DNA of 64,000 bases from Armatimonadota bacterium (lineage in GTDB: Bacteria > Armatimonadota > HRBIN16), in the NCBI GenBank assembly GCA_963677485.1, contig OY781964.1, positions 5,088,001 to 5,152,000 of the forward strand, written 5' to 3'. The position numbers and the translations under genes are program-made. The notes under the pieces are model-generated. The model saw only the letters and a list, made by a program, of their open reading frames with translations, ran no database searches and was not told the origin of the DNA. Of this stretch, positions 1 through 64,000 are shown one piece after another (the first letter of the stretch is position 1; each line of letters opens with the position of its first letter).

Positions 1-136
1 ACGGCAGTAGATTGCCATGAGTGTCATTGGAATGCAGGATTGTGAGCTGGTAATACCTGGGGGCATCTGCATGAGACATCCCCGCAAACATGAACAGTGC
101 GACTGTGGCCACGACCAGCGATTTGATACGAACCAT
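1..136 (-). CDS. Partial (runs off window) putative lipoprotein/secreted protein
   Basis: ATG at 136 with a GGAGGT RBS. Translates MVRIKSLVVATVALFMFAGC..., a lipobox-like signal, and stays open to the window edge. Confidence 0.55.
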   Translation of the reverse strand, partial: MVRIKSLVVATVALFMFAGMSHADAPRYYQLTILHSNDTHGNLLP

Positions 137-151
137 GATCTACCTCCAAAG

Positions 152-1231
152 CTATACAGAAAGTTGCATGAACTCCTTGGGTGAGTATGTGAGGCACTCA
201 CATCCGCTTTCGGTGATCACCACATCATCTTCTATGCGGACGCCACCGATACCATCGATATAAATCCCGGGTTCTACGGTCATCACCATACCTGGACGCA
301 GCACAAGCTCACTCAGCGTAGATAACCCCTTGCCATCATGAACCTCTAGACCAAGACTATGTCCCAGTCCATGCTTGAACTTATCGCCATAGCCGGCTTC
401 GGTGATCACCTGCCGTGCGACGGCATCTACTTCTTTACCAGTCATCCCAGGCTTAATCACATCAAGAGCCGCCATTTGCGCCTTCAAGACCACATCGTAT
501 ATATGGCGTAATTCATCAGAAACCGGCCCCAACGCGACGGTGCGAGTGATATCGCTGCAATAGCCTCTGCACTCGGCACCAAAGTCCATCGTGATCATAT
601 CGCCAGATTGCAGCAGCCTGCCAGAGGGTTCTGCATGGGGCATCGCGCTGCGTTCACCTGAGGCGATAATGGTGTCAAAACTGGGGCGACTGGCACCCAT
701 CTGCCTCATCATGAACTCAATCTGTATACACAGCTCGATTTCGGATAAACCCGCATGGATTTTTGGTAGTATGGCTTGAAAGGTGTCATCTGCGATCTGA
801 CAGGCGTGGGCTATGGTCTGTAGTTCGCCCTCATCCTTCACAAGCCGCATTGGTTCGATGATTTCCTCGCAAGGAACCAACTGCAGTGAGGGGTTAAATC
901 TCTTCTTCCATCGGTCATATGTAAGAACAGTGACACACGCACCCTCAAACCCTAGTTTATGAACATGTCCATTGATCTGAGCTGCCAAAGGATCATCAGA
1001 GAACTGCTGAGGTACCAAAACTTGGTAATCAACCGCTTCCTGTGTGGCTTGGAGCGTGTAGCGGCCATCTGTGAACAACTGAGCCTTATCTTGCGTTATC
1101 AGCAATGTGGCAGCACTACCGGTAAAGCCGCTAAGGAAGCGCACGTTACGCAGATTGGTGATGAGTACCCCATCTAGCGATAGCTGGCTGATCATCGACC
1201 GTAATAGTCCGATTCTGAAGGCGTAATTCAT
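152..1231 (-). CDS. Xaa-Pro aminopeptidase/dipeptidase (M24B)
   Basis: Creatinase-like N-domain. Motifs DFGA..GYCSDITRT, HGLGHSLGLEVHD, TVEPGIY, GGVRIEDD. Confidence 0.95.
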   Translation of the reverse strand: MNYAFRIGLLRSMISQLSLDGVLITNLRNVRFLSGFTGSAATLLITQDKAQLFTDGRYTLQATQEAVDYQVLVPQQFSDDPLAAQINGHVHKLGFEGACVTVLTYDRWKKRFNPSLQLVPCEEIIEPMRLVKDEGELQTIAHACQIADDTFQAILPKIHAGLSEIELCIQIEFMMRQMGASRPSFDTIIASGERSAMPHAEPSGRLLQSGDMITMDFGAECRGYCSDITRTVALGPVSDELRHIYDVVLKAQMAALDVIKPGMTGKEVDAVARQVITEAGYGDKFKHGLGHSLGLEVHDGKGLSTLSELVLRPGMVMTVEPGIYIDGIGGVRIEDDVVITESGCECLTYSPKEFMQLSV

Positions 1232-1689
1232 TGTAGGCGGCTATCCTCTACCACATACTTAATGGCTTCTAGAGCCAGCAAATAACTCATCGCACCAAAA
1301 CCGCTGATCACTCCCTGACTCACGGCACCAGTGACAGATTCGTGACGGAAGGATTCCCGGCCAAATATATTACTGAGGTGTACTTCAATCACCGGCAGCC
1401 TGATGGCTGTGATGGCATCACGGATGGCCACGCTGTAGTGGGTATATGCAGCAGGATTGATGACGACGCCTCGGGCAGTTAGCCGGGCCTGATGCAAGGC
1501 CTCGACAATATCACCTTCGTGATTGCTCTGAACGATTTGAAGTTCTAATCCGAGAGCTTCCGCTCTGGCGCGCATTTTATTGTTGATATCCTCTAGCCCT
1601 AAGTGTCCGTAAACCTCAGTTTCACGAATCCCCAGTAAATTGAGGTTAGGACCATGGATGACTGCAATTTTAATCAGTGGTTTCTTCAT
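1228..1689 (-). CDS. aroQ: Type II 3-dehydroquinate dehydratase
   Basis: HGPNLNLLGIRE..YG, QSNHEG, INPAAYTHYS, EVHLSN. Confidence 0.97.
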   Translation of the reverse strand: MKKPLIKIAVIHGPNLNLLGIRETEVYGHLGLEDINNKMRARAEALGLELQIVQSNHEGDIVEALHQARLTARGVVINPAAYTHYSVAIRDAITAIRLPVIEVHLSNIFGRESFRHESVTGAVSQGVISGFGAMSYLLALEAIKYVVEDSRLQ

Positions 1690-1861
1690 CTAGTACTGAT
1701 GCCTCCTCAGGAAGTAAGTTGACGATACCGTCTTCAATTTCGTATACACGATGACACAATGGGCATAGCAGAGCATCATCATCTAGAATCTCAAGACCTG
1801 GATGATTGGCGCACGCGGGGCAGGCCAGAAGAGCAAGGACCTCAGGATCTAGCACTGACAT
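1670..1861 (-). CDS. Trm112-like small Zn-ribbon protein
   Basis: LLACPAC...LLCPLCHRVYEIEDGIVNLLPEEA. Start moved to the ATG at 1861. Confidence 0.85.
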   Translation of the reverse strand: MSVLDPEVLALLACPACANHPGLEILDDDALLCPLCHRVYEIEDGIVNLLPEEASVLDEETTD

Positions 1862-1865
1862 GTTT

Positions 1866-2972
1866 TTACCCAACACCCGGTTCAGACAACACTGCCTTCA
1901 ATGCTGATACAAAGCCTTCGCATTGAGCCGCTGTGCCTGTAGTAATGCGAAGATATTCCGGCATTCCGAATACATCACCTGTACGCACAATGTATCCCTT
2001 CCTCATCAAAGCGTGGAAGACATCATTGGCTCTCGGACCTACACGCACCATGATACTGTTGCTGACACTCGGTATGGTTTCTAAGCCCATCATCGTGAAT
2101 TGCAGGTCCATATACTGAATCATCTTTTTGTTTTGTGCGAGCACCATTTCAATAAACTTCACATCATCAAGTGCCGCTAATGCCGCGGCCTGCGCTACAG
2201 AATTGACATTGAATGGTTCGCGGATTCTATCCAAAGCATTGATGATGGAGGCGTCGGCGATACCATACCCCACGCGTAGACCTGCCAGTCCATACGCCTT
2301 ACTGAATGTCCGAAGTACCATGACAGGCGCTCCAGCCTTCACAAGCGCGATGGAATCGGGATAGTCAGGGGCATCCTGGGCGTATTCCCAGTAGGCTTCA
2401 TCCATGACTAAAATGGCACCCTCTGGGAGTTTTCCTATGAGGTATTCTACATCACTCTGGGTAATGTAGGTTCCAGTGGGATTGTTAGGATTGGGGATGA
2501 TGACAAGGCGTGTCTTTTCTGTCAGCATCTCCGCCATCGCTTTCACATCGAATGTCCAGTTACGGGTAGGTACGCTCACGGTGGTGACATTAGCCAACCT
2601 TGCGGCTGTAGCATACTGCATAAAGGTAGGATGACCTGTCATCAATTCAGTGCCATCATGTAAGCATCCGACACCAAGATAGTAGATAATTTCATCCGAG
2701 CCGTTACCGAACATCAGCATATCGGCATCTATGTCGTGCTTATCTTTAAGTGCCTGCCGCAGCTTATAACAGTATCCGTCCGGGTATAAATTGAGGCTAT
2801 CCAATGACGCCTTAGCCGCCGATACACCTTTAGGTGATGGTCCAAATGGGTTTTCATTACTTGCCAGTTTCACAACTTCGGAAATGCCCAGTTCGCGTTT
2901 GACATCTTCAATTGGCTTGCCTGGGCTATACGGCTTCATGCCTAGTATATGCGGCTTCACAAAACGGCTCAT
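1866..2972 (-). CDS. hisC: Histidinol-phosphate aminotransferase
   Basis: PYSPGKPI, KLASNENP, NPNNPTG, DEAY, RTFSKAYGLAGLRVGY. Confidence 0.95.
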   Translation of the reverse strand: MSRFVKPHILGMKPYSPGKPIEDVKRELGISEVVKLASNENPFGPSPKGVSAAKASLDSLNLYPDGYCYKLRQALKDKHDIDADMLMFGNGSDEIIYYLGVGCLHDGTELMTGHPTFMQYATAARLANVTTVSVPTRNWTFDVKAMAEMLTEKTRLVIIPNPNNPTGTYITQSDVEYLIGKLPEGAILVMDEAYWEYAQDAPDYPDSIALVKAGAPVMVLRTFSKAYGLAGLRVGYGIADASIINALDRIREPFNVNSVAQAAALAALDDVKFIEMVLAQNKKMIQYMDLQFTMMGLETIPSVSNSIMVRVGPRANDVFHALMRKGYIVRTGDVFGMPEYLRITTGTAAQCEGFVSALKAVLSEPGVG

Positions 2973-2998
2973 TATATTCCTCCGATTTCACTACCTGT

Positions 2999-3041
2999 AA
3001 AAAAGTACACGGGGGGCATACTCTACCCCCCGTGCCTTTTT
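2999..3041. terminator. Bidirectional intrinsic terminator ending the 3074-12774 operon
   Basis: Stem CACGGGGGG/CCCCCCGTG flanked by an A-tract and a T-tract. Confidence 0.8.
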
Positions 3042-3073
3042 ACACTCAGATATTCCTAAGATAGCGAGTAGAA

Positions 3074-3826
3074 TTACTCGCCCTCCATCGAACCTACGTT
3101 CAATTCGAGGTTAGCACGGTCCTCGACACGGTCGATGACACCGTCTCTAATCCACACGATACGGTCAGATACGTCCAGCATCTTCAAGTCGTGCGTTGCA
3201 GAGATAATGGTGACATTATTATCTTCGTTAAGCTCACGAAGAAGTTCGATAATCTCTTTACCTGTTTTACTGTCCAGGTTACCAGTTGGCTCGTCGGCCA
3301 GAATGATGGAAGGACTGTTAGCCAGTGCGCGAGCGCAAGCGACACGCTGCTGTTGTCCACCCGACATCTCATTGGGTTTATGATGTAATCTTTCGCCCAG
3401 ACCGACCTTCTTGAGCAGCTCAATGCCCTTGTCAATGGCATCGTCAGTGCTTAAACCGGCGAAGATCATTGGCAGGGTTACATTTTCAAGAGCAGTCATG
3501 TTTTTCAGAAGGTTGAATGTCTGGAAGATGTATCCAATAGTGCGGCAACGGAGGAACGCAAGCTCTTTAGCATCAAGCTGAGCCATGTCTACATCATTAA
3601 TAAACACACTACCGCTTGATGGTCGGTCAAGACCGCCAATCGCGTTAAAGAGTGTGGACTTACCAGAGCCAGAAGGACCCATGATGGACACATATTCGCC
3701 ACGCTTAACGTCGAGGTTCACTCCGTTCAGAGCGCGGAACGTCACCGTACCCATCGTGTATTCCTTGATGATATCTTTACAGCGAACTACATTTTCTACG
3801 CTGTCTATCTTATTATTAGACGCCAT
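3074..3826 (-). CDS. MacB/LolD-type ABC ATPase
   Basis: Walker [18 protein letters not shown], signature MSGGQQQRV, Walker [13 protein letters not shown]-loop ATHD. Confidence 0.95.
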   Translation of the reverse strand: MASNNKIDSVENVVRCKDIIKEYTMGTVTFRALNGVNLDVKRGEYVSIMGPSGSGKSTLFNAIGGLDRPSSGSVFINDVDMAQLDAKELAFLRCRTIGYIFQTFNLLKNMTALENVTLPMIFAGLSTDDAIDKGIELLKKVGLGERLHHKPNEMSGGQQQRVACARALANSPSIILADEPTGNLDSKTGKEIIELLRELNEDNNVTIISATHDLKMLDVSDRIVWIRDGVIDRVEDRANLELNVGSMEGE

Positions 3827-3853
3827 ATTACAGAAGACCCCCGAATGATTCTG

Positions 3854-4483
3854 TTAGATTTCAACCCGAAGCGCGGCAGCGGCTGGCATTTTTGAAGCGA
3901 CATACGCCGGAGCGATCGTCGCTAATACCGAAAGAATAGTGCCTATTGCCAAAGCTAGTCCAAGCAATAATAACGATGATGTCATATCCATGTAGTGAAA
4001 GACCTTCATGCCCGTTGAGAACATGCGGATGACCACTACAGATCCGAAGCCAAGTATCCAGCCTAAGACTGACGACAGCAAACCTGTCATCATCGATTCG
4101 ATAAAGAAAAGTTGAACGATGAAACCATCATAAGCACCCAAACACTTCATGGTACCTATTTCTTGATATCGCTCAGTAACTGACATCAACATGGCATTAA
4201 TAATGCCAACGAGGCACACGATCAGGCTCATGGCGGTTAACCATGTCATCCTTACCTTTTCCGAAGCGTCTATAGCTCCGCCCGAATTGGCTTGGATCAT
4301 ACCTGCGGTCTTAACAGACACAAAGAAGGCGATACCAAGTACGGTACCTGCAGCAGTGATCACTGTTCGTCCAAACCTTTGACGGACACTTTGCAGTGCG
4401 ATATGCACAGCGGTCTTCAAAGGAAGCGAAAGAGATTCACTTTTTTTCGTATTAGTATTTCTACTTGTCATGCGTTGTTGCAT
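3854..4483 (-). CDS. Small FtsX/MacB-type (type VII ABC) permease lacking a periplasmic domain
   Basis: Four hydrophobic segments. GIINAMLMSVTERYQEIGTMKCLGA coupling motif; C-terminal PAYVASKMPAAAALR. Alternative start at 4471. Confidence 0.9.
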   Translation of the reverse strand: MQQRMTSRNTNTKKSESLSLPLKTAVHIALQSVRQRFGRTVITAAGTVLGIAFFVSVKTAGMIQANSGGAIDASEKVRMTWLTAMSLIVCLVGIINAMLMSVTERYQEIGTMKCLGAYDGFIVQLFFIESMMTGLLSSVLGWILGFGSVVVIRMFSTGMKVFHYMDMTSSLLLLGLALAIGTILSVLATIAPAYVASKMPAAAALRVEI

Positions 4484-4883
4484 CCTCCAGCCGAAAACCG
4501 ATCAGTTTCCTCTCGGTCAGCATCTTCAGAAACATGCCCACAGACTTTTCCACTTCGATACGGCTCATTTTTGTGCGCACCATCATCCGTCGGATGATCG
4601 TATCCATTGTGGTTTCATCGTCAATGAAATTCCACACGCATGAGCCGATTTCATCTAATTGGATCTGCCTGAAAGGCGGTAACTTAAACATGCGCACAGC
4701 CCAGCCAAATGCTGTACCCTTCATGTTCACGGGTGCTTTAAGCAAAACATCGCCATCGACCTCAGTGATTTCCACCAAGGGATTGCGAACCGGTACCATT
4801 TTCAGAATATCACTACGATCATACTGCTGTTTATCTCGAAGCAGTGGTATTCTCTGCGTAAAGAACTGCTTTATAGAAGTCAA
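4461..4883 (-). CDS. PqqD-family / RiPP-recognition-element-like protein
   Basis: IQLDEIGSCVWNFIDDETTMDTII...VEKSVGMFLKMLTERKLI fits the PqqD winged-helix pattern. Confidence 0.8.
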   Translation of the reverse strand: MTSIKQFFTQRIPLLRDKQQYDRSDILKMVPVRNPLVEITEVDGDVLLKAPVNMKGTAFGWAVRMFKLPPFRQIQLDEIGSCVWNFIDDETTMDTIIRRMMVRTKMSRIEVEKSVGMFLKMLTERKLIGFRLEDATTHDK

Positions 4884-4884
4884 T

Positions 4885-5784
4885 TTAGTGGCACTCCACT
4901 CTGCTCAGCAGAGCTTCGAATTGTTCTGGCTGCGATCGAAAGCATCTTACCGAAATAATCGCATTTGATTCGGGACAGTGCCAAGCCGCAAACCGATGAA
5001 CCATTGGATACCTTAGCAAGGCAAAAAGAACATCCCTCGCTAACGTTGAGCCAGGTTTGCTGCGAAACTGTCCAATATACGCCTGGTGGCCGTTGATCAG
5101 CCGATCCTCGGTGGTCACCTGGTTGTATACCTTCCAGTCAGCAAACTGATTGACCCATTCCCGCACGCTCCAGCGTTTCAGACTGACGTCAGCCAATCCC
5201 CATTTTTCGACAATCACTTCTTCGGCGAATTTCTTGAATGGCATCTTGAGATACCCGGACATCATCTTAGGCTTGTCAAGAAGTAACTTCTTAGGCACTG
5301 CAAACTGAACGCCCATTAGTCCCCATACGTCCCAGCCATCGTCTGAGTGATCCGTGATCCTGTTGACCAAATCTTTATATACTGACTGAACAGGGTCTTG
5401 ATGCCGCCCCACTACTTGCCCGATGATGACCCGTCCACAGCCAGGACAGATTTTGCCGAATCCATAGACAGTTCTGTCCGCGATATAACGGTAAGCCAGG
5501 ATTCCATTACCGTCAATTGGTTCGATACGGGCTGTGAACTTTTCCTTCTTTTTCTTGGCTAGTTTTTCAACATCCGTTAAATACGCATCGACACGCCTGG
5601 CCAGATTGTCTTTTTTTCGTGAAGGCATCCATCGAAGCTCTGCGATAATACTACCAGCAGAATCAACTCTCAGAAGCCCCTCTTTACGATTACCTTGAAA
5701 ACCAGCAAAACTCCAGTCTTCAGGTAAGGTAATTCCCACGCCTTGCCAGCCAATACGCTGGTTGCGATTCGACTTCGTATTCAA
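4885..5784 (-). CDS. Hypothetical cytoplasmic protein with two internal repeats
   Basis: 299-aa ORF with a TTG start, tightly coupled to its neighbours. No signal peptide; repeated Trp/Pro and Cys/His patterns. Confidence 0.75.
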   Translation of the reverse strand: MNTKSNRNQRIGWQGVGITLPEDWSFAGFQGNRKEGLLRVDSAGSIIAELRWMPSRKKDNLARRVDAYLTDVEKLAKKKKEKFTARIEPIDGNGILAYRYIADRTVYGFGKICPGCGRVIIGQVVGRHQDPVQSVYKDLVNRITDHSDDGWDVWGLMGVQFAVPKKLLLDKPKMMSGYLKMPFKKFAEEVIVEKWGLADVSLKRWSVREWVNQFADWKVYNQVTTEDRLINGHQAYIGQFRSKPGSTLARDVLFALLRYPMVHRFAAWHCPESNAIISVRCFRSQPEQFEALLSRVECH

Positions 5785-5792
5785 ATGTTAAG

Positions 5793-6002
5793 TCAGGCCT
5801 TCTTGTCATCGGAGTGATCCGAGATAGCCGGCTTTTCATCGCCGTTAACCAGGTCGTTTGTCGCCTTCTTGAATTCCTTCAAACTCTCCCCAACAGCGTG
5901 AGCTAATTCTGGAAGCTTTTTTGCTCCAAACAGCACAAAGATGATGAGGATGATAGGCCACATCTCTGACCATGCAGGCATGTACATAAGAACCATTTCC
6001 AT
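5793..6002 (-). CDS. tatA: Twin-arginine translocase TatA/E subunit
   Basis: One TM followed by the FGAKKLPELAHAVGESLKEFKKA amphipathic helix. GAGAGG RBS before the ATG at 6002. Confidence 0.92.
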   Translation of the reverse strand: MEMVLMYMPAWSEMWPIILIIFVLFGAKKLPELAHAVGESLKEFKKATNDLVNGDEKPAISDHSDDKKA

Positions 6003-6056
6003 CGGTGTGTTTCCTCTCGGGGGCGCAGATTGCAATGCACCCCCAATTTCATTATA

Positions 6057-8057
6057 TCAATATGGCAGGTAGGATACTGATCGGCCTATGATAGCTAAAG
6101 CTATCGAAGCCATACCAATTAGTCCCATACCACACGAGAAACCGGCTAGAAGAACTGGAGCCCACATTCGCCATGTTTCAGCACCGAACCGCTTGGCGAA
6201 ATACTTCTGCGAGAGAAGTGTTCCACATAGAAGCGGGATGGTATTGTGAGGCAGTGCACCTACTCCACCAATCAGTCCGTAGTAAGTCAGCATCGGCCAC
6301 TTAAGAACCGCAAACATTCCGTAAAGCGCTAAGCCGACGCCCGCACCGATACCAATCCTGTTCAAACTCAGGGCATCCATCAACCAGCTTCGTGAAGAGT
6401 TGCCTGGTAGGTTGATCTGCTGCCATAAGGCTGACATCTGAGCGTTGAGTGGCCAGAACCGTTGAGCGTATGGGTATTGCGCCGATGGTATTTGGCTGCT
6501 GTTCCAGAAGAAACTCCAGAACAAGAAGCTGAACAATGGCACCACCAGGAAGATCGCTAACTCCGCCCACACAATACTGGTGAACTTGGTACTGGTCAGC
6601 TCAATTTCGCGGAAGCGCTGGGCGTAACCGCCGTAGTCTCCTATCGGAATAGGAGCGTACCAGATATCCACCCTGTCGTATTTCGTGGCTAAGATGCTCG
6701 CTTCTTTTAAGAACGGGAAGGAGACACCGCTACCGGTAAGTCCTATCATACGAGCACTGATATAGCTGTTCAATGGCGTCCATAACAGACCAAACGCTAT
6801 GAGTATCCAAAGCGGGAATGCCGGAACCATCTTGTGACCAATGATGATCATCGCGATGGTTGCGATCAACCAAGCTCCGAGGGCATAGTATATGGTCTTC
6901 GGTGTATCACCGCGTCCGGCAGGAATTGGTGCAAAACTGCCCCGCATCGCTTTTCTTTTCGCGTTTTCGATGAGTGTTTTTGCCACCATGACGATACCAA
7001 TAGCAGCCACAGCTAACTGTAGACCGATACCAATCGCCATCCAGAAGTCGATATTCACCGTTAGTGAGCCTTGAATTGATGACATCCCAGGATACCAGTT
7101 AGGTAAAAACCCGGTCTGCTGCAGAATAGTGTTACCGAAAATCTGGCACGCGATACTCGATATCGCCTGTCCATACACAATCTGTGCAGGAATGACAAAT
7201 CCAGTGATAAGCACACCAAGATCACCAGTCAGACCAAACAACGCACCAGGAAGAATATGTTCGATATTGGGTACAAGATCGAAGAATGGAATGGGGATTA
7301 TGGTCATGGCTTTACCGAACAATACCGAAGTAAAGATCGGTACACCAAGGTAGATAACTCCATAAATCAATCCAATAGCGGCACCAGTGGAGAATACTTT
7401 CCATCTCCAACTGTCTTCATTACCTTTACCCGCTTCCGCCAGGGCTGTCGCGCCAGAAGCAGCAACAGGAGCCATAGGGAATGGCAGCTTTTCAATATCG
7501 CTTGTGACTCGGAACAGAGCATATCCCAGCCCCATCCACATCATACGACCTAGAACTTCGAAGGCTAACAACAACGCGATCGGAATGATCCAGTCCTTGT
7601 GCATAAAGCTTCTATGCAGGATCGCGGCACTATCGGGTTGAGGTACGGCCCATCTTGGTATCTGTTCTACGATGGGAGCCGCAGCCGGAGACTGGACAAA
7701 ATATTGCAACCAGACAAGGTTAGCAAAAGGTCCACCAGATAAACCTAATCCACCTACCATACCAGTAAGTGCAGAGGCGACATAGAATAATATATATATT
7801 TCCTGGCGCTTAAGTGGGGCGAAGCTTCTTCGAGCTACTTCGGCAAAAAGCACGATGGTGACCCATTGTGCCGCCGGCCCCAAACCCTGTCCTGCCACGA
7901 GACCCAAATAGATAGCTCCGGGCATCATGATCATGGCCACGAAGAGCGTACCAAATAGCGTTCTCGAAGAGAATCCCTCTTCGAATACTACTTTGTTCTC
8001 ATCGCTAGACTGCGCTTCAGAACGTTGCCGAGCTAATACCAGTTCGTCAACAGCCAA
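6057..8057 (-). CDS. OPT/YSL-like oligopeptide transporter (polytopic membrane protein)
   Basis: Many TMs. KLPFPMAPVAASGATALAE resembles the OPT 'L.FP.G.A.A' motif. TTG start at 8057 follows GGAGG. Confidence 0.75.
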   Translation of the reverse strand: MAVDELVLARQRSEAQSSDENKVVFEEGFSSRTLFGTLFVAMIMMPGAIYLGLVAGQGLGPAAQWVTIVLFAEVARRSFAPLKRQEIYILFYVASALTGMVGGLGLSGGPFANLVWLQYFVQSPAAAPIVEQIPRWAVPQPDSAAILHRSFMHKDWIIPIALLLAFEVLGRMMWMGLGYALFRVTSDIEKLPFPMAPVAASGATALAEAGKGNEDSWRWKVFSTGAAIGLIYGVIYLGVPIFTSVLFGKAMTIIPIPFFDLVPNIEHILPGALFGLTGDLGVLITGFVIPAQIVYGQAISSIACQIFGNTILQQTGFLPNWYPGMSSIQGSLTVNIDFWMAIGIGLQLAVAAIGIVMVAKTLIENAKRKAMRGSFAPIPAGRGDTPKTIYYALGAWLIATIAMIIIGHKMVPAFPLWILIAFGLLWTPLNSYISARMIGLTGSGVSFPFLKEASILATKYDRVDIWYAPIPIGDYGGYAQRFREIELTSTKFTSIVWAELAIFLVVPLFSFLFWSFFWNSSQIPSAQYPYAQRFWPLNAQMSALWQQINLPGNSSRSWLMDALSLNRIGIGAGVGLALYGMFAVLKWPMLTYYGLIGGVGALPHNTIPLLCGTLLSQKYFAKRFGAETWRMWAPVLLAGFSCGMGLIGMASIALAIIGRSVSYLPY

Positions 8058-8135
8058 CGGATTAACCTCCCTATCGCACCGTTTAGATTGCACCTGCCGG
8101 TGCTTACTCTTACGAGAAGTTGATGATATCTTCAT

Positions 8136-8174
8136 GTCTTAGGAGAGCGATACGAAATACCGCTCTCCTAAGAC
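8136..8174. other. Intra-operon perfect 14-bp stem-loop
   Basis: GTCTTAGGAGAGCG-N11-CGCTCTCCTAAGAC, with no U-tract on the transcribed strand. Confidence 0.8.
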
Positions 8175-8187
8175 TATCGGGTTCAAT

Positions 8188-11100
8188 TTAAGTGTTCTGG
8201 GCTTCTACTGCTATATTCTCATCGAAATAGCGGTTTCGGTCCTCTGCACTTAACGTTCGCCAGATCAGGAACTGCTTTCGCAGAGTATTCATAAAGCGTC
8301 GGTTGACGCGTTTCCAGTTGGCGATGTCACCGCTTAACCGCGTAAGGGTTAAGGTCAGCGAATAGATGTCATCGGTGTCAGTCGGTTCTGCACTGATGAG
8401 AACTGTCTGGCTTACGCCTAAGTCAAACGGAGCCAGCCATGCAGTACAACCTATGGAATAAGCACGTCCGTGCTCTTTCATGTAGTTGTCTGTCGTGACA
8501 GACTGTGTGACAAAATCGCCCACAGAATAGTCTTCATAGGCACTCAACCACTCGCCCAGGAAGGAGCTTAAACCGGTAGCTTGAACTTGATTTACTGAGA
8601 ACGGCATGGGGATTACCCATTCGTCACCCTCAGGATCAGGTGTGTGCCAGTTACGATCCAAGGCAGGCGATGCCACCTCAGACGCCTTACGAGCAGGATA
8701 TATGGTTGATAGGAGAACTGTAGCCACTACCACTAAGGTGGAGACTACTGCCGACATCGACGAGAAGTTGAGATATAAGCCTTCGATCTTGAGTAAGACA
8801 ATGGCTTTTGCACTCAACTGCGCGACAAAGTAGCCCGTAACCGAACCAACGATCGCATAGACCAGTGATTCTGCAAAGAACAACAGACCGATGTGTGTCG
8901 GTGATAGACCGAGTGAACTGAAGATGTGAATCTCCTTCACACGTTCGAACACCGAGCTGAGCATGGTCTGAAGACAGATCATGGCAGCGATCAGGATCGG
9001 GATGATCACGAACTCAATACCACGCCCAGAAGTCGCAGCCAGTGTAGAGAACCGCCATATCTGCGGACCCTGACCTGAATAGATATTCAAGCCGAGGCGG
9101 GGCATTAATTTATCAAGAACACCCTTTACCTCCTTCTTATTAGCAAAGGAGATAGCGATAGACCGGATCTCCCCACCCTGGTTCATCAGAGTGCGGTACG
9201 GTAGATAGAAGACACTATCCGGTTCAAGGTGAACGTATTCACGGAACCCAGATTCTTGACCGCCTCCACTACCACCGCCGGCTTTGTTACCCATTTTGTT
9301 CATGAGCAGGAAGTCGACAGGGGTTAAAGGTTCCTGGTCAAGGTCTGTTACTGTCTTGAACTTGCCACTGTCGAGGATTCCGATGACGTTGTACTCCATA
9401 CCGTTGAAACGGACAGAGACTTTCCCGACATCTTCAACTCCAACACGCAGAGATTCAGCAACACCGCTAGGAAGTATGGTTACATAGCGGTCACCATCTT
9501 GGAACCAGCGGCCCGCTTTCAGGGCACGTTGTGGCCGCGTGACTTGAGCTTCATCTGGAGTCAGGCCGACAATTGACTTCACATCATATTGTCTGTCACC
9601 TTTGCGCACAGCGAATGAGCTCTGCTCTCCATAGGCAACACCATAGAACCAAGCCCTCGGAGCTACCGCGCGGTCGCGGAACTCGTCGCTTAGCAGACGG
9701 TATGCCGGGTCTTGCAGAGGTTCCCAAAGTGCCGTTCTAATCATGATTCCGTTGTAGTCCGCAACACCCGGTGCACGCACCTGGTTGAAGCGGAGCACAT
9801 TCACGATTGAAGTAAAGGATAGCACGATGAACGTCAGCATGATCAGCGTGATGCTGGTCAATATAGTCCGAGCTTTTCGCCTGCGCATGTTTGACACGCC
9901 CAGGTTAAACGCCGCAAATGCGACACTAACTCGTCCAATATCGGCCCGGTGAACGCCACTCATCTGTTTGTTGATCTGTTTGAGTTGTTCCTCAAACTTG
10001 CCCATAATCATGGCCGTAACCAATCCAGATAGAGCCAGCATGACGAAGGCCAAGAAGACCACCGCAAGGTTACTGACTAACTGGAAGGCAGGGTGTATCC
10101 GACTGAACAAGAGGAACACAACAACGAAGATACCAAGGGCGGCCATCAACTGGTTGCGCAGATTTGGGAAGCCGAAGAACAACCTCTCCATAAAGAACGC
10201 GAATGGCAACAGTAATGCCATGTAGAAGATGACTCCTCTAACCACGTCATTCGCCGTCGCTTGCACGTCTGGATAGGCTCTGGCTTCATAACCCCAGGCT
10301 GCTCGACTATAGATGTCGAACTTGGCATAGTCTTTGGCGACGAGAGCAGCACGTGCCATGTCAAGTGATTTCTTTGACATCGCATGAAGCTGTTCGAGCC
10401 CCTCGTTGATAATTCGGAATTTCCGGAGTTTGGTCATGCGGTACTCATCAAGAGTCCACATGTCTTCAGCTACACGGAAAGCAGTATTAGTGATGACACC
10501 ACCAGCCGCGAAGTTATCGCGGTCACCGTAGTTCTTATTCTTCTGACCGAAACCAACCTCTTTAGCCACACCCTGAACGCGGTAGCCAATACCTTCCGGG
10601 TCTTGCTTAGTGGAGTTGATCATCACAAAGCGTGTGGCACCAGGCCCCACACCCATGATCAGCTTAATGCGGGAACCAGGCTGTGAAAAGACAACAGCCA
10701 CGTCCTCAACATAAGAGGTCATCAAGTAGTCTTGCTGGGTTGCTAAAGCCCAACCATACATACGTGGAGTACCATTGGTTTCGGCATCCAGCACGTTCAT
10801 GGTTGTCAAAGCACGCAAGGCTTGCTGATCGACCAAGTCAAAGAGCGAAGTAGGCACGCAGTTGAACACTACGATACGGCTTGTCTTTTGTCCTGTTGTG
10901 ACAGGAAAATCAACAGGATATTCTACGGCTCCCTGAGCACCTTGGTCGGGTGCAAAGTCGATGTTACCGGTGGTTCGATCGACTCGGTATGCTGCAACCG
11001 ATGTAGGGCGGTTCCATCCATAAGCTGTGACAGGTGCCACACCTGGGAACCGGTACTCGGCCTTATCATTTACGATCTGTATCAGGTTACCGCGCACACC

Positions 11101-12774
11101 TGCAAATGTCTTCGTGGCGTGTCGAACGACAGCTAGACTGTCCAGAACCGGTTCTTTGGGGATGAAGCTCTTTTTAGGTTCAAAACGGACAACCTGCCCG
11201 CTGATCGTAGAAAAGCCTCCCTGCAAGCCCATTCTCTGGAAGTTACCGGGTTCATCAATTGCGAAGTGAGGAAGTGCGGGGTCTTGAACATTGTTAGGAT
11301 CATTAAATACATGCCACAGAATACCTGACAGTAGTTTGGTCTGCATAGCCACGTTTGAGTAGTTCACCCTGTTCGGGGTGTCAAACGGCGTGTCTACCAT
11401 AGGTCGACTGTCATCGGTGGTGCAGAATGTAATCCCATTCGCCCCTGATAGTGTGACTAGCTCCGCATCAAAAGCATACTTACCGGCGAGGTAGTTCCGC
11501 CAGATTTTACCGTCAACGGGGTTAACACCATCGGCAAACATACGTGATCCGGCCAAACCCAGTGCGGCTAGAACCTTATCGGAATTTTCACGACATATTC
11601 GAGAGAGGTCAGAAAATCTATTCTGGACATCTTCGCGCATGTCATAGAAATAGCCTTTATAGAACAGTCCAACTTGCTTGTTTCGGCTGGAGATATCCAA
11701 ACCGGCCCACAAGTAGATGTCCATCAAGTCTTTTTGCTTAGGTTTGATGCCGACCGCTTTCAGCATAGACATGAACAGCTTCTGGCCCACGTTTGGCCTC
11801 TCGAGGCGGTTCATGTGTCTATCCATCCACTGTCGGATGCCTTCAAGGGAGGTAAAGTGTCCGCCTGTAGCGACGAACATGATGCTTCGCTTTGGCTTTT
11901 CTTTGGCGTATGTACGCGCAAGCTCAAGCATGGAAGCTATGCCGCAGGCACTTTCAGCACCCGGCGCGATAGCTGGAACCACTGACATCGAATCGAAATA
12001 AGAAGACAGAACAATCACTTGCTTGGACATCTTAGGGTCAGAACCCTTTATCCAGGCGATGACGTTCCTGCCCTCTTTTTTCTGCCATTGCATGGAGCAG
12101 GACAGCTTGCCAGGGAGCTCTTGGTTAGAAGCACAAAGTGCCATCAAAGGCACAGCATCACTCTTGCGTATGAAGAAACGAGGCACATTTACCGGAATTC
12201 CGATAAACTTCGCTTCAGATTCCCCACGCATCGTGTCGTCTGGCTCAACGAAAACCACCGCCTTCGCACCTAAGCGGGGAGCATTCAACCATTCGGTTCC
12301 TGAGTTATAGTTAACGAGGACGATACTACCCTGAACACGCTTACCGCTGAAGTTCGGGAGTTTCCCATCACCCACATAAATAACGGAACCACTCACACCT
12401 TCAGGAGGAAGTTGTGATGTTCGAACGAGGTTAGGCCACAGAGCATTTAAGTGAATAGATTTTCCATTCACTTGAAGCACTGATCCCTGGTCAACAGGAA
12501 CGCTGACAGGGAAAGACTCCGTAGTGATGTCTGTAAGCCCGATGGTACGGAATTGATCGGCTACCCAACCGGCCGCCTTGTCGGCACCGGGGTAACCACA
12601 AACGCGGCTGTCAATAGCAGACAAACTATTAACTGTTGTACGGATACGAGTTGTATCAACACTGTTCGCGAGGCGCATATAGTCTGGGCTGGTTACAGGT
12701 GCTTGTGCGTAAGCGATCGTAGAAACAGCCGAAACTAAGAGCATCCAACGAAGCGCCTTCCGGATAATCATCAT
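8188..12774 (-). CDS. Giant M28-peptidase-like/PA ectodomain fused to an FtsX/MacB permease
   Basis: Sec signal (..STIAYA/Q). PA-like segment (VIYVGDG..GSIVLV..GAKAVVF) and M28-like core (NVIAWIKGSD..VIVLSSYFDS..PGA). Then 3 TMs and a MacB module (NMRRRKARTILT, SSVFERVKEIHIFSSLGLSP, YPARKAS). GAGGAG RBS before the ATG at 12774. Confidence 0.85.
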   Translation of the reverse strand: MMIIRKALRWMLLVSAVSTIAYAQAPVTSPDYMRLANSVDTTRIRTTVNSLSAIDSRVCGYPGADKAAGWVADQFRTIGLTDITTESFPVSVPVDQGSVLQVNGKSIHLNALWPNLVRTSQLPPEGVSGSVIYVGDGKLPNFSGKRVQGSIVLVNYNSGTEWLNAPRLGAKAVVFVEPDDTMRGESEAKFIGIPVNVPRFFIRKSDAVPLMALCASNQELPGKLSCSMQWQKKEGRNVIAWIKGSDPKMSKQVIVLSSYFDSMSVVPAIAPGAESACGIASMLELARTYAKEKPKRSIMFVATGGHFTSLEGIRQWMDRHMNRLERPNVGQKLFMSMLKAVGIKPKQKDLMDIYLWAGLDISSRNKQVGLFYKGYFYDMREDVQNRFSDLSRICRENSDKVLAALGLAGSRMFADGVNPVDGKIWRNYLAGKYAFDAELVTLSGANGITFCTTDDSRPMVDTPFDTPNRVNYSNVAMQTKLLSGILWHVFNDPNNVQDPALPHFAIDEPGNFQRMGLQGGFSTISGQVVRFEPKKSFIPKEPVLDSLAVVRHATKTFAGVRGNLIQIVNDKAEYRFPGVAPVTAYGWNRPTSVAAYRVDRTTGNIDFAPDQGAQGAVEYPVDFPVTTGQKTSRIVVFNCVPTSLFDLVDQQALRALTTMNVLDAETNGTPRMYGWALATQQDYLMTSYVEDVAVVFSQPGSRIKLIMGVGPGATRFVMINSTKQDPEGIGYRVQGVAKEVGFGQKNKNYGDRDNFAAGGVITNTAFRVAEDMWTLDEYRMTKLRKFRIINEGLEQLHAMSKKSLDMARAALVAKDYAKFDIYSRAAWGYEARAYPDVQATANDVVRGVIFYMALLLPFAFFMERLFFGFPNLRNQLMAALGIFVVVFLLFSRIHPAFQLVSNLAVVFLAFVMLALSGLVTAMIMGKFEEQLKQINKQMSGVHRADIGRVSVAFAAFNLGVSNMRRRKARTILTSITLIMLTFIVLSFTSIVNVLRFNQVRAPGVADYNGIMIRTALWEPLQDPAYRLLSDEFRDRAVAPRAWFYGVAYGEQSSFAVRKGDRQYDVKSIVGLTPDEAQVTRPQRALKAGRWFQDGDRYVTILPSGVAESLRVGVEDVGKVSVRFNGMEYNVIGILDSGKFKTVTDLDQEPLTPVDFLLMNKMGNKAGGGSGGGQESGFREYVHLEPDSVFYLPYRTLMNQGGEIRSIAISFANKKEVKGVLDKLMPRLGLNIYSGQGPQIWRFSTLAATSGRGIEFVIIPILIAAMICLQTMLSSVFERVKEIHIFSSLGLSPTHIGLLFFAESLVYAIVGSVTGYFVAQLSAKAIVLLKIEGLYLNFSSMSAVVSTLVVVATVLLSTIYPARKASEVASPALDRNWHTPDPEGDEWVIPMPFSVNQVQATGLSSFLGEWLSAYEDYSVGDFVTQSVTTDNYMKEHGRAYSIGCTAWLAPFDLGVSQTVLISAEPTDTDDIYSLTLTLTRLSGDIANWKRVNRRFMNTLRKQFLIWRTLSAEDRNRYFDENIAVEAQNT

Positions 12775-12947
12775 TCGCAAACCGCTCCTCAGTGTGGTTC
12801 TTAGCATTTGGCGCAGATGCGCCTTAATGAATAATAACAGAAAGTAGGCGTGAAGTGGTAATGCCTACTCTATCTCGAAATCGGGTATAATTTGTTACCC
12901 ATGAGGGTTTCTGAGCTTGAGGGCTCCCCTCGCCGAACCTGCAGTGT

Positions 12948-13634
12948 GTGAACCACTCTTTATACGCTAACCTAAAATCTCGGAGAATGCCAGTGAGTTT
13001 TCAAAAACTCTGTTATCTGATCTATTCGGACATGTTCCGATACTATGGAAAACAGCCGTTTTATCGCAACCTCCATACGATGATCTGGACGTTCGGAGCT
13101 ATTCATAGCTTCTGGTTTCGCTTGGGTCAGTATTTTTGGTCCAAATCTGCAGTAGCCAGGCCACTGTATTACATCGCTCGTTATATACAGCGAATCTATA
13201 TGGTTCGATTTGGTTTTGAGGTATCACCCGAAACCATCATAGGACCAGGATTGTATATCGGACATATCGGAGGCATCACTATCAGCCGCTTTGCAAAGAT
13301 CGGCCGAAACTGCAATATATCGCAGGGAGTGACCATTGGAGCAACACAGAGGGGCGACAAAGCCGGAGCCCCCACCATCGGCGATAATGTATACATCGGG
13401 CCGGGAGCCCGTGTAATAGGTGCGATCGTGATTGGTAACAATGTGGCCATTGGTGCCAATGCCGTCGTAAGTAAGGATCTGCCCGATTTTTCAGTTGCTG
13501 TCGGATTACCCGCACGGTCTATCGGCACGGAAGGTTCTGTCGGCTATATCAACAACACGGAATACGATCAGCATTTGGGAGCCTGGGCCAGGAAATTCGC
13601 TCAGGTAGTATCAACACCTGACAAAGTGTTATAA
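12948..13634 (+). CDS. Serine acetyltransferase-like (CysE/WcaB-type) hexapeptide acyltransferase
   Basis: IGPGLYIGHIGGITI, QGVTIG, PTIGDNVYIGPGA, IGANAVV, VGLPAR left-handed beta-helix. Confidence 0.85.
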   Translation: MNHSLYANLKSRRMPVSFQKLCYLIYSDMFRYYGKQPFYRNLHTMIWTFGAIHSFWFRLGQYFWSKSAVARPLYYIARYIQRIYMVRFGFEVSPETIIGPGLYIGHIGGITISRFAKIGRNCNISQGVTIGATQRGDKAGAPTIGDNVYIGPGARVIGAIVIGNNVAIGANAVVSKDLPDFSVAVGLPARSIGTEGSVGYINNTEYDQHLGAWARKFAQVVSTPDKVL

Positions 13635-13671
13635 TCTTCAAGGAAATATCACGGAGGCACATTAACAATCT

Positions 13672-14412
13672 ATGTCTGGTCACTCCAAATGGCATAATAT
13701 CCGCTTGCGTAAAGGCAAGCAGGATGCCGAGCGCGGAAAACTGTTTACACGAGTTGCTCGCGAGATCATCGTAGCAGCTAAAGAGGGTGGCGGTAACCCC
13801 GACGCTAATCTGCGACTTAAAATGGCAATGCAAAAGGCCCGCGATGTGCATATGCCTCAAGATAATATCAAGCGCGCCATCATGCGCGGCACAGGTGAGC
13901 TTGACGGCTCCAACTATGATGAGGTCACCTACGAAGGTTACGGCCCCGCAGGTGTAGCTATACTCGTAGAGTGCATGACTGATAACAAAAACCGAACAGT
14001 TTCGGAAATCCGGCATGCTTTCACCAAGGCTGGCGGCAGTTTGGGTGAGATGGGCTGTGTCGGCTGGATGTTTACGCCCCAGGGCATGATCATGGTACCG
14101 CTGTCGGCTGGCGACGAAGAAACCATCATGACCGCAGCTTTAGAAGCGGGTGCTGAGGACTTTGTGGCTACCGATGATGGGTATGAAATCACGACCGATC
14201 AGGGCGGCTTAAACACTGTCACCGAAGCACTAAAGGCAGCAGGAATACCAGTTGAGAACTCCGAACCCACTATGACACCCAGTTCTACGGTGGCCATTGA
14301 AGGCAAAGAGGCTCAACAGGTTTTGAGGTTACTTGATATGCTGGATGAACTTGACGATGTTCAAGCAGTTCACTCCAACGCAGACATACCCGATGACGAG
14401 TATGAGGGGTAG
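13672..14412 (+). CDS. yebC: YebC/PmpR family protein
   Basis: MSGHSKWHNI, YEGYGPAGVA, TDNKNRT. Confidence 0.97.
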   Translation: MSGHSKWHNIRLRKGKQDAERGKLFTRVAREIIVAAKEGGGNPDANLRLKMAMQKARDVHMPQDNIKRAIMRGTGELDGSNYDEVTYEGYGPAGVAILVECMTDNKNRTVSEIRHAFTKAGGSLGEMGCVGWMFTPQGMIMVPLSAGDEETIMTAALEAGAEDFVATDDGYEITTDQGGLNTVTEALKAAGIPVENSEPTMTPSSTVAIEGKEAQQVLRLLDMLDELDDVQAVHSNADIPDDEYEG

Positions 14413-14974
14413 CTTCAGCTTGCAGCAACAAGATACCATACTGGCCCGCCTGAAAGCGACAAGCTTCGGGCGGGCTGCCGTTTTCTTTGACCGTGATGGC
14501 GTCTTGAATGAGGAAGTTGGATATCTCCACTCCCCCAGCAGATTTATCTGGCGCAAAGGAGCCGAACGCTGCATCCACGCCGTTAATCGGGCAGGGTTGC
14601 TCGCTATCATCATCACCAACCAAGGTGGGATCGCACGCTCCATGTATACGGAACACGATGTGCGCCAACTCCACTTTTGGATGCAAACCCAGCTTCAGCC
14701 GCATCACGCTCATCTTGATGCATTCTATTATTGTCCTCATCACGACGAAGGTGACATTCCGCATCTCGCCATAGATTGTCCAAACCGTAAACCAAATCCA
14801 GGAATGCTGTTGAAGGCCGCTAACCAATGGGGTATCAACTTACCAAACAGCATCATGCTGGGTGATAAACGGCGTGACATGGAGGCGGCATCTAATGCCG
14901 GAGTGTTGGGTTTAATGGTCGATGACCATACATTAGATGATCTCGCTTCGTTGCTTGAGCAGCACCACGAATGA
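14402..14974 (+). CDS. gmhB: GmhB-like HAD-IIIA sugar bisphosphate phosphatase
   Basis: FFDRDGVLN, ITNQGGIAR, YYCPHH..CPNRKPNPGML, GDKRRD. Start uncertain (14402 or 14420). Confidence 0.85.
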   Translation: MRGSFSLQQQDTILARLKATSFGRAAVFFDRDGVLNEEVGYLHSPSRFIWRKGAERCIHAVNRAGLLAIIITNQGGIARSMYTEHDVRQLHFWMQTQLQPHHAHLDAFYYCPHHDEGDIPHLAIDCPNRKPNPGMLLKAANQWGINLPNSIMLGDKRRDMEAASNAGVLGLMVDDHTLDDLASLLEQHHE

Positions 14975-16422
14975 GCCAGGTTGAGAACCGGTACAAAAGT
15001 GTAGTTTCAGGCCTCAAGTGGCTTACGTTGGCCTCTATTGGCGGCCGTATCATCACATTTGGGATGGGCATCATCCTTGCCCGTTATTACTTAACCCCTG
15101 CCCAGTTTGGTTTGGTCAACATGGCAGCGATCAGCGTGATGGCATTTGACCTGATCCGCGACTTTGGACTTGTAGAAGCGCTCCTCAAGCGTGAACAACT
15201 GAACGATGAAGCCGCAGATACTGCATTCTGGTTATTGACAGTTTTCGCATCAATGGCAGCCGCGGTAGTGATTATACTGGCTCCGCATATTGCCCAAGTA
15301 TTCCATGAACCCGCTCTGGCCAGTTATCTTTATGTCATGTGTCTGTCCTTGGTTACCAACGGGCTCGCGGCTGTGCCATTAGCCCTTCTTCAAAAGCAAG
15401 ACAGATGGAAGGCCTATGCCTCGGCAGATGCGGTCTTCGCCATTGCTGGTTCGGCCACAGTTCTGCTTTTAGCGATCATGGGGGCTCGCGAGTGGTCACT
15501 GGTGATTGGAATAGTGCTAAAGGGGATCATCCAAACATCGTATGCCTGGTGGCTGATAAAATGGCATCCAAAACTGAAGTTTTCGGTTAAAACAGCCAAA
15601 GAGATGCTCGGTTTCGGTAAATGGGTCACGGCGGTCCGGTTCCCTGACCTCTTCATGTATTTCGCGGACAACGCCTATTTGGGCCGATATGCCGGCAAAC
15701 AGAATCTGGGTTATTACTCTCAGCCTTATAACTGGATACAACAGCCGCTCACTCTATTTGTCAGCCAGGTTGGTAAGGCTCTATACCCCAACCTTGCGAA
15801 AAGCCATGATGACCTGGAACGAAGGGACCTGTTTTTAAAAAGCTATCAACTACTGTGTTGGCTCGTAGTTCCGTTGTATGCGTTTCTGGGATGTCATGCT
15901 CAACTATTTGTAGATGTCATCTACGGTCCAAAATGGGCGCCGTCAGGCAAGATACTGGTGTGGCTGTGTGCAGCAGCGACCGTAAGGGCGTTAACAGCCG
16001 ATGGTCTACAGGGTTACTTCTGGGCTAGCAACCGCGGCAAGCAATATGCCTGGCCGATATGGGTGTCCATTCTATTTATTTTTGGAGCCATGGTTTACAG
16101 CCAAGGAAAGTGGGATGGCCGACAGATCGCCATGCTGTTTACGGCCGGCATCAGCCTTCGGGGGATTATCAACCTGATGTTGTTAAGCACGAAATCGGTG
16201 AAGTTGACAGGTGCCACAGTACAGAAGCTGATGGTTGCATTCTGGCCATGTGCTTTATTGGCTTGGAGCTGTCATTATCTCGTTACACTTTATATCGCTA
16301 ACATGACACTACAGCTTATATCATCAATGATGTTGTATGGTGCAGGAATATTACTACTTTACGTAGGAATAACAAAGAAATTGGTCAAACTGTCTGTATC
16401 AAGACAGGATACTAATAGTTAA
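14971..16422 (+). CDS. Wzx-type polysaccharide flippase (MOP superfamily)
   Basis: GLKW..ILARYYLTPAQFGL..DFGL..AL, about 12-14 TMs, YGPKW motif. Confidence 0.88.
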   Translation: MSQVENRYKSVVSGLKWLTLASIGGRIITFGMGIILARYYLTPAQFGLVNMAAISVMAFDLIRDFGLVEALLKREQLNDEAADTAFWLLTVFASMAAAVVIILAPHIAQVFHEPALASYLYVMCLSLVTNGLAAVPLALLQKQDRWKAYASADAVFAIAGSATVLLLAIMGAREWSLVIGIVLKGIIQTSYAWWLIKWHPKLKFSVKTAKEMLGFGKWVTAVRFPDLFMYFADNAYLGRYAGKQNLGYYSQPYNWIQQPLTLFVSQVGKALYPNLAKSHDDLERRDLFLKSYQLLCWLVVPLYAFLGCHAQLFVDVIYGPKWAPSGKILVWLCAAATVRALTADGLQGYFWASNRGKQYAWPIWVSILFIFGAMVYSQGKWDGRQIAMLFTAGISLRGIINLMLLSTKSVKLTGATVQKLMVAFWPCALLAWSCHYLVTLYIANMTLQLISSMMLYGAGILLLYVGITKKLVKLSVSRQDTNS

Positions 16423-17144
16423 GCCTTCGCGAAATCGCCTATAATGATTTGCCTGGCGTGACAAAAAGGCCACATATTATATATCCTGCCAATGTAACAG
16501 GCCAGTATGTAAAGTGTCTTTCGCTGCCAAAAATATCTATATACCCCGCTAATTAAGCTCAACACCTCTACCCTAAATCCATTTTGTGTTGCCAGACGTC
16601 TCAACGTTTTGACGCTGTTCATTCGGTAATAAGTCTTGCTGTTGTCCCAGTCAGCTTTACGCAACAAAGCCCCAACCACAGCTCTGTGTGTCTGATGGTT
16701 GGTCAGTGCAGAGATCACCATTGCAGGATTATATATATTGGGAGTCCAGAATAGAAAATGGCCACCCGGCTTGAGCACCCGTCGAATCTCACTTAATGCG
16801 TGATCAGGGTTCCTAAAATGCTCGAGCACCCATGCTGCTATAACTATATCTACAGAGTTGTCATCTAACGGTATGTCCTCTACTGAGGCCACATGGAATT
16901 CGTCAATGTGCGGGTTGCTTTTTTTTTCCGGGTCAATGTCGATACCTACTACATGCACTCCAGATACATCCTGGCGTACTTTGTTGCTAACCCAACATTC
17001 AGCCCCACACCCTGCTTCTAGTATCACCGGGTGTTCTTTACCAGTCAAGTGTTTTCGGATTTGATTTTCGGCCAGGTCATGCCACTTAATATGGCCATAC
17101 GGCCTAACATTGTCCTCAATTTCGTTAACCCAGTAGCGTGTCAT
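16419..17144 (-). CDS. Class I SAM-dependent methyltransferase
   Basis: ILEAGCG, VGIDID, IPLDDNSVDIV, VLEH, EIRRVLKPGG. Confidence 0.9.
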   Translation of the reverse strand: MTRYWVNEIEDNVRPYGHIKWHDLAENQIRKHLTGKEHPVILEAGCGAECWVSNKVRQDVSGVHVVGIDIDPEKKSNPHIDEFHVASVEDIPLDDNSVDIVIAAWVLEHFRNPDHALSEIRRVLKPGGHFLFWTPNIYNPAMVISALTNHQTHRAVVGALLRKADWDNSKTYYRMNSVKTLRRLATQNGFRVEVLSLISGVYRYFWQRKTLYILACYIGRIYNMWPFCHARQIIIGDFAKA

Positions 17145-17338
17145 ATTGGCTATCCTTAATTCATGTCGGTATAAATGCAGGCCAGAAATGTCCTAATCGA
17201 GTAAGTAAGTCGCGTTTCAAACGGTGGTCCCGATTACCGCGCATATTTCAGTATACACAATGGGATATGCAAACGGGAGCACAATCTCACACTTCCGCGT
17301 ATACTAAAACAGTGTATTTATAACCCCTGGAGGCATGT

Positions 17339-18910
17339 GTGGCTCACCTCTTTCGCAAACCTTTGACGATAATCGATACGCTCACCAGCCGCTGGTTAAG
17401 AATCAACGAAGCATGGTATGAGTTCTTCACGTTGGAAAAACGTGTAAGCATTTTCACATCGATTGTCACACTCATCATAGGCCTTGTTGTCTATTTATGG
17501 TTCCGCCAACCTTTCACTGGAGCCATAGATATCACTCTGCTCATGCCTCTGTTCATCGCAAGTGTTATCGTCGTATTCAATGCAGGCTTATTGCTAGTAT
17601 TGCTGCTAATATTGTATGACACCCTGATATCATCTCTTGCGTCAAACATGTTAACAGTTTCTGCCTTCAGTTCGATGACTGTACCTTACCTCATCATCAT
17701 CGCCTCTGCGCTTTTCATGGTTGCCCGCTGCTTGTGTGTATCTTCCAATAATCGTGCATTACTACTCTCACCCATCACCAAAGGCTTGGCCTTCATGCTG
17801 TTCACGACTGTGTTTATCGGTTTAGTCTATCATGTAAAACTCGACAACCAATCGCCAAGTTCATTGGTAACTATGACCGCCTGGCTCTGTTATTTCATCG
17901 TCATAACCGGTATCACATCCAAATTCAGCCACGTAGCTCTGTCGGTGTCGATATTCGTCATCAGTGTGATAGTGGCTCTAGCAACAATAATACAAAGCTA
18001 TTTTGGTATCGATCATTATCTGTTCTTGAAACTAGCAGCACGCGACACCCGTATTGAACAACTTGACGGAATCACCCGCGTCATTCCACAAGGATATCTG
18101 CTGTTTTTCACGATGATTCATGTAAGCTGGCATATGTTTTTGACTACCGATTCCTTTATCAAACGATGGGGATGGGGTCTAGCGTTATGTATTTTCATCG
18201 GGGCTATGATCGTCACGATGTTCAGAAATATGTGGGTCATTGGCGGCATACTCATGGTCGTTCAGTTCATGATCGTGTCCACAAACCAGCGTATTCGCTC
18301 GATACCGTATTTATTAGGGATATCAATCGTACTTTTTGGCACTCTTTCGGTAGCGTTGTCCTCATCAGGCTCATTCAACCCAGTGCAAGCCATAGAAAAG
18401 CGCTTGTCGGAAACAAAGGACCTTAGTCTTGTAGACAGCAGCAGTAGCCTCGGAAGCCGGGTCGATGAGATCACACAGATAAGCGAAATGTGGGTAAGCA
18501 GCCCCCTGGTAGGTATCGGCTGGGGCAAGGGTTACCAGTCCCGTGGGGAGGTGGATCCTTTGTTTGCCACCTTTAAGATCACCCAGAGCTTCTACATCCA
18601 CAACACCTTGTGGTGGTTCCTTGGCAAGAGTGGAATACTAGGGCTCATCGGCCTATTGACCTTTTGGACTATGTCGCTACTCAGGTGCTGGCATATAGCT
18701 AAGACAACAAAACACGTATACACGAAAAATCTTGTGACTGCCTTGGGTTTTGCTTTTGCATCAATCTGCATCTCTTCTATGTTCCATCCCTATTTTTCGG
18801 CTGGACCTGACTTGATCCTACCGATCGCGTTATTATTGGGATTTGTAGAGATTCAGAACTTGATGACGAAAGACATTGACACTGAGACGTCGGCAAAGAT
18901 AGCGGCCTAA
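17339..18910 (+). CDS. O-antigen ligase / Wzy-type polymerase membrane protein
   Basis: Polytopic with a large loop: SLGSR..SSPLVGIGWG..HNTLWWFLGKSGILGL (Wzy_C pattern). Confidence 0.8.
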   Translation: MAHLFRKPLTIIDTLTSRWLRINEAWYEFFTLEKRVSIFTSIVTLIIGLVVYLWFRQPFTGAIDITLLMPLFIASVIVVFNAGLLLVLLLILYDTLISSLASNMLTVSAFSSMTVPYLIIIASALFMVARCLCVSSNNRALLLSPITKGLAFMLFTTVFIGLVYHVKLDNQSPSSLVTMTAWLCYFIVITGITSKFSHVALSVSIFVISVIVALATIIQSYFGIDHYLFLKLAARDTRIEQLDGITRVIPQGYLLFFTMIHVSWHMFLTTDSFIKRWGWGLALCIFIGAMIVTMFRNMWVIGGILMVVQFMIVSTNQRIRSIPYLLGISIVLFGTLSVALSSSGSFNPVQAIEKRLSETKDLSLVDSSSSLGSRVDEITQISEMWVSSPLVGIGWGKGYQSRGEVDPLFATFKITQSFYIHNTLWWFLGKSGILGLIGLLTFWTMSLLRCWHIAKTTKHVYTKNLVTALGFAFASICISSMFHPYFSAGPDLILPIALLLGFVEIQNLMTKDIDTETSAKIAA

Positions 18911-18918
18911 AAATACAA

Positions 18919-18994
18919 TGGTGAGCCGGCAGGGACTCGAACCCTGGACCCACGCCTTAAAAGGGCGTTGCTCTACCAACTGAGCTACCGGCTC
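18919..18994 (-). tRNA. tRNA-Lys(TTT)
   Basis: Reverse complement GAGCCGGTAGCTCAGTTGGTAGAGCAACGCC-CTTTTAA-GGCGTGGGTCCAGGGTTCGAGTCCCTGCCGGCTCACCA; 76 nt ending in CCA. Confidence 0.97.
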
Positions 18995-19035
18995 ACAAAA
19001 GAAATTATACCAAACGGGAGCTTCTACTGCAACTG

Positions 19036-21003
19036 ATGCGACTTCACCACGTTCTCACAGTCATCGCCGCATTGATTATCGGCACGACTGCATGCCTTCC
19101 GACCCTAAGCCAATCGCAACCGAAGCATCCAAAATCTGTAGTCGTATTATGCAACTTCGAGCTGGCCGATATACCTCAGCGATATGTGTCACATTTGCAT
19201 CTTGCCTATATTATGAGCCGAACCGCTTCACCCACTAACTGGGCTGGAGACTACAACTCATTCCCTGAACTCTGGACCAAAAGCGCGTTACTCACCATCA
19301 ACTCTGGCAACAGGTTGAGTACTGTCGCAAAGAGAATCATCACAGCCGACGACATCAAGCGGGGAAATGCGCGCCTTATCTATACGTGGCGTCTTGGAGT
19401 GCTGGCGGATTCAATATCCAAATCAGGATCATCACTCACTACCTGGGATATCCACCCTAAACAGACTGCATCATTGTTAGCACTAGGTTCTAATAGCACA
19501 CACTACTCTCTTCCAGCCTCTACGACTTCCCACGACGCCTTGGAGCAAGCGATCACCAATTCGAAACCCGGCTTGGTCGTGTTTTCACCGCGAAATGCCG
19601 ACCGCCATCACTGGACTGAACTGCTCCCTCAACTAGAAGATGCGCTCCGCACTAAGGCCATAGACAGCTATGTGCTTTTGCGGCCCGTAGGGTCGGTATC
19701 TGACGGTGATATAGGTGTAGGTGCTGGAATAGTCGCCGTGCGCTATTCAGGCGCGAATTCGGGGCTTCTGCACTCACGTGCTACTAAGATCACCGGCTAT
19801 GTCACACTGTCAGATATCACTGCCCTGTTTTGCCACCTTGCGGGAGCAAAAGCTCACGATCCAACCTATACGGGCTTGGTACCTCAACCCGTCAGTACAC
19901 CCTACTCAATTCAAAAGCTGGGACGACTGCATGGCAATATGTCGGGCCAACATGAGTGGGAGCGTCTTATAGGCAATCTACCAAGCCTGCAGTTTGCCAT
20001 GCTATTATGTGCCATCATATGCTCAGCATTAGGATTTCATACGGCCAAGCGGTTGCTATCAATATGGCCATATTCGATTCCCCTGCTTGGCCTAACTGTG
20101 GGCTCAGCCTGCATCATGGGACACTGGCCTATTTGGGTCGGAGCACTCATATGGGTTGTACTTACTGTGTTGATGATCGCTTGGAGCATGCGCTGCAGTT
20201 CCCTGAGCTTCTCCACCCAATGCAGCATATTCGTGATTACACTCATCACAGTCGCATTGGCCATCTGGCCCGACTTGATGCGTTGGACCGGATTTGGATA
20301 CAGCCCGCAAGAGGGATCCAGATACTACGGGATAGGCAATGAACTAGAGGGACTGACCACCGGGGCGGTCGCCATCATCGCATATCGATACCCCAAAATC
20401 GCAGTCGCTATGATGGTCATCTGGATTGGTATTTCAGGAATGCCTTCACTTGGAGCCGACGTCGGTGCAGTATTAGGAACTGCTGCCATGATGGCAGCAT
20501 ATATCTTTCTACACCAGTGGTCTAAAGGGCACAAGCGGTTGGCAATTGGTGGGGTCAGCATGATGTGCATACTAGTGGTGCTGATTGCCGCATTTTCCTA
20601 TTTCATAGCACCCGATTCGCATATCGGCGAGTTTCTGCACGATCCGTCAAGCTGGGCTATGACTTTCACACGTAAGTGGGCTATGAATATGAAGCTGCTG
20701 CAGTATAGCCCCTGGTCGCTATTGATGTGGATATCGCTCGCGTTGATGTTGGGGCTTCCGATTTGGATGTGGGCAGGCGTATTAGCCCTTTTCTTCCTCA
20801 ACGACTCCGGTGTGATTGCTGCAGCCACCATGGCGAGCTGGCTAGGAGTCTGGCATCTAAATGATCAGACAGTTAAGGGGCCTATATCCCGGTGGGGTGA
20901 TTTAGGAATACGACTTCGAGATGCATTAGCGCAGCAAGTAGATTTCCAAGGGCACGCACACCGAAAGTCTCAGTCTGATAATGTCCGCCTAAAAGAAGAC
21001 TGA
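19036..21003 (+). CDS. Uncharacterised membrane protein (extracytoplasmic N-domain + multi-TM C-domain)
   Basis: Signal peptide. Motifs RYYGIGNE, LGADVG, SHIG, NDSG. 3' end overlaps the convergent Nif3 gene. Confidence 0.75.
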   Translation: MRLHHVLTVIAALIIGTTACLPTLSQSQPKHPKSVVVLCNFELADIPQRYVSHLHLAYIMSRTASPTNWAGDYNSFPELWTKSALLTINSGNRLSTVAKRIITADDIKRGNARLIYTWRLGVLADSISKSGSSLTTWDIHPKQTASLLALGSNSTHYSLPASTTSHDALEQAITNSKPGLVVFSPRNADRHHWTELLPQLEDALRTKAIDSYVLLRPVGSVSDGDIGVGAGIVAVRYSGANSGLLHSRATKITGYVTLSDITALFCHLAGAKAHDPTYTGLVPQPVSTPYSIQKLGRLHGNMSGQHEWERLIGNLPSLQFAMLLCAIICSALGFHTAKRLLSIWPYSIPLLGLTVGSACIMGHWPIWVGALIWVVLTVLMIAWSMRCSSLSFSTQCSIFVITLITVALAIWPDLMRWTGFGYSPQEGSRYYGIGNELEGLTTGAVAIIAYRYPKIAVAMMVIWIGISGMPSLGADVGAVLGTAAMMAAYIFLHQWSKGHKRLAIGGVSMMCILVVLIAAFSYFIAPDSHIGEFLHDPSSWAMTFTRKWAMNMKLLQYSPWSLLMWISLALMLGLPIWMWAGVLALFFLNDSGVIAAATMASWLGVWHLNDQTVKGPISRWGDLGIRLRDALAQQVDFQGHAHRKSQSDNVRLKED

Positions 21004-21634
21004 CACCTAACTCCTCAGCATCCAGTGCCTGATGATGCGCGGCCTCACCGGTCAATAGTGCCTGGCAGCCCTTCAGGCGGGCTTCCGTCAGTGCATCTGC
21101 GCCTCCACCAGAACATATCGCCAGCCTGCTGACTGCCAGGCCATTATCGGCATGAACAGTCACAGGCAGCCCCATCGCCGACAACCTGGCGGTCAAGTCA
21201 ACCATAGAGAGTTCTGGAACCTCAACAATCACTCCTATTTTGGTACCCGCGTATTCATAAAGCTCTTCCGCTATTGGGAAACCTAATGCACGGCCAATCT
21301 GCACATTGTTGCCTACCTCAGGGTGCCGGTCAAGTGGTAAATGAACGGCATAAATGTTCATGTCGTTCTTTATCACCGGGATCAAGCGTCGTGCTGAACG
21401 ATCGGTGATAGGAATAGTATTTGACCAGAATACTCCGTGGTGAACCAGCAGCATATCAGCTTTAGCCTCAATAGCTTGCCGAACTGTGGCCTCGCAGAAG
21501 TCAACAGCCACGGCCACACGATGAATGTTTTGCTTACCTTCAATCTGAAGGCCATTAAACGCATTGGGGTAATCACCGACACTGTCTATTGCTAGATAGT
21601 CGTTGAGCCAGCTTACCAGTTCATCCCTGATCAT
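20882..21634 (-). CDS. Nif3/YbgI-like dinuclear metal centre protein
   Basis: NGLQIEG, LVHHGVFW, HLPLDRHPEVGNN, LTGE, GHYQTETFG. Confidence 0.93.
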   Translation of the reverse strand: MIRDELVSWLNDYLAIDSVGDYPNAFNGLQIEGKQNIHRVAVAVDFCEATVRQAIEAKADMLLVHHGVFWSNTIPITDRSARRLIPVIKNDMNIYAVHLPLDRHPEVGNNVQIGRALGFPIAEELYEYAGTKIGVIVEVPELSMVDLTARLSAMGLPVTVHADNGLAVSRLAICSGGGADALTEARLKGCQALLTGEAAHHQALDAEELGVSLLLGGHYQTETFGVRALGNLLAALMHLEVVFLNHPTGI

Positions 21635-23423
21635 TCGGTGTCAGCCCTCCATCAGATTGCAACAGTAGCGCGTAGATCATCACACACGCCATGATGATCA
21701 CAGCAGGCACGATGCCAGAGTCATTAAATACCAAAGCAGGGACACTTGCGAAACCGCCGATTTGAACCCAACCAAGATACTGCGACGCTCGTTCTGGTGT
21801 GGTGTGCTGCCGCATCCTGTGGGTGCTGTACCACAGCACTATGACAAATCCCGCAATACTGAGCATACCAAAAGGCATTGTCACGATTTGTATAAATAGA
21901 TGCAGTTTGCTCGTAAACATGGTGACTATGGCGTTCTGACCGAGCAGTGAAGCCCGAATGGCCGCTTCGCCCATGTGGGTAGGAGAAGGCATCATACTGT
22001 CAATAAGCATCGGCCACGGAACCATAATCAAGGCGGAGGCGAGTCCTGCTGCCAGCGCCAATCCGTAGCCGATCTTCCGTTTATAAATGGTTTGACCAAA
22101 TAAACTGAGCGAAATTATAGCAGCCACACAAGTAGCGAAACCGCCCAGGTTCGCTCCCCACGCTCCTGCAGCAAATATAACCGCCAGCAACGCCAGCAGT
22201 ATGGTGGCCATGCGCTTATCACCGGACAAGGATATCATCATCAGGCACCCACCGACTAGAATGCCCATGAACTCATTTCCGACCCCATATAGGCGGATAC
22301 CCGTCAAAACATAACTGCTGATAACCGATGTGAATACCCATTCATATCCCAGCAGAGCCGCGACGGACACGTAACAGATCGTAAGTAGCATCACCAGCCT
22401 GACCGCAGCCCAGGCTTTTAACCTCACGGCGACACAACACAACACCCCCCCGAGTAAACATGAAGCCAACAGCAACAAGCCAGACCGGTCTCCTTGATAC
22501 AAACCCGTGACGATCCAGCGCCCAAGTTCGCAGGTCGCCAGCGGCAACATGGCTAGACCTGCAGCGAAAACCGCCCTTGGCTTCCCCAACCCCCTGATTG
22601 TCGTGGATTTAGCTAAACAACTCCCGATCAACAAGATGCAGGCGATAGCCGCCACCACTCCAACCCATACGATCAAATACTCATTAACGGTGCATAGTCG
22701 GATGATCCGTTCACACCGGCTACGTGAGGTCACAGCATCTGCTGGAACCACAGACCATCGATGGGCCAGGCGTTCTGGAGTAATGCCTAACAGGGACAAC
22801 ACCGAGCCACGAATATCCGTATCACGCAAGACACCGATATTACGGCTGGTAGAAGATGTCAGTAGCCCCGATGTCCGCCCTCCGATATACGCCAGCGACA
22901 ATATGGATGATCCGGTTTTGGGACCGCATATCACGACCATCGAATCCCCATTGGAATGCAAATAACTCATGACCGATGTCACTGCACGACGATCATTTCC
23001 GGCAAATACAAACAGTCTTGTTGGGTGCGCTTGAGGGCTCTCCCCCCATAGCCTGGACTTTTCTGTGAATAGCCAACCGATACCGGCCTTCTCTAAAAGT
23101 TGGGGGGTGGGCTCTACGACAAGCTTCGCCATCTGGTCTCGGTATTTTTGTGGATCACTGCCCGATAGACCACGCAGGCCGCTATACAATACACCTTCCA
23201 ACCAAACCATGTCATGGTTACGTGGTGTCGACATGATCGCCATTCCAGTTTTCCATCCGTGCTGCTCTGCATACTGAACAACCGGATAGACATCGGATAG
23301 TTTCTCGCTATAAATCCTAACAACGACAACACGACCATCAGATGCTACGGGAGCACCAAATGACCGTGTTTGAAATAACGTCGCTGCCATCAATATGACG
23401 GCGATGACTGAGGCTACGCGCAA
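21621..23423 (-). CDS. Uncharacterised membrane protein, paralogue of 19036-21003
   Basis: Signal peptide. Motifs RLYGVGNE, WGANLGG, THMG, NDSG. Confidence 0.75.
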   Translation of the reverse strand: MRVASVIAVILMAATLFQTRSFGAPVASDGRVVVVRIYSEKLSDVYPVVQYAEQHGWKTGMAIMSTPRNHDMVWLEGVLYSGLRGLSGSDPQKYRDQMAKLVVEPTPQLLEKAGIGWLFTEKSRLWGESPQAHPTRLFVFAGNDRRAVTSVMSYLHSNGDSMVVICGPKTGSSILSLAYIGGRTSGLLTSSTSRNIGVLRDTDIRGSVLSLLGITPERLAHRWSVVPADAVTSRSRCERIIRLCTVNEYLIVWVGVVAAIACILLIGSCLAKSTTIRGLGKPRAVFAAGLAMLPLATCELGRWIVTGLYQGDRSGLLLLASCLLGGVLCCVAVRLKAWAAVRLVMLLTICYVSVAALLGYEWVFTSVISSYVLTGIRLYGVGNEFMGILVGGCLMMISLSGDKRMATILLALLAVIFAAGAWGANLGGFATCVAAIISLSLFGQTIYKRKIGYGLALAAGLASALIMVPWPMLIDSMMPSPTHMGEAAIRASLLGQNAIVTMFTSKLHLFIQIVTMPFGMLSIAGFVIVLWYSTHRMRQHTTPERASQYLGWVQIGGFASVPALVFNDSGIVPAVIIMACVMIYALLLQSDGGLTPNDQG

Positions 23424-24271
23424 AGCATAGTGCCTACGCCGCCGACGGTAAATACCTCACCCAATATGGCATGGGGCACACGTCCATCAATGATGTGGGC
23501 ACTCTTGACCCCGCCTTCCAAGGCGATGATGCAGCTTTGTAACTTAGGCCCCATTCCACTGCCGGCTTGTCCTGAATCCACGATCTGCTTTGCTTCGGCC
23601 AAACTCATCTGAGAAACCAGTGTTGAGGGGTCATCTTTATCTTGGTAATAGCCAGCCACATCGGTCATAGTGATCAGCTTTTCTGCATGTAAAGCTGCTG
23701 CTATCGCTCCAGCGGCGTGATCAGCGTTAACGTTGTAGCTGTTTCCGTCTAATCCTATCGCGACCGAAGAAACCACAGGTAGATAGCCCGCATTCGTTAA
23801 CACAGTCAAGACCTCTGGGTTCACCTTGGTCACTTCGCCAACAAATCCAATATCTGTGCCATCAGGTGACAGTTTTTCGGCAATCAGTAGATTACCGTCT
23901 TTCCCACTCAGGCCCACCGCTTTACCACCGGCGGCATGTACTAAAGAAACAATACCCTTATTGGTGGTACCGGCTAATACCATCTCCACCACTTCCATCG
24001 TCGCGGCATCGGTGATTCGCAATCCTTTAGCAAATCGCGGTTCTATACCGATCTGCCTCAGTTTCTCCGAAACCTCCTTGCCGCCTCCATGAACAAGCAC
24101 GATGTTGACGCCTACAGTCAAGAGTAAGACTATGTCCTGCATCACCATGGCCTTTAGATTGTCATCAACCATGGCAGCTCCACCGTATTTCACGACGAAG
24201 GTCTTACCCTGCCACTGTTTGATATAGGGAAGTGCCTCTGTCAGCACTGTCACATCCATCATTGATATCAA
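23414..24271 (-). CDS. argB: Acetylglutamate kinase
   Basis: EALPYI..VVKYGGAAM, VHGGG, GLRITD, NVNAD, TDVAG, GMGPK. Confidence 0.97.
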   Translation of the reverse strand: MISMMDVTVLTEALPYIKQWQGKTFVVKYGGAAMVDDNLKAMVMQDIVLLLTVGVNIVLVHGGGKEVSEKLRQIGIEPRFAKGLRITDAATMEVVEMVLAGTTNKGIVSLVHAAGGKAVGLSGKDGNLLIAEKLSPDGTDIGFVGEVTKVNPEVLTVLTNAGYLPVVSSVAIGLDGNSYNVNADHAAGAIAAALHAEKLITMTDVAGYYQDKDDPSTLVSQMSLAEAKQIVDSGQAGSGMGPKLQSCIIALEGGVKSAHIIDGRVPHAILGEVFTVGGVGTMLCA

Positions 24272-24312
24272 TATCCTTGTCTGTTGTATTTACGAATGCA
24301 TCTATCTGTAAT

Positions 24313-25479
24313 CTATCTGTCGATCTTGGTTTTCCATATGGCCTTGCGTATCGCCGTTACCGCATCACTTGCTAAAAGGATCGGGGACTTACTGTTTAGC
24401 GCCTCATCTTCAGGAGTAAACACTAAGACTTTGCGTTCTGCAATGTATACACTTTTCTTGTCTGTGCCCACCACCACATCCTGCACCCGGGTATTATCTG
24501 TCAGGCTCATATCCATGGCATCTTGTGCCTTCTTCACTCGGTCTGTGCCAGGTTCGCCTTCTCTGTCGGCCAGTTTTGCTACAGGAGCACCGTCAATCAA
24601 AAGAGTACTTACTTTGCGACCAGCGACATCATCCTCTTTTACCGTGACACCAAGCACAGTGGCAACATCCCTTCGATTAACCGGGATATTGTTCTTCTCA
24701 AACAGGACCAGCATCTTGCGAGCTCGTTCCTGCGATGGCGGGTGAGTTTCCATGATACCCCAGTTCACACTGGGCCTCCGCATCTCATCGCTGGCCAACC
24801 TGCTCATAAAGCTGTAAAGACCGACAGGATTATACCCTGACTTCATCATATAGTAGACCGCCGCATTATCAGCATCGACTTCAGCCTCAACGCTATATTT
24901 GCTCTCTATTGAAGTTTCATAAGCATTGACACCAGTGAGCAGGCCACGAGCAGCATCCACATTTTTACTCATCATGGCGGCGGCCGCTAACACCTGCACC
25001 AAACCGGATATACCACGGGTTTCGTGGTTGATTTGGTTCATGATGTATACCCTGTGATGGTGGGCGGCATGGCCAAGTTCGTGAGCCATGACACCAGCAA
25101 GTTCATGGTCAGACTGGCACGCCGCAATCAGCCCTTTGTTGACGTAGATAAATCCACCAGGCAGCGAAAATGCGTTAATGTCGGGGGAATCTACTACTTT
25201 GAAGGTATAGTTGAATTGGCTTAATCTATTGATGCCCCAGATAGCGGGAATGTTGATGGAGTTGACAACCACAGCCAGTTTAGCCCCAATGCGATTGACC
25301 CGGTCTACTTCTTCGCCCGATTTAATGAGCTTCAGGTCCTTGTCAATCTGCACAGACGCATCCTGACCCAGCTTGATCTCATTCGTATCTTCTTTGGCCG
25401 GATCCAACGCAGCGAATGAGACTGACGTCAGGCTGACTGTGATCAGCATGTATATCGAAAGTAGTCTGAGTAACTTCAT
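24313..25479 (-). CDS. Secreted M48 metallopeptidase (BepA/YfgC-like)
   Basis: Signal peptide. INAFSLPGG, HELGH (HExxH), EVDAD, THP. Confidence 0.9.
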   Translation of the reverse strand: MKLLRLLSIYMLITVSLTSVSFAALDPAKEDTNEIKLGQDASVQIDKDLKLIKSGEEVDRVNRIGAKLAVVVNSINIPAIWGINRLSQFNYTFKVVDSPDINAFSLPGGFIYVNKGLIAACQSDHELAGVMAHELGHAAHHHRVYIMNQINHETRGISGLVQVLAAAAMMSKNVDAARGLLTGVNAYETSIESKYSVEAEVDADNAAVYYMMKSGYNPVGLYSFMSRLASDEMRRPSVNWGIMETHPPSQERARKMLVLFEKNNIPVNRRDVATVLGVTVKEDDVAGRKVSTLLIDGAPVAKLADREGEPGTDRVKKAQDAMDMSLTDNTRVQDVVVGTDKKSVYIAERKVLVFTPEDEALNSKSPILLASDAVTAIRKAIWKTKIDR

Positions 25480-25547
25480 GTTTATGTACCTATTAATCAG
25501 ACTACCAAACAGCCCGCACCGTTACCAGTACAGGAGGCTCACCGCAG

Positions 25548-26189
25548 CTATATCTGACGATCAAGGCTTCGGATCAGCCCAACTACCTTACCGATGATTG
25601 TCGCCTCTTCTATCGGCACTTCCTGAACACTGTATCGCTCGTTAGCCGGGATCAGCCTGAGCACGCCTTCACCCAGTTTCACGCGTTTAATCGTGGCCTC
25701 ATCATTTACCAACACTGCGGCAATATCATTTTCCGACACTGTTGACTGAGTTCGAATCACCACATAGTCATTGGGCATGATATGGGCATCAATCATGCTA
25801 TCGCCTTGAACCCGTAAGATAAATGGGTTGTCGATATTACGAACCATCTCTATAGGAAGCGGGATATATGATTCAATATTCTGTGAAGCGTATATGGGAG
25901 CACCGGCGGCGATCTCACCCACTAATGGCACTAAAGCAACCGTATCATTGATATCTTGAAGATCCTGGAAATCGGGATGGATGACCTTGATGCTGCGGCT
26001 TTTGTGCTCACGCTCAATGTAGCCTTTGCGTTGCAATGCATCAAGATGGACAGTGACCCCTCGCAGACTAGAAATGTCGAAGGCATCGCCAATTTCACGG
26101 ATTGTGGGCGGATAGCCGTTTTCGCGAACTTTCTTCACTATGTAGCGTAGAATGCTTTCCTGTTTGTCGGTCAGTCCACGTGTCATCAT
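25548..26189 (-). CDS. lexA: SOS repressor LexA
   Basis: LTDKQ..GYPPTIREI winged helix, AAG cleavage site, GDSM (catalytic Ser), ATIK (catalytic Lys). ATG at 26189 with a GAGG RBS; the longer 269-aa call runs into repeat DNA. Confidence 0.96.
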   Translation of the reverse strand: MMTRGLTDKQESILRYIVKKVRENGYPPTIREIGDAFDISSLRGVTVHLDALQRKGYIEREHKSRSIKVIHPDFQDLQDINDTVALVPLVGEIAAGAPIYASQNIESYIPLPIEMVRNIDNPFILRVQGDSMIDAHIMPNDYVVIRTQSTVSENDIAAVLVNDEATIKRVKLGEGVLRLIPANERYSVQEVPIEEATIIGKVVGLIRSLDRQI

Positions 26190-26217
26190 ACGACCTCTCA
26201 TGTCTGTTGATATTACG

Positions 26218-26261
26218 ATTATACACCAATATAGTTCTACATTACAACACTTATTTAGTGT
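26218..26261 (-). promoter_or_regulatory. lexA sigma70-type promoter with candidate autoregulatory palindromes
   Basis: Minus-strand TTGTAA-N18-TATAAT. ACACT-N5-AGTGT at 26247-26261 and ACAC-N7-GTTC at 26223-26237. Confidence 0.5.
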
Positions 26262-26373
26262 GAAGATGTATACATTTTTGGGAAGGAGACGGGAGTCAGG
26301 AGTCAGGAGGCAGGAGAGGAGGAGAATCAGCGCTTTTGAGTTCAAGGCAGCCCGCATTGTTATTGATACGGTC

Positions 26374-26456
26374 GTAGGGGCGCCCCTTGTGGGCGCCCTA
26401 ATCGTTGCTCATTCGATAGTTCTGGTTTTTATGGCGCCCACAAGGGACGCCCCTAC
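26374..26456. repeat. Inverted pair of GTAG-type REP sequences (REPIN/BIME-like)
   Basis: GTAGGGGCGCCCCTTGTGGGCGCCC at 26374-26398 and its reverse complement with one mismatch at 26433-26456. Confidence 0.85.
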
Positions 26457-26594
26457 GGCCAGTTGCTTATAAGGAGGCAAGGAGGAGAGAGACGCCATGA
26501 TTTATTGGGTATCCGTATTTTATGAATACTGGCCTCTGCTATCGTTGCCATTAAGTATATTTCGTAAACCAACCCCCTCCTGACTCCATCTTGA

Positions 26595-27317
26595 CTATCT
26601 CCTCCCGCCCGTCTCCTGCCCATAATATGCCCCTGCCCCATGTTTCCGGTAATAGTGCTTATCGAGTAGCATCTGCGGTACCGGCTCGCATTCCGTGCTC
26701 GCTAATCTGGCGATTTGTGTATTGATCGCCATGGCACAAACCTCTTCCAGCGTCACGGCGCTGTCAACACATTTCTTCACAGTTTCTCCCCAGGTGAATG
26801 GTCCGTGCTGGCTAACGAGTACTGCGGGTACAGCCAGTGGATCTATGCTGCGGTTTTGGAACGTCTCGACAATCACAATCCCGGTGTTTTTCTCATATTC
26901 GTTCTCAATCTCAACCTGCTGTAGTGGACGGGCACAGGGAACTGAGCCATAATACGTATCGGCATGTGTGGTGCCAAGGCAAGGAACATCATGTCCACTC
27001 TGCGCCCAGGCGGTCGCATATCGGCTGTGAGTATGTGCGATACTACCCACACCACTAAAAGCATGATAGAGAACGAGATGGGTCGGCATATCGGACGATG
27101 GTTTCAGTTTCCCCTCAACCACTACCCCATCCATGTCGACGATCACCATATCGGCTGGCCTCATACTGTCGTAATCCATCCCGCTGGGCTTGATAGCAAA
27201 TATCCCCTGCTCTCGATCTATGCCACTGACATTTCCCCATGTCAATATCACCAGACCATGTTTGACCAGATTTATATTCGCTTCGTATACACTCTCTTGT
27301 AGTTGTTTGATCTGCAC
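26595..27317 (-). CDS. araD: L-ribulose-5-phosphate 4-epimerase
   Basis: LTWGNVS, IKPSG, KPSSDMPTH, HTHS, GTTHAD, HGPFTWG, HYYRKHG..AYYGQ. Confidence 0.96.
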   Translation of the reverse strand: MQIKQLQESVYEANINLVKHGLVILTWGNVSGIDREQGIFAIKPSGMDYDSMRPADMVIVDMDGVVVEGKLKPSSDMPTHLVLYHAFSGVGSIAHTHSRYATAWAQSGHDVPCLGTTHADTYYGSVPCARPLQQVEIENEYEKNTGIVIVETFQNRSIDPLAVPAVLVSQHGPFTWGETVKKCVDSAVTLEEVCAMAINTQIARLASTECEPVPQMLLDKHYYRKHGAGAYYGQETGGRR

Positions 27318-27417
27318 GACTGTCTCCTATTCGTATATTGTGCGCTAGAAATGCTTGGTAACTAGTATAATATAATGAAAAGCAAGGACACTTCACGGAC
27401 TATAAGGATGGATACAC

Positions 27418-28350
27418 ATGAACCGACTATCCCAGCTATTTTTATTTTTAGTCATCGCCTCTGCACTGACGGGATGCAAACCGCCGAGTTCACCATCTAG
27501 CAGCTCTAGCCACAAAATCCTGGTTACAGCCTCATTTTACCCCGTTGCTGACATTGTCAGGCAAGTCGGCGGTGATAAGGTTGAAGTATCCACGCTTCTA
27601 CCGCAAGGGGCTGACATACACCATTTTAGCCCAACAATGGCACAGATCAAACAGCTGAACAAGTCCCATTTAGTGGTCAGAATGATGACTGGAGTGGATC
27701 CATTTGTTGACACCATCATGAAATCCGTGGACAACAAGAACGTAAAACTAGCCTCCATCGGCGATGGCTGCAGACAGTTATATTATCACAACGGAGCCGA
27801 CGTCAAGAATAACTCTTCTAGTCGCCCCATCGACACAACTCTCGACCCTCACATGTGGTTATCACTATCGAACCTTGAAGCTATGGTTATCAGCACCAGC
27901 CGCGCACTCAGGATACAAAGTCCTGAAGATAGTAAATACTTTGAAAATAGATGCTATCTGTTGATGGCGAAGCTTCGAAACATGGGCAAGCAAGCACAAC
28001 TCGACCGTGCCAAGTGGAAACACCCAAACTACATCGCCGTTCATTCGGCATTCAGGTATCTCAATGACGAGCTCGGGCTCCATCAAGTCGGTGTCTTCGA
28101 GCCGAAACCTGGTTTGCAATCTTCCGCTCGCGATCTGCGGAACCTCATTGACAAGGCGAAGAATACCACCGTAAAGTGCGTATTTATCGCTTCAGAAGAA
28201 CAGAACAAACTGGCGTCAACGGTGGCGGAGGACTTGGGGCTTCCGGTGTACACGCTGGATGTCTGCACCCAGCCAATGTCAGATAATGACCCAGGCATCG
28301 TTGCCCGTATGCAAGCAAATCTTGACGTCATTCGCAAGGCCATGGAATGA
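27418..28350 (+). CDS. Zn/Mn ABC transporter substrate-binding lipoprotein (ZnuA/TroA family)
   Basis: Lipobox LTGC. DIHHF, DPHMWLS, HSAFRY. Confidence 0.9.
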   Translation: MNRLSQLFLFLVIASALTGCKPPSSPSSSSSHKILVTASFYPVADIVRQVGGDKVEVSTLLPQGADIHHFSPTMAQIKQLNKSHLVVRMMTGVDPFVDTIMKSVDNKNVKLASIGDGCRQLYYHNGADVKNNSSSRPIDTTLDPHMWLSLSNLEAMVISTSRALRIQSPEDSKYFENRCYLLMAKLRNMGKQAQLDRAKWKHPNYIAVHSAFRYLNDELGLHQVGVFEPKPGLQSSARDLRNLIDKAKNTTVKCVFIASEEQNKLASTVAEDLGLPVYTLDVCTQPMSDNDPGIVARMQANLDVIRKAME

Positions 28351-29075
28351 ACGAACCAGCTATATCGTTAAGTGGTGTGTCTGTGCAGCTTCAGGATCAC
28401 TTGATAGTATCTGATGTCAATTTTGAAACTCAAGAAGGCCAGGCAATCGCCATCATCGGTCCAAATGGTGCAGGCAAGACCACACTAGTCAAAGCCATGC
28501 TGGGTCTCATTCCATCGCAAGGCAGCATCATCATTAACGGTGATGTGGTCAAGATGGGTTCTCCGCCATCCAGCGTGGCTTATGTGCCCCAAAAACTAGA
28601 GTTCGACCGCAGCGTACCGCTTGCGGTGAAGGAGTTGTTCCAGGCTTTTGTACCTCGGCATACGGCTGATGAGATGCGGGAAGCCCTCGAGCGTCTCGGC
28701 GTGGGATCGCTGCATCGTTCTATGGTGTCTCGCCTGTCGGGCGGGCAACTTCAGAGAGTAGTCATCGCGATGAACCTCATGCTAAAGCCCAAGGTGCTGT
28801 TCCTTGATGAGCCAAGCACAGGCATTGATGCGGAAGGCGAGACCCATCTGTATAAACTGCTGCGCGAGCTTTGCAGCCAGCATAAAACCAGTGTAGTGAT
28901 GGTGTCACATGACCTTAGTGTGGTGAGCAAATACATGGACCATGTGGTCTGCATCAACAAGAAGATGCTGTGCTGTGCCCATCCCGAGCATGCCCTGTCA
29001 GACACGAACCTTCAAGAGCTGTTTGGCCACGATTCCGTTCGGTACCATCACGCGCAACACGAAGATCACATATGA
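28347..29075 (+). CDS. Zn/Mn ABC transporter ATPase (ZnuC-like)
   Basis: GPNGAGKTT, YVPQ, LSGGQLQR, FLDEP, VSHD, His-rich tail. Confidence 0.93.
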   Translation: MNEPAISLSGVSVQLQDHLIVSDVNFETQEGQAIAIIGPNGAGKTTLVKAMLGLIPSQGSIIINGDVVKMGSPPSSVAYVPQKLEFDRSVPLAVKELFQAFVPRHTADEMREALERLGVGSLHRSMVSRLSGGQLQRVVIAMNLMLKPKVLFLDEPSTGIDAEGETHLYKLLRELCSQHKTSVVMVSHDLSVVSKYMDHVVCINKKMLCCAHPEHALSDTNLQELFGHDSVRYHHAQHEDHI

Positions 29076-29881
29076 TAGAAGCATATATCAAAGAAGCCTT
29101 TAGTTACGTGTTTTTCGTAAGGGCCCTTATCGCGGCGATGATATTGGGTGCTTGCTTGCCGTTGCTGGGCGTCTTCATCGTATCACGCCGGTTGTCATTC
29201 TATTCTGAGGCGGTCGCACACTCTGCATATACCGGTCTCGCAGTGGCTGCACTGTTGGCTACCCCTATACTTCCCACGGTCGTTGCGGTAGCCATTATTA
29301 CGGCACTAAGCATCTCTGTCACGTTGAAGCATACCGAGCTGCCGTCGGACACCGTCATCGGCGTATTTCTGGCCATATCAGCCGCGCTGGGTATCATGAT
29401 TCTGGGATGGAAGCAAGGGTATAATCCCTCACTTTTTCAGTACCTATTCGGTGATATCCTGGCCATAAACAGGCATGATGTGCTGACTATTGCCGCCCTG
29501 GGAGCCATCATCATCGTGACGATGATGATTCTGTGGAAACCGCTAGTGAGAATCACCATTCATCGTGAGATGGCCTTGGTCTCAGGTACAAAAGTCGATT
29601 TCGTGGACTCCCTGTTTCTGGTGCTTGTGGCGGTGGTTGTGACGCTAAGTCTGAAGCTGATTGGTATCGTGCTGGTGACTGCCATGTTTTTATTGCCTAC
29701 AGCGGCTGCCCGAAACATGTCCAAAAGCCTGCACACCATGGCCATACTGGCTGTCGGCATCGGGCTATTTAGCGGAATTACGGGAATGTTCATCAGCTTT
29801 TTCGCAGAGACCGCGAGCGGCTCATGCATAGTCATGACCAGTGCAGCCGTATTCATCGCGTCGTTGTTCTGCCGTCGGTAG
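29072..29881 (+). CDS. Zn/Mn ABC transporter permease (ZnuB-like)
   Basis: AVAHSAYTG, YLFGDIL. ATGA overlap with the ATPase stop. Confidence 0.92.
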   Translation: MIEAYIKEAFSYVFFVRALIAAMILGACLPLLGVFIVSRRLSFYSEAVAHSAYTGLAVAALLATPILPTVVAVAIITALSISVTLKHTELPSDTVIGVFLAISAALGIMILGWKQGYNPSLFQYLFGDILAINRHDVLTIAALGAIIIVTMMILWKPLVRITIHREMALVSGTKVDFVDSLFLVLVAVVVTLSLKLIGIVLVTAMFLLPTAAARNMSKSLHTMAILAVGIGLFSGITGMFISFFAETASGSCIVMTSAAVFIASLFCRR

Positions 29882-29926
29882 ATAGACCGCCACAGATTGT
29901 TAAATCATAGGATTTCGCAGGGCACC

Positions 29927-29955
29927 TTGACGGAAACATGATGCTCGGTTATAAT
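29927..29955 (+). promoter_or_regulatory. sigma70 promoter of tRNA-Leu
   Basis: TTGACG-N17-TATAAT immediately upstream of the tRNA. Confidence 0.85.
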
Positions 29956-29966
29956 ATTTGAGTTAG

Positions 29967-30051
29967 GCCGAAGTGGCGGAATCGGTAGACGCGCGCGACT
30001 CAAAATCGTGTGCCTTCGGGCTTGAGGGTTCGAGTCCCTCCTTCGGCACCA
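29967..30051 (+). tRNA. tRNA-Leu(CAA)
   Basis: GCCGAAGTGGCGGAATCGGTAGACGCG-CGCGA-CTCAAAA-TCGTG, long variable arm, GGTTCGAGTCCC, CCA end. Confidence 0.97.
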
Positions 30052-30144
30052 CCCCCCACACCATACTCATTTTGCTGCGGTTTTGTTCGCCATAAATCGG
30101 GTATATTCAGTAATGTAGATCACTATTCTATGAGGTCATCATAT

Positions 30145-30558
30145 ATGGAGCGAACTTTCGTCATGGTCAAGCCTGATGGGATCCAAAAAGGTCTCGTCGG
30201 TGAATGTATCAAGAGGTTTGAGCAGCGAGGTTTAAAACTCGCAGGTTTAAAGATGTTGAAAGTCAGTCCTGAACTGGCCGCCAAGCATTATGCAGTTCAT
30301 GAAGGCAAAGATTTCTATGATGGCTTGATCAAGTTTATCCTCTCTGGCCCTGTGGTGGCCATGGTGCTTGAGGGGAATAACGTGATCCCACTAGTCAGGG
30401 CTATGATGGGTCCGTTGAACCCACTTAGTGCCGCAAGCGGTACCATTCGTGGCGACTACACCTGCGATACGCGCACAAATATCGTCCATGGATCTGACTC
30501 TCCAGAAGCTGCGGCTTTCGAAATCGCATTATGGTTTCAGCCCGGCGAGTTACTATAA
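30145..30558 (+). CDS. ndk: Nucleoside diphosphate kinase
   Basis: MERTFVMVKPDG, GTIRGDY, NIVHGSDS. Confidence 0.97.
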   Translation: MERTFVMVKPDGIQKGLVGECIKRFEQRGLKLAGLKMLKVSPELAAKHYAVHEGKDFYDGLIKFILSGPVVAMVLEGNNVIPLVRAMMGPLNPLSAASGTIRGDYTCDTRTNIVHGSDSPEAAAFEIALWFQPGELL

Positions 30559-30576
30559 ATGAAGCCACACGCTTAC

Positions 30577-30606
30577 TTGATTTATATCCTATCGGGATGC
30601 TATACT
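30577..30606 (+). promoter_or_regulatory. Putative glnA promoter
   Basis: TTGATT-N18-TATACT with an extended -10 TG. Confidence 0.6.
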
Positions 30607-30790
30607 AATCTTGATGGATATTTGGAGGCGCAGCCGCTTCCTATACAAACAGAAGAGAGGGACGTTCCTTTCATGGCTTAATCGGCCAGGAAACGGGCGT
30701 CTTTTCAATTTTCTTGGGTCGGCCCCTCTTCGCTTCACGGTGGAAGTAGCATGGCAGCCCACGAATGATGGAAACCAAAATAAGGAGACT

Positions 30791-32221
30791 ATGCGCATGA
30801 CTCCCACAAACGCCAAAGAGGCGATTGAATTTGCTCACCAGAACGAAGCTGTAATGGCTGACCTTCGATTTACTGACCTTTTCGGAACCTGGCAGCACTT
30901 TAGCTTCCCTGCTAAAGCTCTTGATGAGAGCCTTTTTGAGAATGGTGCCGGTTTTGATGGCAGCTCCATCCGAGGCTTCCAAGCTATCAACGAATCTGAC
31001 ATGCTTCTCATGCCAGATCCCACCACAGTGTTCATGGACCCCTTCTTCGAGCACCCAACCGCAGTGTTCATCTGCGATGTGCAAGACCCTCTCACCCGCG
31101 AATCCTACAGCCGCGACCCACGAAATGTCGCCAAGAAGGCTGAAGCATACCTCAAGTCCACAGGTTTAGCTGACACAGCTTACTTCGGACCAGAGGCGGA
31201 GTTCTTCATCTTCAACAACATCCAGTATGGTCAGGAAACCAACAGTGGTTTCTATAAGATCGACAGCGATGAAGGCGTATGGAACACCGGCCGTGATGAG
31301 TCACCGAACCTCGGCTACAAAGTGCGAACCAAGGGCGGGTATTTCCCCTGTCCCCCAACTGATAGCCTGCAAGACCTCCGCACAGAGATGGTTCTTCGCC
31401 TGACAGAACTCGGGATCACCACCGAGATGTCACACCACGAAGTCGCCAGTGGTGGTCAGTGCGAAATTGGTATGAAGTTTGACACCCTTCTATGCATGGC
31501 TGATATGCTGCAGAAGTTCAAATACACAGTGAAAAACACCGCTGTGCTGAATGGCTATACCGCCACTTTCATGCCTAAGCCACTCTTCGGAGACAACGGC
31601 TCAGGTATGCATTGCCACTGCTCATTCTGGAAAGACGGCACGAACACCTTCTACGATGAGAGAGGCTACGCCGGACTTTCTGAGAACGCCATCTATTTCA
31701 TCGGTGGTCTCCTGAAGCACGCAGCCAGTCTTCTGGCCTTCGGCGCACCCAGCACCAACTCCTACCGCCGTCTGGTTCCCGGTTACGAGGCCCCGATCAA
31801 CTTGATCTACAGCCAGCGAAACCGATCGGCCTGTATGCGCATCCCAATGTATAACACCTCGCCTAAGGCGAAGCGTGTGGAATTCCGCGCACCAGACCCC
31901 ACGGCCAACGGCTACCTGCTCTTCTCCGCCATTATGATGGCCGGCCTTGATGGAATTCAGAACAAGATCACTCCACCAGAGCCGATCGACAAAGACCTCT
32001 ACGAACTCCCTGCAGCAGAGCGCAAGGGCATTCAGCAGACTCCAGGCAGCTTGCTGGAAAGCATCAACGCACTGAAGGTAGATCACGAGTACCTGCTTAA
32101 GGGCGGCGTATTCACAGAAGACCTGCTTGATACCTACATTGAGTTCAAGCAGAAGAACGACATCGACGGTGTGGCACTTCGCCCGCATCCTTACGAGTTC
32201 GCTCTTTACTACGACGCCTAA
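30791..32221 (+). CDS. glnA: Glutamine synthetase type I
   Basis: [55 protein letters not shown] adenylylation-type site. AAGGAG RBS before the ATG at 30791. Confidence 0.98.
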
Positions 32222-32246
32222 ACAGCGCTGTATCCGAAATCACGAT

Positions 32247-32277
32247 AAAAACTCCCCCGCAAGGGGGAGTTTTTTTT
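32247..32277 (+). terminator. Intrinsic terminator of glnA
   Basis: AAAAACTCCCCC-GCAA-GGGGGAGTTTTTTTT. Confidence 0.92.
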
Positions 32278-32393
32278 GCACACCCAACCTCGCGGATACT
32301 ACGAACCCCAACCTCTTCACGAAATGAAGGGATCAGCACCCCATATGTGGAACATAATATCTAACACAGAAACCAGACATATTGGAGGATACC

Positions 32394-34331
32394 ATGAAAC
32401 CCATCGACTATCTGGCGTCATCACATATCACAGTGGTCCAAAAAGGGGCATACTGGAACATCGACAGTCCTAGAACCCACGTCAAACTGAACTCCGATAC
32501 ATTAGCGATCACCCTTAGCACGCGAAATGCGACCTGGGAGATACCGCAGTCATCTGAGAATGATCTTCTGCTGCGCAATGCACAGAAGGCCGATGTGAAA
32601 TTCGCTTTAAAGTCGGCGAAATCAAAACAGATCACCCCTTATCAGACCGGATGTATCAATGGCGTAAAGATCAGTTTGTCTGGTTTCGGTGACAACGACC
32701 TATCACTGAACCTGTTCTTAACTGTCGAATGGCCAACTGAAGATATCATCTTCAAAACCACCTGCACCGAAGGCACTTCGACACTACGCGAACTACGCTG
32801 GCCGATGGGTCTCACTGCCGGATCGGCCGATGCGGCCATTGTGCCACTAATGCAGGGATCCAGAATCCCCAAGGATTGGCCGACGAAGGTTTGGGCGTTT
32901 GACACACTGGCCCATAGCCGAGCGTTATATATGCCATGGTGGGGTTTTGAGTCTGGCAAGTCAGGCATGATGCAGATACTGGAAACACCCAATGATGCCG
33001 GTTTTGAGTTTTCGCATCCGGCAGGTGGTCCTACGTTTATATGCCATAAATGGCTGCCTCAGCTTGGCAAATTCGGATATCCCCGGAGCATGCGCGTCAA
33101 ACTATTCGACACAGGCAACTATGTGCAGATGGCCAAGGCCTATCGCCAGCATGTCATCGACCGTGGCAACTTCGTATCCCTGAAGCAAAAGATCGCTCGC
33201 ACGCCATCACTGCAGCACATCATTGGAGCCCCAGTCATCCACACAGGTTCAGCCGTTCACCTGGAACCAGGCTCAAACTCATATAACAAAGAGAATGATG
33301 CCGCCAACCATTCCATCATGCCATTTGAAGACACGGGTAAAGCCTTCGAGAAGCTCCATAAAAAGGGTGTCAAGCGTGCTTACGTGCATCTTGATGGGTG
33401 GGGTTTCCGCGGTTACGACAACCAGCATCCAGACATAGTTCCTCCCAGCCCCGAATGCGGCGGATGGCAAGGCTTGAGGCAGCTTAGCCTGACCTGTGAA
33501 AAGCTCAACTACCTGTTCGCCATCCATGATCAGTACCGAGACTACTATGAGTTGGCTTCGAGTTATAACCCAAAACACGTGGTATTAAACGAAGACGGCA
33601 GTTACTACGATGAAGGCTTTTGGTGCGGCGGTAAACAGGCATTCCTATGCCCAAGCCTGGCACCAGCTTATGTGATGCGTAACCATCAGGCACTGCTCAC
33701 AAACGGAGTGAAAGTCAAAGGTGCCTATATGGATGTTTACAGCGTGCTGCCTCCAGACGAATGCTTCTCTCCTGAGCATCCTGTCACACGCACAGAATGT
33801 CTTGATTACCGGGCGCAGTGTTTCAACTACGTGCAAAGCCGACTGGGAGTCATCAGCAGCGAAGAGCCTTCAGACTGGTCAATCCCCTACCTGCACCTTG
33901 TCCATCATGGTCCATACTCGCTTGACCCTTATTTCTATGATGGCATCGCGATGGGTATCACTATCCCACTGTTCAACCTGGTCTACCATGACGCGCTCAT
34001 CACCCCGTGGTTCCCATATACCCACAAAGGCGGCGGGTTTGGTATCCCCAACACGGATCAAGGCATGTCCCATGCGGTGTTGAATGCGGCGATGCCCTAC
34101 ATCGACCTGAATGCATCGGCGGAAGAGATCACACGAGTGAAGATGCTGTGCGCGCTGCAGACACGGCTTGTTCATGCGGAGATGACTGAACACATCCTGC
34201 TTGACGCCAAGGGCAGATCACAGCGCAGCACATGGTCAGATGGCACTGTCATCACCGTTGACCTTGACAGCGGGAAATACGATGTAAAACCTGCCGTCAC
34301 CGCCAGCGAACTTAGTAAAGCGATGGACTAA
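32394..34331 (+). CDS. GH129-like glycoside hydrolase (alpha-N-acetylgalactosaminidase family), copy 1
   Basis: YMPWWG, YVHLDGWG..GYDNQHPD, HDQYRDYY, AYMDV, SSEE, PLFNLVYHD. GGAGG RBS before the ATG at 32394. Confidence 0.75.
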   Translation: MKPIDYLASSHITVVQKGAYWNIDSPRTHVKLNSDTLAITLSTRNATWEIPQSSENDLLLRNAQKADVKFALKSAKSKQITPYQTGCINGVKISLSGFGDNDLSLNLFLTVEWPTEDIIFKTTCTEGTSTLRELRWPMGLTAGSADAAIVPLMQGSRIPKDWPTKVWAFDTLAHSRALYMPWWGFESGKSGMMQILETPNDAGFEFSHPAGGPTFICHKWLPQLGKFGYPRSMRVKLFDTGNYVQMAKAYRQHVIDRGNFVSLKQKIARTPSLQHIIGAPVIHTGSAVHLEPGSNSYNKENDAANHSIMPFEDTGKAFEKLHKKGVKRAYVHLDGWGFRGYDNQHPDIVPPSPECGGWQGLRQLSLTCEKLNYLFAIHDQYRDYYELASSYNPKHVVLNEDGSYYDEGFWCGGKQAFLCPSLAPAYVMRNHQALLTNGVKVKGAYMDVYSVLPPDECFSPEHPVTRTECLDYRAQCFNYVQSRLGVISSEEPSDWSIPYLHLVHHGPYSLDPYFYDGIAMGITIPLFNLVYHDALITPWFPYTHKGGGFGIPNTDQGMSHAVLNAAMPYIDLNASAEEITRVKMLCALQTRLVHAEMTEHILLDAKGRSQRSTWSDGTVITVDLDSGKYDVKPAVTASELSKAMD

Positions 34332-34345
34332 CCATAATCGAACCC

Positions 34346-34380
34346 AAGGGCACATGCTATTTACTGGCATGTGCCCTTTA
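34346..34380 (+). terminator. Hairpin between the duplicated GH genes
   Basis: AAGGGCACATGC-N9-GCATGTGCCCTT with a short T tract. Confidence 0.65.
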
Positions 34381-34411
34381 GCATCTGCATTCCGGTCACT
34401 GGAGAGATATT

Positions 34412-36346
34412 ATGAAACCTGTTGATTACCTGGCATCATCACACATTACTGTTGCGCAGCGTGGCACAAGCTGGATGATTGACAGCCCGCATAGCCATGT
34501 CCAGATCGACAGCAAGACCCTTGCATTAACACTTCGCACCAGGAACTCATCATGGGAAATGCTGCCGTCTTCAAGCAATGACCTCATCCTTCGCACTGCA
34601 CAGAAGCTCATCACAAGCTATTCACTGACTTCCGCCAAATCACAACAGATCGAGCCCTATCAAACGGGCTGCATCGACGGTGTCAAGATCATGCTCTCAG
34701 GGTTTGATGACAATGACCTCACCATCAGCCTGTTTGTGACCATAGAGTGGCCGTCAGAGGATGTGATCTTCAAAGTAACCTGCGTGGAAGGCCGTTCCAC
34801 GATGCGGGAGCTGCGATGGCCTGCTGGCCTTGTGGCAGGCACCGCCGATGCGGCTATCGTGCCGATGATGCAAGGAGCCAAAATCCCGAAGGACTGGCCG
34901 AAGAAGGTCTGGGTTTTTGATGTCATGCCACACAGCCGCGCCTTGTATATGCCCTGGTGGGGATTCGAAAAAGGGCAGTCGGCCATGCAGCAGATACTGG
35001 AAACACCAGATGATGCCGGATTTGAGTTCAACCATCCAGCCGGTGGTCCCACTTCTATCCAGCACAAGTGGATACCACAACTTGGTCGGTTTGGGTATCC
35101 CCGCACGATGCGCGTCAAGCTGTTCGATAAGGGTAACTATGTTCAAATGGCGAAAGCGTATCGCCAGCACGTGATCGACCGAGGGCATTTCGTATCCTTG
35201 AAGCAAAAGGTGGCACGCTCTCCACTTCTGCAAAAGCTGATCGGCGCACCTGTGATTCATACCTGGGCCTCAATCAACATCGAGCCAGAGTCGCAATACT
35301 TCAACAAACAGGACGATTCTGCGAATCACTCCACCGTGCCTTTCACCAAAACGGCAGACCGGCTGGAGAAGCTGCACAAAGCGGGCGTGAAGCGAGCCTA
35401 CCTGCATCTGGACGGATGGGGTTACCGTGGTTATGATAACCAGCACCCCGACATCCTGCCACCCAGTCCCGCGTGCGGTGGCTGGCCAGGAATGCGCCAA
35501 CTTTCTTACGTCTGTGAGCGGCTGAACTATGTGTTCGCTGTTCACGACAACTACCGTGACTATTATATGCAGGCAGCCAGTTATGACACTCAGCATGTGG
35601 TCAAAAATGAAGACGGCTCGTTCACCCAGTCTGGGGTATGGTATGGCGGCAAGCAGTCGTATCTCTGTCCCAGCCTGGAGCCTTCCTATGTCATGCGAAA
35701 CTACCTCGGGCTGCTGTCGAACGGCATCAAGTTGAAAGGCGCCTATCTGGACACCATCAGTGTAGTCACCCCAGACGAATGCTTCTCACCGGATCACCCA
35801 GTCACCCGAACCGAGTGTCTGAAATATCGAGGCGACTGTCTTGATATCGTAAGCAGCCGTCTGGGTGTGGTCAGCAGCGAGGAGCCATCTGACTGGTCTA
35901 TCCCCTATCTTGACCTCGTTCACCATGGCCCCTACTCTCTCGATCCGATATTTGACAACGGAATTGGCCAGGGGATACCACTCCCGCTGTTCAACCTTGT
36001 CTACCATGACGCGTTGTTGATCCCCTGGTTTGCCAACACATCACTTGGCGGATGGGGTATACCTAATACGGACCGTGGTTTATCACATGCGGTACTCAAC
36101 GCAGGTATGCCATACATCGAGATAGAGCCACGACCCGAGGATATCACACGGGTGCGTATGCTGTGTGCGCTGCAAACCCGATTGGCCCATGCCCAAATGA
36201 CGAACCATGAGATACTAGACGACTCAACGCGCAAGCAGCGCAGCACATGGTCTGACGGCACGGTCATCACCGTGGATTTCGACTCAGGCGAATACCAGAT
36301 CAAACCAGCGTTGACTACCAAAGAGCTCTCTATGGCCATGGCATAG
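34412..36346 (+). CDS. GH129-like glycoside hydrolase, copy 2
   Basis: Colinear paralogue of copy 1 (LHLDGWGYRGYDNQHPD, AYLDT, SSEE). Confidence 0.75.
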   Translation: MKPVDYLASSHITVAQRGTSWMIDSPHSHVQIDSKTLALTLRTRNSSWEMLPSSSNDLILRTAQKLITSYSLTSAKSQQIEPYQTGCIDGVKIMLSGFDDNDLTISLFVTIEWPSEDVIFKVTCVEGRSTMRELRWPAGLVAGTADAAIVPMMQGAKIPKDWPKKVWVFDVMPHSRALYMPWWGFEKGQSAMQQILETPDDAGFEFNHPAGGPTSIQHKWIPQLGRFGYPRTMRVKLFDKGNYVQMAKAYRQHVIDRGHFVSLKQKVARSPLLQKLIGAPVIHTWASINIEPESQYFNKQDDSANHSTVPFTKTADRLEKLHKAGVKRAYLHLDGWGYRGYDNQHPDILPPSPACGGWPGMRQLSYVCERLNYVFAVHDNYRDYYMQAASYDTQHVVKNEDGSFTQSGVWYGGKQSYLCPSLEPSYVMRNYLGLLSNGIKLKGAYLDTISVVTPDECFSPDHPVTRTECLKYRGDCLDIVSSRLGVVSSEEPSDWSIPYLDLVHHGPYSLDPIFDNGIGQGIPLPLFNLVYHDALLIPWFANTSLGGWGIPNTDRGLSHAVLNAGMPYIEIEPRPEDITRVRMLCALQTRLAHAQMTNHEILDDSTRKQRSTWSDGTVITVDFDSGEYQIKPALTTKELSMAMA

Positions 36347-36366
36347 TCGACAGAAGGAGCCACTAT

Positions 36367-37449
36367 ATGGCAATCAAGGAAGCATTACGCCGCATACTGA
36401 CTCTGTTCTGTGTGGTCGCTGCCGTTTGGTGCGCCGTCACGCCTCAACCTATAGTCTATGTGCGCCACATGCCGCTGAGTGAGCTTATTCCTAGCCAGTA
36501 TGGCGATAAGGAACGCATCGCACTCATCACCGCCGCCAAAGACGGTAAACTGACGCCCGAACAGTCTGATCAGGCATGGAGGCTCGTAAGGGCCAAACAC
36601 GACCTAGAGATGGTGCGTCCTGACCAATGGCGCGAAGTCGTCAACCAGGTAACCAGCAGTGAAGGTGGGTCCATATACATCCCTCGGAAAAACATGCCGG
36701 AATACCCGTATAGGTCATTCCAACTGGTGAGCATACCAAACGGCACGGTGATGATGGTGGACTTGCTGGATTCTAGCGAAGCGTTCAACCGAGCTCCCGC
36801 CAGCATGGTCTATCCCACGCGGGTGATCTCGCTCTTCTGGCTGTTAGGAGCCATCCTTCTCTATATAATGCTGCCATGGCCACCCAAGCCAACGGATAAT
36901 GTTTATGGCTATAAGCGCATGAACAGCATCATTCTGCCGGACTGGCTGGGGTTCGGTCTAGCTGCCTTCTTCACCGCACTGCCCATGATGGTGATATCCT
37001 GTGACTCCAACTTCACAGGAACCATGCAGGAAGTGCCTTGGAGCCGCATCACGGCCTGGAGTATGCTGGGGATTTTACCTGGTTTGAGTATTATTGTGGT
37101 GGCATGGGTCTATAGCTGCACCTACATCAAGCTGACAGAGAAGCAGGTTGAGTTTGCCTCTCCAACCGGTATGCAGAAGCTGGATTACGAGCAGATCACC
37201 AGCATAGAACCGCATGAGTTCACGTCACCAGTATGGCTAAAACGTGCATCTTTGGTACTGATGTACGGCAGTATCTTCACGATGTCGGCTATATACATCA
37301 TGCTATGTCAAAAACACCCGGGGGCGACAATCACGCTGAAGAATGGTCTGACGAAGACATTCATTCTGGAGTATCTGCCCCGCTACGACGAAATGCTGAA
37401 GCAGCTGCAGTCCAAATCTCAATGCGAGCTGAAAGGCTTCAAGCTATAG
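36367..37449 (+). CDS. Hypothetical membrane protein
   Basis: AAGGAG RBS. N-terminal anchor, soluble domain, several TMs and a C-terminal beta-rich segment. Confidence 0.7.
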   Translation: MAIKEALRRILTLFCVVAAVWCAVTPQPIVYVRHMPLSELIPSQYGDKERIALITAAKDGKLTPEQSDQAWRLVRAKHDLEMVRPDQWREVVNQVTSSEGGSIYIPRKNMPEYPYRSFQLVSIPNGTVMMVDLLDSSEAFNRAPASMVYPTRVISLFWLLGAILLYIMLPWPPKPTDNVYGYKRMNSIILPDWLGFGLAAFFTALPMMVISCDSNFTGTMQEVPWSRITAWSMLGILPGLSIIVVAWVYSCTYIKLTEKQVEFASPTGMQKLDYEQITSIEPHEFTSPVWLKRASLVLMYGSIFTMSAIYIMLCQKHPGATITLKNGLTKTFILEYLPRYDEMLKQLQSKSQCELKGFKL

Positions 37450-38922
37450 CCGTTTGACATCAGCTCCGGGTTGCCAGTTCACCTTACCCAGGAACTGGCA
37501 GCCCTTAAACCTGATCCGCTCCAGCTTGTATTCTGTAGGGCCTTCACCGTACCGTTGGGTACTGCACGTCATCAACTCAGCCCATTCCGCCCATGCTTCT
37601 AGTCGGCAGTTACGAAAGGTAACATCATGGGGTACGGGCCCTTCGATCACCAGTTCGTTCTCAATCCACATAAAGCCCTTGAAGAACAGACGTTCGGCCA
37701 GCATCTTGCTTCGCCATCTGGCGGTGCCCACCATACGGCAATCGGTTACCAGCGAGCCTGGGTTCGCCACACTTTCGTTGATCAAGCGAATACCTGGTAA
37801 ATCCTGCATATCCAGCGGCTTACTGGGGATGATCACACTGCCCTCTTCACGTTGTTCGAATTTCACCACGCGGACAGAGCCGTAGTCACGCCCTGAATTC
37901 ACGTTAATGGCCCTCACGAGGTCACCAGCACGTGTCAATGCTTCTCCGACGTCTACTAACCATCCACCGTCAGGCAGCATCCGCTTCAGGCCGATATAGT
38001 GGTTGCTTAGGTTCACGACATCGTCATGCAGACCTTCAACAATGCAGTTCTTCCATATGATGGGGCCGCGGTTGTTTTTACAGTGGTAGCCATCACGCCA
38101 AGCCACCATGCCGCGGTTGGTCCCCGGCTTAGGCGTGACCTTCACATTTTCGAAACGGATTGGTCCCTGGTTGCCCTTCACGCTGAACAGGAACGAGGGT
38201 CCGCTCCACACATTCACATTTCGGAAATTTACTTCGCTGCTGCCACCCACATGCATGGCATACCCACCGCCATGCCCAATGCCAGGAACAGGCAGCCAGA
38301 TCAGCGGCTTCTGATCCGCCAGTATCGCCATGCGTCCCTCCCACGGACCGGCTTTGGCCACATTGACCTTCACCACGCGCCCGGTCTTGCCGCCACCTGG
38401 TGCGACGACGTTCCGGATATACAGATGGTGACGCCCCAGCACCTGAGGGATGAAGAACTGCCAGACAGCGCTGTTATCGACATCCTCGGTGAGATCACAT
38501 TCGAGTTCCGGGAATTGAGGTAGAATACGCGCCGTAAAGGATGGTGCTTTCACATCTACGTCCTGCAGTTCAGCGACCACAAACGGCAATGGGGAGTGAT
38601 CGATGGTGAAGCCATCGATTAAGATGCGCTGACAGTCATACAGCCCAAAGCAGTTGACGGGCGATTTCGGCAGGAGGGTGGCTCCATGCCCAATCACTTC
38701 ACAGTCTGTCACTCCGCCAAGCAGCACACCCCATTGGTAATCGGTCACACCATCTTTAGGCAGCAACCTGTATTTGCATCCAGCCTTAAATTCAATGCGG
38801 GTTGGACCCTTGTGTTTACACAGCTCTGCGCATAGCACCTGCAATGCGGGAAGGTCGTTTGTGACGCCGTCACCTTTGAGACCATATTGATGCACATCAT
38901 AACATTTACGTATCACAAACAC
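37444..38922 (-). CDS. Right-handed beta-helix glycosidase-like protein (GH110-like)
   Basis: YGLKGDGVTND pectin-lyase-fold start. DGYHCKNNRGPIIWKNCIVEGLHDDVVNL resembles the GH110/GH28 D..DD catalytic region. Confidence 0.65.
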   Translation of the reverse strand: MFVIRKCYDVHQYGLKGDGVTNDLPALQVLCAELCKHKGPTRIEFKAGCKYRLLPKDGVTDYQWGVLLGGVTDCEVIGHGATLLPKSPVNCFGLYDCQRILIDGFTIDHSPLPFVVAELQDVDVKAPSFTARILPQFPELECDLTEDVDNSAVWQFFIPQVLGRHHLYIRNVVAPGGGKTGRVVKVNVAKAGPWEGRMAILADQKPLIWLPVPGIGHGGGYAMHVGGSSEVNFRNVNVWSGPSFLFSVKGNQGPIRFENVKVTPKPGTNRGMVAWRDGYHCKNNRGPIIWKNCIVEGLHDDVVNLSNHYIGLKRMLPDGGWLVDVGEALTRAGDLVRAINVNSGRDYGSVRVVKFEQREEGSVIIPSKPLDMQDLPGIRLINESVANPGSLVTDCRMVGTARWRSKMLAERLFFKGFMWIENELVIEGPVPHDVTFRNCRLEAWAEWAELMTCSTQRYGEGPTEYKLERIRFKGCQFLGKVNWQPGADVKRL

Positions 38923-39311
38923 TACCCCAACATATCATAGTTTTTTTGCAGCAGTTCGCAGACGGTCTGGTCCGTCGGCCAGATGACAGGGATATCCAGC
39001 AATAACTGCACGCATGACAGCCCTATCTGACGTTGTTCTGGGCTGATATCTGCGCACCACTCGCGTTCGATCTGCCGGTAAATCGCCCGGGCCTTGTCGG
39101 TCAATAATGCACCGGCGGAGTCGACTAGCGTTAACTCGGCTATAACGCGGGTTTTGAGTATACTGGCTTCATCCCAGCCCATGCCTACTGCCACACCGAC
39201 GGCCAGAACACCCGCTTGAGCCTGGATACGGCCAACTCCCCATCCGATCTCGGCAGAAAGCTGCTTCAGTAACGAAACAGCCTCTGCAGAATCTGTCATT
39301 GAATCCACCAC
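38922..39311 (-). CDS. Hypothetical protein
   Basis: 129-aa ORF translationally coupled to both neighbours. Confidence 0.55.
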   Translation of the reverse strand: MVDSMTDSAEAVSLLKQLSAEIGWGVGRIQAQAGVLAVGVAVGMGWDEASILKTRVIAELTLVDSAGALLTDKARAIYRQIEREWCADISPEQRQIGLSCVQLLLDIPVIWPTDQTVCELLQKNYDMLG

Positions 39312-40996
39312 TCCGGCCGGATGTTTTCAAACACAAGGTCTCGCCCTTCGGCTTCACCCAGTGTTCCCCACTCTTCTGGGGTGGGTTCAACTCCTGCAGC
39401 CACCTTATCAAGCAAGGCCGCCAGTAAGTTGAAGCGGCTTTCATGCCACTCCACCCGGATCTCCGCATAGTCGCGCGCGGCTCCGGTGCTGATCAGGAAA
39501 GGCCAGTCGCTGGATTCGAGCAGTACCAGCTCACGGGCCATCTGCTTTAACAATGGCTGAACACGTTCATTTTCCCGCTGCTCGTAAGCATACTTCATAT
39601 AACGGTCTTCGCACTTGTAGATGCGCTCCCATACCCACAGAGTGTCTGGGTTCAACCAGGTGTAATGGTAGTTCCCAGAGCCCCAACTGCCTTCAGCCAG
39701 CCGGATGATATCGCCACCAGGAGCCGTTTCGTAGACCTCCCTGGCGGTCTTTACCTGCACTTCCGGGTATTGTTCCAGTGCCTTTCGTGCGTAATACAAC
39801 CACTCAGGGCCCTCAAACCACCAGTGACCATACAGCTCGGTGTCATACATGCTGGTGATGTTCGGAAAATCGCCTGTGCTGGCGGCATCAGTCACCTCAG
39901 CGGCAACCAAGCTGGCAAAATGCGCAGCATGCTCTTGAACGACATTGAATGCCTCGAGCGGTTCATATAGCGACTTCTCGCCAAGGTTGGTAGAGTCAGA
40001 GGTCACACGCCAGTAACGCAGCCCGCCTACTTTATGCTTCTTGTGAAATTCGAGATAGCAGCCAGCACCGGGGTAACCGACGGATGAGCTCCAAACCTGC
40101 TGACCAGTATGCATATTTCGTGAGAACACACCGGCGATCCGGTCTGGGTCCTTCGACGTGTTCACTATTTGCATATAGTTCGGCGAGGCAACACTGGCAT
40201 GGGATTTTCGTGATTTGCGCTCTCGTCCCTGGAGTTCCGCCAGCAGCGGAAACCGCTCCGCATACACGCCGGCACTTTTGCCACCGGTCACGATGGCGGA
40301 ATCGACAAAGAAGTAACGTATCCCCTGCTCTGTCAGCATATCATCAACGCCACGCCGCGGGAAGGCCTCACCACCGGTCGGGCGGGCCCAAGGGTAGTCT
40401 GGTCGATACGCACACTCCGGCAGCCAAAATCCGGTGGGGTCACAGCCAAAGTGCCGTTTATAGGAATCCACACCAACCTGTATCTGAGCACGCACACAGG
40501 TGTCTGACCCGATTAACGGCAGGTATCCATGCGTGGCAGCACTGGTGATAACTTCTATATGACCATCATCTTGCAGCAGTTTAAACGCGCCAACCAGGTC
40601 CTGGTTGCACTCATTGAGGTAAAACTGCAGTCTGGCGGAATAGGTGCTGATCCAAAACTCAGCAAGTGACGCTTCGCGGATGCGCCCTTCTTTTAGGAAC
40701 TCAAGCCTGTTTTGTTTGGCAGAGCGGAATCGGAACCCAAACCAGCTTAACAGTTCCTGGGTAAATTCCGGATGAGATAGTTGCTCAGCCAAGATGGGTG
40801 TAATCCCGATGACGAACTTAGGGGAAATTCCTTCGGCAACCAGACGGTGGCATATCTGCAACAACGGGATATAGGTATCAGCGGCGCCTTCTGAAAGCCA
40901 ATCCATACCATGAGGGGTTCGTCCATGATCCATTACGTATGGAATGTGCGAATGCAGCACGAAAGTAAAACTACCTTTAGGATTACTGGATATCAT
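39296..40996 (-). CDS. GH57 1,4-alpha-glucan branching enzyme
   Basis: VLHSHIPYV, ATHGYLP, FWLPECAY, YDTELYGHWWFEG, ESSDWPF. ATG at 40996 with a GAGGTGG RBS. Confidence 0.93.
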   Translation of the reverse strand: MISSNPKGSFTFVLHSHIPYVMDHGRTPHGMDWLSEGAADTYIPLLQICHRLVAEGISPKFVIGITPILAEQLSHPEFTQELLSWFGFRFRSAKQNRLEFLKEGRIREASLAEFWISTYSARLQFYLNECNQDLVGAFKLLQDDGHIEVITSAATHGYLPLIGSDTCVRAQIQVGVDSYKRHFGCDPTGFWLPECAYRPDYPWARPTGGEAFPRRGVDDMLTEQGIRYFFVDSAIVTGGKSAGVYAERFPLLAELQGRERKSRKSHASVASPNYMQIVNTSKDPDRIAGVFSRNMHTGQQVWSSSVGYPGAGCYLEFHKKHKVGGLRYWRVTSDSTNLGEKSLYEPLEAFNVVQEHAAHFASLVAAEVTDAASTGDFPNITSMYDTELYGHWWFEGPEWLYYARKALEQYPEVQVKTAREVYETAPGGDIIRLAEGSWGSGNYHYTWLNPDTLWVWERIYKCEDRYMKYAYEQRENERVQPLLKQMARELVLLESSDWPFLISTGAARDYAEIRVEWHESRFNLLAALLDKVAAGVEPTPEEWGTLGEAEGRDLVFENIRPEWWIQ

Positions 40997-41035
40997 GGGC
41001 TTTCCACCTCTTTCAGAGACGGTATCTATATAAAC

Positions 41036-41065
41036 GGAGAGAAGGCGCATACACGCCTTCTCTCC
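41036..41065 (-). terminator. Hairpin downstream of clpC
   Basis: GGAGAGAAGGCG-N6-CGCCTTCTCTCC followed by GTTTAT on the minus strand. Confidence 0.65.
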
Positions 41066-41105
41066 GCACTGAGCCTTTATTTCGAACCAACCGGTGCCAA
41101 CAGCA

Positions 41106-43586
41106 TTAGTTCATTGATATCATGGGTATGTCTTGCCCCACGCTATCTATGGGTTTGGTGAACACCACATGACCGTCGGCTCCCAGTTGGGCAACGATGG
41201 TGTCATTCTCACGGAACCGCCCCATCAACAGCTCTTCCGCCAAAGTATCTTCAATGTAACGCTGCACCGCACGTCGGAGTGGACGTGCACCGAATTGAGG
41301 ATCGAAACCCTCTTTGGCTAACATCTCGCGTACCTCTTGAGTGACTTCCAGGTTGATCCCCTGAGCACCCAACTGCTTGGTCACGCGATTCAGCAGCAGA
41401 TCAACTATCTGCACGATCTCCGGCAGACTTAAGGTGTGGAAGACAACCACTTCATCGATACGGTTGAGGAATTCGGGACGGAAGGTGCGTTTCAACTCCT
41501 CCATCACGCCATTCTTCATGTGCTCGTAGTCCTTCTCGTTCATGTTGCCATCTATCAAGCGCGAAGTATCGATGAAGCCCATAGACTTCTCACCGATGAT
41601 CTGACGGGCACCAAGGTTACTCGTCATGATGATGACGGTGTTCTTGAAGTCCACCACTCGGCCTTGTGAATCCGTCAGGCGTCCGTCTTCTATGATCTGC
41701 AGAAGTATGCTGAACACATCAGGATGCGCCTTTTCGATCTCATCGAGAAGGATGACACTGTACGGCTGCCGCCGTACGGCTTCTGTCAACTGCCCGCCGT
41801 CGTCATAACCCACATAACCTGGAGGGGCTCCTACCAGTCGGCTGACTGCAAACTTCTCCATGTATTCGCTCATGTCGATGCGGATCATGTTGTTTTCGTT
41901 GTCGAACAGGAACGAGGCCAGCACACGGGCTAGTTCAGTCTTACCGACACCTGTGGGGCCAAGGAACATGAAGCTGCCCATCGGTCGTTTGGGGTCTTTC
42001 ATACCGCTGCGTGCTCGTCTTACCGCTCTACTGACAGCGGCCACAGCCTCTGTCTGTCCGATGATGCGCTCGTGCAGGTTATCTTCCATGTGGATCAGCT
42101 TAGTGGCTTCTGTCTCTACCAAGCGAGAAACCGGAATGCCTGTCCAGCTCTGAACGATGTGCGCGACCTCATCTTCACCGACTATACGGCTCATGCTGAT
42201 TCGGGCGTCATCCCACTTGGTCTCTTCATCATTCAGTTCTACTTGAATCGCACTTTTTTGCGACATCAAAGCATGAACATTGGTGTAGTCACCTTCCGCG
42301 TGGGCCTCTTCAAGACGCTTCTCGATCTGAGCAAGCTGCAGTTTGGCCTCCCGCAGTGCTTTGGGCGGCAGAGTAAGTTGAAGCCGAACACGCGAACTCG
42401 CCTCATCAATCAAGTCAATCGCTTTGTCAGGCAGACAACGGTCTGGGATATACCGCTGGGACAAATTGACAGATGCCTTGATGGCATCATCCCGTATTTC
42501 TACGCCATGATGAGCCGCATACTTATCGCGGAGCCCCTTGAGTATCTCAATGGCTTCCTCTTCAGTCGGTTCATTAACCTTAACGGGCTGGAACCGGCGC
42601 TCCAAAGCAGCGTCTTTCTCGAAGTATTTCCGGAACTCATCTTGAGTGGTGGCACCAATGCACTGCATTTCACCGCGTGCCAGTGCGGGTTTCATGATGT
42701 TCGATGCATCAAGCGCACCCTCAGCACCACCCGCTCCGACGATCGTATGCAGCTCATCGATAAAAAGCACTATCTCGTGATTGGACTTGCGAACCTCTTC
42801 AATGACCTTCTTCATCCGTTCTTCGAACTCACCGCGGTATTTCGTACCCGCGACAAGGCTAGCTAGATCAAGGGCGATGATGCGAGTGTTACGAAGCTGT
42901 TCAGGTACATCACCCATGACGATCTTTTGAGCAAGTCCCTCGGCAATAGCCGTTTTACCAACGCCCGGCTGCCCCAGCAATACGGGGTTGTTTTTCGTTC
43001 GACGGGAGAGAATCTGAATCACGCGTTCGATTTCGCCGTGACGACCTACCACTGGGTCCAACTTATCCTCGCTGGCCATATCGTTAAGGTCGCGTCCGAA
43101 CTCATCAAGCGTCGGTGTTTTGGATTTCGGTTTGGCTCCTGGCTGCTTCGCATCCGCTTGTTGAGTGGCCACTACCTCTTTACGGGTTCGTTCCAACTCG
43201 GCACCCAAATGCTCAAGAACTCGGGCGGCTATGCCATCACCTTCACGGATCAAGGCAAGCAGGAGGTGCTCGGTTCCAATATATGTATAGTTAAGTTTAC
43301 GTGCTTCGTCATAAGCCAGATCAATCACACGCCTGGCGCGAGGACTGAGCTGTGTTTCCTGGGAGTAGCGATTTTCACCGCGCTGTACCAGCTTTTCCAC
43401 TTCAGCACGTACACGGGCTAACGGGATATCCATGCGGTCTAATATCCGGGCAGCGACGCTATCTGGCTCTTTAACAAGCCCTAATAACAGGTGCTCAGTG
43501 CCGACATAGCTCTCGCCCAAACGATTGGCCTCTTCTTGGGCGAAGTAGACGGCGCGACGTGCTCGTTCCGTAAATCTCTGCCACAT
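41106..43586 (-). CDS. clpC: ATP-dependent Clp protease ATPase ClpC
   Basis: Two Clp-N repeats, GQPGVGKT and GPTGVGKT Walker A motifs, short M-domain, MGF ClpP-docking loop. Confidence 0.95.
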
Positions 43587-43664
43587 ATGTTGGCCTCCTT
43601 CTTGCGGGCAAAAACGAGTTTCGCCCTTCTATTTAAGGGTACCCCGATGTCTGTTAGTTGTGCA

Positions 43665-43688
43665 AGCAGGCACCGAAAGGTGCCTGCT
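43665..43688. terminator. Hairpin between ilvE and clpC
   Basis: AGCAGGCACC-GAAA-GGTGCCTGCT. Confidence 0.6.
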
Positions 43689-43722
43689 CACTTATTTTCG
43701 ATTTCTATATATAAGACGCCAT

Positions 43723-44607
43723 TCAAGCACTTGGAGATACGGTGTGCTCCCTAAATGCCTGGATGAGTTTACATGTCATCTCACCTGGCTTGCCATCGCC
43801 AATCAGACGTTCGTCCACTTCTACAAGCGGAATCACCTCTGCGGCTGTGCCTGTCAGGAAAGATTCATCACAGGTATAGACATCGTATAGCGTCATCATC
43901 TGCTCTTTTACAGTGATTCCCATTTGCTTAGCAAGCATCATGACCGTCGCACGGGTGATACCTGCAAGTATCCCTGCAGACTCTGGCGGGGTGAGCAGTT
44001 CACCAGCTTTGACGATGAAGATATTGTCGCCAGTCGCCTCGGCCACATATCCTTCCACGTTCAGCATGATGCCTTCGCCCGCTCCCACGCGGTTAGCTTC
44101 CATTTTGGCTTGTATGTTGCCAACATAACGGCCTAGCGATTTAATGCGAGGCTCTACGCACTGCGACGGGATCACCCGAGTACTACATGTGACGGCATTT
44201 AAGCCTGTCTCGTATGCGGACTCAGGATACAATGCCAGCGTGGCAGTCGAGATCACCATTGTGGGCTCAGTTTTCAGTTTCTTTGGGTCCAAACCAAGTG
44301 ATATACCACGCGACATCGAGACCCTAATATAGCAGTCTTGCTCATTATTGACCTTGACAAGGTTGTTGATTCGGTCAATGATCTCCTGCTCCGAATATGG
44401 TAAGGGGATGTGAAGAGATACAGCACTTCTAAATAGTCTGGCGACATGCTGGTTGAGTTTAAAGACCCTCCCACCATACGCTCGAATACCCTCAAAAGCA
44501 CCATCTCCGTACATGAAACCATGGTCGTAGATGTTTAGCGAAGCTTGTTCTTCGGGCACTAGTTGCCCGTTCAAATTTACGTATTGTCCCATAACACTAG
44601 CCTCCAT
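43723..44607 (-). CDS. ilvE: Branched-chain amino acid aminotransferase
   Basis: YGDGAFEGIRAY, EATGDNIF, ILAGITR, FLTGTAAEV. Confidence 0.95.
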   Translation of the reverse strand: MEASVMGQYVNLNGQLVPEEQASLNIYDHGFMYGDGAFEGIRAYGGRVFKLNQHVARLFRSAVSLHIPLPYSEQEIIDRINNLVKVNNEQDCYIRVSMSRGISLGLDPKKLKTEPTMVISTATLALYPESAYETGLNAVTCSTRVIPSQCVEPRIKSLGRYVGNIQAKMEANRVGAGEGIMLNVEGYVAEATGDNIFIVKAGELLTPPESAGILAGITRATVMMLAKQMGITVKEQMMTLYDVYTCDESFLTGTAAEVIPLVEVDERLIGDGKPGEMTCKLIQAFREHTVSPSA

Positions 44608-44760
44608 TCAGGTGCGTTATCTTCGTTTAGTATAGCACTCAAGCCGCACTATCTGCCAGTAAAGCGTTCACCACTTAACGTTTGCAAAGCAAAGTTTTTG
44701 TAGTCTGACTATACTCATCCTTGACACGAATGTAGGACTATTATGAAGTGTGTAAAATGG

Positions 44761-44789
44761 AGAACACCCCTCGGTCAGAGGGGTGTTCT
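44761..44789. terminator. Hairpin downstream of the LolA-like gene
   Basis: AGAACACCCCTC-N5-GAGGGGTGTTCT. Confidence 0.7.
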
Positions 44790-44828
44790 TTCATGGGTGC
44801 AGATAGTCTGCTGAGCTCAGGCAGCCAA

Positions 44829-45542
44829 CTATAAATCAAATACCGATTCTTCGATGCCGGTATTAAGTTTGTAGTCTTTATAGGTTGTTGTGCCGCCCAG
44901 TTTGTTGTCTCGGTTGATGGCTTCCGACAAACTCGGTACCCATACGCCCTTCTCAAGCTCCACTGCGTTCTTATAGGTGAATATCCCGCGGATCTTCCCA
45001 TCGCCTTCATACTGAATACGCTTCGTGATCATCTTCCGGTCCACATCGATGTAGAGCCGGTTGCGGCGGGAGTCATTTGAGTTCACCCAGTACATGTCCC
45101 ACACATCAACACCCCCCTCCTTCGTCACATACTCAAATCGAGCTAGTTTCATAAACGACGGAGTGAGAATGCCAAGGTCAAACATGCAGTTTCGCTTACC
45201 AGGGCTTTTACCGATATCTTCACGGTCCTTGATCACACCGGCACGAGCCAGCCGTTGATTTCCATTCACGATGTAGCTCACAGACACAAATCCCACTTTG
45301 GAGCTGATCCGCATCTTTAGCGGTTCTTTGTATTGAGCCTGCAGGTTTTGGATGCGGTATGCGTTGGCAAAGTCGCGACTGATCTTTTCAAGTTCACGCC
45401 GATTTCCGGTGTTTTGTACCATCGTTAAACTTAAGTCGTGAAGTTTGTATTGAACAGCTTCTTTGATATCTGGTGCCGACATTGCTATTAACGAACTGGT
45501 AACCAATGCTCCCGCTAACAGTACTGACACTATCTTGTTCAT
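44829..45542 (-). CDS. Secreted LolA-like/outer-membrane lipoprotein-sorting fold protein
   Basis: Signal peptide, beta-rich. C-terminal YKDYKLNTGIEESVFDL is typical of LolA-like proteins. Confidence 0.65.
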   Translation of the reverse strand: MNKIVSVLLAGALVTSSLIAMSAPDIKEAVQYKLHDLSLTMVQNTGNRRELEKISRDFANAYRIQNLQAQYKEPLKMRISSKVGFVSVSYIVNGNQRLARAGVIKDREDIGKSPGKRNCMFDLGILTPSFMKLARFEYVTKEGGVDVWDMYWVNSNDSRRNRLYIDVDRKMITKRIQYEGDGKIRGIFTYKNAVELEKGVWVPSLSEAINRDNKLGGTTTYKDYKLNTGIEESVFDL

Positions 45543-45633
45543 GAGTATACCCCCGGTTATCGCAATATAACCCTCACCTTTTTAGATGCAGGTGAGGGCC
45601 ATTTGGTTACTATCGAACTCGTTTCTGGCATGT

Positions 45634-46491
45634 CTACTGATATAACGAATCAAGTGATGCCATTTCGCGAAGCTTCATAACACGCTGTTTTGTGGAAGGA
45701 TGAGTGCGGAATAGTCCAGCAAATCCCTCCGCCTTCAGCGGATTCATGATGAACATGTGCGCGGTGGCCGGATCACCGAAACCAACAGGCTGTCGCTGAG
45801 ATACCTGCTCGATCTTCACCAGCGCGTTAGCTAAACCCATCGGGTCACCTGCCAGTTTCGCACCGGTCTCATCAGCATAGAACTCACGTTGCCGACTAAT
45901 GGCCAGTTGGACCATCGTAGCGGCGATTGGTGCCACAATGATGGCAAACAACAGACCTAACGGGTTGTTGTCACGGTCACGCCCCACCCCACCGAAAATG
46001 GCTGCCCAGCGCGCCATATGTGCGATCATCATGATAGCAGAGGCCATACTGGCTACTACCGTCATCAGCAATGTATCGCGGTTGCGGATGTGAGCTAGTT
46101 CGTGAGCGATGACTCCCTCCACTTCGCGGCTGTCACAGACCTGCAGCAACCCCTGGGTCACCGCCACAGCAGCGTATTGCGGGCTCCGGCCTGTTGCGAA
46201 CGCATTCGGCTGCTGCTCCGGCAGAATGTAAAGTTTGGGCATCGGGATGTCTGCCCGTGAGCAGAGCATCTCAACCTTCTGGTAAAGGTCGGGGGCATCA
46301 GACTGACTGATAGGCTTCGCACCGTACATGCTCAGCACGATCTTGTCGCTATAGTAGTAACTTACCCAGTTTATCACCAGGCTGATGGTCAGCATGATGA
46401 AGAGGCCTCTATGTCCACCAAACACATTGCCTATCGAAAGCAATATGCCCGTCATCACAACCATAAGCAGGCCAACTTGCAGAGTTTTCAA
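45634..46491 (-). CDS. htpX: Membrane zinc protease HtpX
   Basis: QPNAFATGR, AHELAH, AISRQREFYAD, THP. Confidence 0.95.
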   Translation of the reverse strand: MKTLQVGLLMVVMTGILLSIGNVFGGHRGLFIMLTISLVINWVSYYYSDKIVLSMYGAKPISQSDAPDLYQKVEMLCSRADIPMPKLYILPEQQPNAFATGRSPQYAAVAVTQGLLQVCDSREVEGVIAHELAHIRNRDTLLMTVVASMASAIMMIAHMARWAAIFGGVGRDRDNNPLGLLFAIIVAPIAATMVQLAISRQREFYADETGAKLAGDPMGLANALVKIEQVSQRQPVGFGDPATAHMFIMNPLKAEGFAGLFRTHPSTKQRVMKLREMASLDSLYQ

Positions 46492-46532
46492 CTCGGGGCT
46501 CCTTTCATTACGACTGGAGACTGTCTTCTATA

Positions 46533-46829
46533 TTACATACTGTCCGAAAAGGGATCTGTGTTGCCATCCGCATCAAAAAGCGGTTGTTCCTGTGCCAAAG
46601 GCTCCTCGGTCTCTCTCAATGCTTCAAGAGCCTTAGCCAAATCACCCTCAGCACCCTTCAACTTCGCCTTGCAATATGCGATCAAAACAGCACCACGTTT
46701 CACCCTGGTGGCCAGTTGGTCGACATCCACTTCGGAGCCCTCAATATCCTTCACGATCTGCTCAAGCTCCGCATATGCCTCCGCGTAACTCAATTCCGCT
46801 TCTGGTACCGTATCAGTTTTCTTTCGCAT
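46533..46829 (-). CDS. xseB: Exodeoxyribonuclease VII small subunit
   Basis: SYAEAYAELEQIV..IE..VDQL..C..KL; overlaps xseA. Confidence 0.9.
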   Translation of the reverse strand: MRKKTDTVPEAELSYAEAYAELEQIVKDIEGSEVDVDQLATRVKRGAVLIAYCKAKLKGAEGDLAKALEALRETEEPLAQEQPLFDADGNTDPFSDSM

Positions 46830-48159
46830 TTCTTTCCACTTTCTGCGGTGACTCTGTCACACTGCATAGTTCGCCAACAGCAAGTACCGTCCTCAAGGTG
46901 GTGCCAGCTACCACTTGCTCTGCTTGTTTTACAACAACACCATTAGCATAGGTGATGCTAAAACCCCGCTTGAGAATATTGACAGGATCAGCTATTCTCA
47001 AGGTCGTATCCCACTGGGCGATCTGCTGTTTTTGCTGCTTCAACTCGGTGATACTGTTATTTCCCAATGCCGTGCTTAGGGTTCGCAGATGGTAATGATG
47101 ATCACGCAACTTACCTTCACTCGCACGCCGAAGCTCCGATGCATCCCTTGAGAGCATGTGGCCTTTATGAACCAGCATATTTTGGGATGAGTTGACGATA
47201 CGCTGGGCACATACCCCAAGACGATCGTGTTCACTTTCCATTCTGGCGCAGCTAATTCGTTCTAGCCTGTCCGCAACCCCAAGCAACCCGTCGATGAACA
47301 ACTCGGCCCTGCGCACAATGATATCTGCGGCATCAGTTGGTGTCTTAGCCCGCTGGGCCGCTACCAAGTCAAGCACGGTGTTGTCACGTTCATGCCCTAT
47401 GCCGCTAATGACTGGTATACGGCAGCAAGCGACCATTCGGGCAAGAAGCTCATCATCAAACCCGCTCAGATCTGAGACAGCACCTCCCCCACGCACGATG
47501 ACTAAACAGTCAAATTCATCGAAACGGTGCTGCAGTGCGCGAAACGCAGACTCAAATGAAGGGCGTACATCAGCTCCCTGTAAGGCGACTGGGAACAACT
47601 CGACAGTAAACCACGCATGAATCATGCGTTGTTTGAGATGCTTGATGAAGTCTTGATATCCTGCGGCTTGCTCTGAAGAAAAAACTGCGACGCGATGAAA
47701 GACCAGCGGAGCCTCCACCTGGCGGTTTCTATCCAGCAGATCACCCTCTCGCAGGCGTTCAATCACTTCTTGCCGACGCCGGGCAATTTCGCCCATGCTG
47801 TAAGTGGGGTCAATTTGCAGAATTGACAGAGAAAATCCATACTTTTCATGGAATGTCGGGCGAGCCAGCATTAAGATACTCATGCCGGAGCTTAGTGGCT
47901 GCCCAGTGATTTGCTCAAAGGGTGTGATCACCGAAGCTACCTGAGATGACCATATGCTGGCCGAACACTTAGCTGGCTGATCAGTATCTTTCTTCGCGTC
48001 AACCAACTGCAGGTAGTAATGCCCCCTGCGTTCTTGAATCTGACTAATCTCAGCCCTTACCCACAATGCCTCAGGGAAACCATCACGAATGGTCTTTTTG
48101 ACAAGTGCCAGACACTCTTCGAGACCGATCCCTATAGATTCCATATCATCCTTGTCCAT
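46813..48159 (-). CDS. xseA: Exodeoxyribonuclease VII large subunit
   Basis: WVRAEIS..GHYYLQL OB fold, VRGGGA..DL..FD, SGIGHERD, TPT, LKRGFSI. Confidence 0.95.
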   Translation of the reverse strand: MDKDDMESIGIGLEECLALVKKTIRDGFPEALWVRAEISQIQERRGHYYLQLVDAKKDTDQPAKCSASIWSSQVASVITPFEQITGQPLSSGMSILMLARPTFHEKYGFSLSILQIDPTYSMGEIARRRQEVIERLREGDLLDRNRQVEAPLVFHRVAVFSSEQAAGYQDFIKHLKQRMIHAWFTVELFPVALQGADVRPSFESAFRALQHRFDEFDCLVIVRGGGAVSDLSGFDDELLARMVACCRIPVISGIGHERDNTVLDLVAAQRAKTPTDAADIIVRRAELFIDGLLGVADRLERISCARMESEHDRLGVCAQRIVNSSQNMLVHKGHMLSRDASELRRASEGKLRDHHYHLRTLSTALGNNSITELKQQKQQIAQWDTTLRIADPVNILKRGFSITYANGVVVKQAEQVVAGTTLRTVLAVGELCSVTESPQKVERNAKEN

Positions 48160-48240
48160 GTATCACCTTACGAATCTCAACGCGCCCTATCGGCTTAGTA
48201 TACCAATAGGACGCGGGTGACATGCTGATCGAATAAGAGG

Positions 48241-48756
48241 TTAGCGAACCACTTCCCGCTTGACTTCCTCATCACCAAGGTCGATGAACTCGTCGGCCTG
48301 GCGTCGCAACTCATCGGCGATCATCGGAGATGCTGTCTTCAAGGTGCTTACAACAGCCACTCGAACACCCTTCATCTGGACAGCTTCAACCAGTCTTCGG
48401 AAGTCGCCATCACCGCTAAACAACACAACACGATCTACATTATCTGAAATGAGAAGCATGTCGATTGCCAGTTCGATATCCATATTACCTTTGGTTTCGT
48501 ATTGAACCGTGGTAGGATTGTAATATCTTTTCTGCGGCTTAGTCACAACCGAATAGCCGTTGTACTGCAAGTAGTCGAGGAAACTCAGCATCGGATCGAA
48601 TTCGCCTTCACGCCGTGATGCGTAGTAAAATGCACGCAACAGTCGGCCGGTGCGAGTAAAATAGCGAAGCAGCTTTCCAAAGTCAACATCCCAACCCAAC
48701 TGTTGCATAGTATATGTCAGGTTCGGCCCGTCAATAAATAGCGCGATCTTTTCCAT
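48241..48756 (-). CDS. NYN/LabA (PIN-like) domain protein
   Basis: FIDGPNL, KGNMDIELAID, FSGDGDF, LRRQADEFIDL. Confidence 0.93.
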   Translation of the reverse strand: MEKIALFIDGPNLTYTMQQLGWDVDFGKLLRYFTRTGRLLRAFYYASRREGEFDPMLSFLDYLQYNGYSVVTKPQKRYYNPTTVQYETKGNMDIELAIDMLLISDNVDRVVLFSGDGDFRRLVEAVQMKGVRVAVVSTLKTASPMIADELRRQADEFIDLGDEEVKREVVR

Positions 48757-48835
48757 GGCTTAATGCCCTGCCTTTCGTTTAGTCGGATCGCCTTAGCACC
48801 AATCCCACATTAGGTCCCAAGGTTATGACATGCGG

Positions 48836-49579
48836 TTAGCGAGTTACTGTGTAGTCTTCATCTATCGGCAACGACGCGAGAACATCCTTGGCATTGAGCC
48901 TATCGTGTACAGGTTCGTCGCTGATAATCTTACCATCTCGAAAAACAACTCTCCTTTTTGCATGCATGGAAATATCCATATCGTGTGTCACCAGCACGAT
49001 TGTTTTCCCTGCGTCATTTAACTCTTGAAATAACTGCATAATTTCTTCACCGTTACGGCTGTCCAGGTTGCCTGTCGGCTCATCAGCCAAAATGACAGGA
49101 GGGTCGTTGACCAGTGCACGTGCTATGGCAACTCTTTGTTGTTGCCCACCAGACAGCTCATTTGAGTGATGATCTTTCCGGTCAAGCAACCCTACTTTGG
49201 CCAAGGCACTCAAAGCACTTTGATGCCTCTGTTTGCTTTTTGGATCGTACATCAACGGCAACTCAACATTTTTTAATGCCGTTGTTCGTGGTAAAAGGCT
49301 AAATTGTTGAAATACGAAACCCAGAGTTCGGTTTCGCAGACTGGCTAGTTCGTCATCATTCAGCGTACTGATGTCAATTCCATCCAGTTGGTAATCGCCC
49401 TGGTCTGGTGTATCAAGACATCCCACCATATTCATGAAAGTCGATTTACCTGAACCTGATGGACCCATAATGGCCAGGAATTCCCCTTTATCTACCTGCA
49501 GCGACACTCCCCGTAAAGCGTGGACTGTCGTATCGCCCATCTGGTAGGTTTTGTGAACCCCTTTCATTTCAACTAGCAT
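48836..49579 (-). CDS. MacB/LolD-type ABC ATPase (no adjacent permease)
   Basis: [40 protein letters not shown]. Confidence 0.93.
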
Positions 49580-50771
49580 TCCGCTTCATCTCCACTTCGT
49601 TAATTAACTGTTTCACAGGAGCGATCAATTTCTGGTATTCCACAAGGAATGCATCATGGCCATATGCGGAATCGACTTCAACATAGGTTACATCTCTCCC
49701 TTGTTTCTTAAGTATGTCATGAACTTCCATCATACTGTACGGGGGAAATAGGTAATCTGAACGAATTGCTAATAATAAAACCTTCGATTTGATCTGCGAC
49801 AAGGCTTCTTCCATACTGGTATAGCCTCTGCTTATGTCATGCAGGTCGCAAGCTTTAGTTAGGTACAAGTAACTATTGGGGTCAAAATCCCGCTTAAGTA
49901 GCTTGTCGCCCTCTTCATGCAGGTAGCGTTCCACGTCAAATCGCGCGTGAAGGTCGTATTCTAACGCCGATTCCTGGCTTGCCCGTTTGCGTCCGAATAC
50001 ACTCTGCATGATCTCGTCAGATAGATAGGTAATGGTGCCTATCATTCTAGCAAGCGCCATTCCACCTGTTGGCGTGCTCTTATCCCGCCAGTACTCGCCG
50101 CGTTTCCAGGCAGGGTCTAGCATAATGGCCCGCCGCATCACTTCGTCATATGCGATGGCCTGGGCCGATAACCGTGCACTAGATGCAACAGGACAGACAG
50201 CCTCTACAATGTCGGGATACATCACAGCCCATTCATATGCCTGCATACCACCCATACTGCCGCCAGTCACCAAAGCCAGCTTCTTGACACACAGATGATC
50301 AAGCAGCACCTTCTGGCTGCGAACCATATCACGAATGGTCACTATCGGGAAGCTCATGCCGTACGGCTCCCCTGTTTCAGGACAGATCGATGCAGGCCCG
50401 GTGCTGCCCCGGCAACTCCCTAATACATTAGGTGCCACCACGAAATAGCGATCGGTATCGATCACCTTACCTGGGCCGATCATTCCATCCCAATAACCTA
50501 CGGTTTTGTTGTATGGAGCATACTTGCCTGCAGCGTGTGAACTACCGGTAAGCCCATGGAGAACGAGAATGGCGTTATCACCCTTCTCGTTAAGAGTTCC
50601 GTATGTTTCGTATGCGACATCAATATGACTGATAGTTTGGCCGTTTTCAAATACAAACGGATTTTCCGGACTACCGTACGAAAAAACTTGTTTTGCGATA
50701 TCTTGACCAACATTGGCGACATTCGCGTCATTCTGTACTTCTACAAGATACGAAGCTGACTCTGTGCTCAA
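49569..50771 (-). CDS. metX: Homoserine O-acyltransferase
   Basis: [40 protein letters not shown]. Confidence 0.95.
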
Positions 50772-51046
50772 TTAATAACCCACTCCTGCGCACCATCAAA
50801 TCCCAAAGCGTTCACATCAACTCCAGAATTACGAAGGTAGTCTAGTGCTCTAAACAAGTTTTCCTGTAAGCCCTCAAGCTCCATAAATACATAGCCGCCG
50901 GACTTAGGATCAATATTCGCTTTTCGGATATTCGGTATTAGGTCATAGTCCTTCACAAGATGGTATACGATAGGTTCGGTCACCATTTGTAAGGGAAACT
51001 GTAACTGTATGCGTATTTTGACGCGAGGGCCGGACTGATCCTCCAT
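50768..51046 (-). CDS. Stand-alone NIL domain protein
   Basis: LQFP..VTEPIVYHLVKDYDLIPNIRKANI...MELEG..ALDYLR..GV. Confidence 0.85.
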   Translation of the reverse strand: MEDQSGPRVKIRIQLQFPLQMVTEPIVYHLVKDYDLIPNIRKANIDPKSGGYVFMELEGLQENLFRALDYLRNSGVDVNALGFDGAQEWVIN

Positions 51047-51684
51047 GAAGGGTGCTCCTAATCCTCATTTATACCAATATTATATGGTATTTTATAAAGC
51101 TTTCTTAATTATACAGAATTTCCATCAATGCCACATCGAAATGTACATTATATTTTACAGACGTGTGATATTTATATGGATAACACGCTATTTTCACGCT
51201 TGATGATAGCATAAATATCTTTTATACCATTGCTGTCCGCTCCATCGTAGTGCAGTCTGGTATTCGTTATCATACCGTTGAACATGCCACACAACACCAA
51301 CCACGGTCTGTCACGTGCATAACAATTATTCAGTATCAGTACAATTTGACGACATCTAGACCACGGTGTTACGCTTTACCTTATACCCGTTTGTGTCGAA
51401 CTCACCTCATTATATGTACAGAATATATAAGTTTCGGTGGCACATAATCAAGCACTCCGTTAGAATAGACTTGATAATGTATAGATTTAGCCCAGCAATG
51501 GTAACACGCATCTATGCACAAACTAATCTGTAACATAATCAGATCAATCACCCGTATAGGGATTGTAGCGGCTCTCAGCTTTACGGCCACCATGGTTTCT
51601 CAATGCTAGAAAGACATGCAAGCTGCTGCTCAATCACACGATGTTGTTATGTAGACTACGGTTCCAGGAGGGTCTCAGAAAGCC

Positions 51685-52623
51685 ATGCAAACCCGACGGT
51701 TGCGCTATTATCTTGTTTTCGCCACGTTGTTCCTATTCACAATGGCCACTCACGCCCAGTCACAAAGCTATGCGCTAAAGACAGATGACATCATCATGAT
51801 CAACATCATAGAGGATTCTAACCTGTCTCGCGAAACGGCGGTGTCGATGGACGGAACCATCAACATGCCAGTAATCGGTTCTATCCAGGTCGCGGGTATG
51901 ACTCTTGCTCAGGTAGCAGAAGAGGTGCGTAAAGCTCTGGTAGACGCGCAGTACTTGAAGAACCCTCATGTAGGCGTAGTGCTGCGACAGCTGAATAAAC
52001 CTCGCGTCAGCGTGCTCGGCATGGTCATGAGACCTGGTTCGTTTGAGTTCAAGCCAGGCGAAACCATTATGCATGCTGTATCAATGGCAGGTAGCTTTGA
52101 TGTAGAACGAGCAGGCCTGCAAAATGCTGTTCTACGCCGTAAAGGTAAAGATGGCACGACAGAAGTGATCAAGATCGACCTAAATGCTCTCTTCGTGAAT
52201 GGTGACATGACCCAGAACTATGAGTTGATGCCGGAAGATATCATCTTCATCCCTGAAGATACGCAGAATAAAATCTACGTTTTGGGAAAAGTGATGCGCC
52301 CCGGCGTGTATGTTTGGAAAAGCAATATGACTATTCTGAATGCTCTGAACCAGGCCGGCGGTCAAAGAGATGAAGGTACCCTGAGCAAAGTCTATGTCAT
52401 CCGCCCTGATAAAGCCAATCCTGAGAAGCCAAACCGCATTGAGGTCAACCTTCTTAAGCTGATAGATAAAGGTGATTCCACACAGGACATCAAACTTGTG
52501 GCTGGAGACACCCTATACATACCCAAGGTTAACAGGCCTAACTGGAATGAAATCTACCAGACGCTGGCTACTGTAGCTATTGCTAGAAACACGTTCCTTA
52601 ACAAAGACTTCTACAAATATTAA
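51685..52623 (+). CDS. Polysaccharide export protein (Poly_export + SLBB; Wza-like)
   Basis: Signal peptide. DGTINMPVIG.I.VAGMT and two SLBB repeats (V.V.G.V.RPG). Confidence 0.88.
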   Translation: MQTRRLRYYLVFATLFLFTMATHAQSQSYALKTDDIIMINIIEDSNLSRETAVSMDGTINMPVIGSIQVAGMTLAQVAEEVRKALVDAQYLKNPHVGVVLRQLNKPRVSVLGMVMRPGSFEFKPGETIMHAVSMAGSFDVERAGLQNAVLRRKGKDGTTEVIKIDLNALFVNGDMTQNYELMPEDIIFIPEDTQNKIYVLGKVMRPGVYVWKSNMTILNALNQAGGQRDEGTLSKVYVIRPDKANPEKPNRIEVNLLKLIDKGDSTQDIKLVAGDTLYIPKVNRPNWNEIYQTLATVAIARNTFLNKDFYKY

Positions 52624-52658
52624 AATACCAACATCGATCATCATAGAGAGGCATAATC

Positions 52659-54794
52659 GTGGAGTTCTGGAAATATTACGCTATTCTGAAGCGACGCTGG
52701 TTACTCATAGCAGTGATCTCACTTGTAGTGACAGTTGCAGTGGCATTCACTCAATGGCGACGTCCTACTGAATACCAGATTGACGCGCAATTAAAAGAGC
52801 TCCCAGCCGTTGCTGAGGGATCGACTATGTTATTCCCCGCCCAAATGTCGGTTGGAGCTGAAACGCTGCTTCGCATGGGTAACCTGCAGCGCATAGTGAA
52901 ATCAGATCAAGTGATGAAGGATCTCTACGAAAACATCCAATTAGATGGTCCTTCGCGCCTGCAAGAAGTACTCAGCAAGGCCCGCGAACCTATTGTTACC
53001 TTAAGCTCTTGGTACAAGGTTGATTTAGCCCCTAACTCGCAATTCGTGATTGTCTCGGCAACGGGTCAGTCTGCTGATGAGGTAGGATGGCTTTCTCAAT
53101 CGATCATCACCGGTGTTATCCGACGATACAATGCCCTTAACCAGGAGGGCAACCGGTCAGATCGTGCTCGCCTTGAGAATGAGTTACTTCCTGCAGCAGA
53201 AAAGCAGCTCAAGCAGCGTCGGCTGGAGCTTTCCAAGTTCAAGCAAGCTGCGAATGTCGATGGCGATGGCACCGCCATTTCATCGGCGTTACTGCAGAGA
53301 GCATCACAGTACCAAAACGACTATGACAAATCATTAGTCGCAATGCAAGAAGCAGCCGCACGAAAAAAGACGGCACTGCAGATACTACAAAAGAAATACG
53401 CGAATACTGAGTACGTCGAAGTGCAGAATGTCATGACTGCCAACCCTATCATCCAGGCATTGACTACCGATGTGCTTAGGGCTGAAGCAGACCTCAATAA
53501 ACAGCTTGAGGTGAAGGCCGAGAAGCATCCCGATGTCATCGCCTTACGTGCCCAGATTGCGAACCTTCGCAAGTCAATCTCCAATGAATCAACTCAGATA
53601 TTGAACAGCCAGACCAAGGGACGGAACCCACTTCGCGATACCGCGATATCAACCATTATCAACGCTGATCTTGACTACCAATCAGCTTCCAAACGATACG
53701 CCGCTTTGAGTAAGCCTCTCAAGGAAGTTCAGGCTCAGATGAACAAGGTTCCTGAGGTTGAGCGAAAACTGGCTGAGCTTCAACTCGCAGTTCAAGTTTC
53801 AGAAACCAGTTATGGTTCGCTATTAGGCAAGGTTGATGAAGCCAAAGCACGTGAGTTTGGTGCTCAGATGCCTAAACTGATCATCGCAGACCCTGGGTTC
53901 CCGAAAGTCGCACCGCGACCTTGGAAGATATACGCGATGCTGGCGTTCGTACTTTGCGTGTTACTGACAGGTGCATTCACTCTCATGATCGGTCAGATAG
54001 ACACCACAGTCCGAACCGCTGAAGATGCAGAGAACCTGTTAAAAGCTCCTGTGTTTGCCTTGATACCTCAAGTGAAGCACAGTATGCTCTCCAGTAACCT
54101 GGGCCCCAGCCAGATGGCAGCATCATGCCAGATACTAAGCACTAATGTATGGTTCGCGAGAAGCCAGATGCAAACAGGCGCCGTCATGGTCGCTAGTGCT
54201 GATCCCAACTCTGGCCGAAGTACCACATCAGCCAACCTGGCTCTATCCCTTGCACGGGATGGTGCTAATGTTATTTTAGTTGACTGCGATATGCGCCAGC
54301 CAGCGTTACACAAGCTGTTTGGGGTTGATAACAAAGTTGGCTTGGGTGACTACTTGAATGGCAGCAGCCTTCTTCAGGAGATTGTCACTGTCACATCCCA
54401 GGATCAGCTTCTGCTGATTACAGCCGGTGCCCACCGCGATAACCCGGTTAGAGCTTTGATGTCGCAAAAGATGGCGGACTTTGTCGATTATTGCACACAA
54501 AATGCTGATTTTGTGATCTTTGACAGTCCGGCTGGTATGCTCTTTGCTGACGCCATGGCTCTCGCAGGGCTTGTTAAGAGCGTGGTGCTGGTCCAACCCG
54601 CAGGTAAGCCTGCATCTGGGCAGGAGCGCGAATTCTCGGATCGGTTGAAAAGCATCGGAGCCAATATCATTGGTGTGGTCGTAAACCGCGTGAAACCAGC
54701 GGATGACCCAGCAGCTAAGGCTTACAGACGATCCTATTCCCAAAACGAATCTAAGGGTAACACCTCGGTCACAAAAGCACTCCCAGGTAAATGA
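52659..54794 (+). CDS. Wzc-like polysaccharide co-polymerase / BY-kinase domain protein
   Basis: Two TMs flanking a coiled-coil periplasmic domain (HPDV). Cytoplasmic P-loop domain (ILVDCDMR, IFDSP). Confidence 0.88.
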   Translation: MEFWKYYAILKRRWLLIAVISLVVTVAVAFTQWRRPTEYQIDAQLKELPAVAEGSTMLFPAQMSVGAETLLRMGNLQRIVKSDQVMKDLYENIQLDGPSRLQEVLSKAREPIVTLSSWYKVDLAPNSQFVIVSATGQSADEVGWLSQSIITGVIRRYNALNQEGNRSDRARLENELLPAAEKQLKQRRLELSKFKQAANVDGDGTAISSALLQRASQYQNDYDKSLVAMQEAAARKKTALQILQKKYANTEYVEVQNVMTANPIIQALTTDVLRAEADLNKQLEVKAEKHPDVIALRAQIANLRKSISNESTQILNSQTKGRNPLRDTAISTIINADLDYQSASKRYAALSKPLKEVQAQMNKVPEVERKLAELQLAVQVSETSYGSLLGKVDEAKAREFGAQMPKLIIADPGFPKVAPRPWKIYAMLAFVLCVLLTGAFTLMIGQIDTTVRTAEDAENLLKAPVFALIPQVKHSMLSSNLGPSQMAASCQILSTNVWFARSQMQTGAVMVASADPNSGRSTTSANLALSLARDGANVILVDCDMRQPALHKLFGVDNKVGLGDYLNGSSLLQEIVTVTSQDQLLLITAGAHRDNPVRALMSQKMADFVDYCTQNADFVIFDSPAGMLFADAMALAGLVKSVVLVQPAGKPASGQEREFSDRLKSIGANIIGVVVNRVKPADDPAAKAYRRSYSQNESKGNTSVTKALPGK

Positions 54795-54809
54795 GTGTAG
54801 TTCAATCCT

Positions 54810-55487
54810 ATGTGTCACAACGCTAGTTATAGGGGGGAGACAAAACTCCCCCCATCGGTCAGCGTTCCTGTGAAGCTCATACGAACCAGCTACCATGTAG
54901 CCAAACGGCTTTTGGATGTTGTCGGCGCATTGGCTGGGTTACTGATACTGGTTCCTCTCACACTGTTCGTCGCCATCGCCATCCGTCTTGATACTCCCGG
55001 GCCCATTTTATTCAAACAAACACGTGTTGGATTAGGTGGACGCCCGTTTTCCTGCTGGAAGTTCCGAAGCATGATCGTCAAAGCAGAATCGATCAAGGAC
55101 GAATTGTTGCACCTGAACGAATCCTCCGGTCCTGCGTTTAAAATCACTGACGACCCACGAATTACGAAAGTGGGTAGGGTCATTCGTCGATACAGTATTG
55201 ACGAAATGCCTCAGGTCATCAATGTTTTGGAAGGCTCCATGTCGCTAGTTGGCCCACGCCCCCCGCTTCCTGGGGAAGTCTCACAATACACTGAAGACCA
55301 ACTCTTTCGCCTAAGTGTCAAACCTGGTCTTACCTGCCTTTGGCAGATCAGCGGCCGTAGCGATATCAGTTTTGATGAATGGATGAAGCTAGACGAAATC
55401 TACGTCAAGACCATGAGCTTCTGGACAGACCTGAAGATCATCTTCCACACAATCCCAGCCGTATTATCTGGCAGAGGAGCAAAGTAA
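54810..55487 (+). CDS. Priming phosphoglycosyl transferase (Bac_transf)
   Basis: KRLLDV, KFRSM, DPRITKVG..IRRYSIDEMPQ, MSLVGPRP, KPGLTCLWQ. Confidence 0.93.
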   Translation: MCHNASYRGETKLPPSVSVPVKLIRTSYHVAKRLLDVVGALAGLLILVPLTLFVAIAIRLDTPGPILFKQTRVGLGGRPFSCWKFRSMIVKAESIKDELLHLNESSGPAFKITDDPRITKVGRVIRRYSIDEMPQVINVLEGSMSLVGPRPPLPGEVSQYTEDQLFRLSVKPGLTCLWQISGRSDISFDEWMKLDEIYVKTMSFWTDLKIIFHTIPAVLSGRGAK

Positions 55488-55492
55488 TACTG

Positions 55493-56353
55493 ATGCGCCT
55501 CATACTTAAAGCATTACGAGTTAAGCAGTGGACCAAGAACCTGCTTCTGTTTGTAGCGATTCTGTTTGCAGGTCAGTTTACAGACACTCATAAGTTAGGC
55601 AACGTCTGTGTGGGACTGCTCTCTTTTTGCCTCCTAAGCAGTGTGGTTTATATCATCAACGACATATCCGACCGTGAGCAGGATAGGTTGCATCCCACGA
55701 AACGACTAAGGCCGTTCGCCAGTGGTGCTCTCAGCCTATCTACAGGCTATCTGCTGGCCGGATTATGTTTCGTGGTGTCTATGTTCATCGGGTGGACCGT
55801 AAGCTATATGTTCATGGGTGTTGAGGCCATCTACCTTGCACTCTCATTTATCTACAATTTCGGTGGAAAACATGTAGTGATACTAGATATCCTGCTGATC
55901 GCCTCAGGGTTCGTCATGCGCACCTACGCGGGTGCTGTTGCGGCTGATGTGGCCACTACGGGATGGTTGTTCTCATTCGCAATGATGGGAAGCTGCCTGT
56001 TAGGATTCTGCAAGCGCAGATCGGAGATACTGGAGTTGGAGCATATCGCCAGCGACCACAGACCGACGCTGGGCGAATACGATGTCAATCTGCTTGATCA
56101 GTTCATTTCGATCTGTGCATCATCATGTATCATTACCTACGGATTGTATGCCATCATGAGCCCTACGGCAGACCATCACAAGTTGTTGCCATTAACTATA
56201 CCCATCATGCTATATGGCCTTTTTCGATACGTGTATCTTGTGTTTCGTAAAGGTATGGGCGGGAGCCCGGAACTGGTGTTTTTGGAAGACAGGCCTATCA
56301 CAATATCTGTAATATTGTTTACCATCGCGACCATACTTGCGTTTACTATTTAG
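55493..56353 (+). CDS. UbiA-family decaprenyl/undecaprenyl-phosphate phosphoribosyltransferase
   Basis: RVKQWTKNLL, YIINDISDREQDRLHPTKRLRPFASG, KRRSE, GGSPE. Confidence 0.88.
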   Translation: MRLILKALRVKQWTKNLLLFVAILFAGQFTDTHKLGNVCVGLLSFCLLSSVVYIINDISDREQDRLHPTKRLRPFASGALSLSTGYLLAGLCFVVSMFIGWTVSYMFMGVEAIYLALSFIYNFGGKHVVILDILLIASGFVMRTYAGAVAADVATTGWLFSFAMMGSCLLGFCKRRSEILELEHIASDHRPTLGEYDVNLLDQFISICASSCIITYGLYAIMSPTADHHKLLPLTIPIMLYGLFRYVYLVFRKGMGGSPELVFLEDRPITISVILFTIATILAFTI

Positions 56354-56372
56354 AGGAGATGTCAACAGGTTT

Positions 56373-56813
56373 ATGACGAACCCAACCGAGCTACATAAAA
56401 AGCCGATCATCAGGCAGTTTGGGAAATTCGGGCTTGTAGGTGCTGCCAGCACAGTAATAGACTTCGGCATCTACAATCTGCTGATAGAGCTTGCCCATTT
56501 CAATCCCTACACGGCCCATGCGTGCAGCTTTCTAGTTGCTGTGGTCAACAGCTACTACTGGAACAGCCGATGGACTTTTAAGGGCAGACGCAATAGAGAA
56601 GCAGCCCAGGAATTTCACCTGTTCATCATTATCAGCCTGGTAGGTCTTGGTCTCACGGAGGCCATTATCGCAGGTATACTGTTCATCATTCCACAACCCC
56701 ATATATCCATTCATTGGAACGCAGCTAAAGCAATCGCCACCATGGGTGTGGTCATGTGGAACTTCTTTGCCAACCGGCACTGGACCTTTCCTAAGAACGA
56801 TCAACGAAAATGA
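56373..56813 (+). CDS. GtrA-family lipid-linked sugar flippase
   Basis: KFGLVG..T.IDF, NSYYWNSRWTF, WNFFANRHWTF. Confidence 0.9.
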   Translation: MTNPTELHKKPIIRQFGKFGLVGAASTVIDFGIYNLLIELAHFNPYTAHACSFLVAVVNSYYWNSRWTFKGRRNREAAQEFHLFIIISLVGLGLTEAIIAGILFIIPQPHISIHWNAAKAIATMGVVMWNFFANRHWTFPKNDQRK

Positions 56814-56829
56814 AAAGCTAGAAAACATA

Positions 56830-56860
56830 AAGGGCCATCCAGCACTGCTGGATGGCCCTT
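56830..56860. terminator. Hairpin between convergent gtrA and gyrB
   Basis: AAGGGCCATCCAGCA-C-TGCTGGATGGCCCTT, a perfect inverted repeat. Confidence 0.8.
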
Positions 56861-56883
56861 CATTGTTCTGATGTGACTAGTGA

Positions 56884-58905
56884 CTAGGCGTGCCAGTCCA
56901 CGTTCGTGACCTCAGTCGCGTGCCTGATGATGTATTCCTTACGAGGCTCGACTTTATCACCCATCAAGATATTGAATATCTCGTCTGCATCAAGAGCGTC
57001 TTCCATCTCAACACGCAGCATCGAACGAGTAGTCGGGCTCATGGTCGTGTCGAACAGCTCTTCTGCGTTCATCTCACCCAGACCTTTAAACCGGCCTACC
57101 AGCACGTTGCGCTTGCGTATGCGCTTGAGTATCTCGTCGCGCTGTGGTTCAGTCAGAGCGTAGTAGCGTTCGTCCTTGCCGGCCTTAATCACATAAAGCG
57201 GCGGCTGAGCGATATAGATATGTCCCTCTTCGATCAAAGGCCTCATGTAACGGAAGAAGAAGGTCATCAGCAAGGTCCGGATGTGGTCACCATCAACATC
57301 AGCATCAGTCATGATGATAATTTTGTGATATCGAAGCTTACTGAGATCAAACTTGCTGCCGCCCTCTGAATTCTCTTCAGAATCATCACCATTGGTAGTG
57401 CCAGAAGCGATACCTGTTCCCAGTGCCGCGATGAGTGACCGTATGGTATCACTCTCGAGTGCCTTATCAAGCCGAGCCTTTTCCACGTTCAGGATCTTGC
57501 CCCTGAGCGGCAGTATGGCTTGTGTGCGGCGATCTCGTCCTTGTTTTGCGGAGCCACCTGCCGAGTCACCCTCAACTATGAACAGCTCGCAGTTTTCGGG
57601 GTTTCGATCAGAACAGTCCGCTAGTTTACCGGGCAGCGAGGTGTTCTCAAGTGCGCTTTGGCGTTTGACCAGATCAGCAGCACGACGGGCTGCGTCGCGA
57701 ACTCGCTGGGCTAACTGCGACTTATCGATGATCCGTTTCGCGATGGCGGGGTTTTCATCAAAGTATGTCCCCAGAGCTTCGCCGACCACGGAGTTGACAA
57801 GACCCTCGATTTCGCCGTTACCAAGCTTCGTCTTGGTCTGACCCTCAAACTGCGGGTTAAACAGCAGCACATTAACTACCGCAGTGAGTCCTTCACGGAC
57901 ATCATCACCACTGAAATTGGGGTCTTTCTCTTTGAGCAAATTGTTCTTACGGGCATAGTTGTTGATAACACGTGTCAAAGCCGTCTTCAGCCCAGATACA
58001 TGCGTGCCACCTTCAGTGGTATGAATGTTGTTGGCGAAGGACACGATGGTATCCTGGTATCCAGCGTTATACTGGATTGATATTTCCACCTGAGTATCTT
58101 CACGCGAACGGCTAAAATAGATCGGCTTGTGAAGCGGATCTCTGTTTTCGTTCAGATATTTTACATACTCTGAAATGCCTGCCGTATAGTGGAACGTACG
58201 CAGTTCTGCGTTATTCAGCTTGTCAAGGAAGGTGATCTTCACCTGTTTATTCAAGAAGGCAAGTTCTCGTATACGACGAACGAGTCGCTCTGGCTCTGGA
58301 TGCAGAGCCTCAAATATCTCAGGATCGGCGTGCCAGTGGATCAGGGTTCCAGTCTCTGTCGATTCGCCGACAACATGGATATCTCCCTGAGGAACGCCCC
58401 GTTCGAAACGCATCTCGTATAATTTACCGTTACGTCGAACCTTGGCTACCAGCCAGTCACTAAGCGCGTTCACGCAGCTCACACCAACACCGTGCAAGCC
58501 TCCAGATACGCGGTAACCACCTCCGCCAAACTTACTTCCCGCGTGAAGACGGGTTAAAGCAAGTTCCAGACCTGTTAAACCAGTTTCCGGGTTGACATCC
58601 ACAGGGATACCACGCCCGTTATCGGCCACTGAGATCGAGTAGTCTTCGTGGAAGATCACATCAACTTGGTCGCAGTATCCAGCTAGTGCCTCATCGATAC
58701 TGTTATCAATGACTTCAAAGAAGAGCTGGTGCATACCACGCACTTGGGTATCAGCTACATACATACCGGGGCGACGCCGAACCGCCTCCAAACCCTCAAG
58801 CACTGTAAATTCGGCAGCCGTATAGGCTGTCTCTACAGTCGTATTCATGTTTTCAGATTGCGTATCTATCGATTCATCCGGGGTCAGAAGTTCGTCGTCA
58901 AGCAT
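56884..58905 (-). CDS. gyrB: DNA gyrase subunit B
   Basis: LEGLEAVRRRPGMY, EVIDNSIDE, SGGLHGVGVS, EGDSAGGSAKQGR, PLRGKILNV, MTDADVDG, RFKGLGEM. Confidence 0.95.
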   Translation of the reverse strand: MLDDELLTPDESIDTQSENMNTTVETAYTAAEFTVLEGLEAVRRRPGMYVADTQVRGMHQLFFEVIDNSIDEALAGYCDQVDVIFHEDYSISVADNGRGIPVDVNPETGLTGLELALTRLHAGSKFGGGGYRVSGGLHGVGVSCVNALSDWLVAKVRRNGKLYEMRFERGVPQGDIHVVGESTETGTLIHWHADPEIFEALHPEPERLVRRIRELAFLNKQVKITFLDKLNNAELRTFHYTAGISEYVKYLNENRDPLHKPIYFSRSREDTQVEISIQYNAGYQDTIVSFANNIHTTEGGTHVSGLKTALTRVINNYARKNNLLKEKDPNFSGDDVREGLTAVVNVLLFNPQFEGQTKTKLGNGEIEGLVNSVVGEALGTYFDENPAIAKRIIDKSQLAQRVRDAARRAADLVKRQSALENTSLPGKLADCSDRNPENCELFIVEGDSAGGSAKQGRDRRTQAILPLRGKILNVEKARLDKALESDTIRSLIAALGTGIASGTTNGDDSEENSEGGSKFDLSKLRYHKIIIMTDADVDGDHIRTLLMTFFFRYMRPLIEEGHIYIAQPPLYVIKAGKDERYYALTEPQRDEILKRIRKRNVLVGRFKGLGEMNAEELFDTTMSPTTRSMLRVEMEDALDADEIFNILMGDKVEPRKEYIIRHATEVTNVDWHA

Positions 58906-59140
58906 GAGTTCCCTCCGTGGAAACAGTCCGTAATTCCTGAAATACGGAACGTATCGATTGGCAAGTTATATAATATCTACCTTTTCCATTTTATCATTTT
59001 TTGGGTTCATTCACCAGTCATTCTGTGCTGAACCTGTATACTTATGTATAGCTGTTTTTAAGGCACACAAGGGAACTGATTGGCGCCGATTCGTAGTAAT
59101 ATAATATACAGTACAGCCTATATTTCGAGGTGATCGCAGC

Positions 59141-59767
59141 TTGAATCTCAAAACGATAATCATTTGTGGCGCGTTACTCACGTCACTCTACAACACTGGT
59201 TTCGCCGCTCCGGCAGCCCCAAAGAGTAAACCTGTAGTTAAAACAAACACCCAAACGAGTGCATGGCCTAGCCAGGACCCTGCCGTGCGGACATCGATGT
59301 ATGTCAGACTGCTGAACATGACACCAGATCAAGTGAAGAAACTCTCTTCACTGACCACTAAGCACAATGCGCAGTATGCAAAAATCGGACAGTCGAAGTC
59401 GGACATCACCGTCCGCTTAAAGATGGCACGCGAACTACGCAAGAACTACCAGAAGTCGATAATGGCCCTGCTCAGTCCTGCCCAAAAGGACAGATTCAGC
59501 AAGATAACAGCAAGTGAAGTGCGGGTTGAAATGCTGCGCCAGCAGCTAAACCTGACGCAAGAACAGTCCGTAGGGATGGCAAAGCTGATGAAGGAGGCCG
59601 GTGACACTATTAAGAGATTACAAGAAGCGGAATCGAAAAAAGAAATCACCGCCGACCAACGTGCGAAAGGCTTCGCCGAAGCTCGCAAAAAGCTGGATGA
59701 CGGAGTGAAATCATTGCTCACGCCTCAGCAGATACAAAAAATGAATCAGGGATTCTCCAAACGCTAA
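59141..59767 (+). CDS. Secreted helical LTxxQ-repeat (Spy/CpxP-like) protein
   Basis: Signal peptide, basic. Repeats LNMTPDQ, LLSPAQ, LNLTQEQ, LLTPQQ. Confidence 0.65.
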   Translation: MNLKTIIICGALLTSLYNTGFAAPAAPKSKPVVKTNTQTSAWPSQDPAVRTSMYVRLLNMTPDQVKKLSSLTTKHNAQYAKIGQSKSDITVRLKMARELRKNYQKSIMALLSPAQKDRFSKITASEVRVEMLRQQLNLTQEQSVGMAKLMKEAGDTIKRLQEAESKKEITADQRAKGFAEARKKLDDGVKSLLTPQQIQKMNQGFSKR

Positions 59768-59933
59768 AGGCCAGTCTATTATCCACAAATACCGCATAGC
59801 CAATAGATCGCCGATTCCGCGACATAAATGTCTCGGCACATGATCGATACAACCCCAATCTAGATTTGCGGGTAATAGACAAACACTAAAGGCATTGGCT
59901 GGGTGCTCATACTACAGCACCCAGCCAGTTTCC

Positions 59934-62510
59934 CTACTCAAACGTAAACTCACCGCCGATATAATCCACTGTGAGTTTGTCAGTGGTCTTAGCATCACCG
60001 GCAATCAACCTCTTCGCCAGCTTGTTAAGAATTCGCTTCTGTATGACCCGTTTGAGCGGTCGTGCCCCATACACCGGATCATACCCCAATGCAGCCAGTT
60101 CTGACCGGCACGCATCAGTCAGGCACAGTTCTATCCCCTGAACCTGCAGACGTTCGATCACCTGAGCAAGCTGGATATCGACAATCCTGCGGATATCGGC
60201 CACACTCAGTTGATGGAAAATCACGATCTCATCTACCCGGTTTAGGAACTCAGGCCTGAAGTGCGACTGGGCGATTTCCATCACACTCCTCGACACCTTG
60301 TCTTGATCATCGAGGCTGTGCTCTGCGATCACGTTGCTGCCCAGGTTGCTGGTCATGATCAGCACACAGTTCTTGAAGTCGACTGTTCGCCCCTGCCCAT
60401 CGGTCAACCTGCCGTCATCCAGCACCTGCAATAGCACGTTGAACACATCAGGGTGTGCTTTTTCGATCTCATCAAACAGCACGACAGAGTATGGTCGACG
60501 GCGGACCTGCTCTGTCAACTGCCCACCCTCATCGAATCCCACGTAACCTGGAGGAGCACCAATGAGCTTGGCCACCGAATGCTTTTCCATGTATTCACTC
60601 ATATCGATGCGGATCATGGCGCGTTCATCGTCGAACAAGAACTCCGCTAAAGCACGTGCCAATTCGGTCTTCCCCACTCCAGTAGGACCGAAGAACATAA
60701 AGCTGCCCACTGGCCGGTTGGGGTCTTGAATACCGGCACGGGCGCGCCTGACCGAGTTGGAGATCGCTTCTACCGCCTGCTCTTGGCCAACCACTCGCTC
60801 GGAGAGCCGCTGCTCCATATGCAGCAGCTTCTGCATCTCACCTTCCAACAGGCGACTCACGGGGATGTTGGTCCACTTGCTGATCACCTCGGCGATGTCG
60901 TCAGCGTCCACTTCCTCTTTGAGCAGCTTCATCCCAGCTTGCACCTGCGCTAGAGCCTCTGTTTGGACCTTGAGTTGCTTTTCAAGGTTCAATATCACGC
61001 CATACCGCAACTCGGCGGCCCGCTCCAGCCTGCCTTCCCGTTCTGCTGTCTGCTGCAACAGGCGGCTTTGCTCGATTTCGGCCTTGATGCGGCGTATCTC
61101 GGTGATGTACTGCTTCTCACGCTCCCAGTGAGCGCGCAAGCGTCCCGATTCCTCGCGTTCGTTCGCGATCATCTGCTCCAGTTTGGCTGCCCTTTCAAGG
61201 CTGGATGGATCGGTCTCTTTACGTAACGCCTCACGTTCTATCTCCATCTGCAGAACGCGCCGGTCGATCTCATCTATCTCGGTTGGCAGCGAGTCGATCT
61301 CCATTCGCAGTCGCGAAGCCGATTCGTCAATCAAGTCGATCGCCTTATCCGGTAGGAATCGGTCTGGGATATACCTGGTCGATAGCATCACGGCGGCGAT
61401 GATCGCACTGTCGGTGATCCGCACGCCATGATGTATCTCGTATCGCTCTTTTAACCCACGTAGGATGGCGATGGCACTGGCGGTATCAGGCTCTGCGACT
61501 AAAACCGGCTGGAACCGCCGTTCGAGAGCACTGTCCTTTTCGATATACTTGCGGTACTCATCAAGAGTGGTGGCGCCGATGCAGTGCAGCTCACCGCGAG
61601 CCAGCATCGGCTTCAGCATGTTAGCTGCGTCCATCGCACCGTCTGCCTTCCCAGCGCCTACCAGAGTGTGTATTTCATCGATGAAGAGCACGATCTGCCC
61701 TTCGCTCTCTCGTATCTCCTTCAGCACCGCTTTCAGACGGTCCTCGAACTCACCACGATACTTGGCCCCTGCCACCAAAGCGCCCAGGTCGAGTTGCCAC
61801 ACGGTGCGACCCTTGAGCCCTTCGGGCACATCGCCAGCTACCACACGCTGCGCCAGGCCCTCTGCGATTGCTGTCTTGCCGACACCTGGCTCACCGATCA
61901 GGGCGGGGTTGTTCTTGGTTCGACGGCTCAGCACCTGGATCACCCGGCGTATCTCTTCATCACGGCCGATCACAGGATCAAGCTTTCCGTCCCTGGCCAT
62001 CTGAGTGAGGTCACGTCCGTATTTCTCGAGTGCCTGGTATTTCTCTTCTGGATTCTGGTCAGTGACCTGTTGATTACCGCGGATATCCTTCAAAGCTTCG
62101 GTCATTTTACCGGCTTGCAGTCCACCCTGTCGAATCATCTTCCCGGCCTGGCTGTCAGAATCGACCAGTGCCAGCAGAAGGTGCTCCACCGAAACATACT
62201 GGTCCTTCATCGATTCGGCCTTGCTGACGGCGGCTTCCAGTGTTCTGCGCAGTGCTTCCGTTATAGAGGAAGCCAGTTCGGCGCCCTGAACCTTCGGGCG
62301 ACGATTCAACTCATCCTCAAGCAGCTTGCGAATCGCAGCGGCATCGCCGCCAGCCTTAGCTATCAACGGAGATGCAATGCCTTCGGTTTGACCGAGCAAT
62401 GCGGACAGCAGATGCTCGTTGTCAATCTGTTGATGCCCCAGTGAGCGGGCGATCGATTGTGCCTCCGCCATCGCTTCCTGAGACTTTGTTGTAAGACGTT
62501 CCATATTCAT
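59934..62510 (-). CDS. clpB: Chaperone ClpB
   Basis: Two AAA+ modules ([16 protein letters not shown]), long coiled-coil M-domain (RAAELRYG), no IGF loop. Confidence 0.97.
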
Positions 62511-62549
62511 GGCATTACCTCCTGCCGAGTCGGGTCTATCACTACCTTA

Positions 62550-62602
62550 AGGATACTACTTGATAATAATATTGTCAAGTAGTATGACACTATATATGTC
62601 AT
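62550..62602 (-). promoter_or_regulatory. clpB promoter overlapped by HAIR-like (HspR-type) operators
   Basis: Minus-strand TTGACA-N17-TATCCT. Palindrome TACTACTTGA-N11-TCAAGTAGTA at 62554-62584 and ATGACA-N7-TGTCAT at 62584-62602. Confidence 0.7.
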
Positions 62603-62762
62603 GTATGAATTACGAATTACTCCTGATGATATTTGATTATCTGTCTGTAGAAAAGGTATCGTTCTAGAGTTTGAGGCAGCCCAGGCTGTAACTTGCGCGT
62701 CATGCGGAGGTGACAGTTTGATAAACGAATGGGGGTATGCTTCTACAGCAGCCCATTGTTGC

Positions 62763-62922
62763 CTATGTCCGGGGCGGTCTGTGCGTAGGCTAGCGGATGC
62801 AGAAGGCTCAAGACCGCGCCGGTCTGGCGGATAGCCCAGAAAGATATATGTCGCGAACAGGACCGGCGCGGTCTATCGACAGTGGCCTCCGCAGGCGTAC
62901 TGGCAGACCGCCCCGGACATAG
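62763..62922. repeat. Nested inverted-repeat element (MITE/REP-like)
   Basis: 19-bp perfect IR (62763-62781 / 62904-62922) enclosing a 14-bp perfect IR (62811-62824 / 62861-62874). Confidence 0.8.
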
Positions 62923-62963
62923 CCAAACCAGTTGCCCATGGAGAAATCAGAAGAGGAAGGCCT

Positions 62964-63860
62964 CTAACGACAGAGGCCCAGTTCAACAGCTTGATCAAGC
63001 GGAACGCTTTCGAGGTAATCAAGCACTATCACGGTGCAGTTATCCTTACCGCCGTCATCAATCGCCATGTCAACCAGCTTCTCAGCTGCCTGACACGCCC
63101 AGTTTTCCATCAGCACATTCAAGATGCTCTCGTCACCCACATGCGTAGTCAGACCATCGGAGCAGAGCAGAAGCTTGTCACCGGGCAGCAGAGGCACATA
63201 GAATACCTCTCCTTCCGCCCCATCGACACCTATTGCGCGAGTGATCACATTGCGATAGGTGGCATTATCCGCCTGCTCTCGGGTCAGCAGCCCCATACGC
63301 AATTGGTCGCCCACCAGCGAGTGGTCCTTGGTGATCTGGCTGATCACATCCCCGCGCACATGGTAACATCGGGAATCACCCACATTGACAATCCAGGCAG
63401 CGTCTTCTATTAACGCCACAGCGACCAGTGTCGTGCCCATTCCGCTCAGTCCACCGACAGTGCGGGCCATATTCAAGACGGTGACGTTCGCCGCATTCAC
63501 GGCGCACTTCATCGCTTCGGCCGCCATCTGCTGCTGGTCTGCATAGTAGCTGCGGGTGAATAATTGAATCGCCTTCTCACTAGCAATCTGGCCGGCACTG
63601 TGCCCACCCATACCGTCGCACACCATATACAGAGCCCCACGTGTGGCCCAGTCACGCCGGTTATCTGGCATGGTATAGCTGAGATTGTCTTCATTATGTT
63701 CACGGACACGGCCTATGGCGGTCCTCATCCCTACCCTGACCCGCGGGACGCAACTGGGCTCGATGTTCAGCAGACTGTTCTGCTCATCAAACTCAGGGCG
63801 AAACATTCTGGCAGTTGTTTCGAAAGCGTTGTTGTCCGCCTGGCCACCCTCACTGAGCAT
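62964..63860 (-). CDS. PP2C-family Ser/Thr phosphatase (PrpC/Stp-like)
   Basis: GRVREHNED, VCDGMGGH, GMGTT, NVGDSRCY, RNVITRAIG, LCSDGL, GGKDNCT. Confidence 0.95.
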   Translation of the reverse strand: MLSEGGQADNNAFETTARMFRPEFDEQNSLLNIEPSCVPRVRVGMRTAIGRVREHNEDNLSYTMPDNRRDWATRGALYMVCDGMGGHSAGQIASEKAIQLFTRSYYADQQQMAAEAMKCAVNAANVTVLNMARTVGGLSGMGTTLVAVALIEDAAWIVNVGDSRCYHVRGDVISQITKDHSLVGDQLRMGLLTREQADNATYRNVITRAIGVDGAEGEVFYVPLLPGDKLLLCSDGLTTHVGDESILNVLMENWACQAAEKLVDMAIDDGGKDNCTVIVLDYLESVPLDQAVELGLCR

Positions 63861-64000
63861 CTGTCACCACCTCATCGGGAAGTGGAATCAAACTATACAC
63901 AACGGTACCGATCTGTATCTGGTCACCCAGGTTGACATCCTGGATGGTGCCAGGGAGGAGAGGCTGTCCGTTAAACAGCGTGCCATTGGTGCTCCCAAGC
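63850..64000 (-). CDS. Partial FHA-domain protein (3' end only)
   Basis: Manual translation LGSTNGTLFNGQPL...NLGDQIQIGTVVY...DAQ* matches an FHA C-terminal half. Overlaps the PP2C start. Confidence 0.8.
   Translation of the reverse strand, partial: LGSTNGTLFNGQPLLPGTIQDVNLGDQIQIGTVVYSLIPLPDEVVTDAQ

Follow-up and report, generated by a model that had tools for sequence, protein, structure and literature searches.

The locus described here lies near one end of a 64,000-nucleotide stretch of DNA from an Armatimonadota bacterium (hereafter the window), where ORF calling places seven genes in a single orientation on the minus strand between positions 3074 and 12807. In the order in which they would be read, G1 (8188..12807, 1539 aa) encodes an M28-like ectodomain joined to a MacB-type permease, G2 (6057..8135, 692 aa) a polytopic membrane protein of predicted OPT/YSL fold, G3 (5793..6035, 80 aa) is tatA, G4 (4885..5784, 299 aa) encodes a tandem PsbP/Mog1-like cytoplasmic protein, G5 (4461..4883, 140 aa) a PqqD/RRE-type protein, G6 (3854..4483, 209 aa) a minimal FtsX-type permease and G7 (3074..3826, 250 aa) an ABC ATPase of the LolD/MacB/FtsE type. 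The genes are separated by 52 nt (G1/G2), 21 nt (G2/G3), 8 nt (G3/G4), 1 nt (G4/G5) and 27 nt (G6/G7), with G5 and G6 overlapping by 23 nt, and these coordinates bear out a first-pass annotation that had described seven closely set, co-oriented genes; its end coordinate of 12774 corresponds to M12 or M13 as alternative starts for G1. Downstream of G7 the operon is closed by an intrinsic-terminator-like hairpin and T run on the minus strand (3007..3035; 12 pairs, 8 of them G-C, a loop of 5 and the tail ACTTTTTTAC), in agreement with the terminator previously placed after the operon. Upstream of G1, a 140-nt divergent intergenic region (12808..12947), across which the neighbouring gene encodes a hexapeptide transferase, is the presumed promoter region; consensus promoter matches within it were weak and did not rise above shuffled expectation. 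Contigs from four metatranscriptome libraries, 95-99% alike, extend over the seven genes and run across the G1/G2, G3/G4, G4/G5/G6 and G6/G7 junctions; contigs of this kind may include DNA and stop short of proving a single transcript.

G1 has an elaborate architecture. Its translation begins with a Sec-type signal peptide that carries no twin-arginine motif, followed by a PA/M28-like ectodomain, about 500 further residues of ectodomain with no domain assignment, three extra TM helices (residues 855-934, highly conserved and identified by hydropathy) and a cytoplasmic linker. The C-terminal part is a MacB-type permease, with TM1 at 986-1004, a periplasmic domain at about 1005-1260 and TM2-4 at 1266-1369, after which a 160-aa cytoplasmic domain completes the protein. 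Pfam searches matched M28 (2.2e-10, covering only positions 1-78 of the 193 in the profile) and FtsX (1.2e-13, residues 1266-1376). Profile searches against the PDB related the ectodomain to a PA-M28 aminopeptidase (2ek8, 2e-22), Nicalin (3e-7) and TfR1 (4e-6), and the permease to MacB (5lil, 2.2e-15) as well as LolF, LolC and YtrF, with MacB_PCD and PA domains also being found in G1 homologues. Active M28 enzymes present their co-catalytic zinc ligands and catalytic Glu in the series H-x-D, D, E-E, D/E and H. On alignment of G1 with 2ek8, SHHDS is replaced by SSYFDS, NDDASG by A-ESACG and AEENG by GGHFT, and the consensus at these positions among 12 G1 homologues is AYYDS, GAESACG and TSGHF; the canonical metal-site residues of active M28 aminopeptidases are thus not found in G1 at the aligned positions. 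Since the changed motifs retain D272, E285 and H317 as conserved residues, and the alignment ends short of the final two ligand positions, G1 may yet bind metal to some degree or keep residual activity. A second relationship emerged from PADLOC, whose model PDLC01991 matched residues 858-1520 of G1 (1.8e-53), leaving profile positions 684-810 without a counterpart. The PADLOC models 'CARF_m8--CARF_LolE_TM' and 'CARF_Beta-galactosidase_LolE_TM' have in common with G1 the extra TM helices, the permease and most of the tail, which suggests that G1 belongs to a broader group of giant permeases whose ectodomains are exchangeable. The other operon genes gave no match to defence models above general ATPase similarity.

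The remaining components of an ABC motor are supplied by G6 and G7. G6 has four TM helices and no periplasmic domain by hydropathy; Pfam identified FtsX (1.7e-16, residues 84-200) and no other domain, and the NCBIfam models for MacB, LolC/E and FtsX matched weakly and far under their cut-offs. G7 matched ABC_tran (8.2e-34), and its best NCBIfam models were LolD, MacB, DevA and FtsE, with TIGR02211 (LolD) scoring 8.4e-72 and 241 bits against a cut-off of 307.75, so that assignment of G7 as a LolD equivalog was rejected. The Walker A, signature, Walker B (D-E) and H-loop motifs can all be read in the translation of G7, which provides the cognate ATPase with intact motifs expected of a type VII ABC system, and G1 displays the characteristic FtsX-type arrangement of TM1, an extracytoplasmic domain and three C-terminal TMs. 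The assignment of G1, G6 and G7 as parts of a heterodimeric type VII (MacB/Lol/FtsEX-type) ABC complex is therefore strongly supported.

G2 was not matched by any Pfam or NCBIfam model, and the OPT model PF03169 gave no match at E<=1. Its AlphaFold2 model (pLDDT 75.9, medium confidence) was used for a Foldseek search, in which the top matches were barley YS1 (7wst/7wsr, E 7e-11, TM 0.62/0.70, probability 1.00). The superposition runs over the whole length (673-683 columns, at 12-13% identity), and the remaining matches had TM<=0.13, the next best being 0.12. Pfam OPT matched one of 16 G2 relatives (1.5e-5), and OPT is annotated in 15-33% of the members of the Atlas clusters nearest to G2. The predicted structure thus strongly supports G2 as an OPT/YSL-fold permease. 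A more distant relationship to the DUF6785/DUF6784 permeases is hinted at by hhalign, which aligned G2 and DUF6785 collinearly over 544 columns (probability 28.6%, E 6e-4); the models PF20581 and PF20580 did not match G2, and the two families may tentatively be regarded as homologous.

G4 and G5 are both, with strong support, soluble cytoplasmic proteins kept together with the permeases. G4 is Cys-rich, matched no named family in Pfam or NCBIfam and has no TM segment by hydropathy, with conserved Cys at 113, 116, about 270 and 298 in the alignment. Its AlphaFold2 model (pLDDT 90.4) retrieved PsbP (1v2b, E 1.4e-4, TM to target 0.56), TplEi (5h7z) and Mog1, and the family is large, with 1860 representatives at E<=1e-3. 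G5 matched Pfam PqqD (2.5e-8, 34.6 bits against a cut-off of 23.4) and, by profile, the lasso RRE TbiB1 (5v1u, 1.2e-7) and PqqD (3g2b, 7.4e-5); the NCBIfam model for lasso PqqD reached 29 bits against a cut-off of 80. A genome profile search showed G5 to be the sole PqqD-family gene. A RiPP biosynthetic cluster was considered and rejected: the RRE-like protein is present, but no maturase is found among the operon genes or their neighbours, and no precursor peptide lies in or beside the operon, which has no room left inside. Taken together, the Pfam and NCBIfam searches, PDB profiles and predicted folds uphold the module identities given by the first-pass annotation (M28-MacB fusion, OPT, TatA, RRE, mini-FtsX and ATPase). 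Its heading named these six modules for seven genes and so missed G4, which is a conserved member. It also suggested that a periplasmic receptor may pass substrate to or from the OPT channel and that the RRE may serve as a cytoplasmic chaperone, both of which would be speculative.

The gene order G1-G2-G4-G5-G6-G7 recurs across Armatimonadota, and G1-G2, partly with G5-G7, is also present in MAGs labelled Desantisbacteria, WS1, Brocadiia and Planctomycetota. Within the phylum, where 20 loci from 19 genomes were compared, G1, G2, G4, G6 and G7 follow one another in the same order in 10 loci, 9 of which also have a G5 match. In a second set of 80 loci seeded on G2, G1 lies directly upstream of G2 in 42 of the 59 that have at least 5 kb of upstream sequence, and G1, G4, G6 and G7 accompany G2 in 27 of the 48 with both flanks, 24 of them also with G5. 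The genes are also present or lacking together: of 151 Armatimonadota genomes, 127 have G2, 125 the G1 ectodomain, 123 G4 and 127 DUF6785, and kin genomes are not independent, so these counts overstate the number of events. The genomes with G1 and those with G4 are nested in the set with G2, DUF6785 occurs in the same 127 genomes, and all four are absent from the other 24, which belong to at least 9 families. Two genomes (G025 and G040) have G2 alone at the locus, with G1 and G4 on other contigs. Synteny in other genomes was a test by which the first-pass annotation proposed that its own reading should stand or fall, and the order is kept across families and phyla. Since the same order is found in so many other genomes, the arrangement is not due to chance. 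Six of the seven genes, tatA being the exception, probably form the core of a widespread membrane system. A literature search found no published description of the cassette, which agrees with the earlier statement that no characterised system has this composition.

The DUF6785/DUF6784 permeases lie outside the operon here and had no place in the first-pass account. The source genome contains 10 dispersed copies of this family compared with the single cassette. In a second phylum, sampled as 81 genomes around genome G155, G2 and DUF6785 occur together in 13; one further genome has G2 without DUF6785, which brings the G2 total to 14, none has DUF6785 without G2, so that its total is 13, and 67 lack both. 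Coordinates in genomes G155, G171, G174 and G178, and likewise in G189, G204, G230 and G234, fit an arrangement of DUF6785-G1-G2 or G2-DUF6785 on one contig. A Desantisbacteria locus (L085) has the order G5-G6-G7-DUF6785-G1-G2 and a Brocadiia locus (L091) DUF6785-G1-G2, and DUF6785 is multi-copy in all four out-of-phylum genomes with G1-G2 (9, 5, 14 and 3 matches). These patterns of occurrence and linkage strongly support the view that DUF6785/DUF6784 permeases are probably a further member of the system. Beside 6 of 10 DUF6785 loci the largest ORF resembles a CAZyme, as it does at 3 of 10 arbitrary places in what is a GH-rich genome, a difference that is not significant and gives at most a faint suggestion that these loci are tied to glycan breakdown.

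The reading that we favour, with moderate confidence, is that the operon provides, in a single copy, the core of an envelope system that is widely conserved and so far undescribed. More tentatively, we propose that this system takes up oligomeric nutrients. In such a mechanism, ATP hydrolysis by a G7 dimer would move the G1/G6 pair through mechanotransmission, and the G1 ectodomain, a predicted inactive peptidase-like domain, might act as a tethered substrate receptor or gate that feeds the OPT-fold permeases. G2 would then serve as the constant permease subunit, the DUF6785 paralogues being exchangeable, substrate-specific ones, with G4 and G5 perhaps coupling or regulating the motor from the cytoplasmic side. 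If this is extended across the genome, one motor (G1/G6/G7 with G2) would gate or energise many interchangeable DUF6785/DUF6784 OPT-like permeases, a scheme which is speculative and which we rate as conceivable but somewhat improbable.

The alternative that survives best, though we consider it unlikely, is a Lol-like export or extraction system, in which G5 and G4 bind a cytoplasmic peptide or lipid-linked molecule, the OPT-fold proteins move it outward and the MacB-type pair extracts it from the outer leaflet and passes it to the ectodomain. The heterodimeric permease pair and LolD-like ATPase resemble LolCDE, and on the cytoplasmic side a peptide binder of the RRE type is found with an adaptor of the PsbP/Mog1 type. 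However, the operon and its flanks contain neither a precursor-peptide gene nor a maturase and G5 is the only PqqD-family gene, and many dispersed DUF6785 paralogues suit diverse nutrients better than a single exported product. The OPT/YSL transporters studied so far are importers, which also counts against export. In favour of export, the type VII ABCs that have been characterised extract substrates from the membrane or periplasm, or expel them, and do not import them (LolCDE, PMC8333309; YbbAP-TesA, PMC12646458).

It is more doubtful still that the motor transports nothing and, in the manner of FtsEX, switches its fused dead-enzyme ectodomain so as to activate or restrain an extracellular hydrolase or surface partner, leaving the OPT-fold permeases to import the products alone. 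Nicalin, nicastrin and TfR1 are M28-like, catalytically dead proteins with receptor or gatekeeper roles in membrane complexes. Two of them, Nicalin and TfR1, are among the profile matches of G1, in whose ectodomain the M28 fold is combined with altered motifs at the metal site. FtsEX is reported to act through partners that are catalytically inactive or auto-inhibited (PMC11491553, PMC10694151, PMC11139282). Against this, the cassette has no conserved secreted hydrolase gene, and the close tracking of G1 presence and absence by G2, G4, G5 and DUF6785 would be left unexplained.

The seven-part machine originally proposed, in which TatA would serve the OPT-like channel as its own membrane accessory, now appears very improbable. 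G3 is readily identified as TatA (Pfam TatA_B_E 3.7e-17; TIGR01411 57.7 bits against a cut-off of 53.9), and RNA-library contigs run from G4 into it. Among the 100 loci examined, tatA lies within the cassette in 11, all from the closest relatives (L027-L037), where each locus that covers the interval (L027-L030 and L031-L037) has it between G2 and G4. The other 89 loci, by contrast, have no tatA match, and in two of those compared (L011 and L012) G2 and G4 nearly abut, leaving no space for it; the ordinary signal peptide of G1 gives no further reason to invoke Tat. Exactly two TatA-family matches were found per genome in all six genomes checked, including the source genome; the two paralogues adjoin each other in three genomes from other families, and one of the two sits in the cassette in three genomes of the window's own family. 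Because each genome checked has two paralogues and one of them lies in the cassette in this family, tatA here is a relocated standard gene rather than an extra copy, and G3 is probably one of two housekeeping TatA/B-family genes inserted in a lineage-specific manner. The genome's only TatC is 3.4 Mb from G3, and profile searches agree with the earlier observation that TatC and MacA/TolC are absent from the window. Mere co-location of functionally unrelated genes is the least credible explanation, for while the component families usually serve separate pathways, different families and phyla keep the same order, and the genes share their presence or absence even where they lie apart.

The favoured reading, of a core envelope system that may take up oligomers, would matter for several reasons. 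Roughly five in every six of the sampled Armatimonadota genomes have the cassette, which also occurs in MAGs that carry the labels of several other phyla, and its members fall into thousands of sequence clusters. If its parts are physically coupled, this would widen the known range of ABC motor functions and could explain the uptake or handling of oligomers in poorly studied polymer-degrading phyla. If one motor does serve many permeases, ATP-dependent uptake would gain a new class of system, modular in the manner of ECF or TonB systems, in which for the first time an ABC motor drives permeases of a secondary-transporter fold. The presence/absence pattern and operon layout give concrete subunit lists for biochemistry.

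Several known systems share individual features with the cassette. Nicalin, nicastrin and TfR1 have an M28/PA-like ectodomain in common with G1, but are eukaryotic, single-pass proteins not fused to an ABC permease. The RREs PqqD and TbiB1 are matched by the profile of G5, which here has no precursor, radical SAM enzyme, protease or cyclase beside it. MacB (5lil), of MacAB-TolC, is the best solved-structure match of the G1 permease module, whereas the ATPase here is a separate protein; no OEP or HlyD_D23 match occurs inside the window, the nearest being about 13 kb past its end, which speaks against a MacAB-TolC tripartite pump. About 8 OEP and 13 HlyD-type genes lie elsewhere in the genome, and it is conceivable that a distant one is used. 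LolCDE likewise combines two different FtsX-type permeases with one LolD-like ATPase gene and no MacA/TolC at the locus, and the G1 permease profile matches LolC and LolF chains. However, NCBIfam lolCE models score 17-37 bits against a cut-off of 362 and LolD 241 against 307.75, and LolCDE proper was rejected as the equivalog cut-offs for LolC, LolE and LolD were not reached. In the cassette, moreover, one permease lacks a periplasmic domain and the other is extended by an ectodomain of roughly 820 aa, by three TM helices and by a tail on the cytoplasmic side. A partner of the LolA/LolB type was not seen, and there is a link to OPT-fold permeases.

FtsEX with EnvC, PcsB or RipC is a type VII motor reported as probably moving an inactive or auto-inhibited extracytoplasmic domain. 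Here the putative dead-enzyme domain belongs to the same polypeptide as the permease and resembles M28/PA proteins instead of LytM or CHAP, the FtsX and FtsE NCBIfam scores fall under their cut-offs and the cassette contains no cell-wall hydrolase gene. The OPT/YSL transporter YS1 (7wst) superposes on the model of G2 over its whole length, and G2 is in this case encoded with an ABC motor; known OPTs act alone as secondary transporters, and no case is known in which a type VII ABC mechanotransducer and OPT-fold permeases work together. A parallel in organisation comes from group II ECF transporters and from TonB-ExbBD with the TonB-dependent receptors, in which a single-copy energising module serves many partners. 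Their folds are unrelated to those of the cassette and the likeness is by analogy in logic only, with one energising module in each case set alongside many dispersed, paralogous membrane components.

The operon consists of seven minus-strand open reading frames, all co-oriented, which span positions 3074-12807 of the window and encode an M28-like/MacB-type fusion (G1), an OPT-fold permease (G2), TatA (G3), a PsbP/Mog1-like protein (G4), a PqqD/RRE protein (G5), a mini FtsX permease (G6) and an ATPase (G7), of 1539, 692, 80, 299, 140, 209 and 250 aa respectively. The gaps between them, taken from G1 to G7, are 52, 21, 8 and 1 nt, a 23-nt overlap and 27 nt. A strong terminator-like hairpin is present at 3035-3007, directly after G7, and a 140-nt divergent region lies upstream of G1. 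The seven co-oriented genes and terminator described in the first-pass annotation are therefore confirmed; its title, with six modules for seven genes, had the gene count right and omitted G4. The flanking genes are ordinary. One flank encodes an aminotransferase, a type II dehydroquinase and an M24 peptidase, and the other encodes a hexapeptide transferase and YebC; a Polysacc_synt_3 gene (flippase-type, polysaccharide biosynthesis) is found on the opposite strand, 2 kb beyond the upstream end of the operon (14971-16422, plus). Matches from a consensus promoter scan were not above shuffled expectation, and Rfam searches of the whole window at the gathering threshold returned two tRNA genes as the sole matches (18922-18994, minus; 29967-30048, plus), with no riboswitch near the operon.

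Contigs from four bioreactor metatranscriptome libraries are 95-99% alike to the window, so their source is a close relative. They cover 22-26 of 30 bins and bridge the G1/G2 (8073-8901, 7901-8772), G3/G4 (5390-5837), G4/G5/G6 (4152-4948) and G6/G7 (3558-4091) junctions, while the two end bins, which represent neighbouring genes, have zero cover in all four runs, an uncovered part that says nothing on transcript ends. These data fit expression of the operon as one unit, with the caveat that contigs fall short of proving a single transcript and that DNA can be present in RNA libraries.

G1 begins with a Sec-type signal peptide, without a twin-arginine motif, followed by a PA/M28-like domain in which Pfam M28 spans profile positions 1-78 of 193 only. 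The protein matches the aminopeptidase 2ek8 by phmmer (4.8e-11), and a 12-sequence G1 profile recovers 2ek8 (2e-22), YwaD, Nicalin (3e-7) and TfR1 (4e-6). Three M28 motifs in the aligned part are altered, with SHHDS becoming SSYFDS, NDDASG becoming A-ESACG and AEENG becoming GGHFT; the G1 family consensus at the same motifs is AYYDS, GAESACG and TSGHF, and D272, E285 and H317 are the residues conserved at the changed motifs. Because the usual residues, which we take to be the M28 metal ligands, are replaced at all three, the alignment shows that the canonical di-zinc site is not kept in G1, a conclusion that concerns that site rather than metal binding as a whole and that comes from a comparison in which the last two ligand positions fall outside the aligned part.

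Neither residues 354-980 of G1, which take in approximately 500 further ectodomain residues, nor the 160-aa cytoplasmic tail (1378-1539) had a usable match in Pfam, PDB sequences or the Atlas. Hydropathy places three unusually conserved transmembrane helices at 855-934, followed by a cytoplasmic linker and then a MacB-type module composed of TM1, a periplasmic domain of approximately 250 aa and TM2-4. This module is assigned to FtsX by Pfam, and its profile matches MacB (5lil, 2.2e-15) as well as LolF, LolC and YtrF. Residues 858-1520 (window 8248-10236) also match the PADLOC model 'CARF_m8--CARF_LolE_TM' at 1.8e-53 and, more weakly, 'CARF_Beta-galactosidase_LolE_TM'. The strength of the first match across the membrane part shows that relatives are already catalogued in a domain survey, and the matches hint that giant LolE-type permeases make up a wider family in which ectodomains can be exchanged. 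The model name 'CARF_m8' prompted the idea of a cyclic-nucleotide sensor, which we did not adopt; the term is absent from the full-text literature searched. When 8000 candidates were scored, at least 1706 clusters of G1 relatives reached E≤1e-10; the only annotations they bear are 'FtsX-like permease', 'M28 family peptidase', 'antimicrobial peptide transport permease' and hypothetical.

G2 has no Pfam or NCBIfam family match, and its sequence profile found nothing in the PDB, the match coming from fold search only. The AlphaFold2 model (pLDDT 75.9) matches barley YS1 over its whole length (E 7e-11, TM 0.62/0.70), with all other PDB matches at TM≤0.13, and since the match is to YS1 alone and extends over the whole length, the earlier 'OPT-like' call is right at the level of fold. 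G4 has no transmembrane segment by hydropathy and no Pfam or NCBIfam family; its model (pLDDT 90.4) consists of tandem PsbP/Mog1-like domains, four Cys positions are conserved in its alignment, and at E≤1e-3 a library of 1.84 billion proteins contains 1860 representatives of the family. The RRE, mini-FtsX and ATPase modules proposed in the first-pass annotation were all borne out: G5 is a full RRE/PqqD-type protein and the genome's sole member of the PqqD family, G6 is an FtsX permease with four TM helices and no outer domain (Pfam and hydropathy), and G7 is a LolD/MacB/FtsE-type ATPase with motifs that read as intact, scoring below the LolD equivalog cut-off. A predicted complex of G2 and residues 840-1010 of G1, where the conserved TM helices lie, scored 0.08 against a mark of 0.32, which is evidence neither way.

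The synteny expected of a single machine is found in other genomes. Across 20 loci from 19 Armatimonadota genomes, G1, G2, G4, G6 and G7 occur in this order at 10, nine of which also have a G5 match; two others stop after G4 or G5 where the contig ends, four have G1-G2 only, one reads G6-G7-G1-G2 and three have G2 alone. A G2-alignment scan with one genome per species gave at least 583 relatives among 599 candidate stretches. Of the best 80 loci, 59 extend at least 5 kb upstream, and in 42 of these G1 immediately precedes G2; among the 48 with both flanks are 27 with G1, G4, G6 and G7 (24 with G5 too), seven with G1 but without G4, G6 or G7 downstream, and 13 with G2 alone. The cassette is also present in MAGs bearing the labels Chthonomonas, Armatimonas, Capsulimonadaceae and Abditibacterium. 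The G1-G2 pair extends to further phyla, being present in MAGs labelled Desantisbacteria (L085), WS1 (L109), Brocadiia (L091), Planctomycetota (L095) and Nitrospiraceae (L106), with G6-G7 preceding it in the first two. Lineage-specific insertions include, in one family, a 282-aa ORF without family assignment that separates G2 from G4 (L013:1278-2126, L021:8124-8972) and, in a sister genus, a DUF2752 protein that separates G1 from G2 (L028:8506-8907); no function was obtained for these or for a 189-aa ORF in L017. After G1-G2, the Nitrospiraceae-labelled MAG encodes a SIR2_2 protein and a KaiC-like ATPase (L106:11586-14572), a pair that looks defence-type and is probably unrelated to the cassette.

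Joint presence and absence were compared across one sample of 151 Armatimonadota genomes, of which 127 have G2, 125 the G1 ectodomain and 123 G4. By comparison of genome handles, all G1-positive and G4-positive genomes fall inside the G2-positive set, with G1 lacking a match in G074 and G147 and G4 in G083, G105, G119 and G147. All three are present in 122 genomes and none in 24, with absences spread over at least nine families; these counts overstate the number of events, since related genomes are not independent. In two genomes (G025 and G040) G2 stands alone at its locus with G1 and G4 on other contigs, so, taken with the joint presence, the three genes are kept or lost together even when unlinked.

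The same cannot be said of tatA. G3 is TatA by both Pfam and TIGR01411, and it lies between G2 and G4 in only 11 of 100 loci (L027-L030 and L031-L037), all closest relatives with G2 identity of 68-94%; at L011 and L012, G2 and G4 nearly abut. The genome has two TatA-family matches and a single TatC 3.4 Mb away, neither tatA copy being near tatC. The second TatA-family gene encodes 133 aa with a long Ser/Pro-rich tail (L111:1483-1884; G000:C1, the contig of the window, about 1306275-1306676) and may, from its length, be read as TatB-like; the ORF after it, a 76-aa membrane protein, may be SecG-like. Five further genomes have exactly two TatA-family matches each, and in three from other families both genes lie within 500 nt of each other, while in two of the window's own family one is inside the cassette. 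Read most simply, the operon received one of the two ordinary tatA genes in a single family, and TatA, which had been proposed as a machine part, is therefore removed from the machine.

A further candidate component is the DUF6785/DUF6784 permease family. L085 has a gene for a 673-aa DUF6785+DUF6784 protein between G7 and G1, and a DUF6785 gene immediately precedes G1 at L091. The window's genome has 10 dispersed genes of this type, encoding 640-700 aa (G000:C1, loci L116-L125, e.g. L117:7834-9891 and L123:7975-9921), and none of 14 control genomes has any. DUF6785 is present in 127 of the 151 Armatimonadota genomes, with the same handles as the G2-positive set, and is mostly multi-copy (up to at least nine scored copies; first-look candidates reach 58). 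A second phylum was sampled by 81 genomes around the Brocadiia MAG, with G2 in 14 and DUF6785 in 13: both in 13, G2 only in one, DUF6785 only in none and neither in 67. Coordinates in eight second-phylum genomes fit DUF6785-G1-G2 or G2-DUF6785 on one contig, and all four out-of-phylum genomes with G1-G2 have DUF6785, with 3 to 14 matches each. G2 and DUF6785 are collinear over 544 columns by hhalign at low confidence (probability 28.6%, E 6e-4), and the placing of DUF6785 clusters near G2 in the Atlas, at 0.87, is a lead only. Taken together, this suggests that the DUF6785 family is a member of the system located outside the operon here.

The largest neighbouring ORF is CAZyme-like at six of the 10 DUF6785 loci (GH15, DUF6259+NPCBM, GH116, arabinofuranosidase-like, GH27+NPCBM and DUF4838+GH2_N), and at three of the six it is co-oriented and within 240 nt. 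Three DUF6785 genes appear to share operons with genes for CAZyme-like proteins, namely DUF6259+NPCBM, a CBM4_9 protein and DUF4838+GH2_N. We dropped the six in 10 as an enrichment: the largest ORF was also CAZyme-like in 3/10 arbitrary 10-kb stretches, the difference is not significant and the genome is rich in glycoside hydrolases. Because of this control, the link between DUF6785 and glycans is suggestive only, and peptides, oligosaccharides and chelates are all candidate substrates. The DUF6785 loci also contain five consecutive minus-strand paralogous ORFs of cluster F2 (727, 239, 243, 239 and 494 aa; L121:654-6985, G000:C1 about 321150-327480), the 494-aa one without a Pfam match, and, directly before a DUF6785 gene, a 665-aa frame joining RNase III and dsRBD to an APH-type phosphotransferase (L122:5997-7994, about 710400-712400), which may be two genes read as one. 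One ORF of the control sample encodes a non-ribosomal peptide synthetase of 1923 aa, its domains being of A-T-C-A-T-TE type (L132:381-6152, about 2695380-2701150).

Having established the parts list, topology (from hydropathy), folds, conserved order and joint presence and absence, we can consider what the cassette might do. Uptake is a possible role, and one that we put forward tentatively. Export or extraction is a doubtful alternative, and an FtsEX-like regulatory role seems less likely again. Were uptake correct, the OPT-fold proteins would move the substrate through the membrane, G2 being the constant partner and DUF6785 the variable one, the M28-like domain with its changed site residues could be a tethered receptor or gate, and G4 and G5 would act at the cytoplasmic face. 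The full-text literature searched, which leaves most subscription journals outside, held no paper on this gene set, in agreement with the first-pass annotation, which knew of no characterised system with this composition. We class the cassette as a type VII ABC system. As in other type VII ABCs, ATP hydrolysis would move the outer domains of G1, and, by likeness to LolCDE, a G7 dimer would sit on the permease heterodimer formed by G1 and G6.
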